A DNA stretch of 64,000 bases from Nitrospirota bacterium (GTDB lineage: Bacteria > Nitrospirota > UBA9217), in the NCBI GenBank assembly GCA_963737155.1, contig CAVTRN010000002.1:2048001-2112000 (forward strand), read 5' to 3'. Positions 1 through 64,000 of the stretch are shown here, piece by piece. Within the stretch, counting starts at the first letter, position 1. Each line of letters opens with the position of its first letter. Below the pieces are notes generated by a model that saw only the letters and a program-made list of their open reading frames with translations, did not search any database and was not told the origin of the DNA. A program made the position numbers and the translations under genes.

Positions 1-1060
1 GGAAACAGAGTGTAGGCCCCTGTTCGTTTCCCTCGGCTGTGTGATTGAAGACCACGTCCAGAATCACCTCGATGCCCGCCTCATGGAAGGCTCGGACCAT
101 TTCCTTGAATTCCAGCTTCTGCTGACCCACGCCTCCCGAACTGCTATAGGAAGCTTTGGTCGCAAAGAAGGCCACGGGATCGTAACCCCAGTAATTCCCG
201 AGTGGCTGGCCTGTTTGTGGATTAATTCCCGGCACCTGGTGTTCATTGAATTCCTGCACTGGCATCAGTTCCACGGCCGTTACCCCCAGTTCTTTGAAAT
301 AGGAGATCTTTTCCATGAGACCCCGGTATGTGCCGGGATGCTTCACACAGGAGTTGGGATGAATGGTGAAACCACGAACATGCGTTTCATAGATGATCGT
401 CTTCGACCAGGGATGCTTGGGAGGACGATCCTCATGCCAGTGAAAATGCTCCTGCGTGAACACGCATTTCGGCATGGCGCCGGCATTATCTATCATAGAA
501 CGCACCGAATCTCCGTCGGGCGCTGACGGATCGTATCCCCGTGCCGGGCCAAAATCCCAATCAGGCAATGGCGAGATCGCTGTCGCAAATGGGTCCAGGA
601 GTAGCTTGTTAAAATTGAAACGATGCCCATCCTTGGGTTGATACGGGCCGTCCACTCGATAGGCATACAGCTGGCCAGGCCGAATCCCCTTGACCCAGAC
701 GTGCCACACATCACCAGTGCGGTTGCACGTGGGGTCCAGATCAATCATCCTTGCGTTCGTGGCATCTTCGAGATTATTAAACAAGTCCAGCCGAACGCGA
801 CTGGCGTGTCGGCTGAAGAACGCAAAGTTTACTCCTTCGCCATGTGCATAGGTTCCCAGAGGCAATGGCACACCAACTCGAACATCGGTCCGCTCCGATA
901 CCTGAGTCACATAATCATGCAGAGTGCGTTCAGACGTGGTCAGCTCTGTGTTCGAGACCGCCTTTTCTGCGGCTTGGCATGATACGGACGACCTCGGACT
1001 TTTTGTGCGTTTCATTCTTTTCGGTTTTGTTGCCTTCTGCATTGTGTCCTTTTTCTTCAT
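1..1060 (-). CDS. glgX: Glycogen debranching enzyme (isoamylase), 5' part; runs off the window edge
   Basis: Not in the ORF track. Manual translation from ATG at 1060: MKKKDTM...GVPLPLGTYAHGEGVNFAFFSRHA...GQLYAYRVDGPYQP...KLLLDPFA...IIYETHVRGFT...GVTAVELMPVQEF...NYWGYDP...GIEVILDVVFNHTAEG, which are GH13 GlgX motifs. Confidence 0.93.
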   Translation of the reverse strand, partial: MKKKDTMQKATKPKRMKRTKSPRSSVSCQAAEKAVSNTELTTSERTLHDYVTQVSERTDVRVGVPLPLGTYAHGEGVNFAFFSRHASRVRLDLFNNLEDATNARMIDLDPTCNRTGDVWHVWVKGIRPGQLYAYRVDGPYQPKDGHRFNFNKLLLDPFATAISPLPDWDFGPARGYDPSAPDGDSVRSMIDNAGAMPKCVFTQEHFHWHEDRPPKHPWSKTIIYETHVRGFTIHPNSCVKHPGTYRGLMEKISYFKELGVTAVELMPVQEFNEHQVPGINPQTGQPLGNYWGYDPVAFFATKASYSSSGGVGQQKLEFKEMVRAFHEAGIEVILDVVFNHTAEGNEQGPTLCF

Positions 1061-1082
1061 TCTTTTACCGTGAGAAATCTAA

Positions 1083-3629
1083 TCACCGCTGCCACAGGAT
1101 ATGAGCGTCTTCCAGTGGGATCGCAACGCCGTCGTGGTGCGGTATGAGTCGCGCCGTATAGTCCGATGGTGGACGGGCCGCAGACACAGACACGCTGTAA
1201 ATGTACCCATCCGACGCACCCGACAGTTGTCGGACAAGTTTCATCTCCTGCCGCACTGGCCCGCCGCCGTTCACGCCGTCGGCATAAAGCTCTACACGCA
1301 CCGTCTTCGGGTCGAGATCATTAAGATATATCTGGACCTCGAATACATGCTGATTCCCGTTGGTCTCGATTTTCACTGCGCCGAAGTGGAGTATAGCCCA
1401 CTTTTGCTCTATTGTATGCCGCCAGTCAACCATCTGTCTGCCCTCGGCCCCATTATTTTCGGCTCGTTTGCGATAGTTTATAGCAGCAGGGAGGTAGTGT
1501 TGCTCGGTATATTCGCGCACAGCACGGTTGGCGGAGAAGCGCGGCGTCAATCGTGCCATGCTTTCCCGCATCCGCGCTACCCAGGCGGTGGGGATGCCCT
1601 TTTTGTCTCGGGTATAAAACTCAGGGATCACCTCCCGCTCGAGCCGCTCGTAAAGAGAGTCGGCTTCTACAGCATCCCAGGCGGAATCGTCGCCATGTTC
1701 CTTACCATCCCCCAACGCCCACCCTACTTCAGGGGTGTAGGCTTCCGCCCACCAACCATCCAATTCCGAAAGATTAATGCCGCCATTCACCAACACTTTC
1801 ATACCACTCGTTCCGCAGGCCTCCCAGGGCCGGCGCGGTGTGTTGATCCAGACATCTACCCCCTGCACCAGGTGCTCGGTCAAAAGCATGTCGTAGTCAC
1901 TGAGGAAGATCACATGGGGGCGCGCCTCGGGCCGTCGGATAAAATGGATCCATTCCTGAATCAGGATCTGCCCAGCCTGGTCTGCTGGATGGGCCTTGCC
2001 GGCGAGGATGAGTTGCACCGGGCGTCCTGGGTTGGTTAACAGACGAAGCAGCCGCTCCGGATCACGCAGCAGCAGGTTCGGTCTTTTGTAGGTGGCGAAG
2101 CGGCGCGCAAAGCCCAGTGTCAATGCGTTGGGATCAAATAGATGTTTCGCCTTGTCAACCGCCTCGGGTGGCGCGCCGGAGGCGGCCAGCTTCCGGGACA
2201 ATCGTTCGCGTGCGTATTCAACAAGAGACTTGCTGACAGCGGTACGAAATTGCCAGAGCCTGGCATCGGATATGCGACGAACGTCATGCTCCAGGGTTTC
2301 CGTTGCCCCATGCCAGCGGTCTTTTCCACAGGCTTCCGTCCAAAGATCGTCGGCCGGGGCCGAGTCCCAAGTCGGCATGTGGACTCCGTTCGTTACATGT
2401 CCGACCGGGATTTCTTCCTGCGGCCAGTGCGGAAAGAGAGGCTCGAAGAGGTGACGGCTCACCTTCCCGTGCAAGCGACTCACGCCGTTGACATCGCCAC
2501 TCCCGCGGATTGCCAGAAACGCCATGTTGAAACTTTCCGACGAGTCATCTTGGTCCCGGCGGCCCAATGCCAGCAAATCTTGGAGTGTTATACCGAGTTC
2601 CTGCTCGGCATAACCACCGAGGTATTGCTCGATGAGGGATGGAGAAAAACGGTCGAATCCGGCAGCAACTGCCGTGTGCGTGGTGAATAAGTTACCCGCT
2701 CGCGTGACAGCCAGTGCAACTTCGAACGGCTGCCCTGTCTCTTGCATGAAAGTGCGGGCACGTTCCAACACGGCGAAGGCCGCATGTCCTTCATTCAGGT
2801 GACAGACTTCCGGTTGGAGACCGAGCGCGCGGAGCAACCGCCACCCGCCTATCCCAAGCATAATCTCTTGTTGAAGCCGCAAATCCGGCCCGCCTCCGTA
2901 AAGCTCGCTGGTAATGCCTCGGTGAGCCGGGAGGTTAGCGAGGTCATTGCTGTCAAGCAGGTAAAGGCGCACCCGGCCGACCTGGACCTGCCAGGCGCGC
3001 AGCCAGACGGGATAGCCGGGCAAGTCGAACTTCAGCCGTAACCACTCTCCGTTCGCCTGACGCAACGGTGTAATGGGCAATTGGCCGGGATCGTTGTAGG
3101 GGAACAAAGCTTGCTGCGCTCCGTCCTTGTCGAGCACCTGCCGAAAATAGCCTTGCTGGTAGAGCAGCCCCACGCCGACCACCGGCACGCCAAGATCACT
3201 GGCCGATTTAAGCTGATCGCCGGCCACATTGCCTAGTCCGCCGGAGTAGATGGGCAGCGCTTCACTCACCATGAATTCCATGCTGAAATACGCGACACGG
3301 GTAAGGGGAGACTTCGAATGCTCTTGCTGAAACCACGCGGGGGTTTTTGCCGCCTGACGCCTGGCTTGCACGAGGTCATCGATTCTTTTGCGGAAAACAG
3401 GGTCGGCTGACACGCGCTGGAGTTGGTCCTGGGAAACCGTCTGCAGGACAGCCCATGGATTGTGCGTAAGATCCCACAAGTCGGGATCAAATTGCCGCCA
3501 TACTTCATCGGTAACATGATTCCACGACCAACGCATATCCAGGGCAAGCTCCGCCAGAGAATCGAATCCTTCGGCGTCCGTGGGTAAAAGACTGTAGATC
3601 GGCTTGCTGACAGGTGTTTGTTTGCTCAT
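1083..3629 (-). CDS. glgP: Alpha-glucan (glycogen) phosphorylase
   Basis: 848 aa; AYFSMEF, YSGGLGNVAGD, ARRFATYKR and the PLP-site EACGTSGMK motif. Confidence 0.96.
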   Translation of the reverse strand: MSKQTPVSKPIYSLLPTDAEGFDSLAELALDMRWSWNHVTDEVWRQFDPDLWDLTHNPWAVLQTVSQDQLQRVSADPVFRKRIDDLVQARRQAAKTPAWFQQEHSKSPLTRVAYFSMEFMVSEALPIYSGGLGNVAGDQLKSASDLGVPVVGVGLLYQQGYFRQVLDKDGAQQALFPYNDPGQLPITPLRQANGEWLRLKFDLPGYPVWLRAWQVQVGRVRLYLLDSNDLANLPAHRGITSELYGGGPDLRLQQEIMLGIGGWRLLRALGLQPEVCHLNEGHAAFAVLERARTFMQETGQPFEVALAVTRAGNLFTTHTAVAAGFDRFSPSLIEQYLGGYAEQELGITLQDLLALGRRDQDDSSESFNMAFLAIRGSGDVNGVSRLHGKVSRHLFEPLFPHWPQEEIPVGHVTNGVHMPTWDSAPADDLWTEACGKDRWHGATETLEHDVRRISDARLWQFRTAVSKSLVEYARERLSRKLAASGAPPEAVDKAKHLFDPNALTLGFARRFATYKRPNLLLRDPERLLRLLTNPGRPVQLILAGKAHPADQAGQILIQEWIHFIRRPEARPHVIFLSDYDMLLTEHLVQGVDVWINTPRRPWEACGTSGMKVLVNGGINLSELDGWWAEAYTPEVGWALGDGKEHGDDSAWDAVEADSLYERLEREVIPEFYTRDKKGIPTAWVARMRESMARLTPRFSANRAVREYTEQHYLPAAINYRKRAENNGAEGRQMVDWRHTIEQKWAILHFGAVKIETNGNQHVFEVQIYLNDLDPKTVRVELYADGVNGGGPVRQEMKLVRQLSGASDGYIYSVSVSAARPPSDYTARLIPHHDGVAIPLEDAHILWQR

Positions 3630-3687
3630 GGTATTTCCTCCAAAGCTCCTCCGCTTGCGCCTCGCATTCTTGTCCCTTTTTGCGAGT

Positions 3688-5382
3688 TCATGATTTCCCC
3701 TCCGAATTTATTTTGCTGGCAAGCCCTGACCGCTGTGTCGACACAGCCAAAGCATCTGTGACGATCGTCTGCGCTTCCTCCAAGATGTGGCGCAGATGGT
3801 CCTCTCCCCTGAAGCTCTCCGCATAAATCTTGTAGATATTCTCAGTTCCTGACGGACGAGCCGCGAACCATCCACTTTCCGATATTACTTTCAATCCGCC
3901 GATCGGAGCGCCGTTGCCCGGCGCGCGAGTGAGGACAGTCTTGATTTTTTCACCCGCCAGCTCGGTGAGCTTAACCTGCTGGGATGAGAGTTTCGCCAAT
4001 AGATCTTTTTGATCCGGAGTGGCTGGCGCCTCAATGCGGTCATAGACAGGCTCACCGAACTCACGCGTGAGTTCATGGTAGATTTCGCCCGGATCGCGGC
4101 CCATCCGGGCCGTGATCTCCGCCGCGAGCAAAGCCGGGACAATTCCATCTTTGTCCGTCGTCCAGACACTGCCGTCCAGACGGACAAAAGACGCACCTGC
4201 GCTCTCTTCGCCACAGAAGCCTAACGAGCCGTCGAGCAAGCCATCAACGAACCACTTGAAACCAACCGGCACCTCGTGGAGCTTCCGCCCCAGTTTGGCT
4301 GCTATCCGATCAATCATCTGGCTGCTCACCAACGTCTTACCGACCGCCGCATCCTTGCGCCACTTCGGCCGGTGCTGGAAGAGATAGAAGATAGCGACGG
4401 AAAGGTAATGGTTGGGCGGCAGCAATCCCGCACTTCGGGTGACGATTCCGTGCCGGTCATGGTCGGTGTCGCAAGCCCAGGCTATTTCGAAGCGATCCTT
4501 GATTTCAATCAACCTCTGCATCGCATAGGGCGAGGATGGGTCCATGCGGATCTGACCGTCCCAATCTACCGTCATGAAACGAAAGGTCGGATCGACTACC
4601 TCGTTCACGACGGTAAGGTTCAACCCGTAGCGCTCGGCAATCGGCTCCCAGTAGTGAACGCCGGCACCACCGAGTGGGTCGACACCCATACTGATTTTCA
4701 TGGCGCGGATGGCATCCATATCGATCACATTGGCGAGATCAGTAATGTAAGCATTGAGATAGTCGTGCCGGTGCGTCGTGGGGGCGCGAAGAGCCTTCTC
4801 GAAAGGAATCCTTTTCAGACTGCTAAGACCGTTTTCTAGAAACTCGTTTGCCTTCGCCTCGATCCAACTGGTAACGGCGGCTTCCGCCGGCCCGCCGTTT
4901 GGTGGATTATATTTGAATCCGCCATTATGCGGCGGATTGTGTGACGGCGTGATGACGATGCCGTCTGCGAGTCCGGTCTTGCGACCGCGATTGTATGTCA
5001 GAATCGCGTGGGAAATGACAGGAGTTGGGGTGTATTCATCGCCCTGTGCGATCATGACTTCCACCCCGTTTGCCGCCAGCACTTCAACCGCGCTGGCAAG
5101 AGCCGGCACAGAAAGGGCATGCGTGTCCATACCGAGAAACAGTGGGCCCTCGATCTTTTTTTGCTCCCGGTACAGGCAAATGGCCTGAGTGATGGCGAGA
5201 ATATGCCATTCATTGAAAGCTTTTTCGGATGCAGAACCACGATGTCCTGAAGTCCCGAAGGAAACCCGTTGCTCCGCCACTGAAGGATCTGGCACCTCGG
5301 TATAATAGGCCGTGATCAGTTTGGGCACGTTGACGAGCATCGATGGCTCGGCCGGCATTCCTGCAAAAGGGCTTATTGTCAT
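3688..5382 (-). CDS. pgm: Phosphoglucomutase (alpha-D-glucose phosphate-specific)
   Basis: 564 aa; FGTSGHRG, ITPSHNPP, DTDHDRHG, GEESAG, ARPSGTE. Confidence 0.96.
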   Translation of the reverse strand: MTISPFAGMPAEPSMLVNVPKLITAYYTEVPDPSVAEQRVSFGTSGHRGSASEKAFNEWHILAITQAICLYREQKKIEGPLFLGMDTHALSVPALASAVEVLAANGVEVMIAQGDEYTPTPVISHAILTYNRGRKTGLADGIVITPSHNPPHNGGFKYNPPNGGPAEAAVTSWIEAKANEFLENGLSSLKRIPFEKALRAPTTHRHDYLNAYITDLANVIDMDAIRAMKISMGVDPLGGAGVHYWEPIAERYGLNLTVVNEVVDPTFRFMTVDWDGQIRMDPSSPYAMQRLIEIKDRFEIAWACDTDHDRHGIVTRSAGLLPPNHYLSVAIFYLFQHRPKWRKDAAVGKTLVSSQMIDRIAAKLGRKLHEVPVGFKWFVDGLLDGSLGFCGEESAGASFVRLDGSVWTTDKDGIVPALLAAEITARMGRDPGEIYHELTREFGEPVYDRIEAPATPDQKDLLAKLSSQQVKLTELAGEKIKTVLTRAPGNGAPIGGLKVISESGWFAARPSGTENIYKIYAESFRGEDHLRHILEEAQTIVTDALAVSTQRSGLASKINSEGKS

Positions 5383-5459
5383 GGCTTTCTCTCCTCAAAT
5401 GTCGCGGCGATGTTGTCGCGATCAATAGTTTTCAAGCCCACTTATTCCCCCGAGCTATG

Positions 5460-5670
5460 CCCATAGGCACGACCGATCAACAAAACGAAGCGCTCACGAT
5501 TCGCCCGGTTAAACTCCTCCGGATCGTAGCAAAGAAAATGCAGCGACCTCTACCGGATCTGCACCCATCGGTGTACCAAGATGACCGAAGTGCGCCCTCT
5601 GAATGGCATAAATGAAAAGGGCGCGAATTGTATTAATGCAACGCTGGTCAAGTTGAACGTAGTTGATCAT
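5460..5670 (-). pseudogene. tkt: Transketolase N-terminal remnant (frameshifted, truncated)
   Basis: RBS GGAGAG and ATG at 5670; pieces in shifting frames read LDQRCINTIRALFIYAIQ / AHFGHLGTPMGADP / HFLCYDPEEFNRANRERFVLLIGRA, resembling the Tkt consensus CINTIR..DA.Q.A.SGHPG.PMG.AP...NRDRFVLS.GHA. Confidence 0.75.
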
Positions 5671-5699
5671 AGCTTCACTCTCCTGGAGAAGGTTGCCCG

Positions 5700-6101
5700 A
5701 CTAATAATCGTTTCCTCGATGGCCGGAAGTCCTCCAGGGGTATCAGGAATATTGATGATGAGGTTAGGTCGCTTCGCTCGCGCATATAGCTCGGTAGCCT
5801 CTTTGATACTTCTGGCAGAAATGTATGCAAGAAGCGGTGACATCTCTAATGACACCCAGCCGTCATCCCTGTCCGTTCCATCGCAGAACGACTTCTCTTC
5901 TTGTCCCTTTTGACGGATAGCATCGTTGTAGAACTCGGTATTTTTAATAGCGTGACCAAAGATCGTGGGGTTTGAGGTAAGTCCCGTCACCGAAAGTTCG
6001 GCGATATAATGGCGAAGAGTCCCCTTTGTCAGAAGCCCACGGGTAATGTTGTCGAGCCAAGGGCTCCGACCGAGATCATGCAGTCGTTGTGTCGCTTTCG
6101 T
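5700..6101 (-). pseudogene. tal: Transaldolase remnant
   Basis: RBS GGAGGA followed by ACG instead of ATG at 6101; KATQRLHDLGRSPWLDNITRGLL, a frameshift, then VTGLTSNPTIF...DGWVSLEMSPLLA...RPNLIINIPDT.GGLPAIEE; internal deletion and truncation; catalytic Lys of the IKIP motif appears as Asn. Confidence 0.85.
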
Positions 6102-6113
6102 AGTTCCTCCTGC

Positions 6114-6809
6114 CTATCGCGTGTGGTCGGCTTTGAAGTTTCCAAGCAGCACAGGTAAGCTGTAGTTGAGCAGATCGCCGATTCGCTCAATCGTGAGGTC
6201 AGCTGACGGATAGTTGACGATGGCCTTGGGGTCGAGCGCATAATGTCCCTGGCGCGGCCATACGGTAGTCAGCCGGTCCCCCCAGATCCTTTTCATCTCC
6301 GCCAGAATGCGCAGTTTGTCGTCAACCATGACATAATGCCGAGCCGGATAACTCCTCTCGACATCATCCAACATCTGTTCTTTGTGAATGTAGATCAGCA
6401 CCCGACCCTCGACAGCTTCACATAACCCCGATCGTTGAACTTTCCGCGGCTGAAATACTACATCACCGTCAGAAAGAATCACCGTTGGTCCCCATGCTTG
6501 AACGTGTTTAAGGACGTCCAGTGATTGCGGATACAACCTATCGGCAAACAGATAATCTACGAGGAATGATGACATTAGCAGGAGCCTATGATCGCACTGC
6601 TTTTCAAGCCGGTAACGCTGCAAAGCGCCCAAGTAATCCGTATAGCCGAGTTCGGTTCGCAGCTCTTCCAAAATGGTAAAATACCGGATTTTGCTTTCAG
6701 CCCCGAACTCGCTTTCGAGGTGGAACCGAAGGTCCATTTCCACCCGGTCGTTATCAAGCAACGTGTTGTCGACGTCGAACAGGAACACAATTTCATTAGA
6801 GGGTTTCAC
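6114..6809 (-). CDS. HAD-family hydrolase
   Basis: FLFDVDNTLLD motif I, ILSDGD, MVDDK; probable GTG start at 6809 after GGAGA (ORF track extends it to 6842). Confidence 0.85.
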   Translation of the reverse strand: MKPSNEIVFLFDVDNTLLDNDRVEMDLRFHLESEFGAESKIRYFTILEELRTELGYTDYLGALQRYRLEKQCDHRLLLMSSFLVDYLFADRLYPQSLDVLKHVQAWGPTVILSDGDVVFQPRKVQRSGLCEAVEGRVLIYIHKEQMLDDVERSYPARHYVMVDDKLRILAEMKRIWGDRLTTVWPRQGHYALDPKAIVNYPSADLTIERIGDLLNYSLPVLLGNFKADHTR

Positions 6810-7681
6810 GGCATTTCTCCGAATTATACTGCTGTTACACAATGACTTCTCGCCCTCTCATTCAGCCGGGATGCTCCTGTTTTATAGACGTTGTTGTTTG
6901 CTCATCACTATATTAAGATGATAATCCACTTATTGACGCGATTTTCCCCGGAACAACTTTTCCAATTACCTGTGCCCAGCTCAACGCAAATGCATTGCAT
7001 CTTCCTCATACAATCGCCTTAGAGTTGCATTTTCCCTGATTGAAACGCTGCCTCGCTACTCAACTTTTTTCAACTAAAACGGGGTACAAGCAGAAAGACA
7101 ACTTAAAATGGTTTCTTTAATCAGATTAGCATAACAATTCCCAAAGTCAATGTCCCCATCACCCATCGCTATTGGGGAGGCTCATTTAGCTGCTCAACGC
7201 TGTATACAAAAGCACTACGAGCAGGGCTACTGAAAAAGTGCGGGCTATGTCAATTAATAAATAGATTAGACCCTAACCATGACAAATGTTTTGCACACTT
7301 TGTTTGCTAGCTGGCCTGCATTTTATTTTTTATCTGATAGTTAATTTCACGTTTTATATTTGGCTCATCTTTTACGGTATTTTTGGATCGTTTTATAATA
7401 TCAGTTAGTAATAAGACACAGTTTCAGTCTTGGTACCATGAATCGATCTTTGACAGCTCGCCTTATCACTATGATCCAATAAGTCTGATCGTCGGTGACG
7501 CTGCTACGCCTGTGGCTCTCCATGCTGGAAGTGTCTATATTGTCAAGGCCTGCTTTTGATAAATCAAGTTCTTTATTGATTCTCTCCCCTTCGATCTTCT
7601 GGAATCTGAGTTATTGATCGGCCTTGATTACAGGATGTAATTAATACCACCTCAGCAAGATGATAGATAAACACCCGACAA

Positions 7682-7957
7682 ACAGCGTGGCTGAGCTTCT
7701 TCGATGTGAGTGATGTCGACGCAGCGAAAAGGGTTGCTTTGCAGAATGGTGCGAAGGTGCTCTTCGCGGACCCCCAAGGAGCCGTTTTTGCGGTCCTCGC
7801 TTCCAGCAGCGATGATCCGCCCGATGTTCTGGCTGCACCGAGATAATGGAATTGGAGCTCGTTAATCAAGAGCAATCCGGACACCGATGCTGCTTTCTAC
7901 CAGAAGCTATTCGATTACCAAGTATTCGAGTTGCCCGCTTCCGAAGGCGCCCCATAG
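7682..7957 (+). pseudogene. VOC/glyoxalase-family protein fragment
   Basis: AWLSFFDVSDVDAAKRVALQNGAKVL-FADPQGAVFAVL...APR*WNWSSLIKSNPDTDAAFYQKLFDYQV; in-frame TAA at 7844-7846, apparent internal deletion, no start codon. Confidence 0.7.
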
Positions 7958-8131
7958 AGTAAAACATTTGCACTAGAATGACAAATTTGTTGATCAGCAG
8001 CATGGGCATTAAAACTAGCTAATACTGATGTCAATGCTAAACTCAAAAAAACGAAATGTTAATTATTTTCTATGCGGTGACCCCTGTAGCAGGCTACATG
8101 GAATTGTAAGGTAAACTTACATCCCACGCTC

Positions 8132-10111
8132 CTAAATCTTCTTAAACACCACCATCCCCAGCGGCGGCAGGGTGAGTGAGAGAGACTGATAGCGTCCGTG
8201 CATGGGCACTGGGACAGCTTCGACGCCTCCGAAATTTCCACGGTCGCTCCCGCCATACTCCCGTGCGTCGCTGTTCAACAGTTCCCGCCAAAACCCGCCC
8301 AGGGGGACGCCGACGTGGTAGTCGTGTCGTGTCACCGGCGTAAAATTGCAGACGACCAGGATCGCATAGCCGGGGTTCCTGCCTTTTCTCAGAAAGCAAA
8401 CAACGCTGTTGTCGGCATCGGTAAAATCAACCCACTCGAATCCGGCGGGATCGAAGTCGAGTTCGAAGAGTGCCGATTCGCGCCGGTAGAGGATGTTCAG
8501 ATGCTGCACCCACCTCCGCAGTCCCTGGTGGGGCGCGAAATCGAGGAGATGCCAGTCCACGCTCCAATCGTGGTTCCATTCACGCCGCTGGCCGATCTCC
8601 CCACCCATGAAGAAAAGCTTCTTCCCCGGATGGGTGTAGAGGTAGCCCAAGAGCAGCCGCATGTTCGCGAACTTCTGCCAGTCGTCCCCCGGCATTTTGC
8701 CCATGAGGGACCCTTTTCCATGAACTACCTCGTCGTGGGACAGGGCGAGCATGAAGTTCTCGGTGAAGGCGTACCAGAGGCTGAACGTCAGCTGGCCCTG
8801 GTGGTACTTGCGGTTAATGGGTTCCCGTGAGAAATAGAAGAGCATGTCGTGCATCCACCCCATGTTCCACTTCATCCCGAATCCCAGACCGCCTGCGTAG
8901 ACCGGCCGGGAGACCATGGGCCAGGCTGTGGACTCCTCTGCAATGGTCTGCACGTCGGGGAAGACGCGGTATACCTCCTCATTCAACTTGCGCAGGAACG
9001 TGATGGCATCCAGGTTCTCCTTGCCGCCGTACTCGTTGGGGATCCACTCACCCTGTTTTCTACCGTAGTCGAGGTAGAGCATGGAAGCCACGGCATCGAT
9101 CCTGAGGCCATCGGCATGATAGCGGTCCAGCCAGAAGAGCGCGCTGCTCAAGAGAAAGGACCGCACCTCGCGCCTTCCGTAGTTGAAGATATAGGTGTTC
9201 CAGTCGGGGTGTAAGCCCTTGCGCGGGTCCGCATGTTCGTACAGGTGGGTCCCGTCGAAATAACCGAGACCGTGTTCGTCGCTCGGGAAATTGGACGGCA
9301 CCCAGTCGAGGATCACGCCGATGCCTTCCTGGTGTAGGCGGTCGATCAAATGCATGAAGTCCTGTGGCATGCCGTAGCGGCTCGTGGGCGCGAAGTATCC
9401 CGTTACCTGGTATCCCCAGGACCCGAAGAAGGGGTGTTCCATCACGGGCATGAACTCAACGTGGGTGAAGCCCGTGTCCTTGAGATAGGACGGGAGCCAC
9501 TCTGCCATTTCGCGGTAATTGAGCGACCGGTTCCCGTCCTCGGGCACCCGTCGCCAGGAGCCGAGGTGCATTTCGTATACGGCAATGGGCGCGTCCGGTG
9601 CATTTCTGGACTTTCTGGTCTGCATCCAGTCCTGGTCGTTCCACTCTTGCCTAAGGTCCCAGACCACAGACGCGGTCCCCGTCTTGTGCGACAGTTCCCA
9701 GGAAAAGGCATAGGGATCCCCCTTGTCCACGCGGTAGCCACCGAGCCGGGAAACAATGTGATACTTGTACAGGCTGCTGTTCCCGAGGCCCGGCACGAAC
9801 CCTTCCCATATCCCCGATTCGTCCCTCCGCGGTGCAAGCAGATGGGAGGCATTGTTCCAGCCGTTGAAGTCACCCATAACCGAAACCATCTCGGCATTCG
9901 GCGCCCATACCGCGAAGAGCACGCCCGCCTTGCCTTCGACGGTCATGAGATGAGACCCAAGACTTTCATATAACCGAGAGTGGCTACCTTCCTTAAAGAG
10001 GTAAATGTCGCGGTCCGCCAGCAAGGTCGGCCCGTGGATCACGGGGCCTTGAGGCTTCGTTGCGGCTGTTTGATCTTGCGGTGACAGATTTTTTTTCTCT
10101 TTTGCAGACAT
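8132..10111 (-). CDS. glgB: 1,4-alpha-glucan branching enzyme
   Basis: 659 aa; [50 protein letters not shown]. Confidence 0.97.
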
Positions 10112-11075
10112 GGATGTTCCCTCGCTTCTGCTTGCAAACAGGAATGCATGAACACTTTAACATCCACCGCGGAGAGCACCGAGTTCACCGAAAAGTTTCG
10201 TTGTGATAGTTGCTCAGCTTTTGAGTTTGCTTCTCAAACGTCGATTCTGCCCGGTCCGTTATTCTGAGCGTAGCGATGCATCTCTTTTTTTGCCATTGCC
10301 GGACTCTTCACGTTGCGCAGGGTGACAGCTAGGGATGCCTGCAGCAGCTTTTTTGTCATCCCGTATGACCAAACAACTCATGCGGCCCTCTGGCAGCAAT
10401 ATTTAAGCAGACCTCCGAACCTTTTTCGACATTGAATAAGATGATCGCGCTTTTGCTTCGATCGTGGAGAAGGAAAAGGCAACACATAACCTCTTCCTTG
10501 GTGGTCACGCTCTTGATGGTAATGTTGCTCTTGGAAGACCGCATGGATAAAAGGAGAAAAGTCGAAGGAGCGCCGCTGCCCTGGCGTGGCACCAACGTTC
10601 AAATTGAAAACCCTGCTGTTACAGAATGGTATCTGGGTTTGAAGCGATAACGAGGTGTTAGGGTCAGCCATTTTATTATGTAAGGATTTTTTGAGTGGAT
10701 ATGTGCGGTGGTTATTTGCCGGTTTTTTCATAGGTGAGTCTACCGCTTTCCTATTGAGTTGGAAGCCCCTGCAAGTGGTTGTGGATTCATCAGACCTTTG
10801 TATCCTAGCCACCCGAGACGACTTAACTTTTCTTACCACCATCAAGTGATTCTTCACGGATTGTACCGCCTTGATTTCCCTAATCGTTATTACAATCCGT
10901 TCCTCGACAGCGCTACTATTCACAAAACCCTGCAGAAACATCCCCATGTGTTCTCGTCGCGCGTAGTCGCGACCTCGGTGTTAAGGGCGTTGGTCAAACG
11001 ATGGAGAAGCAGTGCCATCTCCACTGGGCGGTAATGGAAGCGTCATCTTCATAGTTGGATAAACTTTTTGTCATC

Positions 11076-11753
11076 CTACTTTCTATCCTCTTTTTCCTCC
11101 CCTTTTTCAGGTTTTCCCTCTTGAGGTTTAGATTTTTTTGGTGTCACCTTTTGTTGTTGCTGTGAGTGCTGTGGTTGGATCTTTCCGGATTTCGGTCGCG
11201 ATTGTTGTGGTTTCGCTACCCCTCTAACTTCCGGTTTTGCCTTAGCTTTTGCTCTAACTGTTTGAGACGGCGGTTGTGATCGCGTGCGGGATTCCAAACC
11301 TTTCACACCCCAAGATTGTTGCTTCTCCCAATAGTTGCTCTTTTGCCAGCCCTTCCAGTTCTGTTGAACTTGCTGCTGAGGTATTCGCTGGTAGTTCCAC
11401 TCATGCCCATTCCAACTATGATCCCTGTAGTCATTCCTCCAACCTGAGGGTATCCCTGCATAAAAAGATGGAACCTTTTGGTAGTAGGCCCAGCCTGAGT
11501 TGTAACTCCGTGAGCGATACCAACGTCCTTCCCATGGACGCCACCACCAACCGTTGTAGAAGAAGAGGTCAGTGTCTACGTCAGGAGCCACATAGACATA
11601 CGTCTCAGGCAGTACTATCAGCGCTGGTGGTGCGGAAAATACGATTGGTGGTGGCAGAGCAATACCGACGTTTACATCTACCCCTGCCATCGTTGGAGCA
11701 GGAACTACAAATGCCATAGCTAAAACCAATGCCCCCAAAAACATCTTTTTCAT
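11076..11753 (-). CDS. Secreted Trp/Pro-rich protein (YXWGXW-repeat-like) with a low-complexity Q/K/P tail
   Basis: GGAGG RBS before ATG 11753; signal peptide MKKMFLGALVLAMAFVVPAPTMA; VGIALPPPIVFSAPP and FFYNGWWWRPWEGRWY motifs. Confidence 0.7.
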   Translation of the reverse strand: MKKMFLGALVLAMAFVVPAPTMAGVDVNVGIALPPPIVFSAPPALIVLPETYVYVAPDVDTDLFFYNGWWWRPWEGRWYRSRSYNSGWAYYQKVPSFYAGIPSGWRNDYRDHSWNGHEWNYQRIPQQQVQQNWKGWQKSNYWEKQQSWGVKGLESRTRSQPPSQTVRAKAKAKPEVRGVAKPQQSRPKSGKIQPQHSQQQQKVTPKKSKPQEGKPEKGEEKEDRK

Positions 11754-11905
11754 TTTGTCACCTCCTATACAAATCAATCCTGATGACCTGACACACAGAA
11801 GAATTACAATAACCTGACCATGGAATATTTCCCTTCCCTATGAACGACGGAAAGACCGTCAGGTTGCTCGTGTGCCTTGGCTAGTCGTGAATTTGCGTCT
11901 GTTAA

Positions 11906-13562
11906 CCTAACCCGGACAAGCCGGAACCAAGAGGTTTTATAAAAACCATGATACAATGAAGGCTCTACTCATTGTAGTCATGGAGGTTGCTATGATGATT
12001 CCTGAACGCTACCAAGATAAAATAGCCGGTTCACTATCCTGCTATGACCGCATGATCATGCAGGGCACGCTGCCCGGCTGGTGCTTCGATAAGGGGATGA
12101 CGGCATTCCTCTATGCCCGACAGATCAAGATTTTCGATTATGCCCAGTTCGCCAAAGCGCTTCAGGAAAAAGTCCGGGAGAACGCTGAGGGCCTCGCGAA
12201 TGAGAACAGCATTGAGATCGAGTTCATCCGCAAGCTGGGTGCGTTCCGTAAAGAGGCCCGGATCAAAGAAATCATCAAAGCGCGTGGCGAGCAACCCGGC
12301 CTTGTTCATATCTTCTCGGCCATGGAAGCCTGCACCAGCTACAAACCCTGGCACGACAAAAACACCGGCAAGACCTTTCTCAAGTATGATTCCGGAAAGT
12401 GTCTCCACTATTACTTCTACTTCATCGACAAGACGTTCGGCCTGTGCTACCTCCGCGTTCCCACCTGGGCACCGTTCCGGCTCCAGTTCTATATGAACGG
12501 CCACAACTGGCTGGCGGCGAAATTGGCAAAAAAGAAAATCCCCTATGTTCTTCGGGAGAACGCGTTTCTCTCTATCGATAATTTTCCCAAAGCCCAGGAG
12601 CTTTCTGACAGCATCAAGGTGTCGGACTTACACCATGCACTGGACAGATTCGCTAAACAATACTGCCCGGTCGGTAACGGGTACGGACTTACCTACCACT
12701 GGAGCACTATGCAGGTGGAATATGCCACCGACATCGTTTTCAAGAAGCAATCGGACCTGCACACGTTGTATGAGCAAATCGTTCGAACCGCCATTCACTC
12801 CGTGAAACCGGAGAATATCGCGACCTTTCTGGGTCGGAAGCTCCACGGCAATTATCAAGGCGAAATGGGCAACAACTTCAACACCCGAATTCAGGGAACA
12901 CGGATCAAGCACCATATGGGCGCTTCATCCATCAAGATGTACGACAAGTTCGGCAGCATCCTCCGGATTGAGACCACGACCAACGACGTCTCGGAGTTCA
13001 AGCACTATCGGGAAGTCCAGTCGCGGATCGGAGATCCTGTCCACAAGAACGCACCCATGAAGAAGAACATCTACAGCCTGTTTGACCTTACGGCGATCTT
13101 CAAGGCCTCGAACCGCCGTTATCTTGAGTTCATCTCCACGTTCGACGACCAAAGCGCGGGAATCAATAACCTTGATAAAATTTCAAAGACCGTGGAAACA
13201 GGCGACCGTTCCTACAAGGGCTTCAATCTCTTCAGCGACGATGATCTCAAACTGTTCGAGGTTCTCGCCCGCGGCGAGTTCAACATCAACGGACTTCAGA
13301 ATAAATCTCTACGAAAACAGCTGCCATCCGTGACGAGCAGTACCATGACGAGAATTCTGAAACGGCTTCACGTCCACGGCATTATTCGGAAAGTCGGCAA
13401 AACATACAAGTACTACGTTTCAAAACTCGGCAAGGCTGTTATCGCTGCGGGATTGACCATCCGAAATATGTCTGTAATCCCGCAACTGGCGCATGTTTAA
13501 TGCATATTCACCAAATTGTTCTACCCATTTTGAGAAGCTTTTGATTCTTTAGTTACTAATGT
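11906..13562 (+). mobile_element. 1657-bp insertion element, copy 1 (no terminal inverted repeats; CTAA at both ends)
   Basis: Near-identical to the reverse complement of 21453-23109; identity starts at CCTAACCCGG and ends at TTAGTTACTAATGT; flanks are unrelated. Confidence 0.92.
11992..13500 (+). CDS. Putative transposase, Rep_trans-like core plus C-terminal winged HTH
   Basis: Only long ORF of a duplicated element; GGAGG RBS before ATG 11992; motifs KCLHYYFYFID, QVEYATD, IKMYDK, LRIETT; wHTH-like C-terminus. Confidence 0.8.
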   Translation: MMIPERYQDKIAGSLSCYDRMIMQGTLPGWCFDKGMTAFLYARQIKIFDYAQFAKALQEKVRENAEGLANENSIEIEFIRKLGAFRKEARIKEIIKARGEQPGLVHIFSAMEACTSYKPWHDKNTGKTFLKYDSGKCLHYYFYFIDKTFGLCYLRVPTWAPFRLQFYMNGHNWLAAKLAKKKIPYVLRENAFLSIDNFPKAQELSDSIKVSDLHHALDRFAKQYCPVGNGYGLTYHWSTMQVEYATDIVFKKQSDLHTLYEQIVRTAIHSVKPENIATFLGRKLHGNYQGEMGNNFNTRIQGTRIKHHMGASSIKMYDKFGSILRIETTTNDVSEFKHYREVQSRIGDPVHKNAPMKKNIYSLFDLTAIFKASNRRYLEFISTFDDQSAGINNLDKISKTVETGDRSYKGFNLFSDDDLKLFEVLARGEFNINGLQNKSLRKQLPSVTSSTMTRILKRLHVHGIIRKVGKTYKYYVSKLGKAVIAAGLTIRNMSVIPQLAHV

Positions 13563-13618
13563 CTCTTCTCCTGGATAAAATGCTATGTTAAGTTATATCG
13601 AATTTAACCAGCAGGATT

Positions 13619-13776
13619 TCAATGGTGCTCATCATCGCCGTGTTCTTCATGATGTTCTTCATGATGATCATCATGGCCACCGTCCCCAGGTCCTCCATGG
13701 TCACCCCGCCACCAACAACCGTTGCTGGATACGAGCAACATTACACCGATTATCAATAGTCTAATTTTTTCCACAT
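13619..13776 (-). CDS. His/Asp/Glu-rich small lipoprotein-like peptide, paralog 1 (GTG start at 13774, or ATG at 13776 with a frameshift in an A6 tract)
   Basis: VEKIRLLIIGVMLLVSSNGCWWRGDHGGPGDGGHDDHHEEHHEEHGDDEHH*; homologous to 14183-14338. Confidence 0.7.
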
Positions 13777-14182
13777 AATATTGCCATCCATTGCTTTGTT
13801 TTTTTCTAGTCGAATGAATTTCCTACTGAAGTTGTGTCTTTATTTTTAAATAGATTCTTTTCAACAGGTGCCCCTTCTTCAAGGAGTTGAGTCGTGGCAC
13901 GTCATAAACTTACGCCTGTTTGCTAAATACGGAAAAACCACTTACCTTAATCTGTTGTCTTTTAACTGGATACGAAGCTACTAAGGTAAAAGGAAAATGG
14001 GGCTATTTTAAAGACTTATGATTTTCGAATATGGCAGCATCGCCGCAAGTGGCTTGTTTTACGGGCAGATCGTTGATCCCTCAGCGAAACGCCGCGTAAC
14101 TGCGTCTACCATATTTATTGTAACAGGTTGAGTCAAGTAAATGCCACTAACCTAATTGAACTTGACCGAAACCGGCCGCATT

Positions 14183-14338
14183 TTAATGGTGATCCCCATG
14201 CTCATCACCGCCGTGATCTTCATGATGTTCATCATGGTGGTGGTCGCCGCTCTCAGGTCCTCTATGGCAGCCCCAAAAACTATTGCTGGATACGACCAAC
14301 ATGACGCCGATTACCAATAGTTTAATTTTTTTCCTCAT
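14183..14338 (-). CDS. His/Asp/Glu-rich small lipoprotein-like peptide, paralog 2 (51 aa)
   Basis: MRKKIKLLVIGVMLVVSSNSFWGCHRGPESGDHHHDEHHEDHGGDEHGDHH*; signal-peptide-like N-terminus and Cys; below the 60-aa ORF-track cutoff. Confidence 0.78.
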   Translation of the reverse strand: MRKKIKLLVIGVMLVVSSNSFWGCHRGPESGDHHHDEHHEDHGGDEHGDHH

Positions 14339-14655
14339 AATATTGTCATCCATTCTTTGTTTCTGTCAGCTCGAAAAAACTTCTCTAAGGTCTCCTTTAG
14401 CCACCGCCACTGATTCATTAAAATACGTCAACCTTCTCCTGTAAGTCGCGAATCACAAACTCAACTTCAAGGCTTATATACCCATAGAATGCTGACAAAT
14501 AATGAACGAGAATAATCCATGTCAAACAATATGTTTGTAAATTAAAGTATAGCACAATATTCGTTATAAATTAATAGCATAGAACGATTTGTGTGTTGAT
14601 CTCAGTTTTCTGCATGCGCCCGATATTTGAATTACACCTTTGTTGAGTCTCTAAC

Positions 14656-14684
14656 TTGAAACAACACGAACAGTGCTCTATACT
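14656..14684 (+). promoter_or_regulatory. Sigma70-like promoter upstream of the Usp gene
   Basis: TTGAAA-17 nt-TATACT. Confidence 0.55.
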
Positions 14685-14815
14685 TAAAATAAGGGAATGG
14701 ACAATAAATGTACGTAAGACTTATAATAAATCCACACTATAACGATTTACCATTCATTGATACAAAAGAACATCGGTTTGGTTTCTCCGTGAATTATTAA
14801 AAAAGTGGAGGTCTT

Positions 14816-15265
14816 ATGATTTTAAAGATTCTTGTACCAATAGACGGTTCAAAAGTGTCACGGAAGGCGGCAAAATATGCGGTCGAGCTCGCAAAACAGA
14901 CTGGCGCATCTTTGACGCTGCTTAGTGTTATCGATAACCGCTTCTTAGTCGGTCAGTCGGTTTCGGCTTCTGCTTCACCGACCCATTTAAAAGAGTCTGT
15001 CGCAGATTATCTAAAGCAGTCAGCACAATCCTCTACGGACGAAACAGCAAAGGTTTGCGAACGGAATCGTATTCAATACAAAGCGGTAATAAGGACAGGA
15101 CATCCTGTGGAAGAAATTGTAAACGAGGCAATTAAATCGAAGGCTGACCTGATTGTTATAGGCTCCCATGGCAAAAGCGCCCTTAAAGCGGCCGTGCTCG
15201 GTAGCATTACGTACGGCGTAATGCACAAGGATACGAAAATCCCTGTGCTCATCGTGAGGCGATGA
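14816..15265 (+). CDS. Universal stress protein (UspA family)
   Basis: KILVPIDGS...GHPVEEIV...DLIVIGSHG...LGSITYGV...PVLIVR; GGAGG RBS. Confidence 0.93.
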   Translation: MILKILVPIDGSKVSRKAAKYAVELAKQTGASLTLLSVIDNRFLVGQSVSASASPTHLKESVADYLKQSAQSSTDETAKVCERNRIQYKAVIRTGHPVEEIVNEAIKSKADLIVIGSHGKSALKAAVLGSITYGVMHKDTKIPVLIVRR

Positions 15266-15414
15266 TTTACTCCCGATAGAGAAGCTCGTTCTCATTATTA
15301 AGTGAGCAGTAATTGGACTAAGGTGCTTATATTCTGTCTTTGTCGCCAGCCGACCTATTTCATATGTACTGACTACTGCATTGATGGTTTCGTAGAAGAC
15401 CTCTTTCCCAAACA

Positions 15415-15580
15415 GATGGGAAGCGTTAGCGATCAGACAGTGGGAAATATTCTAAAAGCGGCGCGGTTTGGTGCCCGCGCCCGAGCCGAAAAAAACCACC
15501 ACATGGAAAAAGTTCAGCCGGACTCATCGGGACCTGCTTGTAGCAATGGATTTCTTCACCGCGAATGTGTGGAAAAAGAG
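15415..15580 (+). pseudogene. Integrase-core (rve) transposase remnant
   Basis: VSDQTVGNILK, a frameshift, then PAPEPKKTTTWKKFSRTHRDLLVAMDFFTANVW, typical of the region ahead of the first catalytic Asp. Confidence 0.7.
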
Positions 15581-15684
15581 CCTGAATTTGTCTGCTTCCA
15601 CGCATCACAGTGGAACAATGCGGGCCTTCCAACTCATTACAATAGAATACCTTTGAAATTTAATCTTACTTCCCAAAGCTTGCG

Positions 15685-15810
15685 TCTTATGCTTATTCCC
15701 CAGCATCACGGCCTTTGCTTCATTTGCCACACGGTATTTTACAACCATCTTCGTCGGGATCTGATCCCTACCCTGTTGCTGTGAACAACCCATACGGGTC
15801 TTGCTGCTGA
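15685..15810 (-). pseudogene. HU-family DNA-binding protein C-terminal remnant
   Basis: KTRMG...IPTKMVVKYRVANEAKAVMLG resembles KARMGRNP.TGE.I.IPAK.VVKFRVAK..K..VLG. Confidence 0.5.
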
Positions 15811-16197
15811 TCTGCGGTGGACCGTATAGCAAAATTCTAGCGACGAAGTCCTCGCTGTTTCTTATATTGATAATAAATATTTATTTTGATTTTTATCGTG
15901 ACTGTGATCCTTGCGAGATTACGACATGTTGGCGTGTTCAGTTAAGAGTTCCAGTCGTTCCAGTTTCCTTAGGACAAAAGCGGAAACTGTGCTAATCTCG
16001 TCTTGACCAATGAAGATGTTGACGGTATCATGGCTTCAAAAATGGTCCCAATAATTTATCACCCTAATCAGTTGAGACATAGGGACTTATTGAGCCAGGT
16101 CTCTGGAATCTTATTGGAACAGTATTTGTAGCATTATTTAATATGTGTTATATGTGAAGGCATATCACCAATGAGGAATTTAAAAAGAGGTAGAAAG

Positions 16198-16581
16198 ATG
16201 AAACATGTTTTAATAATGGTATGTTTGTTTTTCGTTATGACAGGATGTGCATTTGCAGAAACTCACAATTGGAAATTCATCTGTGCAGTTAAAATCAAAA
16301 CTAATAATGTATTTTATTATTATGATGCCAATAGTGTTGAGGTTAAGCGAATGCTCCGCGATGTCAATGTTTTGGCGAAAGATGAAAATGGGATATCAGA
16401 GAAACTAAATAAGATGGTTTTGTGGGAGATAAATTGTGAAACAAAGCAATTTAGAGGTTTAAATTTTGTTCACTATAACGATGACGGTAGTGTAAAATCT
16501 ATCTCTGATGAACCTTCAGAATTGATTAATATTGTTCCCAAGTCTATGATGGATTTATTACAAAATATTCTCTGTAAGTAA
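16198..16581 (+). CDS. Exported surface-adhesin-E-like protein
   Basis: Signal peptide; YYYDANSV...WEINCETKQFR...HYNDDG...IVPKSMMD...ILCK pattern; AT-rich. Confidence 0.65.
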   Translation: MKHVLIMVCLFFVMTGCAFAETHNWKFICAVKIKTNNVFYYYDANSVEVKRMLRDVNVLAKDENGISEKLNKMVLWEINCETKQFRGLNFVHYNDDGSVKSISDEPSELINIVPKSMMDLLQNILCK

Positions 16582-16649
16582 AGTATAATCCTGTAATATG
16601 AGAATCAGCAATATTGACCCATAGTGGCATTGCTGTTCAATTCTTTTTA

Positions 16650-16828
16650 TTAACACGGCTTTTGCAGTCGCTGTCTACGTTTCACGCATAGTGTCGCCAC
16701 GGTGCATTCAAAACTAGATTCCGGCTGATGACCAGGCTTGTCCGGGCGGAATTGACAAGCCGCTGAATCAGCCAAAAAGTTTTCATCTTTCTACTGTTTC
16801 TCCCTTCCCCAGGCTTATCCTGGCGCGA
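16650..16828 (-). mobile_element. Group II intron 5' (domain I) fragment without an RT ORF
   Basis: Minus strand reads TCGCGCCAGGATAAGCCTGGGGAAGG...GCCCGGACAAGCCTGG...AGCCGGAATCTAGTTTTG...GTGAAACGTAGACAGCGA...AAAGCCGTG, resembling bacterial group II intron 5' ends (GTGCG start degenerate). Confidence 0.6.
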
Positions 16829-17075
16829 GATTAAAAACTTCAAATGAGAATATGCGCATTAACAACGAAGAAGAGAGTTAATCAGGTTGGTCTTGTGTTC
16901 CCTGTTTCTCCTCCCTTTCGGTTTGAGGAGTGCCCCATTTTTTAACAAATGTGGGATGTCTATGCCCCACACAGATCATACTATGTCACTCACACCTGTC
17001 AAGAATAAAACATTATGCGGCCCACCGCATAACATTTTTTTGTCTGACTTTGGTGTTCACCATATTCATCCTGCC

Positions 17076-18311
17076 TCATTTCTTCGATTCCAGGGCGTCG
17101 GTCTGTACCAATTGCGGAAATAATCGTATCCAGAGCGCCACGACGATAATTGTGCCAATGCCGCCGATCAGGACGGCAAAGACAGCGCCAAACCAGGCTG
17201 CAGTGATCCCAGACTCAAACTCTCCCAATTGGTTCGAGGTTCCGATGAACAACGAGTTAACAGCGCTTACCCGGCCCCGCATTTCGTCAGGCGTCTCGAT
17301 CTGAACCAGCGAGTGCCTGATGACTACGCTGACCACATCGGCGGCTCCAAGCACGGCAAGGGCGGCCAAGGACAGCAGGAAAGATGTCGATAGAGCGAAC
17401 ACGATGGTCGCGATGCCGAAAATCGCCACAGCATTGAACATGGTCTTGCCCACACGATGTCTGAGCGGACTGCGCGCCAGGAAAAGGGACATGGCGAGGG
17501 CACCCACTGCGGGTGCCGAACGAAGTAGGCCTAGCCCCCACGGTCCGGTCATCAGGATATCGCGCGCATAGATAGGCAAAAGGGCCGTAGCTCCGCCGAG
17601 AAGCACAGCAAAGAGGTCGAGGGATATGGCACCCAGAACCTCAGGACGGCTGCGGATGAAGGCGATGCCGGCGAACACCGATTTGATGCTCGCAGGTTCA
17701 CTCACGACGGGAGCGCGGCCGGGGCGGAGGAGACCAAGAAATACGCTCGCAGTCATGAACAGGACCCCTGCTACTGCATAGACCTCGGTCGGGCCTACCA
17801 TATACAATAGGCCACCGAGAGCCGGCCCGACAATAACCGCCGTCTGCATTGCCGACGCAGACCAAGCAACTGCTCGGGGAAAATACTCGCCGGTGACCAG
17901 TCCGGGTAGTAGCGACTGCATGGTAGGCCCTTCAAAAGCATGTACAGCGCCGACGACAAACATGATTACGAGGATGGTCTCCTTACTCTGCCAGCCAGCG
18001 GCACTTCCCCAGGCCATTGTGAAGGCGGTAAGGCCTTCAACGATCTGACAGATACGTGCAATGGTGCGGCGATCGTACCGATCTGCAGCGTGGCCCACGA
18101 CGAGCGTCAGCAGGAACATGGGCAGAAATTGCGCAAGCCCGACGAGACCCAGATATAGCGCACTGCCAGTAAGTGCGTAGATCTGCCAACCCACGGCTAC
18201 GGCTTGCATCTGGAAGGCGACCATCGTCGCTGTCCGAGCGAACCAAAATAGGATAAATTGACGTTGTCGCAGGATCGGTTGTGTTTCAACCTGATCGAAA
18301 GGAGAGGTCAT
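17076..18311 (-). CDS. MFS transporter (EntS/MFS_3-like)
   Basis: 411 aa, about 12 TM segments; GHAADRYDRR motif A; DLFAVLLGGATALLP; TPDEMRGRV. Confidence 0.92.
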   Translation of the reverse strand: MTSPFDQVETQPILRQRQFILFWFARTATMVAFQMQAVAVGWQIYALTGSALYLGLVGLAQFLPMFLLTLVVGHAADRYDRRTIARICQIVEGLTAFTMAWGSAAGWQSKETILVIMFVVGAVHAFEGPTMQSLLPGLVTGEYFPRAVAWSASAMQTAVIVGPALGGLLYMVGPTEVYAVAGVLFMTASVFLGLLRPGRAPVVSEPASIKSVFAGIAFIRSRPEVLGAISLDLFAVLLGGATALLPIYARDILMTGPWGLGLLRSAPAVGALAMSLFLARSPLRHRVGKTMFNAVAIFGIATIVFALSTSFLLSLAALAVLGAADVVSVVIRHSLVQIETPDEMRGRVSAVNSLFIGTSNQLGEFESGITAAWFGAVFAVLIGGIGTIIVVALWIRLFPQLVQTDALESKK

Positions 18312-18522
18312 GTCGTTATTTATAATATTCCTTGCAGGATACTACTACGAAGGTTTAATCATCTCTTGTTTCAAATAACTCCGTGATGCTTCTTTTCCCG
18401 ATGACATCTAGACCTCTTTCAAGGGGGACTTTTCTGATTCTGTCTGCACCGGTCAAATTCTTTGCGCATCTAACGAATTTCTGGTCATCTTCGGCCGTCT
18501 GGAGAATATGATAAATCCCGAG

Positions 18523-19053
18523 TTATCTCGTCCATGTCGTCGTTCTCCCGAGGAGATATATGCCGATGAAACCCCTTAAATTTAGTTGGCTAGGAGACAA
18601 CAGTGTCATCTGGCCGCTGTAAGTCTTTCCGTTGTCCGGGTTGTAAATCTTTCCATCCGTCCATGAGCCGGCACCGGCATACATGAAGTCGTAGAGAATC
18701 TGAAGACCAACGATAGGATATTTTCTCAGGTTCGGGTTCGGGTTGTTATGATCGAGTGCCGGCGTACCTGGCGTACCCTCCTTTGAATCAGCCGGATAAT
18801 TCGGGTCCCTAGACCAGACAATTTTGCCGCAGTACTTTACGCCGCATTTATAGATCATTATTTCTGCTTCTTTTCCCTGGGTATTCCACACTCCCAGAAT
18901 ACCATCCGAGCCGGCAGCATGGGCTGCTGCTGTCACACCCATCACCAGGACCACAAGAGATATGAATATCCGCTGACTCATTTTAAGCGTTGAAACAAGC
19001 ATTTTGAATTGTCTCCCATAAGTTGAAAATAGCATGAAGAAGGTTTCCTGCAT
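18523..19053 (-). CDS. DUF2147-family exported protein (start may be 18981)
   Basis: ILGVWNT...YCGKIVW...DHNNPNPNLR...GKIYNPDNGKTYS...LRGFIG..LLGRTTTWTR. Confidence 0.88.
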   Translation of the reverse strand: MQETFFMLFSTYGRQFKMLVSTLKMSQRIFISLVVLVMGVTAAAHAAGSDGILGVWNTQGKEAEIMIYKCGVKYCGKIVWSRDPNYPADSKEGTPGTPALDHNNPNPNLRKYPIVGLQILYDFMYAGAGSWTDGKIYNPDNGKTYSGQMTLLSPSQLNLRGFIGIYLLGRTTTWTR

Positions 19054-19600
19054 TCTCTCTCATTTCCGGGAATTCATCCCTGTAAACTGCAAATACAGAC
19101 GGGAAAGCGATATCCGCAACTGCGAGAAAATTACGGCTAAACCCGCAGACAGATATCTGCTTTAAAAGCCACGACCATAAACTAACCCGAATTCTTATTG
19201 ATCAGACGATAATTACCGAAGGATTATGCACAAGAGAGATCAATTTCAATCAGAAAGACATGATTTTCATTCCTGAAGGTCGTGACCGGGGAAATCCTCT
19301 CATTGGCGGCGAATAAAATATTTATAGTTCGTTTTTTAACTCCTCCCGCAAGAATTAAACGTGGTCCTTGACAGGTCTTTCGGCTTAGTGCCACTTACCC
19401 CTCTTCCCATCATCATATTACTTAAGACAGTAGCTTGTTGTGTTTCATTCCTTTCACGGTTGTGGAGCGGCGGGAGAATCTCACTCTTCTTCCCTGACAT
19501 CCTTGCAATTTTTTTTATTACGAAATTAGGATATTCCGGCACCTCTCAACATTAATAAAATTACACTATTTATCTCTGCCATCTGCATTTAATAACCTGC

Positions 19601-20587
19601 TTACTTCAGGAAATCTTCAAAGATATTTTTCCCATAATCAAGCACCTGGTAAAGTTGGTACATTTCACCCTTTCCAAAAGCGGGTTTTTTCTCTCGCCAT
19701 TTTTCCAGATGCCCTTCAGAACAAAAGAAGTTCATGAATGGGCAAAACGTCTTTGCGGTACATCCGCATTGTTCCCGGTTGCTGACGAATTCAACAACGC
19801 TTTCGGGAACACAGGATGCAATTTTGCAGTGCTTCACTTCGATCTTAATTTCCTTATCGCACTCAGGACAATGAGATCGAACAGAAATGTCCTCTCGAAG
19901 CATAAAATGGATACCTAGAGCGTCTGTTGCGCAGAGGGCATATACTTCATGCCCATCCTGAAAGACAACTTTATGGCGAGTTACTTTAGCAGAAAAAGGG
20001 TACGCAGAAATAATTTCGCCACCTTCCGTCGTTAGAATGTCTGCCCTATGCAGTTTTTCGACGATACGATAAGCTGATTCGAGGGATGGCAACATCATTA
20101 CCTCGGTGATCATTTTATCGGATGGGGGCTTGCCGGTCCTTCCGAACTCTTTCAGGATATATTTACGCGTCTCGTCTTCCGATTGACTCAAGCGCGCTTG
20201 CGCCACTCTTCCTTTTACCGTTTCCCCGATCAGGTCCATAAGACTTTTTGTAACTGTCTTTCTTTTAAAAGATGCGTCCCCCATTCCGCAATTTCCCTCC
20301 CTCATCGCTTTTCGAAGCGTATCAACTGATGGGACATTCGCGAGCCAGCCCGACTCGTCCTTGAACATCCTTCAGGAAAAGCCGGTGATGTCCTGCGGCT
20401 GCAATTCCTCTCCATCAAAAAAGACCGATGGCGATCCGCTGAGTTTCAGCTCTGCCGCTTTTTCATCGCTGATTCGATAAATACTTACATCAGCATGAAT
20501 CTTTTCGGCTTTTAAAGCAAGGGCAATATTCTCCTTTAACGTATCCTCGGAGCCGCATCCTTGTGATACGTAGCAGTCGATTTTCAT
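19601..20587 (-). CDS. Predicted selenoprotein: thioredoxin-like (DUF2703-like) domain with in-frame UGA, continuous with an alkylmercury lyase MerB-family domain
   Basis: ORFs 20372-20587 and 19601-20368 share one frame: ...GSPSVFFDGEELQPQDITGFS-U-RMFKDESG...VPSVDTLRKAM...; MerB motifs AYPFS, YALCATDALG, SHCPEC, TFCPFMNFF. Confidence 0.8.
20332..20370 (-). promoter_or_regulatory. Bacterial SECIS-like stem-loop just 3' of the UGA (20372-20374)
   Basis: Lower stem GGAUGUUC/GAAUGUCC, upper stem CGAGUC/GGCUCG, G-rich apical loop GGGCU starting 20 nt after the UGA. Confidence 0.75.
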
Positions 20588-20925
20588 GCTCTCTCCATTT
20601 GCGTATTCAGTTCATAAAAGATTATTAACGTCGGATTCATGATGTAACGAGGCTGAAATATGAGCAAATCACGCCATTCTTAAGACCTCGGATGAGTATA
20701 TGCTTGGTGTTTTTAGTTGTCAACGAGTTCGATTACATTACATACATATAGAATCTTGTGTATGCCGTTATAATACCATGTTGCATCTCGCTATTTTCTG
20801 CCCAATTGATCATGTCAATATTAACTCAGAACCCACATAGAAAAAGAGGAACCCTGCAAATATCAGATGCCATAAACACTTTAGGGACGAATAGTTCGCG
20901 ACTCTGAGAGAGAACACGGACTAAT

Positions 20926-20955
20926 AAAGCCTGTCCAGAATCAGGACAGGCTTTT
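20926..20955. terminator. Intrinsic terminator downstream of ssb
   Basis: AAAGCCTGTCC-agaatca-GGACAGGCTTTT hairpin. Confidence 0.75.
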
Positions 20956-20979
20956 ACGTGCACTCAATTATGTGACCAT

Positions 20980-21402
20980 TCAAAACGGTATTTCAGCATC
21001 ACCTGCCGGTACTTCAAATTCAGGCACCTGCTTTAGATCTGTGCTGGTACCTGTAGCCGAACTATTACCGTCCCTTTTGGGCATGAAGTTGACACTTTCC
21101 GCCACAACGTCTATTTTGCTTCGTTTTTGGCCGGTTTCTTTATCTTCCCACCGCCGCTGTTGCAAACGACCATCTATCATGACAGAATCGCCTCTATGAA
21201 GATACTGTCCACAATTGGTGGCTTGTTTGCCGAAGACAACGATATCAATGAAACTCACCTCTTCCTTCGTCTCCTCTCCCTGTTTGTACTTCCGGTTTAC
21301 TGCCAAACCGAAGTTCGCTACAGTAACACCGCTCGGGGTGTTCTTTACTTCCGGATCGCGTGTCAGGTTCCCCAGCAGGATAACTTTATTGAAGCTTGCC
21401 AT
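20980..21402 (-). CDS. ssb: Single-stranded DNA-binding protein
   Basis: MASFNKVILLGNLTRDPE...C-terminal EIPF; GGAGG RBS before ATG 21402. Confidence 0.95.
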   Translation of the reverse strand: MASFNKVILLGNLTRDPEVKNTPSGVTVANFGLAVNRKYKQGEETKEEVSFIDIVVFGKQATNCGQYLHRGDSVMIDGRLQQRRWEDKETGQKRSKIDVVAESVNFMPKRDGNSSATGTSTDLKQVPEFEVPAGDAEIPF

Positions 21403-21452
21403 AGGTTGAATCCTCCAATCATATTTTGTAACATGATCTGATGGGATCAATT

Positions 21453-23109
21453 ACATTAGTAACTAAAGAATCAAAAGCTTCTCAAAATGGGTAGAACAAT
21501 TTGGTGAATATGCATTAAACATGCGCCAGTTGCGGGATTACAGACATATTTCGGATGGTCAATCCCGCAGCGATAACAGCCTTGCCGAGTTTTGAAACGT
21601 AGTACTTGTATGTTTTTCCGACTTTCCGAATAATGCCGTGGACGTGAAGCCGTTTCAGAATTCTCGTCATGGTACTGCTCGTCACGGATGGCAGCTGTTT
21701 TCGTAGAGATTTATTCTGAAGTCCGTTGATGTTGAACTCGCCGCGGGCGAGAACCTCGAACAGTTTGAGATCATCGTCGCTGAAGAGATTGAAGCCCTTG
21801 TAGGAACGGTCGCCTGTTTCCACGGTCTTTGAAATTTTATCAAGGTTATTGATTCCCGCGCTTTGGTCGTCGAACGTGGAGATGAACTCAAGATAACGGC
21901 GGTTCGAGGCCTTGAAGATCGCCGTAAGGTCAAACAGGCTGTAGATGTTCTTCTTCATGGGTGCGTTCTTGTGGACAGGATCTCCGATCCGCGACTGGAC
22001 TTCCCGATAGTGCTTGAACTCCGAGACGTCGTTGGTCGTGGTCTCAATCCGGAGGATGCTGCCGAACTTGTCGTACATCTTGATGGATGAAGCGCCCATA
22101 TGGTGCTTGATCCGTGTTCCCTGAATTCGGGTGTTGAAGTTGTTGCCCATTTCGCCTTGATAATTGCCGTGGAGCTTCCGACCCAGAAAGGTCGCGATAT
22201 TCTCCGGTTTCACGGAGTGAATGGCGGTTCGAACGATTTGCTCATACAACGTGTGCAGGTCCGATTGCTTCTTGAAAACGATGTCGGTGGCATATTCCAC
22301 CTGCATAGTGCTCCAGTGGTAGGTAAGTCCGTACCCGTTACCGACCGGGCAGTATTGTTTAGCGAATCTGTCCAGTGCATGGTGTAAGTCCGACACCTTG
22401 ATGCTGTCAGAAAGCTCCTGGGCTTTGGGAAAATTATCGATAGAGAGAAACGCGTTCTCCCGAAGAACATAGGGGATTTTCTTTTTTGCCAATTTCGCCG
22501 CCAGCCAGTTGTGGCCGTTCATATAGAACTGGAGCCGGAACGGTGCCCAGGTGGGAACGCGGAGGTAGCACAGGCCGAACGTCTTGTCGATGAAGTAGAA
22601 GTAATAGTGGAGACACTTTCCGGAATCATACTTGAGAAAGGTCTTGCCGGTGTTTTTGTCGTGCCAGGGTTTGTAGCTGGTGCAGGCTTCCATGGCCGAG
22701 AAGATATGAACAAGGCCGGGTTGCTCGCCACGCGCTTTGATGATTTCTTTGATCCGGGCCTCTTTACGGAACGCACCCAGCTTGCGGATGAACTCGATCT
22801 CAATGCTGTTCTCATTCGCGAGGCCCTCAGCGTTCTCCCGGACTTTTTCCTGAAGCGCTTTGGCGAACTGGGCATAATCGAAAATCTTGATCTGTCGGGC
22901 ATAGAGGAATGCCGTCATCCCCTTATCGAAGCACCAGCCGGGCAGCGTGCCCTGCATGATCATGCGGTCATAGCAGGATAGTGAACCGGCTATTTTATCT
23001 TGGTAGCGTTCAGGAATCATCATAGCAACCTCCATGACTACAATGAGTAGAGCCTTCATTGTATCATGGTTTTTATAAAACCTCTTGGTTCCGGCTTGTC
23101 CGGGTTAGG
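21453..23109 (-). mobile_element. 1657-bp insertion element, copy 2 (inverted relative to copy 1)
   Basis: Same ends and length as 11906-13562; one synonymous difference noticed (GGC at 13398 vs GGA at 21617). Confidence 0.92.
21515..23023 (-). CDS. Putative transposase, copy 2
   Basis: Protein identical to that of 11992-13500. Confidence 0.8.
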   Translation of the reverse strand: MMIPERYQDKIAGSLSCYDRMIMQGTLPGWCFDKGMTAFLYARQIKIFDYAQFAKALQEKVRENAEGLANENSIEIEFIRKLGAFRKEARIKEIIKARGEQPGLVHIFSAMEACTSYKPWHDKNTGKTFLKYDSGKCLHYYFYFIDKTFGLCYLRVPTWAPFRLQFYMNGHNWLAAKLAKKKIPYVLRENAFLSIDNFPKAQELSDSIKVSDLHHALDRFAKQYCPVGNGYGLTYHWSTMQVEYATDIVFKKQSDLHTLYEQIVRTAIHSVKPENIATFLGRKLHGNYQGEMGNNFNTRIQGTRIKHHMGASSIKMYDKFGSILRIETTTNDVSEFKHYREVQSRIGDPVHKNAPMKKNIYSLFDLTAIFKASNRRYLEFISTFDDQSAGINNLDKISKTVETGDRSYKGFNLFSDDDLKLFEVLARGEFNINGLQNKSLRKQLPSVTSSTMTRILKRLHVHGIIRKVGKTYKYYVSKLGKAVIAAGLTIRNMSVIPQLAHV

Positions 23110-23112
23110 GCT

Positions 23113-23140
23113 ATTATACAAGAATGTCCATCATTTGCAA
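23113..23140 (-). promoter_or_regulatory. Sigma70-like promoter, probably the original ssb promoter, now facing the inserted element
   Basis: TTGCAA-16 nt-TATAAT ending 3 nt before the element boundary. Confidence 0.6.
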
Positions 23141-23160
23141 TCCACTATTTTAATTGGGTA

Positions 23161-23195
23161 TCAGGATTTTGCGGTTGATGGCCGCAAAATCCTGA
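23161..23195. repeat. 14-bp inverted repeat (terminator- or REP-like hairpin)
   Basis: TCAGGATTTTGCGG-ttgatgg-CCGCAAAATCCTGA, about 280 nt downstream of the larA-like gene. Confidence 0.65.
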
Positions 23196-23477
23196 CGTGA
23201 TCGACTTCTCTGTAACTGATTGATTTTTAGATGTTGCGACCTTTGACATATCCGCTGCGAATACGTATACTGCACGTATAAAGGAGGGGATTTAAATGCA
23301 ATAAAAGCTGACTATAACTATAGACGAGAACTTTGTGGAGCGGCGAAAAGAAGAAGATGTGTTATGCTCGATGTATGTTTCTATTGTTTGATAAGAGTCA
23401 ACTGCCAGAAGTAATTTATTGAAAATCTCTCTCATGATAATCCTGGGGCTGTCTCCTGCCATTATCATGAATTCCAC

Positions 23478-24783
23478 TTAGAACCCAGGCATAAACAGCG
23501 GAACCACATAAGGCCCTTCAGGGATAACGGCCACACGGCGATCACCCTTTGCCTTCACGCTCTCTGTGACAGCAGCCAAGGGTGATTCTATCATGGTGAC
23601 TCCTGTAAGTGTCTGCTCGTCTTCCGACAACCCCTCCGTGTAGAGAAAAATATTGACCCTTTTCATGGCCTTGACCTGCATCTCAGTCTGCCATTCATCG
23701 ATAGCTGCGTACTTTTTATCGATGATGCCATGAAGAAACCGATCGGGTCCTGTGTCTGTCAGGCACATTTGCGCTTCAGCATAGTCGGGCGATCCCATCC
23801 CTTCTGAACATGCAGACACAATGATGAGGTTCGCCGGTCGGCTCCAGTATGTCGAGGGCACCCACCATTCCCTTGACTGTCTGGTAATAAGTTTTATCCA
23901 GTGGGTAACCCGCAGAACTTGTCACGACGGTCCTGAATCTTGTTTCAAGACCGATCTCCACATAGGGCCGCACAAACGAAACCGCTTCAAGGTGACTCTC
24001 GATCGATTTCTCCGAAATTGACAAAGGATATATGACGGTCTCTCATCGATGACTGTATTGACAGCCAGGCACTTTCCCACCATTTGCACTATCTCGATCT
24101 GGGCAGCGTGGAGCGGGTTGCCCTCGATAACACAGTTTGCAGACTTGCAATCCTCCAGTACCCGCGCACTGTGTAACGAGCGTATAGTCTTTTCATGTGC
24201 AATGCCCGGGGCGACAATTTTTCTTCCTCCGGAGTAGCCTGCCATGAAGTGGGGCTCCACCAACCCCACGACAATGCGGAGGTCGGCCTGGATAAAGCGG
24301 CGGTCGATCCATGGCCTCTATGCCGTTTGATGTAGTTCCTATGTATTTATGATCATCATCCTGCCGCGCAAAATGGTTGACGACTGTCACCGTGTCGAGG
24401 ACCCAGTCGCTTCCGACCAGTTCTCGAAGCTCATCCCCTTCATTCGGCCTGTGAAGACCTGTTGCAACGAGAACAGTGATCGAATCGGGGGACATCCCAG
24501 CCTTGATCAGCTCTTTTATCAGTTCGGGGAGAATAAGGCCGTTGGGTACAGGCCGGGTGATATCGCAGATGAGGATGCAGCAACTGCGGCAGCCCTTCAC
24601 CTCTTCACGGAGCGTTTTGCAGTTCACCGGACTTGTAAAGACAGCCTTTATAGCTCCCTCAGGGTCTTTGAGGACAGGCATGACTTTCTTTTGAATCAGC
24701 GTTACATCGATATCCTCCGGTAAATCAAGAGACAGTCCGGTTTTGCCATACTTCATATTAATATTCATCTTCCGGTCCTCCAT
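23478..24783 (-). CDS. larA: Nickel-dependent lactate racemase (LarA)-family protein, split by four apparent +1 insertions
   Basis: DITRPVP, VATGLHR, VNH, GLVEPHFMAGYSGGRK, GNPLH, GYPLDKTYYQTVKG, ACSEG, IPEGPYVVP across ORFs 24193-24783, 23922-24269, 23776-24024 and 23478-23861. Confidence 0.85.
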
Positions 24784-25490
24784 TCACATGCCAAGGTACG
24801 CCTCTCTGACATGATCGCTCTTCAGCAATTCCTGCCCTTTTCCCTCCATGACAATGCGGCCTGTTTGGAGAACGTAGGCACGGGCAGAAATATCGAGAGC
24901 TTCATAGACATTCTGTTCAACAAGCAAAACAGTGACGCCCCGGGCATTGATCTCCCTGACAATATTGAAAATGTCTGATACCAGTTTTGGCCACAGTCCC
25001 AGCGAAGGCTCGTCCAGTATGAGCAGCGAAGGGTTGGACATGAGTCCCCGTGCAATGGCCAGTTGCTGCTGCTCTCCGCCGCTGAATGTATCGGAGCGCT
25101 GCTGCTGCCGTTCCTTTAATATGGGAAACAGATTGAAGACGCTTTGCAGATTATTTTCGACGTCAACCTTAGAGCGGATGGTATAGGCTCCTAACAGGAG
25201 ATTGTCCAGAACAGACAGACGGCCAAAAAGTTTCCTGCCCTCAGGGACCATGGATATGCCCCTTTGTTACGATATCAAAAGGCTGGGCCTGATGAATAGG
25301 GGTATTCTTGAACAGAATTTCCCCTTTCCAGGGATGAATAAGGCCCGCAATGGTCTTGACTATGGTGGATTTTCCGGCGCCGTTGGAACCGATAAGGCTG
25401 ACTATCTCTCCTTCGTTGATCCTGAAAGAAATGTCCTGAACAGCCAGGAGTCCTTTGTAGCCCACGGAAATATTATTTAAGAGTGAGCAC
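24784..25490 (-). CDS. livF: Branched-chain-amino-acid-type ABC ATPase (LivF-like), two frameshifts
   Basis: GSNGAGKST, VPEGRKLF, FSGGEQQQL, LDEPSLGL; GTG at 25490 with shifts near 25479 and 25260. Confidence 0.85.
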
Positions 25491-26215
25491 CGTACTTTTC
25501 CCCCAGATATGCTTGAATAACGTCACGGTCCGAGCTCACTTCTTTCGGTGTGCCTTCCATGATTTTTTTGCCGCTGTTTAGGACAATGACACGGTCAGAT
25601 ATCTGCATGACGGCCTCCATCACGTGCTCGACTATGATCAGGGTCATTCCTTCGCTCCTGATTTTCCTAATGAGATCAATAATCTCCCGCAACTCGACTT
25701 TAGTGAGTCCGGCCATGGATTCGTCCAGCATGAGCAATCGCGGCTGCGTGGCCAGCGCCATGGAGACCTCGAGCCTCTTTTTATCGGCAATTGTCAGCTC
25801 CGTCCCAAGGAAATCCCTTTTCTCATAAAGACCTGTGAAAACAAGTATCTCACCAGCCTTTTCCATGGCCGGTTTGATCCGGCGATAACGCAACAGCCCA
25901 GCCGTAGCAACGTTTTCGAGGACCGTCATTTCGCTTATCACCTCTACAATCTGGAAGGTGCGCGCGATACCAAGATTGCAGACCCTGTCGGACCGCATTC
26001 GTGTTATGTCCTTGCCGATAGAAGAAGACGTTGCCGCCGTCCGGTTTATAGAATCCGGTCACGCAATTGAACAGGGTGGATTTCCCAGCACCGTTGGGAC
26101 CAATAACGCTGACGATTTCCCCTTCCTCAACAGAGAAGTGGATATCGTTGTTTGCAGCCAGGCCGCCGAACCGCTTCGACAATCCCGCGACTTTCAAACA
26201 GATCGCTTTGTTCAT
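25477..26215 (-). CDS. livG: ABC ATPase (LivG-like), one frameshift
   Basis: KRFGGLAAN, GPNGAGKST, GIARTFQ, LDESMAG, VIQAYLG; shift near 26017. Confidence 0.85.
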
Positions 26216-27178
26216 TTCAGTTTCCTACCTATCCTGGCAAAAAGCTTCCAGACTCCTTCAGGATAGTACATGGAAATGAGCGTGATCAATAACCCGTATA
26301 TTAGCATGTCCATGCCTGTTCCCTTGTAGCCGAGAGTGACACGCGTGTATTCAGAAGCAGGTATTAGTATAGCTGCACCAATCACGGGCCCCATTATACT
26401 CCCCGCTCCTCCGAGCATCGCGATAAGAACAATCTGAATAGATGTAGCAAGAAGCATGACGCTCCCGGGATCGATATAAAGAATGTATTGCGCGTAAAAT
26501 GTTCCTGCCATGGCGCTCAGGAAGGCGCTAATCATAATAGCCATGAGACGGTACAGGACGACATCAACACCCAGGGACTACCGCAATTTTATGGCTCTGC
26601 TTGATCGCGCGGAAATAGTAGCCCATTTTAGAGGTAGCTACGAAATAAGAAACAGCAAGAGAAACCAGTAGAAAGACAAGCATGATATAGTAATAAGGCA
26701 GTTTTGAAGAATTGAACAGGAAGTTGGCGAAGGACTCGTGCTTCATGGGCAATGTGAGGCCTTCTGCCGCCCCCACCATTTTCCAGTTGTTAAAGACAAT
26801 CCTCACGATTTCAGCAAATGCGATACTGGCTATTGCAAAATAGTGGCCTCTCAGGTTGGAACATGGATACCCGATAGCTGAGGCCACCAGTGCAGAAGCG
26901 CAGCCCCCTGCGACAAGTCCTATCCAAGGGTTGACCCCATAGGTGATAGACAAATAGGAAGAAGTATAAGCGCCGATGCCGAAAAAGGCCGCTTGCCCGA
27001 AAGAAAACATACCGGCATAGCCGCCCATGATGTTCCACGCAACTCCCAGCATGCCGAACATAAACACGAGGATCATTACATGAATATGAAAAGACTGGTG
27101 AACAACCAGGGGAAAGGCAATGAGCAGCGAGAGGATAGCAAATCCCGCAATAACCTGCCGACCCGTGAAATTACGCAT
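26212..27178 (-). CDS. livM: ABC permease (LivM-like), one frameshift
   Basis: WNIMGGYAGMFSFGQAAFFGIGAY, LRGHYFAI, MLGGAGSIMGP; shift near 26578. Confidence 0.85.
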
Positions 27179-27181
27179 GCG

Positions 27182-28042
27182 TTACCACCCCAGGAGACCC
27201 TGCGGTCGTATCCAGATTGTTATGAGATATATCATGAAGACAATGGCATATTTGTAAGACGGATCAAAGAAGAACCCGCCTAATGTCTGCGCCAACCCTA
27301 CCAGTATTCCAGCAATAAATGCCCCCTCAATGCTGCCGAATCCGCCTAGGGCTACAACACAAAAAGCGATAGTCCCGAACAGACCTCCCACCTGGGGATA
27401 GATGTAGTAATAAGTTGATAAGAAGGCCCCCGCCACTCCGACGAGGGCTGCACCTATTCCAAAAGAAATCGAGTTGATACGTTCGGTATTGATCCCCATG
27501 AGCAGAGCCGCCTCACGATCCATCTCAGTCGCCAATATAGCCTTGCCGGTTTTCGTCCTTTTGAGGAAAAAAATCATGCAGGCAGACGCAATTACGCTCC
27601 CGACGGAAGCCGCAACTTTGGGAACACTGAGTTCGACACCGCCGATTTGCCACGTACCCTGGAGTATTGTGGCCGGCAAAAGCCGGAAATCTGGGGTCCA
27701 GAAATAAACGGCAAGATTGGAGATAAAGATACTCACTCCGAAGGTCACTACCAACTGGGCCAGAATGGGACCCTTCATGACCTTGCTCACAATTAAGCGG
27801 TAGATAAGCATGCCTAAGAAAAACATGCAGACAAAACATATTGGAATCGAAAAGATGGGATCAATGCCATACAGGGTAAAGAGCCAAAAGGAGGTGAACA
27901 TGCCCAGCATGAGAAATTCGCCGTGGGCGAAATTCACGATGTTCATGACACCCCAAATAAGCGTCAACCCGATGGCGACCAATGAATACATAAGGCCGAT
28001 TAATAAACCATCGGCAAGCTGCTGAAGTAACTGATCAGGCAT
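27182..28042 (-). CDS. livH: ABC permease (LivH-like)
   Basis: GLTLIWGVMNIVNFAHGEF, VALGGFGSIEGA. Confidence 0.92.
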   Translation of the reverse strand: MPDQLLQQLADGLLIGLMYSLVAIGLTLIWGVMNIVNFAHGEFLMLGMFTSFWLFTLYGIDPIFSIPICFVCMFFLGMLIYRLIVSKVMKGPILAQLVVTFGVSIFISNLAVYFWTPDFRLLPATILQGTWQIGGVELSVPKVAASVGSVIASACMIFFLKRTKTGKAILATEMDREAALLMGINTERINSISFGIGAALVGVAGAFLSTYYYIYPQVGGLFGTIAFCVVALGGFGSIEGAFIAGILVGLAQTLGGFFFDPSYKYAIVFMIYLITIWIRPQGLLGW

Positions 28043-29333
28043 GGATCAATCCCCCCGCTACTTTCTTTCGTTCCATGCCGGGAATGGCCAGACTAACTGG
28101 CTTCGAAGCCGATTCAAAAGGCCAGATTGTTACATAATCCTGATTTTGTATCTGAACAAGCATTCCTCTCGCGTAGATATTCTGGTTTGTTTGCGGGTCG
28201 AACTTGATTCCCTTCCATGGATAGATAGTCTGGTTGCCGGGTATGTCAGTCTCATGAAGAGCTTTCAAAATAGCTTCCGGATCTGTGGACTTCGCCCGGT
28301 TGATAGCCTCGGCGAGAACAAATGGAGCCATGAAGCTCCGGGCGGCGTTTTCACTCATGTCTATGCCGTATTTTTTTCTGAAAAGGGCGTTGACCTTGGC
28401 CACGAGTGGTTTATTCTTGGCAAGATCGAGTGCAAAGGTCGACCGGACAATTATGTAGTTGCCATCAGCTTTTACCGATGGCAGGTAGCCCGGTTCAATA
28501 TAACCCGCCATAGTCATAATCCCTTTAGGTTGGAAGCCCATTTCCTTGAAAGTCTTGGTAAAGAGAATGGCGTCTGTGATATACGACGCATGCATCAGTA
28601 CGTCCGGTTTGCTAACGATAAGCTTGCCCACCTCGCTGGTTACGTCTGTCGCGTTGGCCGTGTATGATATATCGGCAACCACCTTATAACCAAAATCAGC
28701 GGCATATTTTTTGTAAGCCTTACCGGCATTAGAACCGAATTCCGTATTTTCGTAAAGCACAGCGACGGTATGAACAGTCTGTCCAGTCTTCTTTTCTAGA
28801 TCCTTCAGGAACTGGAACTGGTCCCGGGCAAAAATATCGTCGTGAGGGCTAACTCTGAAAAAGTATTTGAATCCTCTTTCCGTCAGTGTGGGAGAAGAAG
28901 AATCAGAGCATACATATGGAATCCCCAACCTTTCAGTCATCTGACTTGCGGTTTTCGTCACAGCACTCTGGTAGGCCCCGATCATGGCAACTACCTTTTC
29001 CGAGGTAATCAGCCTTTCAGCCTCGGACATTCCGTTTTTCGGGTCTCCCGCAGTATCGGCATATACAATCTCGATTTTTGCTCCCCCCAGGTTCGGCAGC
29101 CCTGCACTCCTCGCCAAAGGCAGATCAAGATCGTATATCCCGTTAATAATATCCACCGCCAGATCGACGCCCCTCTTGCAATCCAGACCAGTTGAGGCGA
29201 TATTGCCAGTCAGAGGATAGACTGCGCCGATTTTGATGACATTCTGCTGTGCTTGCGCGGAAATAGAAAGCACCAAAACCAGCAACAACGATAATGCAAC
29301 AGATAAAACTCTGATCCAATTTTTCGATTCCAT
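28035..29333 (-). CDS. ABC substrate-binding protein (LivK/LivJ-like)
   Basis: Signal peptide, IKIGAVYPLTG, GAYQSAVT; true C-terminus probably VWPFPAWNERK* (TAG 28058-28060) after an extra base near 28097. Confidence 0.9.
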   Translation of the reverse strand: MESKNWIRVLSVALSLLLVLVLSISAQAQQNVIKIGAVYPLTGNIASTGLDCKRGVDLAVDIINGIYDLDLPLARSAGLPNLGGAKIEIVYADTAGDPKNGMSEAERLITSEKVVAMIGAYQSAVTKTASQMTERLGIPYVCSDSSSPTLTERGFKYFFRVSPHDDIFARDQFQFLKDLEKKTGQTVHTVAVLYENTEFGSNAGKAYKKYAADFGYKVVADISYTANATDVTSEVGKLIVSKPDVLMHASYITDAILFTKTFKEMGFQPKGIMTMAGYIEPGYLPSVKADGNYIIVRSTFALDLAKNKPLVAKVNALFRKKYGIDMSENAARSFMAPFVLAEAINRAKSTDPEAILKALHETDIPGNQTIYPWKGIKFDPQTNQNIYARGMLVQIQNQDYVTIWPFESASKPVSLAIPGMERKKVAGGLIHA

Positions 29334-29538
29334 TACGTTTTCCCTCCTCCTATTTTTTTATGTTTCCAAACTTAGTAAGTTTCACAGGACTTTGGCAGAA
29401 ACAATTCGACAATCTCTGGCAGCGAAGTTGAAAGTTCTCCAAATATCGCAATGCGCTTCATCAATTAAAAATAGTCATATAAATGTGTTAAATTCCCTGG
29501 CGGCATTCTCTGTCGGACAACCTCGCTTCCGCTTGATA

Positions 29539-30423
29539 TTACCGTTTTACCTCAATGCCAGCCATTTTTTCATAGTAGCGGACCAAGCTTCCATGATCCG
29601 CATCACCCAGGCCGTCGACTTTAAGAGCCTGCATGATTTCCATTACGGAAGCAGTAAGCTGCAATGGCACTCCTATCGAGTGCGAGGTCTCAAGGACGTT
29701 AGTGAGATCTTTAATATGCAGGTCAATCCGAAACCCCGGATTGAACTTCCGGTCCATTATAAGAGGTGCTTTGGCATCCAGCACAGCGCTGCCGGCAAGT
29801 CCGCCGCGAATGGCCTGATAGACAAGGTTCGGGTCCACACCAGCTTTAGCGGCCAGCACTAGGGCCTCAGAAATTGCGGCGATATTGAGTGCAACTATGA
29901 CCTGGTTCGCTAGTTTTGCGACATTGCCGGCTCCCGCACTTCCGACAAGCACAACGGAACTTGCCATGGCTTTCATGACAGGGCAGCACTTATCGAAAAT
30001 CTCTTTTTTGCCGCCCACCATCACAGAAAGAGTGCCGTCGATTGCCTTAGGCTCTCCGCCGCTCACAGGCGCATCGAGCATTTCTATGCCTTTCTCATCC
30101 AATCTGGCAGCTATTTCACGGCTCACCAGCGGAGCAATAGAGCTCATATCTATGACAACGGAGCCTTTGGCCGCGCCTTCGATAACACCATTTTTTCCCA
30201 AAACCACTTCCCTGACGTGGGGAGAATTGGGCAGCATCGTGATGACGATCTCCGCTTGCTCCGCCACTTCCCTGGGATTCGCCGCAGCGTCCGCCCCAGC
30301 AACGGAAAGTTCATTCACCGCACCCCTGCTTCTATTGAAGACAACAAGCTGATAGCCGGCTTTCAGCAAATTCCTGCTCATGGGTTTCCCCATTATTCCA
30401 AGACCTATAAAACCGATTTTCAT
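29539..30423 (-). CDS. garR: 2-hydroxy-3-oxopropionate (tartronate semialdehyde) reductase
   Basis: MKIGFIGLGIMGKPMSRNL, DAPVSGGEPKAIDGTL, KLANQ, PGFRIDLHIKDL. Confidence 0.93.
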   Translation of the reverse strand: MKIGFIGLGIMGKPMSRNLLKAGYQLVVFNRSRGAVNELSVAGADAAANPREVAEQAEIVITMLPNSPHVREVVLGKNGVIEGAAKGSVVIDMSSIAPLVSREIAARLDEKGIEMLDAPVSGGEPKAIDGTLSVMVGGKKEIFDKCCPVMKAMASSVVLVGSAGAGNVAKLANQVIVALNIAAISEALVLAAKAGVDPNLVYQAIRGGLAGSAVLDAKAPLIMDRKFNPGFRIDLHIKDLTNVLETSHSIGVPLQLTASVMEIMQALKVDGLGDADHGSLVRYYEKMAGIEVKR

Positions 30424-30495
30424 CTGTTTGTCCGCGTCTTCCTTTTGTTATTTATGATTGATTAACACAGATTAAAACATCAGTCACGTTCCAAG

Positions 30496-31281
30496 TTAGA
30501 GTTTGTAGCCAAATTCCGTTATCCAGGCAAGAGAAGACTTGCTGTCAGGAATAGGCACATACTCAAGGCCGACGTATCCCCGGTATCCTGATGCATCGAT
30601 TTCTTTAAAAATAAACGGGAAGTTGATTTCACCAGTACCAGGCTGATGTCGCCCGGGATTATCGGCTATCTGGATATGGCCGATTTTATCAATATGTTTG
30701 CGTAATGTGGCTGCCAGGTCACCTTCTTCTCTTTGAGCGTGGTAGACATCATACTGCAAAAAAACATTCTGCATCCCAACGTCGTCAATAAGTTTAAGCG
30801 CCTGCTCAGTTCGGTTAAGAAAAAACCCATGAATATCGAAATGGTTAATCGGTTCAACCATCAGACGCAAACCCTTTTCTTGCAACACTGTTGCTGCATA
30901 ACGCACATTACCGACCAGGGTTGACCATTGTTTGTCTTCATCATAGCCACTTATTCTCTTACCGGACATACAATTCAACCTGCCGACCCCTAGTGCAAGT
31001 GCATACTCCACAGCTTTTGCAACTCCGGCACGAAATTCTTCGATTCGTTCGGGATTTGCCGCAATTCCCCGCTCACCTTCCTCCCACTTGCCGGCGGGGA
31101 GATTAAACAAAACTTGTGTTAACCGGTTTTGTCCTAGCTGAGCTTTCAGTTCAACCGCGTTGAATTCATAAGGGAATAAATATTCGATGGCTGAAAAACC
31201 TGCCTCCCTTGCGGATACAAAGCGCTCCATAAATGGCACTTCAGTAAAGAGCATTGTCAAATTTGCTGCAAACTTCGGCAT
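30496..31281 (-). CDS. hyi: Hydroxypyruvate isomerase
   Basis: MPKFAANLTMLFTE, EYLFPY, EPIN, YDVYH, HIQIADNPGRHQPGTGEINF. Confidence 0.94.
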   Translation of the reverse strand: MPKFAANLTMLFTEVPFMERFVSAREAGFSAIEYLFPYEFNAVELKAQLGQNRLTQVLFNLPAGKWEEGERGIAANPERIEEFRAGVAKAVEYALALGVGRLNCMSGKRISGYDEDKQWSTLVGNVRYAATVLQEKGLRLMVEPINHFDIHGFFLNRTEQALKLIDDVGMQNVFLQYDVYHAQREEGDLAATLRKHIDKIGHIQIADNPGRHQPGTGEINFPFIFKEIDASGYRGYVGLEYVPIPDSKSSLAWITEFGYKL

Positions 31282-31694
31282 TCTTTTTTCCTTTATGTTA
31301 AAAGCAAATTAATTTAGATGACAGCAATCCATTTCTCAGGAAGGACAAAACTTTTACACCAATCTTTTATCAGTAGTCATATCTACCTCTCTATAAGCAG
31401 CTGCATTTTTTATGCAGACACGCTTAATTAACCGGCTGCAAGAAGAAATAAGCGTTACCCAACTTGAAGCAGATTGTAAAATCGATGATTTTAACGCGAT
31501 CCCTTGTGTTATTATATCATAGCAACTCGCCTTTCGGTGTGTAATTAGCCAGTTCACTATAACTTGTAACAGTAATGGCGCAAATAATTACTAAGAACGA
31601 TGATAGCAGCACGTAAAGTCCCAATCTGCATCCGACAGCTACTACCTATTGTTCTTTTCAACATTATCATGATTGATTCCCTCAAATTAAGCTG

Positions 31695-32032
31695 TTGACT
31701 TCTGCCTCCCCTGCCTGAAGGCCGAGTCTTTCCAAATGGCTCTGCAACTGCTGCGAGCTAAAGCAGATTCTATTCGCAGATGCGGCAGAGATGTTTGCCA
31801 CGGTTCCGGTTTATGGGCTGATGAAGCTTGCCTGGTATTTTCAAGATAAACCGGTAAACCGTGGGCTGTGCCGCAGCCACTGCTCCTGGAGACATTTATT
31901 GACCCCCCGACAGATATTTTTCAGGATGTTGATTGCCCCGCTTACATCAGCATTAATTGCAGCGCCGCATTGGTTGGAAATGTAAAGACCACGCGGTCTG
32001 TTCTTGTAACAATTAATTTCGCTAAAATACAT
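31695..32032 (-). mobile_element. tnpB: IS200/IS605-family remnant: tnpB 3' end plus right end
   Basis: RGLYISNQCGAAINADVSGAINILK (Zn-finger/RuvC-III) followed about 250 nt later by CTCGGCCTTCAGGCAGGGGAGG...GTCAA, a typical right-end hairpin and TCAA. Confidence 0.8.
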
Positions 32033-32421
32033 TCGACATTGACACTAAATTGCATTTAATATATAAATAAATTTGGCACAGATGCAATGAATGGCGAGGG
32101 AATTTTTTGTAACTAAATAATTCCCGTGGGATAACGTCTCCTTGGCTGCCAAATACGCACAGGCCAAGTTGCCCCCCCCTGTCTAAATTGACAGAGAGGA
32201 CCCGAGGCACTACTGTATCCTTACGAAGACAGGGTTTTTCAGTGAGTTCCAGCGAATGAGAATACGTTATATGGCATAGGAGTGGTGATTATCTTAACTA
32301 CAGTTATTGTATGTAAGGATCCCATTATATTTCCCAACGAGAAATATCGGACTACAATATAGCAGAATTCATTTGCAGCGGCCGCAATCTCTAAATCTAT
32401 GTCGTACACATTGAATGGCGT

Positions 32422-33921
32422 ATGAAGAATCGTAAGGCAACAGAACCTCTAGTGAGACAGCTATTTTTCGTTTATGTATTTTGTTTATTTGCAGCAACAG
32501 CCCTGTTTCAAAACGGCCTGTTCGAGCGCGATGGTTATTATCATGCGCGTCTCGCCCAACTGATGCCGGAGAGGATGATCTCTCGAAACTTTCCCTGGAC
32601 GCAGCTCAGCACCTGGAAAGACAGCTACTGCGACAAAGAGTTTTTGTATCACCTCACGATGATGCCGTTTGCCCAGATAGGCAGCAAGCCGATCCTCGGC
32701 GCCCGGATATTCGCCACGCTCCTTTCGGTAGCGGTCATTGGAGCGCTCTATTGGGTGCTCCTGGCGAACAAGGTCCGTTGGCCTCTTTTCTTTAGTGCGT
32801 TACCTCTCGGCATGGGAGGGTTGTTCATCGCACGGCTCGGCATGATCCGGTCGCATGTGCTCAGCATGCTGCTGCTCATGTTTGGCATTCACTTCCTTCT
32901 GCATCGGAGATGGCTGCCCTTATTCGTGTTGGGGTTTATATTTGCCTGGAGCTACACGGTTCCCTTTGTTCTGTTAATCACTGCAGCATCATTCGCTGTG
33001 GGGCAGTGGCTTGGCAGGGGCGGTTTCGATTATCGGTCCGTTGCGGCTGCGGGGATCGGCTCGACCCTGGGCCTCGCTGTGCACCCCTATTCACCGCTGA
33101 CCCTCGAGACGTTCCTCACCTATATACAGATTTTCCGCATGGGGCTACAGGGGGTCGACAAGTCCGGCTTCGAACTCGGCAACGAAATCTATCCCTACTC
33201 CCTGGGTGTTTTTTTTAACATCTATCCTCTGCTTGTTATCCTGATCCCGCTGCTCGTGCTGTTCGTGCTGATTCGCAGAAAGCACCTTTCGGCTGAAACG
33301 CTCGGCGTTTTCCTGTCGGCGCTCTGTTGGTTCGGAATGACCATGGCGTCGGCCCGTTTCGTCGAGTATTCGGTGTTGCTCCTGGTCACTGCGATAGCTT
33401 TGGCGACACGGGATACACTCTCAGCGCAGGACGTTCTTCCGCGTCTGCCTGCAATCGGCAAACGTCTCCGCTGGTTTATTGCTGCCACGGCAATCGGCAC
33501 GCTCTTGGCCTTTCACATCTACTCCATGAAATTCTACGTGTATTATCAGACCAAAGCCGCCCCGCCGCTTTTTTTTCAGGGGGCGTCGCTCTGGATGGAG
33601 CAGCATCTGGCGCCGAACGAAACTGTGATCAATCTGTTCTGGGACGATTTTCCGGACTTGTTTTATGCTGCGCCGCGCCAGCGGTACATCTGGGGTCTCG
33701 ATCCAACCTACACTATCCGCTACGACCGAAATAAGGCGATCCGGCTTGAAAACTTCAGGCGTCATCTAACTCGCCTGGACGGCCGCGCGCTGGCGAACAC
33801 GCTTCAAGCTCACTGGCTCATTCTTCGGGCGAATCGTGTGGATCGCTATCCTGAACTCCGCAGCGCGCCTTTTCGCGAAGTGTACCGCGATAAAGAGGCA
33901 GTGCTATTTAAAATAGAGTAA
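32422..33921 (+). CDS. Multi-pass membrane protein, GT-C (ArnT/PMT-like) glycosyltransferase candidate
   Basis: 499 aa; DGYYHARLA after the first TM segment, about 11 TM segments, C-terminal soluble domain. Confidence 0.6.
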   Translation: MKNRKATEPLVRQLFFVYVFCLFAATALFQNGLFERDGYYHARLAQLMPERMISRNFPWTQLSTWKDSYCDKEFLYHLTMMPFAQIGSKPILGARIFATLLSVAVIGALYWVLLANKVRWPLFFSALPLGMGGLFIARLGMIRSHVLSMLLLMFGIHFLLHRRWLPLFVLGFIFAWSYTVPFVLLITAASFAVGQWLGRGGFDYRSVAAAGIGSTLGLAVHPYSPLTLETFLTYIQIFRMGLQGVDKSGFELGNEIYPYSLGVFFNIYPLLVILIPLLVLFVLIRRKHLSAETLGVFLSALCWFGMTMASARFVEYSVLLLVTAIALATRDTLSAQDVLPRLPAIGKRLRWFIAATAIGTLLAFHIYSMKFYVYYQTKAAPPLFFQGASLWMEQHLAPNETVINLFWDDFPDLFYAAPRQRYIWGLDPTYTIRYDRNKAIRLENFRRHLTRLDGRALANTLQAHWLILRANRVDRYPELRSAPFREVYRDKEAVLFKIE

Positions 33922-34046
33922 AACGAATTCAACTGCGAGACGTTTTACTGAGGGATTGTAGTATATGAATAATTCACCCAATTCACTAGACGCCTGAAAT
34001 CAAGATTTCCCCTAAAATAAATATGCCGCTCAAATACTATTAATTA

Positions 34047-34075
34047 TTGACAAAACTAATAATATTAGTTATACT
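34047..34075 (+). promoter_or_regulatory. Near-consensus sigma70 promoter with a palindrome in its spacer
   Basis: TTGACA-17 nt-TATACT; AACTAATA-A-TATTAGTT at 34054-34070. Confidence 0.7.
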
Positions 34076-34178
34076 TCTAAGCATGAATAGCTTTATCGGT
34101 AAACATATCACGTAATCATACAAAGCACGGCTCATCAGTCCATATTTTTTGGCACAGAATTTCTATTATTAGGAGGAC

Positions 34179-34541
34179 ATGAATATGATTTACGGCCATA
34201 ACAAACGTTCCATGAATCGACCGACCCGTGAATTCCAAATTACTATCAACGATTCAGATAATCAGGTATATACACTAGATTTCTCTCCTCAGGGCCTCAG
34301 TTTAGGGGGAGCCAAGCTGAATCTTCTTGTAGGAGAACAGGTGAAAATTACCGCCAAGAAGGGCGACAAAATTTATATCTTTACCGGTCAGGTTAAGAGG
34401 CTCGATGGATTGCGGCAGATCAGACGAATCGGCAGGTTGGTGAAAGTGTTCTACGTGATGGCAAACGGCCCAGAGTATCAGGAATTTTATTCACAATTAT
34501 GCGCGATGTCGTCCATACCTACGGCGCTATCGGTTTGTTAA
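34179..34541 (+). CDS. Stand-alone PilZ-domain protein
   Basis: RSMNR (RxxxR) and DFSPQG (DxSxxG); AGGAGG RBS. Confidence 0.8.
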   Translation: MNMIYGHNKRSMNRPTREFQITINDSDNQVYTLDFSPQGLSLGGAKLNLLVGEQVKITAKKGDKIYIFTGQVKRLDGLRQIRRIGRLVKVFYVMANGPEYQEFYSQLCAMSSIPTALSVC

Positions 34542-35056
34542 ACAAAGACCGGGGGCCGAGTATAAGATAAACCGTCATTGGGTGTCTGCATTTTACCCAG
34601 AGAACAACATGAAGATCGATTTTTACTCATTTAGCATATTGTAATTACTTGAACTTGACAAGCATACACATCAATGCGCGTAATTTTTGATCATTTAATG
34701 CCGTCTCCCTCAGCTAGTTCTTTTCGACTGAGCCCTCACGGCATAGGCTCGTTCTTTACTCCTTGAGCTTCATTTTGTTTTCCCACCACCAATAGGTTTA
34801 TCTTCCCTCTCCCCATCTAAGCAATTAAAAGACTTATAGCGTTCATGTTTTTTTTGCAGGAGGCAAACACGATTTTTTAACATAGGTTTACCATGTAATG
34901 GAGGTGGGTTGGGCATATTTCGTGCAACAATCAACAGGGTGAGAACCTATATCGCTTCTCGGATGAAGTGTGGGGCGATTATTGAAAATATTTTTATTAC
35001 CAAGAAGTACCGCGACATCACAGGAGTTGAGCTAGATAGATATTTCTCTTTAGTAA

Positions 35057-36265
35057 TCACTTATTGTCCTCGTCCACCGCTTTTTGCAGCATTTCTAATA
35101 TACCAGGAATGGCCGAGGTCACCCGGTTCCAATTCGGAATAAGTGGCGGACCGAGAGGGTTCTCACGATACTCCTGCGCTGCCAGCGTAATCCCTCTCGT
35201 AAATGCATCAACCGCCATAGATTCTTCATTTCGGTCGAACAGGAGACCGTTGATCGTGGCATCCGCTTCATACTTCATGATCGTATCTTCTGCCAGTCTC
35301 TGGTAGGCAACAGCCAGCGAATGAACATGATCCTCCGACAATATAACGCCATCCGATGCCAGGGTTCTGAATATCGATTTGCAAATATCGATAGTCATTT
35401 TCATCAAGCCTTTTTCAGGGTCATCCACAGACAATGCCTGGTGCTTATGTTCGTATGTCGCAGCGATATCAACCTGGCATACCCGGCGGGGAGAATAATT
35501 CCTGAAAACTTCGGCCAGCGAGCCCACCTCTAGCCCCCAGTCCCAGGGGATCCTATTCACCCTCGCCATATCTGTTGTCATGCAAAATTCCCCAGCCAAA
35601 GGATAACGGAAGCTATCGAGAAAGATCAGAAAGGGATTATTGCCCGCGACCTTCTGAAGAGCTCGAACCAGAGGTGTAACCAAAAGTCTTGTCACCCTGC
35701 CGTGCATCCGGTCCGTAACCCTGCTATAGAACCCTTTGCAGAACATGTAGTCGAGATTGGGGCTCGCCACGGGGTAGCAGAGCCACGCAAGCATTTCCCT
35801 GCTGTATGTCAAAATGTCGCAGTCATGGAGGGCGATGACATCAGACTTTCCCGAAGCGAGTATATAACCGTATGCAATCCAAGTTGAACGACCCTTTCCG
35901 TCCTGTCCGGCATCAAGACCGTTTCTACGTATTGTGTCGTAAATCTCTTTTATCCGCTTTCCTTCATTATTTATGACCTTCACCTCATAGTTTATGGGGG
36001 CCATAAGCTGCCGGACTTTCAGAAATTCCTTGTCGGATGCCCTGCCGAGAACGAGAATGATCTGCTCAAGATATTTCACCTTGGCAAGTTCATCGATGAT
36101 CCGCGGCATGGCCTTGCCCTCGAATTCCGAGTATAAGGCCGGGAGGACAAGCGCTATCGGCCGAGTCCTGGCGTGTTCCCGCAATTCCATTTCCAGGCGT
36201 TCGAGCGACGGCTTGCCAAGATTGTGCAGCGTGGTGATGATCCCTGTCTGGTGAAAATCCGACAT
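35057..36265 (-). CDS. gpgS: Glucosyl-3-phosphoglycerate synthase-like glycosyltransferase
   Basis: MSDFHQTGIITTLHNL, GKGR..W, LHDCDI, KGFYSR, RYPLAGE, WGLEVG, YEHKHQ; in an operon with an MpgP-like phosphatase. Confidence 0.8.
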   Translation of the reverse strand: MSDFHQTGIITTLHNLGKPSLERLEMELREHARTRPIALVLPALYSEFEGKAMPRIIDELAKVKYLEQIILVLGRASDKEFLKVRQLMAPINYEVKVINNEGKRIKEIYDTIRRNGLDAGQDGKGRSTWIAYGYILASGKSDVIALHDCDILTYSREMLAWLCYPVASPNLDYMFCKGFYSRVTDRMHGRVTRLLVTPLVRALQKVAGNNPFLIFLDSFRYPLAGEFCMTTDMARVNRIPWDWGLEVGSLAEVFRNYSPRRVCQVDIAATYEHKHQALSVDDPEKGLMKMTIDICKSIFRTLASDGVILSEDHVHSLAVAYQRLAEDTIMKYEADATINGLLFDRNEESMAVDAFTRGITLAAQEYRENPLGPPLIPNWNRVTSAIPGILEMLQKAVDEDNK

Positions 36266-36274
36266 GACGCCTCC

Positions 36275-36973
36275 TTAAATATGATCAATATCTCGCTTCC
36301 CCTCTTCTTTCTTTTCCGCCTCTTGCTCGATGATTTTCTTGGCGGCCTCAATGCCACCGATCCCGAAGGCAATGGCCAGAGCCAGAACGATGCCACCGAA
36401 GATGATGGAAAAAGCAGCTACTACGATACCAGGAGCAACCTCCAACTGTTCAAGTGCCATGGCAATAAACAGGACCACCAAGAGCAGCCGCACAGCTTCG
36501 GTAAGAAGTCTTGCAAAATGATACCCTCTTGCCACTGCCGAGATCAGGACTGCCCGGCCTATAAATCCTGTCACGATATACCCGATGACGAGGATGAGTC
36601 CTGCGGATAGGACCCTGGGCAGGTAGAGGATGAATTGCGAGATGAGGTTGTCGAATGCCCGTATGTTTAACGCGCTAAATCCCGCCATAAATGCAGCGAG
36701 GACCAGGAGCCAGAACACAAAAGACCCGAAAGCAACCGATGGTTTTGACCACAGGTCGCTCTTTCTCATGACGGAAGTCAATCCCATTCTGTCGCTCCAA
36801 CTGTCGAACTTGATAGCTTCAAGCAGTTTCACCAGAACAAAACGGGCAACTCGAGCGACGACGAGACCGATCAGAATAATGATCAGCATCGCCAGGAGGC
36901 TCGGGCCAAATTGCGAAAATTTGGTGCAAATTTCTTTGAGTGGCTCAAGGATTAATGTGACGGATGCTCCCAT
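36275..36973 (-). CDS. TM-helix-repeat membrane protein (CmpX/MscS TM-like)
   Basis: Repeated P.LL..LIIL.IG..VA and YLPRVLSA helices; ALAIAFGIGG. Confidence 0.75.
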   Translation of the reverse strand: MGASVTLILEPLKEICTKFSQFGPSLLAMLIIILIGLVVARVARFVLVKLLEAIKFDSWSDRMGLTSVMRKSDLWSKPSVAFGSFVFWLLVLAAFMAGFSALNIRAFDNLISQFILYLPRVLSAGLILVIGYIVTGFIGRAVLISAVARGYHFARLLTEAVRLLLVVLFIAMALEQLEVAPGIVVAAFSIIFGGIVLALAIAFGIGGIEAAKKIIEQEAEKKEEGKRDIDHI

Positions 36974-36989
36974 GATACACCTCCCGAGT

Positions 36990-38249
36990 TTATGTCCAAT
37001 TGTTGATCAAATGGTCTTTATTCTCTTCGAATTCCAAGCAAAGCTTTTCTATCTCCGATTCAGCTTCGCTTTGGCTTTTGTCCCGGACCTCCGTGATGAA
37101 CGAGGCTGTTTTCCCAAGATAGAGCGGTGTCAATGATTTCAGCAGATGCTCACGGGGCAACTTTCGCTTGTGATAGGCAAGGGCATAATCATAGACAATC
37201 CGGGTCCATAAGGTTGGAGGGAACCTGAATTTCTCATCTGGCGAGGCGCCCAGCTTTAGGAGCTCGTCAAAATCCCCCTGTCCGATGACGATTGGCAACA
37301 CCTCTTTGAGATTCGGAACACCCTCTCTGAATATTTTCAGCATTCTTGCCATATCGACATTGACTTGCTCAAGCCCGACTGCATACTGAAACCCGAAGGT
37401 AGGCACCGTTTCCGACCCTTTTACCATTTGCCAAATTCCGGCGTATGACTCCATGAGACTGAAGGAAGATCCTACTACCTGGTAGAGCATAGCCGAGAGG
37501 TCCGAACCGGGGTCTTTGGGGTCGTGTATCTTCGCGCCGAGAAAAGCCTGAGCGACTTTAAAATTATTGGCGATTGCTTCTGTAGTCATCCAGATATCGA
37601 TACCGAACCGGGCAACATCCGTTTGCCACACGTCCCTGGTAAGATAATGCTTTGCCAAGGAGCCCGAGAAACCAAAGTCCCCACCGATAGGCTGGCGCAC
37701 GCGCTTTCCGTAGAGCGCTCGTGTGAGCGGATAGATGATGCTGTTAGTGATCGTCCCGTCGTACTTATGCCTGTGATATAATGGAGCGACATAGTCAACT
37801 CCCTCTTCAAGCACCGGCTTAAGCAACAACTCTATCCACTCAGGTGTGATGCTCCGGAGGTCAGAATCTACCACGGCACACGCCTTGACATTCAGCGCGT
37901 CCGCAATCTCAAAAATGGTACGAAAAGCGCTCCCCTTGCCAGGCAGGCCATGGTAAGGCACTGCCATCTTGAACACGGGCGACACACGGTGAAGAAGCAG
38001 AATGGATTGAAAATCCTCGACAAACGTGTTCTGTACAATGTCCTGAGTTCCGTCGGTCGACCCGCCGTCGGAATCGACAAGTATAACCCTTCGTTCCGGA
38101 AAATATTTCGCAACACCAACCTGCACAGCTTGAACAACGTGACCAATGGAACGCGCGTTATTATAGCTCGGGATGCCGATGAGAATATCAGCAGTCTTTA
38201 TGCGATCGAGCTGCGTAGCTATGTCTTTTCTAGATGTAATGCCATCCAT
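36990..38249 (-). CDS. Glucosylglycerate/mannosylglycerate synthase-like glycosyltransferase (single step)
   Basis: GIPSYNNA, DGGSTDGT, GKGSA, DSDLRSI, RHKYDGTITN, RQPIGGDF, FGIDIWMT. Confidence 0.8.
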   Translation of the reverse strand: MDGITSRKDIATQLDRIKTADILIGIPSYNNARSIGHVVQAVQVGVAKYFPERRVILVDSDGGSTDGTQDIVQNTFVEDFQSILLLHRVSPVFKMAVPYHGLPGKGSAFRTIFEIADALNVKACAVVDSDLRSITPEWIELLLKPVLEEGVDYVAPLYHRHKYDGTITNSIIYPLTRALYGKRVRQPIGGDFGFSGSLAKHYLTRDVWQTDVARFGIDIWMTTEAIANNFKVAQAFLGAKIHDPKDPGSDLSAMLYQVVGSSFSLMESYAGIWQMVKGSETVPTFGFQYAVGLEQVNVDMARMLKIFREGVPNLKEVLPIVIGQGDFDELLKLGASPDEKFRFPPTLWTRIVYDYALAYHKRKLPREHLLKSLTPLYLGKTASFITEVRDKSQSEAESEIEKLCLEFEENKDHLINNWT

Positions 38250-38284
38250 GATTTGTCACCGCATGACGTTTCTCTACAGAGAAC

Positions 38285-39655
38285 TTATCCCTCGACGAGG
38301 ATAATATTAAGGTCCATCACATTCGTCCCCGTTGGCCCCGTAAAGACATGGTTATTCAGACCGCAAGCTGAGTCTGCTCTGACAAAAAAAGTGTATGAAT
38401 CGTTATTTTCCAGATAGGTCTCCGGATGATGTATTCCGCATCCGCGCGCCTTTTGAACCGTATATGCATCTACCACGGCACCTGCCGCATCCGTGGGGCC
38501 ATCAGTCCCGTCAGTGCCTGCCGAAAGCATCGTAATTCCCGACAACCCTGAGATTTCCAGTGCGAATGCAAGCGCCAATTCCTGGTTTCTACCGCCCTTT
38601 CCTTTTCCGCGGACCGTGACTGTCGTTTCCCCGCCGGAGAGAAGGCAACGTCTCTCGCCGCGTTTCAAGCTACCCTGCATCCGAATCGCTGATCTTGCCA
38701 AGGTGCAGGCCGCAACACGGGCCTCTCCCTGGAGCTCAAGAGTTTGTATTTCGGTAGTATAGCCTAGCGCTGTTGCCTTTTCCCGCGCGGCAGCAAGAGC
38801 CTGGGCTATGCCACCGACAATCACATTTTGCGTCCTCGTGAAGCAGACGTCGCCGCTTTTCGCTGTCTCCGGCTCGTATCCTGCCAAGCCGCGCTCAATT
38901 AAAGCCATGACACGTGGAGGAAGCGCCGACTTGAGTCCGTACCTGGTGATTACGAAGGCGGCATCGGCATAGGTCGTGCTGTCCGGCACAGTCGGACCAG
39001 AGGCAATAACATCGAGTCTGTCTCCGATCACATCGGAAAGGATCATGGTAACGACGGCGGCAGGATAAGCCGCCTGTGCGAGCCTGCCTCCTTTTATCGC
39101 AGACAGGTGTTTGCGAACCGTATTCAACTCTTGAATGTTTGCACCTGCTTTCAATAGCAGGTCCGTGGTCAGTTGCTTGTCTTCGAGCGTGATGCCAGAC
39201 AGTGGTGCAACAAGCAGCGCGGAGCCTCCTCCCGAGAGAAGGCATATAACGAGCGTCTTCTCGTTGGCCCTTCGTACAAGCTCAAGAATCCGAACTGTTC
39301 CTCGTACTCCAGCTTCATCAGGAATGGGATGTCCCGCCTCAAGCTGTTCAATAATTTTGAGATCGCCTGCATGGCCGTATTTTACAAGAATAATACCTTC
39401 TGCGACGCTGCTTCCCAAAGTTTCTTCCACAGCTTCGGCCATGCGCGCTGTCGCCTTTCCCGCACCAACGACAATGATACGGTCAAAGTGGGCACGATCA
39501 TAAGCGATCCAGCCGTCATCCTGCTGTCCGCCTGTCGACCGCATCACCCTGACCACTGCATGATAGGGATCAACGGCAGCAAGCGCCGCGTTGAATATGT
39601 CTATCAGTTCTATTCTATTAATCACTTTAATAGTTCCAGTAATGCACGATTCCAT
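38285..39655 (-). CDS. Glycerate kinase, class II (MOFRL/TtuD family)
   Basis: GAGKA, GHPIPD, LSGGGSAL, RKHLSAIKGG, SDVIGD, GGETTV, GGRNQE, GTDGTDG, TGTNVMD. Confidence 0.93.
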   Translation of the reverse strand: MESCITGTIKVINRIELIDIFNAALAAVDPYHAVVRVMRSTGGQQDDGWIAYDRAHFDRIIVVGAGKATARMAEAVEETLGSSVAEGIILVKYGHAGDLKIIEQLEAGHPIPDEAGVRGTVRILELVRRANEKTLVICLLSGGGSALLVAPLSGITLEDKQLTTDLLLKAGANIQELNTVRKHLSAIKGGRLAQAAYPAAVVTMILSDVIGDRLDVIASGPTVPDSTTYADAAFVITRYGLKSALPPRVMALIERGLAGYEPETAKSGDVCFTRTQNVIVGGIAQALAAAREKATALGYTTEIQTLELQGEARVAACTLARSAIRMQGSLKRGERRCLLSGGETTVTVRGKGKGGRNQELALAFALEISGLSGITMLSAGTDGTDGPTDAAGAVVDAYTVQKARGCGIHHPETYLENNDSYTFFVRADSACGLNNHVFTGPTGTNVMDLNIILVEG

Positions 39656-40410
39656 CCCTCCGGCCCGATCCCCTTTGCCCTAATCAAGCCCGGGAGTTCG
39701 ATATTGCGATCATAGCTCCCATCATCCTTTTGTACTAGAACGGCATAATCGACTTCCCTGAGAAGAGACAGGTCATTCAAAGCATCGCCAAGACCTATAG
39801 TAATAATCATACCATGCCGGTATTTGTACCACTGCTTCAAAAGTTTAACTGCTCTTCCTTTGTCGTGGTCTCCCATGAGGAAAAAGAGTTTCCCCCGGGT
39901 CCAATGGAGACCATGTTGTTCAACGGCATTCAGAAAGCTTTCATCAATGGATTTTTCGAAGACAAAGGGCTCGCCGTAGTCCCGTTTCCGCGCCAGTGAT
40001 GCCTCCTCCATGGGTAGGCCTGTCAAAGCAGCAACCTCTTCTGTTGTCATGTCGCCGAAGCCTTTAACCGAAGCCCGCTGTATTTCGCGAAGACGTACAA
40101 ATTCCTTTCTGATTACTTCATAGGGTTTCCCAAACGAGGTCACGTAATATTTCTCCCCGGAAGCAGCTCCGAGAAAAGGGAAATATCCCCTGGGTGTGAA
40201 GACAGCTCCACCATTTTCAACAATGAAAGGGTGCTCATTCTGTAACCGCCTCCGGTAGACTTCCGTTTCTACCCTTGTCTTGCTGGAGCATAATACAAAT
40301 GGGATATCTCTTTCTCTGATCAAATCCAATGCGGACGTGGCTTCCAAAAAAGAATACGTTTTCGGATGCAGCAATGTGCCATCAAGGTCGGTAAAAATAA
40401 CCGTTTTCAT
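39622..40410 (-). CDS. mpgP: Mannosyl/glucosyl-3-phosphoglycerate phosphatase (HAD IIB)
   Basis: FTDLDGTLL, CSSKT..E, ENGG, DKG.AV, GLGD..ND, GPEGWN. Confidence 0.88.
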   Translation of the reverse strand: MKTVIFTDLDGTLLHPKTYSFLEATSALDLIRERDIPFVLCSSKTRVETEVYRRRLQNEHPFIVENGGAVFTPRGYFPFLGAASGEKYYVTSFGKPYEVIRKEFVRLREIQRASVKGFGDMTTEEVAALTGLPMEEASLARKRDYGEPFVFEKSIDESFLNAVEQHGLHWTRGKLFFLMGDHDKGRAVKLLKQWYKYRHGMIITIGLGDALNDLSLLREVDYAVLVQKDDGSYDRNIELPGLIRAKGIGPEGWNRALLELLK

Positions 40411-41839
40411 GTGCGCTTAATCCTTCCCATTTTTTATCCACGGAGATACACATCTACCAGACACCTAGAGACATATACGCCTTGGTCCAACTCTATTACT
40501 GGGCTACTGCCATCGGGGAAATCGGGCGCGCTGATCTGAAGCAGGACATGGGACAGGAAGTTATCCTTCTGCGCCATAAAACTCCGTCTCTTCAGGGAGA
40601 GGATATAGGGCGCTGTCTGCAATGCAACCATTAACGTGTTATTTTTGTTTTAAGAGTAAACATATGTCCGCCTTTTGCTATCATTAACAAAGATGATTTA
40701 ACCTGAAAAATAGCCTGAGTATCGATCGATGACCGACGTCGGTAAAATATCAATAACGGATCATAGTACTGCTCTTTTACTTGAACTCATTGGTTGCTCT
40801 CCAATATCACTTTGGAACACTGCCATGAGATGCACCAAGAAAAACATGAAAAACCAACAGGCAAGATCACTACTACTCGAAACTCGATCTGGCTATCATG
40901 ACAATCCCCTTTTTGGTATCAGTGTAACACGGTAGTATGCAAATATCCCAACCAAAAATCCGATTCGGCACTTGTAATTCGGACAAAGAACTGTATAACA
41001 AAAATAAAAAAGTTATTTATTTTGTATATATAGGCCTATGAAACAGAGACTTTAAAATTAGGATCGGCAAAAGCCGTTTCAACAATTCTAAAATTCCTAT
41101 GTCAACGAATTGTGGTGACCCTCGATGATGTACCACGCTAGTTTGAGGGTTTATTAGAAGCATATCACACTTTTAAACTTACTGAAAATAAGGCCGCTTC
41201 TGGCTTAAGTCGGGGATGATACCACAACTAGCATTGACATGTGGCGGGCTAAGATTGCGTAACAACCTAAGATGCCTGTATTTCCTTCTTAAGAGCCAGG
41301 GTTTATTCTATGTATTTTGTGCTTTTGGAGCTACCCATACTCATTTCGGATGAAGCAAAATTAGCAACAATGGAAACTTCAGGATATAGAGTTAAATATT
41401 AGGGAGAGGAGAGGGATCCAATGTTCCATATGTTTGGTTCCCCAATGCTGGACTAGATTTGGCGTGTTTTATGTGAATAATACAAGATAAAAAATCAAAT
41501 ATTGCCAAAAGATAGCAAAATTAGCAACTTCAACTTATTATAAGGAGAGGGGCAAAAACCTTGGCAACGGCTTATCTGACCAAGTTTATGTAGCGGAATA
41601 ATTCCCGGCGTGCACCTGAGTCCCAATGAATCGAGTTCAAGACTCTGTTGAGGCCCTCAAATTGCCAGTGTTGGACAAGGTGCCGCACCAAAGGAGACCA
41701 TATACTAACAAAAGAAAAAACACCTGAAAGATTTTTAAATAATTTTTCACAACAATACACCAGTAACACGAAGTTATTCGCTACAATAACGCCGCAACCA
41801 AAGTCTTTCAAACCATTCAGACAAAATCAGTGCCGGAGT

Positions 41840-42226
41840 TTAAAGCTGTTCGTAGACTTCTTCAACTCTGATAACCAAGACTCCCCTCGCCCAGGGAAAT
41901 AGTTTCTTTGCCGCTTCGAATCTTTCGCCATACTTCTGAATCTGCCCCGTTCCCCTAATCCTGCATCCCTTGCCCGGACCATGATTTCCCTGGACCTGCC
42001 TTGTACCGCAGAGTAGTTCTATCCTGCTATTCATCTCGAGATTATCTTCTGTTTTTTGGTACCCACCGATAGGCACAAGAAGCGTATCGTCATTGATCAC
42101 GCCGAGGGCTTTAACGTATTCCCCCCAAGTGCCCGCCAGATGGGGCCCGTCCGCACCTACTGTTGCAATGGCAATCCATTCCGCTTTGTCCAAGACTTCT
42201 TTGCATTTTTTTTCTATCTTAGCCAT
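41840..42226 (-). CDS. Pyridoxamine 5'-phosphate oxidase-like FMN-binding protein
   Basis: 128 aa; IATVGADGPHL...KTEDNL..N.RI...G.GCRI.GTG...WARG. Confidence 0.8.
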   Translation of the reverse strand: MAKIEKKCKEVLDKAEWIAIATVGADGPHLAGTWGEYVKALGVINDDTLLVPIGGYQKTEDNLEMNSRIELLCGTRQVQGNHGPGKGCRIRGTGQIQKYGERFEAAKKLFPWARGVLVIRVEEVYEQL

Positions 42227-42463
42227 ATGCTCCCTCTTTGAATATCACTGTTATTAAATTAACACAAATAACACTGATGTCAAGCACCTCATAATTAATA
42301 TCTTACAATAGTTGCCGTGGGAATTGCTGAGATTAACGAACATTTTTGATGCGTCCGACCAGGTTTTTCATCACTGCGCACCATCAGGTGTCCTTTCGCC
42401 TAGCTCTTTGTCGGCCAAGCTCAAATGAAAGGGGATCTGGGATGACCTAGGCGAGAAAGGAGC

Positions 42464-42580
42464 ATGAGTACGAGCTACTATTTTAACAAAACGTTGCAGA
42501 AGAATTTCAACGACGAGGTGAAAGGAATTGTTAATGAACGGAGGAAGGGAGGTTTTGGCGTGATGACGGAGATCGACAGA
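42464..42580 (+). pseudogene. DUF302-family N-terminal fragment
   Basis: AAGGAG RBS; MSTSYYFNKTLQKNFNDEVKGIVNERRKGGFGVMTEID, after which similarity stops. Confidence 0.6.
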
Positions 42581-43241
42581 GTGCGGCTGTTCGCAGATTT
42601 GTTGACCGCAGCCGTTGTCTGCTCCGACACTCGGAGTTGCATGGGTACAAATGGGCGTGTTAGTTGCGCTGCCGCCTTCTGGACTGCCAGATTATGTTCA
42701 GTGCTGGGTTTTACCTCAGTGTGTTTTTATAAAAATCACCTTTAAAGCAGAAAATAGTTGACTTATTCGTTTAAATATATATGACAATCGAGAAGTCATC
42801 CTTTTATTGCGGGGAGGCGATACATACACGTGGACTATTTCATGACAGAAGCAATTTTAATAAATGTCAATTAACCGTGTTTCTTCGTTAGATCGGGATT
42901 CCACTCACTAGACTGGCTTTCCACGGTTGTCCGTATCCACACGTAAAAACCGTTGGGAATAACTTTGCTGCTCAATACCGTCAGCAGCCTTTTAAATCTG
43001 ACTACGTAAAGTCATGGTTTCGTCAATTTTAAATAGTGGTTCCGGAGGGCGCGCATATCGACAACAAACAAACGCCTTGTCGAATATAACAACAGTTGCT
43101 AAAATCGCAAGTAGCATTAACGGACAGACCATCGCGCCATCTAACCTCAAACGTTTCTAAAAAAATACTATATTTCTTGCTTTGCAAACCTTTCAAGCCT
43201 CAAGAAAATCGTGGCAGGGCGCACGTTTCCTCTGTCGGTCG

Positions 43242-45602
43242 TCAAAATAATTTGCTAATCCCCGCTAACCACCCAATCCGCGGCCCGTATTGAGGCGCAA
43301 ATACGCCGATTCCGGTTCCATCCCTGATTATGTTGATCTTGTTAAAAACGTTTATAACGCTCAAGCGCGCCTCCATGGGGCCGAAACTCCCCAATACAAA
43401 CTGACGCATCGCCCCGAGATTTACCTGAAAGTTGCTTGGCAGGACTACCTCATTCGCGAATCCACTCCGTAAGCCGCTTCCATAGGTGGCATCGGAACTG
43501 AGTAGAGTGCCCAACCAGTGGTAAGAAACACCAGCGGAAGCAGTATAATTCTGGTCGTGGTCCAAATGCACCCAGTTGTTAGCTATATAGTCCAACAATT
43601 CCTGACTAAAGTTAAACTGTGCAGACACAACATCTTTGGCCATAGTGACGGTGTGGGTAAGATTGACGTAAGTGGCAAAATTGCCGGGATGGTAGTTGCC
43701 GGTCAGCTCTACACCGTAGATTTTCCCCTGTGAATAATTGAAGGGGGTAAATATCAGGGCCTGGCCGAATTGGCCCTCATCGAACATATCCCTGACTATC
43801 TTGTAGTAGCCATCAATGCCGACGTTCAGGGAAGAGGTTATTCTCTGGGTTGCCCCGGCATCTAAATAATGGGACCGTTCCGGCAAAATTGGTGAATTCA
43901 TACCCGGCTGCGCATTTGACGTGTTAGCGAACAGGTCAAGTGTTTTTGTCGTTACCAGCTCAGTCGGCGGTGGTGTGAAGTACCGAGAATAGGCGGCGTG
44001 AAACGTGGTCTCCGTTGTCGCCTTGTATACCAGGCCCAAACGGGGACTCAGTTGACTGGCTTTAACAAAAGCGTCCATCTGGTCATATCGGAGGCCGTAA
44101 TTCACCGTCAATTTTTCTACCGGCTTCCATTCGTCCTGCAGATACAATGACAGAATGGTGTTGCCATTTTTCGGGTTGTTGTCCGTGATCGTATAGGGCG
44201 CGCCGGTAACGTTTCCATTGGCATCCACCGGGAAAACCGTTGACTTATTGTCGCTTATGATATCTTCGTTATTTGCAAAAAAACCCATCCGGACCGTGTT
44301 GGCATCGTTCAGATAGTAACTTCCGTCACCCTGTAAACCGATACTGAGACTGCTGCGAAATACATCAGATGCAACTCCCTCAAAAACAAGGTCACCGATG
44401 ATGTCAGGCGTATAATGGACGCTCGAGTAATGAGTGAAAAGGGATAATTGGTAATCGAAGTTTGTATCGATGGAGCTTTGTAGAGCAACAATTCCATAAC
44501 GATTGGTTTCATACTGATTCTCGTTCAATGAGGCAGAATTGATGCCGGTGAGTCCTACTCCGGCCAGGTAGTCCGGATTGGGAGTTCGTCCCGGAATATT
44601 TGGAATTTGAAACCGACCATCGTAACTGCCGAACATCAGACTTAACCGAGTTGAGGGATCGATGAGGTACGATAAATACGCGAAGCCCTTTCCTTGATCC
44701 GTATGGTCATGGATCGCGCTGGGGCTGGAGGTGGGGTTTTCGATGCCCAAGTTGTCCTCCAGGTAGGAACCGGTCACATAGTAAGTCATATTCCCTTTAG
44801 AACCACCTAACTCGAAGCTCGGTTCCAAGGTGTTGTTGCTTCCTCCGAATAGATTGATGCGACCCCCCGTCTCATAGTTAGTCTTGGTTTCAATTTCGAA
44901 CACTCCCGCTGTCCGGAGACCGTATTGGGCTGGCAGAGCGCCGGTCAAGAGATCGATCTGCTTGGCAAAGCGGGTGTCCAGTTCCTGACCGAATCCCGTG
45001 ACCCCCTCAGGCAGGATAACACCGTTAATGCGGTACTGAATATTATTTTCGTCACCCCGCACATGCAAATGGCCGAACGAGTCATTGACCACGCCGGGTG
45101 CCTGGAGTGCTACCTTGTTGAATTGTGTATTATCCCCCCCAGCTAAGATTTCAATATCATTCTGGTCCCAACGGTACTCGCTGCCGCCCGTCTTTGGTGA
45201 TAAGCTGTTTCTAGCCTGGTTCAAGCGCTCCGACTCAACCGACACCTCAAGTGCTTTCTTGGCGGCCATGGTTAACGTCGTACTGGCGATCGTTCCGGCT
45301 TCAACCATCACCTTGCTGGTGCTTCCTTGAAAGCCCGTTTTTTCAGCCACGACTGCATAGATGCCTGGCGTTACATTCGAAAACATGAAATGGCCGTCGG
45401 CATCACTCAGACTTTTGCCCATAATAACACTATCGGGTGATTTCAGTATCAGACTTGCCCCCGATAGTGGTCTTCCCAAGGCATCATTGATCGTACCCTG
45501 GATTTCATCAGTAGAACCAGGGGCAGCATATACGACGGCCGATATTATGATAGAAAGAGCAAGTACCAATGTAGAGAACGTTAAAACCTTAAGTGTTCGC
45601 AT
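43242..45602 (-). CDS. TonB-dependent receptor with an N-terminal carboxypeptidase-regulatory-like domain
   Basis: 786 aa; plug APGV...HVRG...YRING..LP, GALPAQYG, YLQDEW, LSPRLG; C-terminal Phe. Confidence 0.93.
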   Translation of the reverse strand: MRTLKVLTFSTLVLALSIIISAVVYAAPGSTDEIQGTINDALGRPLSGASLILKSPDSVIMGKSLSDADGHFMFSNVTPGIYAVVAEKTGFQGSTSKVMVEAGTIASTTLTMAAKKALEVSVESERLNQARNSLSPKTGGSEYRWDQNDIEILAGGDNTQFNKVALQAPGVVNDSFGHLHVRGDENNIQYRINGVILPEGVTGFGQELDTRFAKQIDLLTGALPAQYGLRTAGVFEIETKTNYETGGRINLFGGSNNTLEPSFELGGSKGNMTYYVTGSYLEDNLGIENPTSSPSAIHDHTDQGKGFAYLSYLIDPSTRLSLMFGSYDGRFQIPNIPGRTPNPDYLAGVGLTGINSASLNENQYETNRYGIVALQSSIDTNFDYQLSLFTHYSSVHYTPDIIGDLVFEGVASDVFRSSLSIGLQGDGSYYLNDANTVRMGFFANNEDIISDNKSTVFPVDANGNVTGAPYTITDNNPKNGNTILSLYLQDEWKPVEKLTVNYGLRYDQMDAFVKASQLSPRLGLVYKATTETTFHAAYSRYFTPPPTELVTTKTLDLFANTSNAQPGMNSPILPERSHYLDAGATQRITSSLNVGIDGYYKIVRDMFDEGQFGQALIFTPFNYSQGKIYGVELTGNYHPGNFATYVNLTHTVTMAKDVVSAQFNFSQELLDYIANNWVHLDHDQNYTASAGVSYHWLGTLLSSDATYGSGLRSGFANEVVLPSNFQVNLGAMRQFVLGSFGPMEARLSVINVFNKINIIRDGTGIGVFAPQYGPRIGWLAGISKLF

Positions 45603-46068
45603 TGCGCTATCCTTAGATTCTTAATGAAGGTGAACAGCTTTTAGAATTTCATTACGCGGGCTGATAAATAGTTGTTCGGCGCGAACTCTCCCCGCTTTTA
45701 TCTACAGGTACTTCGTGGATAAGTTTTTATTAACACAAATGAATGGATTGATTTCTTTATTGAAAGCTCGGCGTGATTTCCTCGAAATCCGTAAACTATT
45801 GCGGAAAATTAAGAAGGCAACTTTCCTTCAATATCAATGTAATATCCTTTTTACAAGGCTTTCTAAAACATCCTGCCCGCCCTTGTTCTTTTTGGGTCCT
45901 AGAATTTTTAATACCCTTCCGCTCTGCTGCGGGGCAATTCACTAACAGGATTTTTTAACTCGTTTTTCGTGCTTTAGAGCTTTTTGTTCATGCATTTGTT
46001 CCTATGTCAAGGATTTTTACTCATATATCTCATGCTAGCGTGCTGCTTCGCTAATGATTCGGAATATG

Positions 46069-47217
46069 TCATTTTGCCTGCACCACGAATGGGCACTCTG
46101 GATCGGATGCGTAGAAATTTCCGGCGACGAACCCGGCAACGGCACGGCAGCCGCCCTTGCATATACCAAAATAATCACATGAACGACAGGGCTCAGTGGC
46201 ACGATTGGTCCAGGTGCGCAAGAGTGACAGATGTTCTGAACTGCTCCACAGCCGTGGTAGCTCAAAAATACTTTCCTCACTCTTTAAGAAGGAGCAACCA
46301 GCGAATCTGCCATCGGAACGAACCCCCACGAGGACGTTACCAGCCTCACAGCCGTAAACAGAGAACTGCTCCATTATTGTCTTGTCCGGCCGGTGCCAAC
46401 AGAACATCGGGACAAATGAACAGTCAATTTTCGCCGGGATCCCGGATTCCTGAGAAAGACGTCGGATCATCGGATAGAATTCCCGGTTCTGAGTCGGCGT
46501 TAATCGTCTTTCAAAATAGTCGTGTATCCCCCTTCCCGAAGGTTTGAGGCGCAGCAGTTCCACATCAGCAAGCCTGCGTTCCCTGGCAAAGGTGAACAAC
46601 TCGTTCAGTTGATTGAAGCTCTGCCGGGTAACAACGCAGTTCAAACCAACATTGACACCCTCCTCCATAAGCATATCCACGCACTGTATTGCAGCTGTAA
46701 GAGCAACGGGGCTCCGACCAGATTCCTCGAAACCGGCAGTGCTATCTATGCTGACGTTTACCTGACCAAAAATACAGCATTTTGCGGCGTTTTCTCTGGT
46801 CATTAGGACGCCGTTCGTCGTCAGGTTGGGAACTATGCCGCGAGCCCGTACATAGGAGGCTAATTCAAATAAATCAGGGCGCTCCAGCGCCTCTCCGCCA
46901 CCTAAAGCCATATGGAACACACCCATCCCTGCCAGCATGTCGACAGCTTTGCGAAACTCTTCAGCCGACAGTTCGCCCGCGTCCTTTTTTCCAGAATCCA
47001 TATAGCAGTGTCCGCAATGGAGGGAACAAGCGTTGGTCACGGAAAAATGAACCTCCAGCGGAGCAGTGAGATATTGGGTCTCCGGTTTGTCCCATATCGG
47101 GCTGGACTCGTAGCCTAAACTGCGCATGAATTCCCGGTCCACATGCACCAGCATCGGCGGATTTTCCAGACCCAGAATTCCTCCGAATGACTCAAACCGA
47201 TGTTTCATAATGTTCAT
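46069..47217 (-). CDS. Radical SAM/SPASM-domain protein
   Basis: CSLHCGHC (CxxxCxxC), GGGE; SPASM CEAG...DG...GC and CRSCDYFGICKGGCR...DPECP; GGAGG RBS. Confidence 0.93.
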   Translation of the reverse strand: MNIMKHRFESFGGILGLENPPMLVHVDREFMRSLGYESSPIWDKPETQYLTAPLEVHFSVTNACSLHCGHCYMDSGKKDAGELSAEEFRKAVDMLAGMGVFHMALGGGEALERPDLFELASYVRARGIVPNLTTNGVLMTRENAAKCCIFGQVNVSIDSTAGFEESGRSPVALTAAIQCVDMLMEEGVNVGLNCVVTRQSFNQLNELFTFARERRLADVELLRLKPSGRGIHDYFERRLTPTQNREFYPMIRRLSQESGIPAKIDCSFVPMFCWHRPDKTIMEQFSVYGCEAGNVLVGVRSDGRFAGCSFLKSEESIFELPRLWSSSEHLSLLRTWTNRATEPCRSCDYFGICKGGCRAVAGFVAGNFYASDPECPFVVQAK

Positions 47218-47231
47218 CCCTTCTCCTCCAT

Positions 47232-47426
47232 CTAACTGACGAGCGATTCATCCGGTTTTTCCGCTTGCACCTGATCATGAATATTTGCCGCACTGAGAAT
47301 GGCAGCAAGAGTATTAAAAAGGACCGTCATAGCGGCCCCAGCGGTGAAGAAGACTATTACATCCATGCCGATACTGCTGGAATTCGGATTATAGCCTGTC
47401 TTGATCTTCAGAATTTTTCCTTTCAT
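47232..47426 (-). CDS. 64-aa peptide with KILKIKTGYNPNSSS motif and one TM helix; candidate rSAM substrate or partner
   Basis: AAGGAAGG RBS; stop codon 14 nt before the rSAM start. Confidence 0.8.
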   Translation of the reverse strand: MKGKILKIKTGYNPNSSSIGMDVIVFFTAGAAMTVLFNTLAAILSAANIHDQVQAEKPDESLVS

Positions 47427-47507
47427 TTGTCTACCTTCCTTTAAGATTTTCAGTTTGTTTCCAACATCTTTGTAGCTCTTTTCTCCTACTCATAGTCCAC
47501 TGGTCTG

Positions 47508-48635
47508 TTAAAGATGAAACAAACCTTCCGCCCAGTCGCTGTACGTATCTGCAAATACGTCCATTATTTGGGGACCATTCGGCTGATGGATAATAATGAG
47601 ATAGAATATCGCTGTAGTCATCAGCAGGGTGAGGACGGGACTGAGCCAGCGCAATGCCCTCTTCCGGGTCTGCCAGATCTTTCCCCTAGTCAGAAGGATC
47701 AGCCAAAGAAGGACTGTCAGGTTGAGGCATGCTGCTATGTAGATCACCGTGCCAGAGATTTTGATTGGATCGCCCGCGTTCTCTAAATTATAGAATGTCG
47801 GCATTTTGATTGCGATCAGCAGCGCCCACAGGAAAGCGAATATAAGGTAATTTATGATTGAGTTTCGGGTAAGCTGTTGCCAGGGCTTCATTAGAAGAAC
47901 CGCAACCCACAGCACAATCACAACCCCCCACGCAATCCATCCCCAAGCCGATGTCTCTTCCCAGTAGCGACCGGCTATATTGTAGGCCACCGTGTCATTC
48001 GTAGAGAGTTTCTTTTCGTCATCCCCGGCAAGAGTCTTAAAAGCGAGATAGCTTTGCCTTCGCTTGTCCATGCGGGCATAGGCATATCCCAATTCACTCT
48101 GTATTTTGTCCCTTAAAAGAAAATCGGGGTGTTTTTTTAGCAACGCCTCGAACTTTTTTACCATGGTTTCATCGCTCTGATTGCTGAAGCGAATATCTTG
48201 ATATATCTTGAAAGCCTCCTCCTGTTGCATCAGTTTTTCGAGAGAAGCTATCTTATCGCGGTAAAATGAGGCCTGCCGAAAGTCGGCGTATTTATCCAGG
48301 TATTCGCGGTCCCATGTAATAGCCTTTTTAATATCTACAATGTTGTTTTCATACAAGGTTCCCAACATCTGTACTGCATATCGGCGTGCTTGGCTCTCAG
48401 GATGTTTCTCGGCAATTTCCAGGTCAATAGCCGCGGCGTCGGAATAGCGACTATTGAGAAATGCATCTTGTGCCTTCTGTTTCAATTCGTTTGTTGCCGG
48501 GCCGTCTTGAGCTGTATATCCGTTAATAGGGATCAAAAACACGGAGCCAGAAAGCAAAACAATAAGCAATAGAATAAGCTTAATCCACTGAAGCATTGCA
48601 AGTTTGAGCGATGATATAATTGTTAGGTTTGACAT
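47508..48635 (-). CDS. TPR-like periplasmic domain protein with four C-terminal TM helices
   Basis: N-terminal signal/anchor; KHPESQARRYAVQMLG.LY and KKHPDF...ELGYAY helical repeats; hydrophobic C-terminal third. Confidence 0.75.
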   Translation of the reverse strand: MSNLTIISSLKLAMLQWIKLILLLIVLLSGSVFLIPINGYTAQDGPATNELKQKAQDAFLNSRYSDAAAIDLEIAEKHPESQARRYAVQMLGTLYENNIVDIKKAITWDREYLDKYADFRQASFYRDKIASLEKLMQQEEAFKIYQDIRFSNQSDETMVKKFEALLKKHPDFLLRDKIQSELGYAYARMDKRRQSYLAFKTLAGDDEKKLSTNDTVAYNIAGRYWEETSAWGWIAWGVVIVLWVAVLLMKPWQQLTRNSIINYLIFAFLWALLIAIKMPTFYNLENAGDPIKISGTVIYIAACLNLTVLLWLILLTRGKIWQTRKRALRWLSPVLTLLMTTAIFYLIIIHQPNGPQIMDVFADTYSDWAEGLFHL

Positions 48636-48739
48636 TTATCAGCCTCTACCTTCGCGAATTCTGAAATACTACTTTTTCATGCAGAAATATTACAAAGAAT
48701 ATTTTTTTACTGCGAAGTAACAATAAGTTTTATTTGAGA

Positions 48740-49190
48740 AAGGGTTGTTGTTCGTTCTAGGTATATCGAGTTCATTTTCTATACGTGGCGCATTAAATTT
48801 AATTGCGCATATCTGCGCACTATTTCATGGCCTGATATCCATTCCCAGAATCTTGATATCATTCACCGCACAGCATCCTCAAGCATCGGGAAATTTCCGT
48901 TATGCAGGCAGGTCTTTTATCAGGGCTGTCCGGCGGCAGATAATCCAACATGAATTAAAGGTGCCTGTTAACTCATCTAATCTGCATGGAGCTTATCATG
49001 ATGTTATTTGGCATTATTTATTATTACAACGACGCGATGACCGTTTCGGGAAATTGTCCTTCTTGAGGTGTTCAAAATATGTGGAACGTCATGCGTTCAA
49101 CTTTAACTATCCTCTCTCTGAAAACTAATTTTTCGTCACGCAGACGGATAGAGCTTAAAATATCCCAGGCTCTTGCAAGTGGTATGGTTC
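48740..49190 (-). pseudogene. Possible heavily decayed REP-associated tyrosine transposase (RAYT)
   Basis: Correctly ordered fragments PGIF*ALSVCVTKN, IMPNNI (cf. IMPNHIH) and IENELD...NNNP; many stops. Confidence 0.3.
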
Positions 49191-49269
49191 AACAATGATT
49201 ATTTTTTTTGAAGATCATGCTGCCTTTTTTGATGTTGCGACCCTTTATGTGACGACGAGCACTCTAGCA

Positions 49270-49512
49270 CAAAACTATTTCATGGAACTGTTACCGCCTC
49301 ATTTGCAGAGTACGTGATATATCTTCATAATCCCCTCACTGTAACCGTTCCTTTACAGAATTGGTCTTCGGAAACGGCGAGACGAATCCGATGTTTCAGA
49401 TTTCTGTCACTGTAACAAATGAATGTTTCAATATTATGAAAATATTGTTACATTTTTATCATACTAAATTTGGCAAATTACACACCGGTTTCTTGCGATA
49501 TCAATCAGATGC
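49270..49512. repeat. Dispersed ~245-bp intergenic repeat, copy 1
   Basis: Colinear with 55832-56072 (shared blocks AACTATTTCAT, CTGTTACCGC, ATCTTCATAATCC, ATGAATGTTTCA, TATTATGAAAATAT, GTTACATTTTTATCAT, GTTTCTTGC.ATATCAAT). Confidence 0.85.
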
Positions 49513-49912
49513 TTCAATACGCTTTCTAAACTTCTGGCTTACGTCATATTCTGAGTAAGCGGTTGTTCTTCCATGAATTGCAGATTCACTTTTCACTGGG
49601 CATTAGCGACCATATGGAGGGTGACTCCCAATTCAACGCAAGGTGAGTACGAAGTCATGTCACCCAAAAGACGACTAATCTCGAGACAAAAAATCACCCG
49701 GCCAACTGGCAATACTCAATTTTAGTCAGTAATCATACCGATATTCTTCTGAATGATGGGTTTCACCTGTAATTCAGAAATAATGGTTGATGTCCCGATT
49801 ATATTCAATGGCTTCAAAATAAGGGAAATCGTTTTTTTATTCAATTTTTTTATAATATGGTTAATTAAATACAGATGCTTGCGCACAATAATCTCTCTTC
49901 TCATGTAATAAA

Positions 49913-49940
49913 AGAACAGGGGCCGGAAGGCCCCCGTTCT
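49913..49940 (-). terminator. Intrinsic terminator after the metallophosphoesterase gene
   Basis: AGAACAGGGGCC-ggaa-GGCCCCCGTTCT, followed by a T tract on the minus strand. Confidence 0.7.
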
Positions 49941-49973
49941 TTTATTCAAATTAGACATCCTCTATTTTACTGC

Positions 49974-51656
49974 CTATTCTTGTAATACCACTGGGTTAAT
50001 ATTGATTAGTTGATTGTTTGGGTTGCTGAACTGAACCGGTATGGTGATTGAATCGCCAGAGTTCAAACCGTTGGACGTAACCCTTATCATCGGTTCGCCG
50101 TTGTTAGAACCGGTTGCATTGGCCAGCGTTACAGTCGTGATTAGACCTGTGTTCTGGGCGATAATCGAGGTAGGTACTGGTTTAGCTGTGTTATACTGGG
50201 CATTTGCGGTGCCAATTCCTTGAAGATTAACCATGCCATCCAGAACAAGGTCAATCGTGCCGGTGAGAGAGGGGCCATTATTGGTGATGGTCATGGTGCC
50301 TGTAAAAAGCTTAGTAATACGGCTGTAAAGAAGACCACTGCCGGTCACGCTGACCTGTGGCGTTACATTAGTAAAGTGATTGAGGACAATCGTCTCAATC
50401 GGTGTAATGGTCGTAGGCTGAATCGCAGTTGTGCTCACGTTATTGACTTGGTAGGTGGTCATGGTGAGGCTTTCCCCCTCAACATCGAAAGTCATGAATT
50501 CGAAAGCCGGCCAGGCTGTGATTACGTGCGGGTAGCTCCCCTTATTAGTAAAGTCTGGCTGGTAAACAGGTGCGCCGCCGCCGCCGCTGGTGATGTGCGG
50601 CACATTCAGGGCAATTTCGTCGCCGTTTGCCTGGGCAAGGTTATAGGCACCCGTACGGGCATAATTGTGGCTGTGGCCGCAATAGACCAAATCCACATTA
50701 TACTGTGTTATGAAAGGTTCGAGCGCCCTCACAGTTGTGTTATCCGCATCGCTTCCAGCGGAATACGCCGGCTCGTGATATATGAGAATCTTCCACGCCT
50801 TGGTGGTCGTGGCGAGGTCGTTGATAAGCCAGTTGTACTGAGCAGAGCCAGGAGCAAAATTCGTGTATTCATCAACTACAGTAAAGTGGACCGGACCGTA
50901 ATCGAAGGACCAGTACAAGTTGTTATATGTCGCAGGAGTACCAGCCACAAGAGTTGCGTTCGGGTAAGGAAAAGGGAAGTACTTCGGGAAGGTCGTACTG
51001 TACCCATTTGGGTAAGATCCATCGTTGTCATGATTACCTTTGCACCCATTAATGGGCGTGTTCGCCGTGAAATTAACAATGTCCGTCTTGGTCGGATCGA
51101 ACCACTGAGTCGTCCAGTAGCTTTCACCGTCGCTGCTTACCCAGTCCCCATTGTGAATGGTCAGGCGCTGGTAATCCTGGTTGCCGGGCTGTGAATAAAA
51201 GTTCTGCATAGCAGCCATAATGCTATCCAGGGCAAAAGGTTGGCTTCTTGAGTCCCCCATGCCGAGAAATCTTACTGATGTTGCATTGTTAGCAGGCGCC
51301 GTGATGAACGATCCGCTGCCATAGACGGTGCTTGTGGTTGGGTTAGTCACCTGGTAGTAATATGTCGTATTCGGAGTCAGTCCGGTGATTGTGTACGTTT
51401 GCTGACTATTTACGGTGTCGGGGCCAAAAACAGCAGCCGTTGCGGTCCCACTGCTATAAGTCGTGTCAATGCCCCAACTAATGTTGTTCGATTCTCCTGT
51501 ATCATTGTTCTGCCAGACTACCTGCATTTCCGTATTAATCCCCGGGTAAATCAGGTAAGGACTTTTCAATATTCCGGCGAAAGCCGCCGTGCTGCACACG
51601 GCAATGGCCAGCACAAGAACCAAGCAACTCAATGCTTTTTTCGTCATGATATTCAT
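49974..51656 (-). CDS. Secreted purple-acid-phosphatase-like metallophosphoesterase (FN3 + calcineurin-like) with an extra C-terminal beta domain
   Basis: Signal peptide; GDSR, HNGDWV, GNHD, YWSFDYGPVHF, YHEPAY, GHSHNYAR. Confidence 0.88.
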   Translation of the reverse strand: MNIMTKKALSCLVLVLAIAVCSTAAFAGILKSPYLIYPGINTEMQVVWQNNDTGESNNISWGIDTTYSSGTATAAVFGPDTVNSQQTYTITGLTPNTTYYYQVTNPTTSTVYGSGSFITAPANNATSVRFLGMGDSRSQPFALDSIMAAMQNFYSQPGNQDYQRLTIHNGDWVSSDGESYWTTQWFDPTKTDIVNFTANTPINGCKGNHDNDGSYPNGYSTTFPKYFPFPYPNATLVAGTPATYNNLYWSFDYGPVHFTVVDEYTNFAPGSAQYNWLINDLATTTKAWKILIYHEPAYSAGSDADNTTVRALEPFITQYNVDLVYCGHSHNYARTGAYNLAQANGDEIALNVPHITSGGGGAPVYQPDFTNKGSYPHVITAWPAFEFMTFDVEGESLTMTTYQVNNVSTTAIQPTTITPIETIVLNHFTNVTPQVSVTGSGLLYSRITKLFTGTMTITNNGPSLTGTIDLVLDGMVNLQGIGTANAQYNTAKPVPTSIIAQNTGLITTVTLANATGSNNGEPMIRVTSNGLNSGDSITIPVQFSNPNNQLININPVVLQE

Positions 51657-51803
51657 CTCTTCTCCTTTTAGTCTATAAGTTTTACTGCTATAATTAATAC
51701 TTTTTACAATTGATGTTGCCTAAAAACATTTCACCCCCTTTCATGGATCATGGAACGGTCTTGCAGCAATAAATCAACTGCCGTTTTCACCGGATAAATC
51801 GCT

Positions 51804-52436
51804 CTACTCATTCAACTGCAAATTTTTAGCGTCAGTCAGGTTTGCCTTATGCAGTTCCGTCCCACTCAAATCCACCCCACTCATGTTCGCTCCGCTCAAG
51901 TCCGCTCCATTCAGATTGGCCTTACTCAAATCCGCTCCACTCAGGTCCGATCCGCTCAAGTTTGTCTTATTCAAGTTTGCGCCGCTTAAATCTACGCCGC
52001 TCAGGTTCGCACCGCTCAAGTTCATTTCACTCAGGTTCGCACCGCTCAATTTTGTTCCATTCATATTCATTCCGCTCAAATCCACTCCGCTCAAGTTCGC
52101 CCCACTAAGATTCGCTCCACTCATATTCGCCCCACTCAAGTCTATTCCCTTCATATTCGCTCTTCGCAAGTCCGCGCCCGTCAGATTTGCCCCATCCGCG
52201 TCAACTCCACTCAAGTTCGACTCAAACAAGTTAGCCCCGCTCAAATCGGCACCATTTAAATCCCGACCCTGCAGGTTCACCCCATTAAGTTCCGCCTCGC
52301 TCAGGTTACAATGCGGACATTGATTGGTTGCCCTCAAGGTGTCTAGATCAGTCTGCTCGAAGCCGTATACGACACTAACCGTCAGAAGTAAGCAAAGGCC
52401 GATTATCCCCAGCACCGCTCCAGTCCTTTTATTCAT
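51804..52436 (-). CDS. Exported pentapeptide-repeat protein
   Basis: Signal peptide, CPHCNLS, then about 30 A(D/N)LSG-type repeats. Confidence 0.93.
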   Translation of the reverse strand: MNKRTGAVLGIIGLCLLLTVSVVYGFEQTDLDTLRATNQCPHCNLSEAELNGVNLQGRDLNGADLSGANLFESNLSGVDADGANLTGADLRRANMKGIDLSGANMSGANLSGANLSGVDLSGMNMNGTKLSGANLSEMNLSGANLSGVDLSGANLNKTNLSGSDLSGADLSKANLNGADLSGANMSGVDLSGTELHKANLTDAKNLQLNE

Positions 52437-52819
52437 CGCCGTATCTCCTCATTAGATAAATCACTACTTTGAAATGGGATATTTAGTCACATATCCATCC
52501 ATGAAAGATTTCAATTATATTATCCTTCGGTCCTCAATTTCACCTCCCTATCAACAGTGATAAACTCACCCTCGTCCACCTCCACCTTTGGGTTTGACAG
52601 GACAATCTTGTCGTAATCTATTGATATGACCAGTGCCGACACACCGATGACGTTGCTACCCACCAAAAAAGACGATCGACTGCTTAAGAATTAGCATCAA
52701 AGAAGCGTTGATCGAGGTAGTGTACATAGCATGCAAAGAGCTGATTCACGGATACCTGCCGTTTTTATCTAGCTTTTTTCAACAAGGCCATGATAAAGTA
52801 ATTTCGCAGATTCCTTTCC

Positions 52820-54214
52820 TTATATCGGCAACAAATTCAGGTTAAATCCTCTTTCAATGAGCCACGTAAACCCCAAAACGAATATGGCAAGTGATACGCC
52901 GACGGTCACTTTTCGGAACTCTATTTTAGTTCTGAGCATGTGCAAAATCGGCAACAGAACGAGGAAAATCATCAGTTGTCCGAGTTCCACCCCGAGGTTG
53001 AAAGATACTACCGATACTAAAAGGTTCGATTTTCCGACGATTAGTTCCTGCAGAACGCTTGCAAAGCCGAATCCGTGAATTAGCCCAAAACAAAATGTCA
53101 ACAGCCATCGATAATTGACTTCTTTCCTAAACAGGTTTTCAAGAGCGACAAAACAAATGGAAAAGGCTATTACCGATTCGACAACGCGAGAATTCAAACT
53201 AATAACCTGCGTTGCCGCCAACAGCAGGGTAATGCTATGTGCTATGGTAAATGCAGTGATTATCTTCAGAACTTCCTTGATTGACAGTCCAACAACTATA
53301 AGGGCCAGGAGAAACGCTATATGGTCATAACCAGTTAAAATGTGCTCAATGCCGAGCAGCACAAATTCACCGATATTTTCCCATATTGAGCTAATCACCG
53401 GTTGTTTCGGAACGTCGCTGCTCTGACCGGATTTATGGGGCCTGTTTAATGCAAGTAAGCCGCTTGTGGAGACTGAGGCAGTCGGATTCCGGGAAAAATG
53501 TGTTTTCTTCTCACCGTCATACGCCGACAAAGCCCCGGTCTTTTTCACGTGAGTGATGGCTGTAACCGTACCCATTGGTACAATGTTTAGATTCTTTTCT
53601 TTCTTAACGACGTTTGATGCTATACTTGCCGGGGAACCCTTAATGGAAACATCCCACTCATGCGCATCGTGTTCAAACGTGTATTGGCCATTGGGCTGTG
53701 AATAATCCACGACTTTCTGTAAATCGTCCCCAACGGCATCGGTCAAATACAAATAAGCAAGATTTACATGCGCATTGTTTGTTTCCTCGAATAACAACTG
53801 GTAATCAATTTTTACGGGGTTCTCGGGATTGGGAAAATTGACATTAGCGACGGACAGCCATATCTTAAACATGCCGGTTACATTTCTGGTAAGCTTTGTT
53901 ACTTTCACCGGATATATTTTATTGTTGATCGTTATGGACATCTTTTTATTTATATAAGGCTGAATGATATCGGCCGCGATTTTACCCAGTTCTTCATCGG
54001 AACTTGATTCAGGATTGTAATGCCCCTCTTTTATACCTTTTATCCCTTCGAATAAAAGAGAATTGAGCTCTATGAAGGCCGTAATATTGTTTTTGCCAAT
54101 ACACCACATGGACCCGCCCATCGGGATATTGTGCGCCGAAGCGGTCATTGCTGCTGAAAATATCAGGATTGCTGCTATCGATAAATACAGTTTCTTGAAA
54201 AATGGAGTGAGCAT
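52820..54214 (-). CDS. HupE/UreJ-family membrane protein with a large N-terminal periplasmic domain
   Basis: Signal peptide ending ASA-H; LGIEHILTGYDHIAF, TAFTIAHSITL, FGLIHGFGFA, FNLGVELGQ. Confidence 0.9.
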   Translation of the reverse strand: MLTPFFKKLYLSIAAILIFSAAMTASAHNIPMGGSMWCIGKNNITAFIELNSLLFEGIKGIKEGHYNPESSSDEELGKIAADIIQPYINKKMSITINNKIYPVKVTKLTRNVTGMFKIWLSVANVNFPNPENPVKIDYQLLFEETNNAHVNLAYLYLTDAVGDDLQKVVDYSQPNGQYTFEHDAHEWDVSIKGSPASIASNVVKKEKNLNIVPMGTVTAITHVKKTGALSAYDGEKKTHFSRNPTASVSTSGLLALNRPHKSGQSSDVPKQPVISSIWENIGEFVLLGIEHILTGYDHIAFLLALIVVGLSIKEVLKIITAFTIAHSITLLLAATQVISLNSRVVESVIAFSICFVALENLFRKEVNYRWLLTFCFGLIHGFGFASVLQELIVGKSNLLVSVVSFNLGVELGQLMIFLVLLPILHMLRTKIEFRKVTVGVSLAIFVLGFTWLIERGFNLNLLPI

Positions 54215-54240
54215 ATGGGTATCCTCATCTTCGCAAGTAT

Positions 54241-54269
54241 AAGACGGGGGGCCCGAAGGCCCCCGTCTT
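54241..54269. terminator. GC-rich hairpin between the PEP-CTERM and HupE genes
   Basis: AAGACGGGGGGCC-cgaa-GGCCCCCGTCTT; resembles the 49913 hairpin. Confidence 0.65.
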
Positions 54270-54277
54270 CACATTAT

Positions 54278-54862
54278 TTAGACAATCATATTACGACGGA
54301 TGCCGAACAGACCGAGCAGCCCCGAGCCGAACAGCCAGGCAGCCGCCGGAATCGGAGTCTGAGCTACATTGACCTCAATGCTGTTGTTTGTCACCGCAGC
54401 ACCAGTCGAGGTTAAATTAACTATGGTTGCGTACCCATCGGTCGTATCCGACGTGAGAATTGGGGTTGCTCCATCGGAGCCCCAGAAGGAAAGCCCGAAT
54501 GAGTTGTTCGTTGAGCCGCTCAAATCAAGGGAAAATTGGACTGTAGAGCCGAACGTTACCTGCTGAAAGTAGTCGTTCCAGCCATCCGTGTTGTTGATGG
54601 TTAAGGCCGATGGGAGCGCTCCCGTGACAGCACCTGTTGGCGTAACGGAGCCAAGCACGGCGTCAGAAACGAAATTCGATACAACTGCGGCTGACAGTGG
54701 TTGAGCGATCTCATTTGGGTTGTACTGCAATTCGATGTATCCAGTTTGTCCGGCAACGGATGATGTGTTTGCCGTAAAATTGTAGGAATAATCTGCGAAT
54801 GCCGAAGTGGCAGCAAACATCATAACAGCAACGACGAGAAGCCTGATTATGAGACGTTTCAT
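54278..54862 (-). CDS. PEP-CTERM (VPLPA-type) exosortase-sorted surface protein
   Basis: GGGAGG RBS, ATG 54862; signal peptide; C-terminal TPIPAAAWLFGSGLLGLFGIRR. Confidence 0.92.
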   Translation of the reverse strand: MKRLIIRLLVVAVMMFAATSAFADYSYNFTANTSSVAGQTGYIELQYNPNEIAQPLSAAVVSNFVSDAVLGSVTPTGAVTGALPSALTINNTDGWNDYFQQVTFGSTVQFSLDLSGSTNNSFGLSFWGSDGATPILTSDTTDGYATIVNLTSTGAAVTNNSIEVNVAQTPIPAAAWLFGSGLLGLFGIRRNMIV

Positions 54863-55004
54863 TGAATTCCTCCCAATCATTTATTTTTTATTATTTTTGA
54901 AGTTTTTTCTTCCAATAAAAATCTTCTGTTCTTTACTTTAAACTCAATAAAAACTATCCCCCCTTTCTGTAATAGATGCTGCGTCGTCTCCCCCTTTCAT
55001 GGCG

Positions 55005-55046
55005 AAAAAAATCCGGGTGCTTTCTCTTGCGAAAAAGGCAACCCGG
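55005..55046 (-). terminator. Riboswitch expression-platform terminator
   Basis: CCGGGTTGC...GCACCCGG-ATTTTTTT overlaps the 3' strand of the aptamer. Confidence 0.7.
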
Positions 55047-55106
55047 CTGTCCGCGAGGGACCCGTGGCTTTCCGTCCCCGTCTTACAACGGGTTTGGCTT
55101 TAGCGG
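55037..55106 (-). ncRNA. c-di-GMP-I (GEMM-I) riboswitch
   Basis: CCGCTAAAG-CCAAACC-CGTT-GTAA-GACG-GGGACGG-AAAGCCACGGGTCC...GGACAGCCGGGTTGCC; GNRA tetraloop; G at the position that separates c-di-GMP from c-AMP-GMP binders. Confidence 0.88.
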
Positions 55107-55190
55107 CTTGGCAGCTTTTTTGAGCTTGTTATGCGCTCGAGATTAAATGTATATTTACCAATCAGGCAACCTCCCAAATTCTTCAAACAT

Positions 55191-55270
55191 AAAAAAACCG
55201 CTACGAATATTTCCGTAGCGGGCTCTAAGGTAACCCTGATTCAGGGGCCTAAAAAGTACCCGATGATAAT
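55191..55270 (-). ncRNA. Unknown structured RNA element plus intrinsic terminator, copy A
   Basis: CGGGUACUUUUUAGG-CCCCUG-AAU-CAGGGUUA-CCUUAGAGCCCG overlapping terminator CCGCUACG-GAAAUAUU-CGUAGCGG-U7. Confidence 0.55.
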
Positions 55271-55407
55271 GATTACGACCACATATTCTTGCGTCCCCAT
55301 CTTTCAATGGGTTCGTCTTTATCGGCTAACAAGCTTTTTTGAGCTTATTATGCGATCGAGATTGAATGTATGCTGACTAATTAGGCAACCTCTCGAATTC
55401 TTTAAAC

Positions 55408-55488
55408 AAAAAAATCCGCCACGAATATTTCCGTAGCGGGCTCCAAGGTACCCCTGATCCAGAGGCCTAAAAAGTACCCGATGATAAT
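55408..55488 (-). ncRNA. Unknown structured RNA element plus intrinsic terminator, copy B
   Basis: CGGGUACUUUUUAGG-CCUCUG-GAU-CAGGGGUA-CCUUGGAGCCCG plus CCGCUACG...CGUGGCGG-AU7; differences from copy A keep the pairing. Confidence 0.55.
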
Positions 55489-55831
55489 ATTACAACCACT
55501 TACACTATAGTTCGAATCTTATTTCCAACCAACAACGGTGCCTCAGGACAAATAATACGTTCTATTTGCCCTTCACGACCTTGTTGCGTGAAGAGGTCTG
55601 GCTTGCAAGCCCATTTCACACAGTGAGGCAGGACAAACAGTTCTTTAGTACATATTTTTCGCTGAGACAGAAGATTATCCCGTGGCTTTATTGCCCTATA
55701 GATCTTTCGATCATCAACGTTTATTCACGTGCCTATCGTGCTTAAGAGATCCTGTTGCCGCCTTTGGTGTTTCTTCCCTTCCAATCATGACAAAACGATA
55801 CCTGCAAGATAAACAAAGAGCGCTCTAATAC

Positions 55832-56072
55832 AGAACTATTTCATAAGACTGTTACCGCTTATTCCGCATACTGCGCGATAGATCTTCATAATCCACTCTC
55901 TAAACGTTCATTCGTGGATGTCAGTTCCATGGAACGGCGGAAAGAATACTACATTTAGATTTCGATCACTATAACACATGAATGTTTCATTATTATGAAA
56001 ATATGGTTACATTTTTATCATGCTAAATATAGCGACTGACAAATTAGTTTCTTGCAATATCAATGAGATGTT
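55832..56072. repeat. Dispersed ~245-bp intergenic repeat, copy 2
   Basis: Homologous to 49270-49512, same orientation. Confidence 0.85.
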
Positions 56073-56199
56073 TATTTTTTTTCGTCAATCTGTTTGCCCG
56101 ATAAATTAAACCGCGCCACATTTGTCGAAACAATCTATTTTTTTCAGCAACGAATTCGGTTTTCCATTAACGAGATTAAATTTATGATAAAATCAGTCG

Positions 56200-56720
56200 G
56201 CAAGGGCTCCCTTAAATATTCTAATTGGCATGCTGACCTCCTTTTCCATTTATCAATTTTCCCATAAGGGTCTCCCGAACATTGTTTGGTGCAATTTAGA
56301 TCTCTTAATAATATCGATTTCGTCACATCATTCCTCTATTTGGCAATTGCACGATTAAACTTGCTATTCTCAGTAGCCTTCTGGCTGTTTTGTCGCGGAC
56401 GTGCATGTTCAGGCATCTTGGGAAAAGCGTTTCCCAGAATCTTTCTGCCATTATCTGCGATTTATGCTATGAACACGTTAACAAGGATCATCTCCCCTCT
56501 GAGTCTTTCGACCATCGCATTCATTTAACGAAATTTTAACCTTATTTCAATATTTATGTAACACTTCAGGCGTATTTTTTTGCAAGATACTCTCTCTGTC
56601 GTTTTTTCCCAGTCTACAGAAGTTTCTCTGATATATCTGCTTGCTCATTCCATGATGGCGCAGGTTGCTGGAGAATGAAGCGATTGACAGCGGCTGGTGA
56701 AATATTTCTTGAGCTGTTGC
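56200..56720 (-). pseudogene. Possible decayed histidine kinase
   Basis: Ordered fragments AQEIFHQPLSI (H-box-like), IADNGRKI (G1-like) and TKQPEG; many stops. Confidence 0.3.
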
Positions 56721-57220
56721 ATATTCTTTAAAAAACAGAAAACAGGGAATTATCTATGTCGGTACAAAGCATGAAGATTTTTCTTCCACAAGGGTCTGAA
56801 AAGTAATTTGCTAAATTTTCTGTGGCCATCCAGAAGCTAACAGGATTTCGGCTGCTCTTTTTGACCGCTTTTATATGGATAATCTTCCATTATTTCCTAC
56901 GACAAAACGTAAGAATATTTCCTGTGTTCGACACCGTCACCGATATTGTCAATCTTCGGCATGATGCTTGACTGTGTACCATGGATACTCACGAAATGAT
57001 GCCACATGGAGATTTTAACACCCATGGGCAAGCTGTACAAAGATTACCGTCAGTTCAATTCCAAAACAGCGCCGCGTTTTTAATAAATGCGGCCCACTTG
57101 TATGTCGCGTGACAAGGTACTATTACTATTTATTCTAAACACTATCTTTTCAAGTAGACGCATATTTCCTTTCTTCCCTGCTACTAAAACCGTTTGGCAT
57201 AATTGTTAATTTGTTTTTCT

Positions 57221-57237
57221 TAATGTTCGTAACATTA
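57221..57237. promoter_or_regulatory. Perfect 7-3-7 palindrome upstream of exbB, Zur/Fur-box-like
   Basis: TAATGTT-CGT-AACATTA. Confidence 0.4.
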
Positions 57238-57549
57238 AATAACATATTTTTGAACATCGTAGTTCTACAGTTCTTATATTGCATCCCCGAGCTCGTGTAA
57301 GAGATGATTATCTTTGGTTATACTTAAATCAGCAGTTGACATGCTGGCTTTTTTGAAGATCGATTAAAATAGCTTCAATTTTTGTCAACGCATAAATGAG
57401 AATTTTAACTGCTCTGCCACAGCCACAAGTGGGCAATAATGCTTTTAGTGGACTGATTCGATTTTTTCCTGCCAATTCAGGATAAAAGGTAGTTCTACTT
57501 ACAGCATGTGCTGGCGCGATTTAATTACAGTAAAGGGGCGAGAGAAAAA

Positions 57550-57984
57550 ATGGAATGGCTCAGAGTTGCTATTGATTATGGAATCATGGGATTATTGCTG
57601 CTCTTAAGTATTGTATCTGTTGCAATAGCTGTTGAAAGGCATCTGGTCTACAAGAATCTCAACATAAGCCAATATCGGGATATAAAAAGCCTGGAAATCG
57701 TGCTTACCGAGAAGCTTCACTTCATTGGAACTATTGGAAGCAATGCTCCCTATATCGGACTGCTCGGCACGGTGCTTGGTATCATGCTCACCTTTTACAC
57801 GATGGGGAAAGAGGGCTTCATGGACTCGGGGAAGATCATGATCGGTCTTTCCCTCGCCTTGAAGGCTACGGCCGCAGGATTGCTTGTTGCTATCCCGTCT
57901 GTTGTCCTTTACAACCTTCTGGTGAGAAGGGCAAAGGTTCTGATGATGCAGTGGGAGATAAATAATGGACGAGAAAGAGTTTAA
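57550..57984 (+). CDS. exbB: TonB-system energizer ExbB
   Basis: TIGSNAPYIGLLGTVLGIMLTF...LALKATAAGLLVAIP; probable ATG 57550. Confidence 0.93.
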   Translation: MEWLRVAIDYGIMGLLLLLSIVSVAIAVERHLVYKNLNISQYRDIKSLEIVLTEKLHFIGTIGSNAPYIGLLGTVLGIMLTFYTMGKEGFMDSGKIMIGLSLALKATAAGLLVAIPSVVLYNLLVRRAKVLMMQWEINNGRERV

Positions 57985-58345
57985 TTACATCAATGTCATA
58001 CCTCTTGTTGATGTGATGCTTGTGCTTCTCACGATCGTGCTGACGACATCTAGCTTTATTGCAACGGGGGCCCTTCCGGTTGAACTTCCCAAGGCGGCGA
58101 AGAGCCCGTCAGAGATAGCGAAGACGCTGACCATCGAGATAGACGTAAGCGGGAACATATGTCTAAACCGCCGTCCTGCATCGCTCGATGAATTGAATAT
58201 CTCGTTGCAAGCCATCCCCAGAGATATTCCGCTTCTTATCAGGGCTGACAAGAATATCCGTCTGCAGGCATTTGTAGACGTCCTTGACGTCGTGAAAAAC
58301 CTAGAATTTAAAAGGGTCAGCTTGCAGACGCAAGAGATGAGATGA
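57965..58345 (+). CDS. exbD: Biopolymer transporter ExbD
   Basis: INVIPLVDVMLVLLTIVL, IRADK. Confidence 0.93.
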   Translation: MDEKEFNYINVIPLVDVMLVLLTIVLTTSSFIATGALPVELPKAAKSPSEIAKTLTIEIDVSGNICLNRRPASLDELNISLQAIPRDIPLLIRADKNIRLQAFVDVLDVVKNLEFKRVSLQTQEMR

Positions 58346-59004
58346 AGTACCAGCGTATCGGCTTACAGATATCCATCCTCATACACCTATTGCTCTGTAT
58401 GATTGGCTTCGGGTATGGCTATTTTTTCTTAGTTCCTGCGAGCGCACCCATTCCTCTCGAGATCGGGATTATCTCCTGTCCTGAGCCCGCCCCGATTCAG
58501 GTTGCGCGGCAGCACAGGAACCGATTCCACATGGTTAAAGAATCCCGTAAGCCGGCGCAGCAGCCGGAAACACTCTCTCGGACAGCGGTGGCTGAGCAAC
58601 CGATTGTGAGGCAGGAAGTGATAGCCGCGCAGACAGGAACGGCCCCACAGAAGGAAGCTGGCCCGCAGGCAGGAACGGACGAATCTTTAAAAGCGAGTCA
58701 AACTGCACCTAACGGCTCGATAGTCGGTCCCGTTTTTAATGCTGATTATCTGCATAATCCAAAACCATTATACCCGCTTATTGCGCGGCGGTTGAAGCTG
58801 GAAGGAACCGTTGTAGTACGGGTGCTGGTAAGCTCCGCGGGTAAGGCTGAAGCCGTCCACTTGGGGACAAGCTCCGGATCGAATGTGCTGGATCAAGCAG
58901 CTTTAAATGCTGTGCAGGAGTGGTCATTCGTACCGGCGCAGCAGGGAGTTCAGCCTGTTACCTCCTGGGTGGACGTCCCCATTCGTTTTCGCTTGACCGA
59001 CTGA
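58342..59004 (+). CDS. tonB: Energy transducer TonB
   Basis: N-terminal TM; NPKPLYPLIARR..EGTV.VRVLV...SSG...LDQAA...W.F.PA. Confidence 0.92.
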   Translation: MKYQRIGLQISILIHLLLCMIGFGYGYFFLVPASAPIPLEIGIISCPEPAPIQVARQHRNRFHMVKESRKPAQQPETLSRTAVAEQPIVRQEVIAAQTGTAPQKEAGPQAGTDESLKASQTAPNGSIVGPVFNADYLHNPKPLYPLIARRLKLEGTVVVRVLVSSAGKAEAVHLGTSSGSNVLDQAALNAVQEWSFVPAQQGVQPVTSWVDVPIRFRLTD

Positions 59005-59066
59005 CGTGGCCCAAACCGCAGATCAGGAATGAAAAGTTATGCCGGATTTTTTTGGAGGAGTACCAT

Positions 59067-61139
59067 ATGCACCGACGGATTAAAAGCCGGTACATTGCCA
59101 TATTTGCTATCGGGATGTTCTTATTTTCTAGTGGGCCTACAGCACCTGTCTTTGCCGGAGGAGTCCAGACTCTCAATACCGTGGAAGTGACCGGTTCTGC
59201 TGAGGATCTGGTGGGCTCGGCGGATTCCGCTACCGAGGGAACCATCACGCCTCAACAGATCGAAGACCTTCCTGTGTTGCGGACCGGTGAATTTCTTGAA
59301 GAAGTCCCGGGCCTGATTGTCAGCCAGCACAGTGGCGAAGGCAAGGCGAACCAATACTATTTACGCGGATTTGACCTCGATCACGGGACTGATTTGGCAA
59401 CGACAGTGGCGGGTATGCCGATCAATATGCCGACCCATGCGCATGGGCAGGGATATACGGACTTGAACTTCTTAATGCCGGAACTTCTTGGAGGCATCCA
59501 ATACAGAAAAGGGCCGTACTACGCAGATCAGGGAGACTTTTCCGCCGCCGGCGCCGTCACCATGGATTACGTCAATGTGCTGGACCGGAATATCGCTGAA
59601 GCGGGCATAGGGAACGAAGGCTATCGCCGGGCTTTGGTGGCGGGGTCCTCGGCGCTTGCCGGAGGGCATCTGCTCTACGGTCTTGAAGCGTATCATCATG
59701 ACGGACCCTGGGTTCACCCTGACGATTACGATAAATTCAATAGCGTGCTTCGCTACAGTCATGGTGATGCTCAAAACGGCTACAGCATAACCGCCCTGGG
59801 TTACGACGGTACCTGGAATGCCACGAACCAGGCCGCTATCCGCGCCATAGATGAAGGCCTGATCTCCCGTTATGGCGCCCTCTCTCCCATGGATGCAGGA
59901 AATTCTTATCGATTCAGCCTTTCCGCGGAAGGGCAACAGACATCGGAGGATTCGATTACCCGGGAGAATGCATATCTGATCAAGTATCAAATGACTTTGT
60001 GGAACAATTTTACGTATGATTTGGTGGATCAGGTCAATGGAGACCAGTTTGAGCAGCACGATGAGCGGATCGTTTCCGGTTTCGGTGTCAGCCATGATTG
60101 GATAACGCAGCTGGCTGGCCACGATATGGTCAATACCGTCGGAGTGCAGGTACGCAATGACGACATCAGTCCGGTCGGACTGTACCATACCATGAATCAG
60201 CAGGTGCTTTACCTGACAGAGCAGGACACTGTCATACAAACCAGCGGAAGCGTTTATGTACAGAACCGTTTTCAATGGTCGGATAAATTCCGCAGCATAG
60301 TGGGGCTCCGCGGGGACGCTTACCATTGGGACGTTACGGCCAATATCCCCCAAAATTCCGGCGACGCCCACGCATCCCTCCTGGATCCTAAATTGAGCCT
60401 GATTTTCGGACCCTGGGATAAGACAGAATTCTATATAAATGCCGGCCAAGGTTTCCACAGCAATGACGGACGAGGAACAACCATGACGGTGGACCCACTG
60501 ACACTCGAGCCGACCAGCAAAGTCAGCCCCCTCGTGCGGGCCGAGGGGCTTGATGTCGGGACGAGAACCGCGGTCATCCCGAATTTGCAAAGCGAGCTTA
60601 CTTTTTGGGCACTCAATCTGGCCTCTGAGCTCGTCTTCGATGCCGACGTAGGCGAAACCACGCCGAGCTATGAGAGCCGCCGGTATGGCTTGGAATGGGC
60701 AAACTATTATAAGCCGACGTCATGGTTTACACTTGATGCAGACTTAGCCTTATCTCATGCACGCTTTGTCGGTGATCCTGTCGGAAACCGCATTCCTGGT
60801 TCACCCGAAGCAATATTCTCTGCCGGAGCCTCTGTTGACAATATAAATGGCTATCTCGGCAGCCTGAAGGTGCGTTATTTCGGACCACGCCCGCTTTATG
60901 ATGACAACAGTGTCCGGTCCGAAGCGTCCACAATCGTGGACGGCCGGGTCGGCTATAAATTCAGCAATAACTGGCGTCTCTTCCTTGATGTTTTCAACCT
61001 GTTTAACGCAAAGGTCAGCGATATTGACTATTTTTACGTATCCCGGCTTCCGGGTGAACCCCCGGCAGGCGTAGCGGATATTTCCACTCACCCAGCTGAT
61101 CCGCTGGAAGCTCGCCTTACACTTTCCATGAGCTTCTGA
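59067..61139 (+). CDS. TonB-dependent receptor
   Basis: GGAGGAG RBS before ATG 59067; VPGLIVSQHSGEGKANQYYLRGFDLDHGTD plug; C-terminal Phe. Confidence 0.93.
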   Translation: MHRRIKSRYIAIFAIGMFLFSSGPTAPVFAGGVQTLNTVEVTGSAEDLVGSADSATEGTITPQQIEDLPVLRTGEFLEEVPGLIVSQHSGEGKANQYYLRGFDLDHGTDLATTVAGMPINMPTHAHGQGYTDLNFLMPELLGGIQYRKGPYYADQGDFSAAGAVTMDYVNVLDRNIAEAGIGNEGYRRALVAGSSALAGGHLLYGLEAYHHDGPWVHPDDYDKFNSVLRYSHGDAQNGYSITALGYDGTWNATNQAAIRAIDEGLISRYGALSPMDAGNSYRFSLSAEGQQTSEDSITRENAYLIKYQMTLWNNFTYDLVDQVNGDQFEQHDERIVSGFGVSHDWITQLAGHDMVNTVGVQVRNDDISPVGLYHTMNQQVLYLTEQDTVIQTSGSVYVQNRFQWSDKFRSIVGLRGDAYHWDVTANIPQNSGDAHASLLDPKLSLIFGPWDKTEFYINAGQGFHSNDGRGTTMTVDPLTLEPTSKVSPLVRAEGLDVGTRTAVIPNLQSELTFWALNLASELVFDADVGETTPSYESRRYGLEWANYYKPTSWFTLDADLALSHARFVGDPVGNRIPGSPEAIFSAGASVDNINGYLGSLKVRYFGPRPLYDDNSVRSEASTIVDGRVGYKFSNNWRLFLDVFNLFNAKVSDIDYFYVSRLPGEPPAGVADISTHPADPLEARLTLSMSF

Positions 61140-61220
61140 TAGCCGGTTCGTGTGCTACGCATAAAGTTCGCTTTGCATCTGGTATAGAAAATCAGAGATG
61201 TTTTCATCTGAATAAATTTA

Positions 61221-62579
61221 CCGTCATTCGTGTTTAAGTTGAAAGCCTTGGGTTAAGCAGTCCGCAATGCTGGTGGATCTTGAGTAAAAAGTACTTTACG
61301 TCTTTATAGCCGTATGCCATGCGCTTTAAACGCTTTATTTTGTTGTTGATGCCCTCGGAGATCGCTGTTGTTATTTTGCAGAGAAAGTAGTTCAGTACAA
61401 AATGCCTTTTCCTAAAGAACTTGAACCCAAGTTCGATGAACGGCGGAATCTTCGAGGTAATGGCTGAAACAATCCACTGGCGGAGATTTTTTTGAGCTGT
61501 GGTGCGGTCAGGCGATGTGTAGATCGTCAGGAACTGGTCTTTGAGCAGCATAGCCTTATAAATGGGGTCATTGAGATCAGCAAGCTTATCAAGGAGATTC
61601 TCTTTCCTCTTTGATGGTTTGTTCTGCATCAGGATAAAGCGTTTGTTGCAATGGAGGAGCGAGGCGAGATCGGTATTCTTCTCCTTCCGGGCTTTGTTCA
61701 GCTCCTCCTTACGCACTGTGTCTACAGCATCGTTTAAGTATTTCTTGACGTGGAAGTGGTCAAGAACGATCAACGCGTTTTTTGCATGTTCCTGGGTGGC
61801 CGACAGAAACCCGCGAGCACCATCACTGGCGACGGCCTCGATGGCGGCGCAGGATTCCTCACCCAGAGCATCATAGAAGGAATCGAGTACGGATTTGCCT
61901 CGGCCATCATGATTCCAGATGACCTTGCGTTTTTCGATGTCCACCACGTTGGTGACATAGTGATGCCACTTTTGCCAGGCTACCTCGTCAACGCTCATAT
62001 ATGTGGGCGAGGGAACCGGCGAAAGCTTTTCCCGGGCAAGTTCTTCGAGGCGCTGCCGGTCGATCCGGTAGACCACCTCGTCATCGAGGCCGAGAAACCA
62101 TCCTGCTTCCTGATTGGTGGTGATGGAAGTAAGACGGTATACCTGTTCGGCAAATCGCTTGGTGAACCGGCCCCTGAGCCAGTCAAGTTCCTCGACCCGT
62201 CTGCTGTCGTCTTCGATGCAGAGGGACTTGCGTTTCGGGATGTGCAAGAACACTCGTTTGCCGCTTATGGGGAGGTCCTCGACGATGATCACTCCTATGC
62301 TGTGTACCGGTGTGTTGTGGACGTGACCGCAACCAGAGCAGACGGCAGGAGTGAATGCGGACTGTTCCAACAACAAATCGAGGCGGTTGTCTGAATGATT
62401 GACCATATGACTCACGTGATAGTTTGGAATTGCAAGCAGTTCTGTGATAGTATGGAGCTGCATCGGATTTTCCTTTCTGAGAAAAGTTTGGTCGGGAAAC
62501 CTAACTTTACCAGAATTGGTTAATCCGATGTCTCTTTTTTACAACACTACGGCATTTTCAACTTTTATACGAAAGAACC
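61221..62579 (-). mobile_element. ISL3-family insertion sequence, 1359 bp, with an 8-bp target duplication
   Basis: Imperfect IRs GGTTCTTTCGTATAAAAGTTGAAA / CCGTCATTCGTGTTTAAGTTGAAA; TAAATTTA at 61213-61220 and 62580-62587. Confidence 0.92.
61234..62463 (-). CDS. ISL3-family transposase
   Basis: CSGCG Zn finger, SVDE, VASD, LDHFHV, SEGINNKIKRLKRMAYGY. Confidence 0.95.
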   Translation of the reverse strand: MQLHTITELLAIPNYHVSHMVNHSDNRLDLLLEQSAFTPAVCSGCGHVHNTPVHSIGVIIVEDLPISGKRVFLHIPKRKSLCIEDDSRRVEELDWLRGRFTKRFAEQVYRLTSITTNQEAGWFLGLDDEVVYRIDRQRLEELAREKLSPVPSPTYMSVDEVAWQKWHHYVTNVVDIEKRKVIWNHDGRGKSVLDSFYDALGEESCAAIEAVASDGARGFLSATQEHAKNALIVLDHFHVKKYLNDAVDTVRKEELNKARKEKNTDLASLLHCNKRFILMQNKPSKRKENLLDKLADLNDPIYKAMLLKDQFLTIYTSPDRTTAQKNLRQWIVSAITSKIPPFIELGFKFFRKRHFVLNYFLCKITTAISEGINNKIKRLKRMAYGYKDVKYFLLKIHQHCGLLNPRLST

Positions 62580-62615
62580 TAAATTTATGCCATGATGGAT
62601 TTCAGGAGGGATTCC

Positions 62616-63518
62616 ATGATAAAGTCTTTCGCGATGCGGCTTGTTTATGCGATGCTTCTGGTTACGCTTGTGGCTTGTGGTGGCGGCAAAGAACCCACAG
62701 AGAGCGGGCTGTTTGGTGTTATTTGGTCAGGGACTCAATTTGTGGGAGTGGGAAGCAGCGGTATGATCCGCACCTCCCCCGATGGAGTGTCGTGGACCTC
62801 CCAGAATTCCGGCACAGCGGAGTCACTGCTCAACATTGCATGGTCCGGAACGCAATTTACGGCGGTGGGCAATCATGGGACCATTCTCACTTCTCCTGAC
62901 GGAGTAACGTGGACCACGCAGACCTCGGGAACTATCAGTGACCTCTACGGTGTTGCCTGGTCCGGGTTGCAGTTCGCAACAGTCGGCGATGCCGGTATCA
63001 TTTTTACCTCACCAACAGGAACGCAATGGACTCTGTCGACATCGGGCACTTCCATAAGTCTCTACGGCCTTGCCTGGTCCGGGACACAGTTCGTTGCTGT
63101 CGGGTATGACGGCGTAATCCTTACCTCTCCAGACACCGTTACCTGGACTGTGCGAACTTCGGGCGTTACCGAGCCTCTCGGCGGCATAATCTGGTCCGGG
63201 ACACAGTTTGTGGCGATAGGAAATAATGGCGCTATTCTTACCTCCCCTGATGGAGAGACGTGGACAGAACAAACATCCGGAGTAACAAACGGCCTGAGCG
63301 GGCTTGCGTGGTCCGGGACACAGTTCGTCGCCGTAGGGGACACGGGAACCATCCTTACTTCTCCTGATGCTGTAACATGGACGCTCCGGTCTTCGGGCAC
63401 ATCAATGTCCCTCTTTGGCGTTGCTTGGTCCGGAGCCCAATCTCAGTTTGTAGCGGTGGGATGGTGTAACGTCATCCTCACCTCCCCGGACGGGGTAACG
63501 TGGACAAAACATTCTTAG
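62616..63518 (+). CDS. Lipoprotein built of ~40-aa beta-propeller repeats (about 7 blades)
   Basis: AGGAGG RBS; lipobox LVAC; repeats L.G.AWSGTQFVAVG..GTILTSPDGVTWT..TSG. Confidence 0.88.
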   Translation: MIKSFAMRLVYAMLLVTLVACGGGKEPTESGLFGVIWSGTQFVGVGSSGMIRTSPDGVSWTSQNSGTAESLLNIAWSGTQFTAVGNHGTILTSPDGVTWTTQTSGTISDLYGVAWSGLQFATVGDAGIIFTSPTGTQWTLSTSGTSISLYGLAWSGTQFVAVGYDGVILTSPDTVTWTVRTSGVTEPLGGIIWSGTQFVAIGNNGAILTSPDGETWTEQTSGVTNGLSGLAWSGTQFVAVGDTGTILTSPDAVTWTLRSSGTSMSLFGVAWSGAQSQFVAVGWCNVILTSPDGVTWTKHS

Positions 63519-63557
63519 GTCTTTGCGTGGAGCGCGACCGGCGTTGAGTGCACAAGA

Positions 63558-63700
63558 GTGAATTACCCCGCAGCAAGCTGCGGGGCATCGGAACTTGAAA
63601 CCTTAAAAAAGCACAACAAAGAAGCTGAAGACTTATCCTGGCTTCGCCAGGATGTCCTTTTCATCCCAGCAGCAAGCTGCTGGGTATTTCAGGACTGTTT
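63558..63700. mobile_element. Non-autonomous IS200/IS605-type miniature element (PATE-like)
   Basis: Paired end hairpins GTGAATTACCCCGCAGC-AA-GCTGCGGGGCATC and TTCATCCCAGCAGC-AA-GCTGCTGGGTATT about 100 bp apart, with no transposase. Confidence 0.72.
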
Positions 63701-64000
63701 TATAAATTTTAGTATGATCTATGCTCTCATACATAAGAACTTTTATTGCTTGGCATGATGATAATTGAAGATCACCCTTAATTTTTTCCCCTCGTATTCA
63801 TTAACCGCCTCATAGTAAAGTGATATATTTATGTGAGTAAAACTGTTTTCAAAATGCACTACGAGAAGAAGAATTCGCGTTATTTCACAAAACGGCTCAT
63901 GGCACCCTTCTGTGGGTAAAAGACCACGGATGGAATCGATTCATCCAGGGAGTGCAGGCCTGAATGATCTTCAAATCTAGATAGGCATTGTCTCGATAAC

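What the first reader, a model, noticed from the sequence alone, without database searches (positions are those of the whole stretch)
11906..13562. CTAA-bounded mobile element with no terminal inverted repeats and a Rep_trans-like protein: candidate rolling-circle IS family
Seen: two 1657-bp copies (11906-13562 +, 21453-23109 -) in unrelated flanks. There are no terminal inverted repeats, but CTAA occurs at both ends (cCTAAcccgg ... ttagttaCTAAtgt). Removing either copy leaves the same 8-mer, CCTAATGT. The ends carry hairpins: CCGG-acaag-CCGG, GGTTTT-ata-AAAACC, a long stem at 11947-11982 just before the RBS, and TTAG-tta-CTAA at the 3' end. I see no DDE or HUH signature in the ~502-aa protein. 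Established: Rep_trans/gpII initiators use an R.D.A.D-like metal motif, a catalytic Y(N/D)K and an R.E motif, and nick at CT^AAT (pT181) or TT^AAT (f1). Inference: QVEYATD, IKMYDK and LRIETT are these motifs in the same order, so this may be a sequence-specific, non-HUH tyrosine transposase nicking at CT^AA. Its C-terminal wHTH could lead pipelines to label it a regulator.
Basis: partly seen in the sequence, partly recalled or inferred. Interest (0 to 1): 0.85.

Follow-up and report, generated by a model that had tools for sequence, protein, structure and literature searches.

The report
New insertion sequence with Rep_trans-like transposase
This is an active 1.65-kb jumping gene that always lands at the five bases CCTAA, and its single protein, usually labelled a MarR regulator, looks like a rolling-circle replication nuclease rather than any known transposase.

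Summary
The window's two copies belong to 7 near-identical full-length copies in this genome.

- **Ends.** In 35 of 35 full copies from six genomes, the element starts CCTAA|CCCGG-N5-CCGG-AA. It ends ...CTAA in 32 of 35. There are no inverted repeats.
- **Target.** Two uninterrupted paralogous sites show one CCTAA before insertion.
- **Derivatives.** Short MITE-like derivatives with the same ends fill sister genomes.
- **Protein.** The 502-aa protein has no Pfam or NCBIfam catalytic domain. It belongs to a family of 7065 clusters.
- **Fold.** A confident AlphaFold model (pLDDT 94-95) has two beta-alpha-beta4-alpha modules plus a winged helix. Foldseek matches TBP-fold proteins and Inoviridae replication proteins.
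- **Active site.** Invariant D19, E243, Y317, R325 and E327 sit on the strands that carry the Rep_trans active site.
- **Against.** Profile comparisons with Rep_trans are negative. No RepDE hit was listed.

Catalysis, nick position and rolling-circle copying are inferred, not shown. I found no prior description in print. This scan had already noted other copies of this element in the same genome (e1-6373427, e1-4719955).

The parts
11906..11910 (+). Left junction pentanucleotide CCTAA. It is read as the target sequence, not part of the element.
   Evidence: It precedes CCCGG in 7 of 7 own copies, 35 of 35 full copies in six genomes and 33 of 39 MITE-like loci. A single CCTAA-like sequence is present in two uninterrupted paralogous sites.
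11911..13559 (+). Element proper, 1649 bp, if cleavage is 3' of CTAA. Any cut within CTAA gives the same products.
   Evidence: Limits of identity among the 7 copies, plus the empty-site comparisons. Metagenome contigs break at 11905/6 and 13560/62.
11911..11926 (+). Left-end core CCCGG-ACAAG-CCGG-AA. The 4-bp CCGG stem lies at 11912-11915 and 11921-11924.
   Evidence: It is conserved across phyla with loops ACAAG, ACGAG, ATAAA, CAAAG, CATAG and CGTAG. It is folded in the MFE structure. The stem never varies, so covariation can say nothing.
11925..11947 (+). Second small palindrome AACC-AAGA-GGTT, overlapping GGTTTT-ATA-AAAACC.
   Evidence: It is folded. It is present in many full-length lineages and is AAAA...TTTT in Lachnospiraceae copies. 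It is absent from many MITE-like copies, so it is probably not required in cis.
11946..11983 (+). 14-bp bulged hairpin whose 3' arm runs into the Shine-Dalgarno GGAGG (11982-11986). TGATACAAT, a possible extended -10, lies in its 5' arm.
   Evidence: Energy -10.2 kcal/mol, z -4.3. A hairpin pairing at least 3 SD bases occurs in 16 of 17 lineages with a confirmed ATG, each with a different sequence. The promoter was read by eye only; the scan tool found 0 sites.
11992..13500 (+). Gene for the 502-aa protein. Module 1 covers residues 1-230, module 2 covers 231-385 and the winged helix covers about 415-500.
   Evidence: ORF. Homologues begin at this ATG. Models have pLDDT 94.0 and 95.1.
13524..13559 (+). 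Right end: conserved motif CCCATTTTGAGAAG (13524-13537) and terminal ...GTTACTAA (CTAA at 13556-13559).
   Evidence: A (G/C)CCATTTTG motif lies about 27 nt from the end in G000, MITE-like, Lachnospiraceae and Acidobacteria copies. The terminal tetranucleotide is CTAA in 32 of 35 copies.
21456..23104 (-). Second copy of the element. Its CCTAA target lies at 23109-23105 and its right-end CTAA at 21459-21456.

Best explanation
This is an autonomous insertion sequence of a previously unclassified and very widespread family.

**The protein.** Its only protein is the transposase. The N-terminal 385 residues form a TBP-like saddle of two beta-alpha-beta4-alpha modules. This is the fold of Rep_trans rolling-circle initiators and of archaeal Rep-Arvir proteins. 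A C-terminal MarR-like winged helix follows.

**The proposed chemistry (inferred).** A metal is held by D19, E243 and E327. A tyrosine, most likely Y317 in K-x-Y-x-K, nicks one DNA strand at or in CTAA. It does this at the left junction (CCTAA|CCCGG hairpin), at the right end (...CTAA|) and at a CCTAA target. Each nick forms a 5'-phosphotyrosine link that is resolved by strand transfer.

**The outcome.** The element moves without inverted repeats and without a conventional duplication, always ending 3' of a CCTAA. This resembles IS200/IS605 peel-and-paste or IS91 rolling-circle transposition, but with a non-HUH enzyme.

**Cis elements.** The left-end CCGG-N5-CCGG hairpin and the right-end CCATTTTG motif are the likely recognition sites. 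A hairpin over the ribosome-binding site keeps read-through transcripts from making transposase.

**Shown:** mobility, the ends, the target, the fold class and the conserved residues.
**Inferred:** nuclease activity, the nucleophile, the nick position, single-strand intermediates, and copy versus cut.
For: **Mobility**
- There are 7 near-identical copies in unrelated flanks.
- Metagenome contigs carry two further flanks that are not in this genome.
- 288 confirmed relatives occur in many phyla, many on contigs of 1.64-1.75 kb that hold only the element.
- The family was found in 10 of 401 sampled genomes of the phylum, often as fragments.

**Ends and target**
- The left junction is CCTAA|CCCGG-N5-CCGGAA in 35 of 35 copies, and the right end is CTAA in 32 of 35. 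These copies come from six genomes whose proteins are 57-60% identical to this one.
- Of 39 further loci with upstream sequence, 36 have CCTAA.
- Of 39 MITE-like loci, 33 have CCTAA.
- Empty sites: a paralogue reads AACCTGATGT where the filled site reads AA-CCTAA[IS]CTAA-TGT. The neighbouring 120-bp repeat unit reads CATTAGGGTTTATGG where the filled unit reads CATTAG[IS]TTAGGGTTTATGG.
- The right tetranucleotide differs from the left CTAA in 3 of 35 full copies and in 3 of 17 MITE ends that I could read. This argues against a simple duplication.

**Protein**
- No catalytic Pfam or NCBIfam domain was found in the query or in any of the 70 family members scanned.
- The models have pLDDT 94.0 and 95.1, with the two-module topology.
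- Foldseek against BFVD gave 4 hits at E<=1e-3. They include an unnamed 303-aa protein (E 1.4e-4, probability 1.00) and 'GST REP [Inoviridae sp.]' (E 9.5e-4, probability 0.99). TBP-fold proteins also matched (EsV-1-53, TM 0.51 normalised to the target; Megaviridae TBP).
- TBP 1mp9_B was the only PDB hit to the catalytic part with probability above 0.7.
- Carr 2016 (passages read): the Rep_trans sheet is two 5-strand modules with TBP connectivity, and the motifs lie on strands 6, 9, 10 and 11.
- Wang 2026 (section 26 read): the metal ligands are D46, D142 and E214, with catalytic Y191.
- Invariant D19 lies on strand 1, E243 with D247 on strand 1', K315-x-Y317-x-K319 on strand 4', and R325-x-E327 on strand 5'. 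These are the same order and the same strands as in Rep_trans.
- Rep-Arvir has the same catalytic domain plus MarR-like winged-helix architecture.
Against: - No sequence-level link to Rep_trans was found. PF02486 finds nothing in this genome.
- hmmsearch of the family profile against Rep_trans ORFs gave a best E of 1.9.
- hhalign gave a probability of 0.2% for the whole protein and 0.5% for module 2.
- PDB sequence searches gave no Rep protein.
- RepDE and RepSTK1 are not among the 50 listed Foldseek PDB hits, and no PDB hit reaches E<=1e-3.
- The Foldseek TM-scores of the viral hits are low (0.2-0.5) with high rmsd.
- I could not superpose the active sites in 3D.
- Rep_trans motif II (T/SxY/ExG) has no clear counterpart, and motif I is QxE rather than RxD.
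- Y141 and Y143 are also invariant, so Y317 is not the only candidate nucleophile.
- In Rep_trans origins the nick lies in a hairpin loop. Here CTAA lies beside the hairpin, not in it.
- Insertion orientation relative to GC skew is 4:2 with one ambiguous copy. There is thus no sign of the strand bias typical of IS608-type single-strand transposition, although n is only 7.
- No circle junction was seen, but only contigs were available.
Confidence: 0.6

Rival explanations
1. The element moves by conservative site-specific recombination. It would excise as a double-stranded circle and integrate by strand exchange across a 4-bp crossover core (CTAA) shared by element and target. This is how IS607, IS110 or tyrosine-recombinase elements work, but the enzyme here would have a novel fold.
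For: - CTAA is present on both sides of every insertion and once in the empty sites.
- Target choice is strict (CCTAA).
- There are no inverted repeats.
- The right-side variants CTTA and CTCA, paired with a left CTAA, could arise from recombination into imperfect cores.
- There is no orientation bias relative to replication.
Against: - The fold and the conserved residues resemble single-strand nick-and-join enzymes.
- They do not resemble any recombinase. No recombinase, DEDD or serine-recombinase family or fold was found.
- The two ends are entirely different in sequence, so there are no paired recombinase-binding arms.
Confidence: 0.15
2. The element moves by hydrolytic cut-and-paste. The conserved acidic residues would form a DDE-like metal centre in a new fold, making staggered cuts that duplicate a preferred CTAA target, as in the IS5 group.
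For: - Five invariant or nearly invariant acidic residues are present: D19, E112, E243, D247 and E327.
- CTAA flanks both ends.
- I recall, without a check here, that members of the IS5 group duplicate YTAR tetranucleotides.
Against: - No terminal inverted repeats are present in any lineage.
- No RNase H-like fold or DDE family was found.
- The left and right tetranucleotides differ in 3 of 35 full copies and in 3 of 17 MITE ends.
- The invariant C before the left CTAA has no partner on the right.
Confidence: 0.08
3. The protein is not the transposase. It would be a replication initiator or regulator carried by an element that another enzyme, from the host or from another element, moves.
For: - Its relatives by fold are replication initiators and relaxases, not transposases.
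- It carries a regulator-like winged helix.
- G063 holds at least 35 MITE-like left ends but no full-length gene was detected. That assembly has 280 contigs, so a copy may simply be unassembled.
Against: - It is the only gene in a 1.65-kb unit.
- The ends and the gene travel together across at least four phyla, in otherwise unrelated genomes.
- No second conserved gene lies beside the copies.
- The insertion sites are many and need only 5 bp, unlike Xer-type or integrase-type sites.
Confidence: 0.05

Closest known systems
Rep_trans rolling-circle initiators and MOBT relaxases (PF02486: RepC/RepD of pT181/pC221, RstA of CTXphi, NicK of ICEBs1, Orf20 of Tn916)
   Same: - The predicted fold class is the same: two 5-strand modules with TBP connectivity.
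- The conserved residues come in the same order and lie on the same strands. These are the N' acidic residue, (R/Q)x(D/E)xAxD, (R/K)xYxK and RxE.
- Both have a separate DNA-binding domain C-terminal to the catalytic domain.
- Both have a small hairpin and a palindrome next to the presumed nick site.
   Different: - There is no detectable sequence or profile similarity.
- This protein has large helical insertions, extra invariant residues in module 1 (E112, Y141, Y143, R155), and no motif II.
- The DNA-binding domain is a true winged helix.
- The element is a multicopy chromosomal insertion sequence, not a plasmid, phage or conjugative element.
- In the review I read in passages, the listed Rep_trans roles are replication and conjugal transfer, and rolling-circle transposition is described only for HUH enzymes.
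Rep-Arvir / DUF7845 (RepSNJ2 of pleolipovirus SNJ2; Wang et al. 2026, PMC13107129)
   Same: - Both have an N-terminal TBP-fold catalytic domain followed by a MarR-like winged helix.
- The relation to Rep_trans is visible only by structure.
- Foldseek behaves the same way: the PDB gives only winged-helix hits, while viral models give TBP-fold and Inoviridae Rep hits.
- Both have an acidic triad plus a tyrosine, and a conserved hairpin nearby.
   Different: - PF25227 does not match this protein at E<=1.
- Rep-Arvir is archaeal, and it replicates viruses and plasmids.
- Rep-Arvir has a third C-terminal domain.
- This family is bacterial and behaves as an insertion sequence.
- Homology between the two was not tested directly, because no DUF7845 sequence was at hand.
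IS200/IS605 family (Y1 HUH TnpA, e.g. IS608)
   Same: - No inverted repeats and no conventional duplication.
- Insertion 3' of a fixed tetra- or pentanucleotide that stays at the left flank.
- A similar but not identical short sequence ends the right end.
- A subterminal hairpin, and abundant MITE-like derivatives.
- The IS608 features used in this comparison are recalled, not checked here.
   Different: - There is no HUH motif, no Y1_Tnp family match and no HUH fold.
- The protein is about three times larger.
- The right end has no hairpin.
- No orientation bias was seen.
IS91/ISCR family (Y2 HUH rolling-circle transposases)
   Same: - No inverted repeats and no direct repeats.
- A tetranucleotide target next to one end.
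- A transposase related to rolling-circle replication initiators (passages).
   Different: - The enzyme superfamily differs (HUH versus TBP-fold).
- No one-ended transposition products were identified here.
- The 618-bp extra segment beside one copy is unresolved.

Membership tests
Rep_trans (PF02486) | Significant match to the family profile | tested here: not met
   - Pfam scan at E<=1 gave no PF02486 hit.
- None of the 70 family members matched it at E<=0.1.
- A PF02486 search of the genome gave 0 matches.
- hhalign probabilities were 0.2% and 0.5%.
Rep_trans (PF02486) | Catalytic domain made of two 5-strand modules with TBP-like connectivity | tested here: inconclusive
   - The secondary-structure order fits in both models.
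- Foldseek hits TBP-fold and Inoviridae Rep models at probability 0.99-1.00, but with low TM-scores.
- No RepDE chain appeared among the listed PDB hits.
- No 3D superposition was possible.
Rep_trans (PF02486) | Motifs N' (D), I (RxD), II (T/SxY/ExG), III (YxK), IV (LxRxE) in this order | tested here: inconclusive
   - Counterparts were found for four motifs: D19, QxE243xAxD247, K315xY317xK319 and (I/V)LR325xE327. All are invariant or at least 90% conserved.
- Motif II was not found.
- The motif definitions come from passages of PMC5714925 and PMC4797284.
Rep_trans (PF02486) | Metal-dependent nicking with a 5'-phosphotyrosine intermediate | not testable with these tools
   This needs biochemistry.
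IS200/IS605 | HUH motif and Y1 transposase domain | tested here: not met
   No such Pfam or NCBIfam match was found. No HUH-fold hit was listed.
IS91 | HUH Y2 transposase | tested here: not met
   No Pfam or NCBIfam match was found.
IS110/IS1111 | DEDD (RuvC-like) transposase with a long non-coding guide region | tested here: not met
   No family match was found. The non-coding ends are only 81 and 59 nt.
DDE transposases (any IS family in NCBIfam) | RNase H-like DDE domain, terminal inverted repeats, fixed-length target duplication | tested here: not met
   - NCBIfam gave 0 hits.
- No RNase H fold was listed.
- There are no inverted repeats.
- The flanking tetranucleotides are not always identical.
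Rep-Arvir (DUF7845, PF25227) | Match to PF25227, and a TBP-fold domain followed by a MarR-like winged helix | tested here: inconclusive
   There is no PF25227 hit at E<=1. The architecture and the Foldseek behaviour match the published description.

The most novel reading that the evidence does not exclude
This would be a further catalytic class of prokaryotic transposase, beside the DDE, DEDD, HUH, serine and tyrosine-recombinase classes (that list is recalled). It would be a TBP-fold, Rep_trans-like tyrosine nuclease fused to a winged helix. It would carry out sequence-specific single-strand transposition into CCTAA. The family would be the bacterial, transposing counterpart of the archaeal Rep-Arvir replication initiators. 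The Rep_trans superfamily would then have produced plasmids, phages, relaxases and insertion sequences in parallel with the HUH superfamily. Thousands of 'MarR regulators' in databases would in fact be transposases.
Probability: 0.5. Interest if true: 0.9.

Novelty: categorically new. Interest (0 to 1): 0.85.

Why it matters
If the enzyme works as inferred, the standard list of transposase chemistries and folds gains a member. The parallel between HUH and Rep_trans nucleases would also become complete, covering replication, conjugation and now transposition.

The family is very large: 7065 clusters at 50% identity. It spans many phyla, including gut Lachnospiraceae, anammox bacteria and Acidobacteria. 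It has no Pfam or NCBIfam model and is routinely annotated as a MarR or ArsR regulator. Genome annotations, regulator counts and IS censuses are therefore systematically wrong for it.

Its short conserved ends and 5-bp target make the mechanism directly testable with oligonucleotides. A compact one-protein, site-specific single-strand integrase could also be of practical interest.

Tried and rejected
- **Sequence route to Rep_trans.** Everything was negative: the Pfam scan, the PF02486 genome search, hmmsearch, hhalign on the whole protein and on module 2, and PDB sequence searches. hhalign of module 1 against module 2 gave no sign of internal duplication (probability 0.5%).
- **Weak Rep_trans hits in other genomes.** These (E 1e-4 to 1e-5) are not relatives of this family.
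- **ESM Atlas.** It returned only unnamed clusters below 0.9, and nothing among named clusters.
- **PHROGs.** Only a weak regulator hit.
- **Homodimer prediction for residues 1-400.** No verdict.
- **Plasmid collection.** 13 records have distant relatives (20-48% identity). The two I followed were single or unhelpful for defining ends.
- **Orthologous empty sites in sister genomes.**
  - Copy 2: the flanks are not syntenic.
  - Copy L003: 618 extra bases plus the IS are missing in relatives, so the junction is unresolved.
  - Copy L004: nothing usable.
  - A G161 MITE site compared with G000: the intergenic region is too diverged.
- **Public runs.** No RNA holder was listed. Only Logan contigs were available, so circle junctions and rare excisions could not be seen.
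- **Promoter scan.** It found 0 sites in the element. The TGnTACAAT in this copy, and TTGCAT-17-TACAAT in Lachnospiraceae copies, were read by eye.
- **Covariation in the CCGG stem.** This cannot be assessed, because the stem never varies.
- **Literature.** I found no description of this family. ISfinder could not be queried.
- **Supplements not opened.** These were Fig. S5 of Carr 2016 (Rep_trans and Phage_CRI motif alignment) and Dataset S1 and Fig. S7 of Wang 2026. They may bear on the motif mapping.
- **Nick sequences.** The pT181 and f1 nick sequences could not be verified in the text I read.
Full report
**Observation**

The two 1657-nt copies are real: 11906-13562 on the + strand and 21453-23109 on the - strand. 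They differ at one synonymous position, 13398. The genome has 4.84 Mb in 2 contigs. It holds 7 full-length copies, each matching 1654-1657 of the 1657 nt, plus 3 partial or diverged matches. All seven reading frames are open.

Every copy has N|CCTAA|CCCGG on the left and ...GTTACTAA|N on the right, in unrelated flanks and without terminal inverted repeats. The other five copies have TGG, TAG, TAT, AAA and TCC after CTAA.

**The ends are a family property**

The search for related loci confirmed 288 stretches that encode relatives, and 80 were kept. They come from Thermodesulfobacteriota, Nitrospirota, Bacillota, Acidobacteriota, Planctomycetota, Chloroflexota and other phyla. Many lie on contigs of 1.64-1.75 kb that hold nothing but the element.

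In six genomes with 4 to 8 copies each, the limits of identity give elements of 1648-1728 bp. I examined 35 copies in all:
- The left junction is CCTAA|CCCGG-N5-CCGGAA in 35 of 35.
- The right end is CTAA in 32 of 35, CTTA in 1 and CTCA in 2.
- The base before CCTAA varies (A 10, C 13, G 2, T 10).
- The base after the right CTAA is only weakly biased (T 16, A 8, C 7, G 3, with one N).

I also examined 50 further loci. Of these, 40 had the left-end core within 260 nt of the gene, and 36 of the 39 with upstream sequence had CCTAA. The loop of CCGG-N5-CCGG varies (ACAAG, ACGAG, ATAAA, CAAAG, CATAG, CGTAG), while the stem never does. The right ends share a (G/C)CCATTTTG motif about 27 nt from the tip.

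**Non-autonomous derivatives**

Sister genomes of the same genus carry many short elements of about 150-260 bp with the same left core and right end.
- G063 gave 35 left-end matches, with 40 of 112 candidates scored. G161 gave 11.
- Right-end matches numbered 13 in G063 and 5 in G161.
- I fetched 40 such loci. Of these, 39 had the left core, and 33 of the 39 were preceded by CCTAA.
- I could read a right end by eye in 17 of them: 14 end in CTAA, and one each in ATAA, TTAA and GTAA. All three variants have CCTAA on the left.

The own genome also has two decayed mini-copies. G087 has a 426-bp internal-deletion copy.

**Target**

Two uninterrupted paralogous sites show what was there before insertion.
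- A paralogous locus reads ...TTTAACCTGATGTTTCTTCTCC. The filled site reads ...GTTAA-CCTAA[IS]CTAA-TGTCTCTTCTCC.
- One copy sits in a gene made of 120-bp tandem repeats. The neighbouring unit reads GCGTGC-CATTAGG-GTTTATGG. The filled unit reads GCGTGC-CATTAG[IS]TTAGG-GTTTATGG.

So the target holds one CCTAA, and CTAA stands on both sides after insertion. The right tetranucleotide sometimes differs from the left one. A plain 4-bp duplication is therefore less likely than an element that brings its own ...NTAA end and joins 3' of a target CCTAA. The exact cut within or beside CTAA cannot be told from sequence.

Metagenome contigs end at 11905/6 and 13560/62. They show two flanks that are not present in this genome. 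Orientation relative to GC skew is 4:2, with one ambiguous copy.

**Protein**

The 502-aa product has only sub-threshold winged-helix hits at residues 438-485 in Pfam. NCBIfam gave nothing, so no IS-family model matches. All 70 aligned relatives show only winged-helix families.

All 8000 candidates scored in the word-index search had E<=1e-3, and 120 were listed. NCBI names among them are 'MarR family transcriptional regulator'. A plasmid homologue is labelled 'ArsR family'. The exhaustive search found 7065 cluster representatives at E<=1e-3 and 771 at E<=1e-30.

Among 70 full-length members of 29-96% identity, these residues are invariant: D19, R20, E112, Y141, Y143, G150, P161, N169, N190, E243, F250, Y317, R325 and E327. 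K315, K319, D247, R155 and others are at least 90% conserved.

**Fold**

The AlphaFold2 models are confident. The full-length model has pLDDT 94.0 and pTM 0.85. The model of residues 1-400 has pLDDT 95.1 and pTM 0.91.

The order of elements is two beta-alpha-beta4-alpha modules:
- Module 1 has strands 11-26, 103-122, 127-146, 150-157 and 164-169.
- Module 2 has strands 236-250, 292-299, 302-309, 312-319 and 323-330.
- A winged helix follows.

Foldseek against the PDB gave no hit at E<=1e-3. There were only winged-helix regulators for the tail and, for the catalytic part, archaeal TBP 1mp9_B (E 0.05-0.1, probability 0.77-0.84, TM 0.46 normalised to the target). No RepDE chain was among the 50 hits listed.

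Foldseek against viral models gave 4 hits at E<=1e-3. Among them:
- an unnamed 303-aa protein (E 1.4e-4, probability 1.00)
- 'GST REP [Inoviridae sp.]' (E 9.5e-4, probability 0.99)
- further hits to EsV-1-53 (TM 0.51 normalised to the target), a Megaviridae TBP and another Inoviridae protein

The TM-scores are low (0.2-0.5).

**What the papers say**

Carr et al. 2016 (PMC4797284; I read passages):
- The Rep_trans catalytic sheet is two 5-strand modules with pseudo-twofold symmetry, and has the same connectivity as TBP.
- The conserved residues are R140, D142, A144 and D146 on strand 6. R189, Y191 and K193 are on strand 10. R212 and E214 are on strand 11.

Wang et al. 2026 (PMC13107129; I read section 26 and passages):
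- The metal ligands are D46, D142 and E214.
- Archaeal Rep-Arvir proteins combine a TBP-fold catalytic domain with a MarR-like winged helix.
- These proteins are related to Rep_trans only by structure.
- For them, Foldseek on the PDB gave only winged-helix hits, while viral models gave TBP and an Inoviridae Rep_trans protein.

My results repeat that pattern.

**Mapping by strand**

| RepDE | This protein |
|---|---|
| D46 | D19 |
| R140-x-D142-x-A144-x-D146 | Q241-x-E243-x-A245-x-D247 |
| R189-x-Y191-x-K193 | K315-x-Y317-x-K319 |
| R212-x-E214 | R325-x-E327 |

A consensus of 25 Rep_trans ORFs taken from genomes of this phylum shows the same RxDxAxD ... RxYxK ... RxE pattern. Those 25 ORFs came from the 30 loci that I examined.

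Against this, every sequence-based comparison is negative. Motif II has no counterpart. I could not superpose coordinates either.

**Regulatory hairpin**

The long stem at 11946-11983 is significant (z -4.3). I folded the leaders of 27 lineages. In 17 of them an ATG stood at the predicted start, and in 16 of those 17 a hairpin of unrelated sequence pairs at least 3 bases of the Shine-Dalgarno. I left the other 10 out because the start was mislocated.

I read this as the usual IS device that blocks translation of read-through transcripts. A likely promoter lies inside the hairpin, but I read it by eye and the scan tool found none. The right end has no significant fold.

**Mechanism and novelty**

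The most likely mechanism is nick-and-join by a metal-dependent tyrosine nuclease at CTAA. It would work either as peel-and-paste through a circle or as rolling-circle copying. None of this chemistry is shown.

In the review I read in passages (PMC5714925), the listed Rep_trans roles are replication and conjugal transfer, and rolling-circle transposition is described only for HUH enzymes. My eight literature searches found no description of this family. ISfinder could not be queried.

**Earlier notes**

Earlier notes of this scan had flagged other copies in the same genome with the same motif idea. They are leads, not support.

Noticed in passing
window 13563-21452: The two inverted copies bracket 7.9 kb, with their right ends facing inward. 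The bracketed genes encode a universal stress protein, an Adhesin_E-like protein, an MFS transporter, DUF2147, a MerB-like alkylmercury lyase and SSB. This could act as a composite unit. Copy 2 ends about 60 nt upstream of ssb.
   Followed up: partly
window 13585-13774 and about 14199-14340: There are two small His/Asp-rich ORFs with a duplicated leader (family D5). A paralogous pair lies at G000:C2 about 1532300-1532660. Earlier notes of this scan describe them (e1-6373419).
   Followed up: no
window 62831-63398: Five tandem 117-bp units of 63-74% identity (family D1) suggest a repeat-domain protein gene. A similar 120-bp repeat gene hosts copy L002.
   Followed up: no
window 55070-55488, 49395-49514 and 55954-56073: Short direct repeats of 80-126 nt at 82-93% identity include a hairpin-like GC-rich core (families D2-D4).
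   Followed up: no
L002:700-1124 (G000:C2:635493-635916): A different repeat lies beside copy L002. It is 98-100% identical at six other places in the genome.
   Followed up: no
L003:883-1500 (G000:C2:2154174-2154791): A 618-bp segment directly left of one copy is absent, together with the IS, from the orthologous site in G151, G218, G155, G087 and G063. It is unique in the genome and has no clear gene. Whether it arrived with the element is open.
   Followed up: partly
L144-L148, L156 (an Acidobacteriaceae MAG): Three of six copies have CTTA or CTCA instead of CTAA at the right junction. The left junction stays CCTAA, and five of the six right flanks begin with CG. This may mark the true cut after CT, or a tolerated variant end.
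   Followed up: partly
L009 (G000:C2:750465-750580) and L010 (G000:C2:634059-634400): These are decayed miniature copies in the own genome, made of a left end joined to a right-end remnant.
   Followed up: partly
L193 and other loci: Many assemblies hold the element as a lone contig of 1.64-1.75 kb. One contig name carries a coverage label of about 1619. This suggests very high copy number in some isolates.
   Followed up: no
L128 (Mycobacterium riyadhense plasmid, NZ_OY970457.1): A 20%-identical relative, annotated hypothetical, lies beside a small gene annotated 'transposase'. The record was reported with 4 matching places.
   Followed up: no
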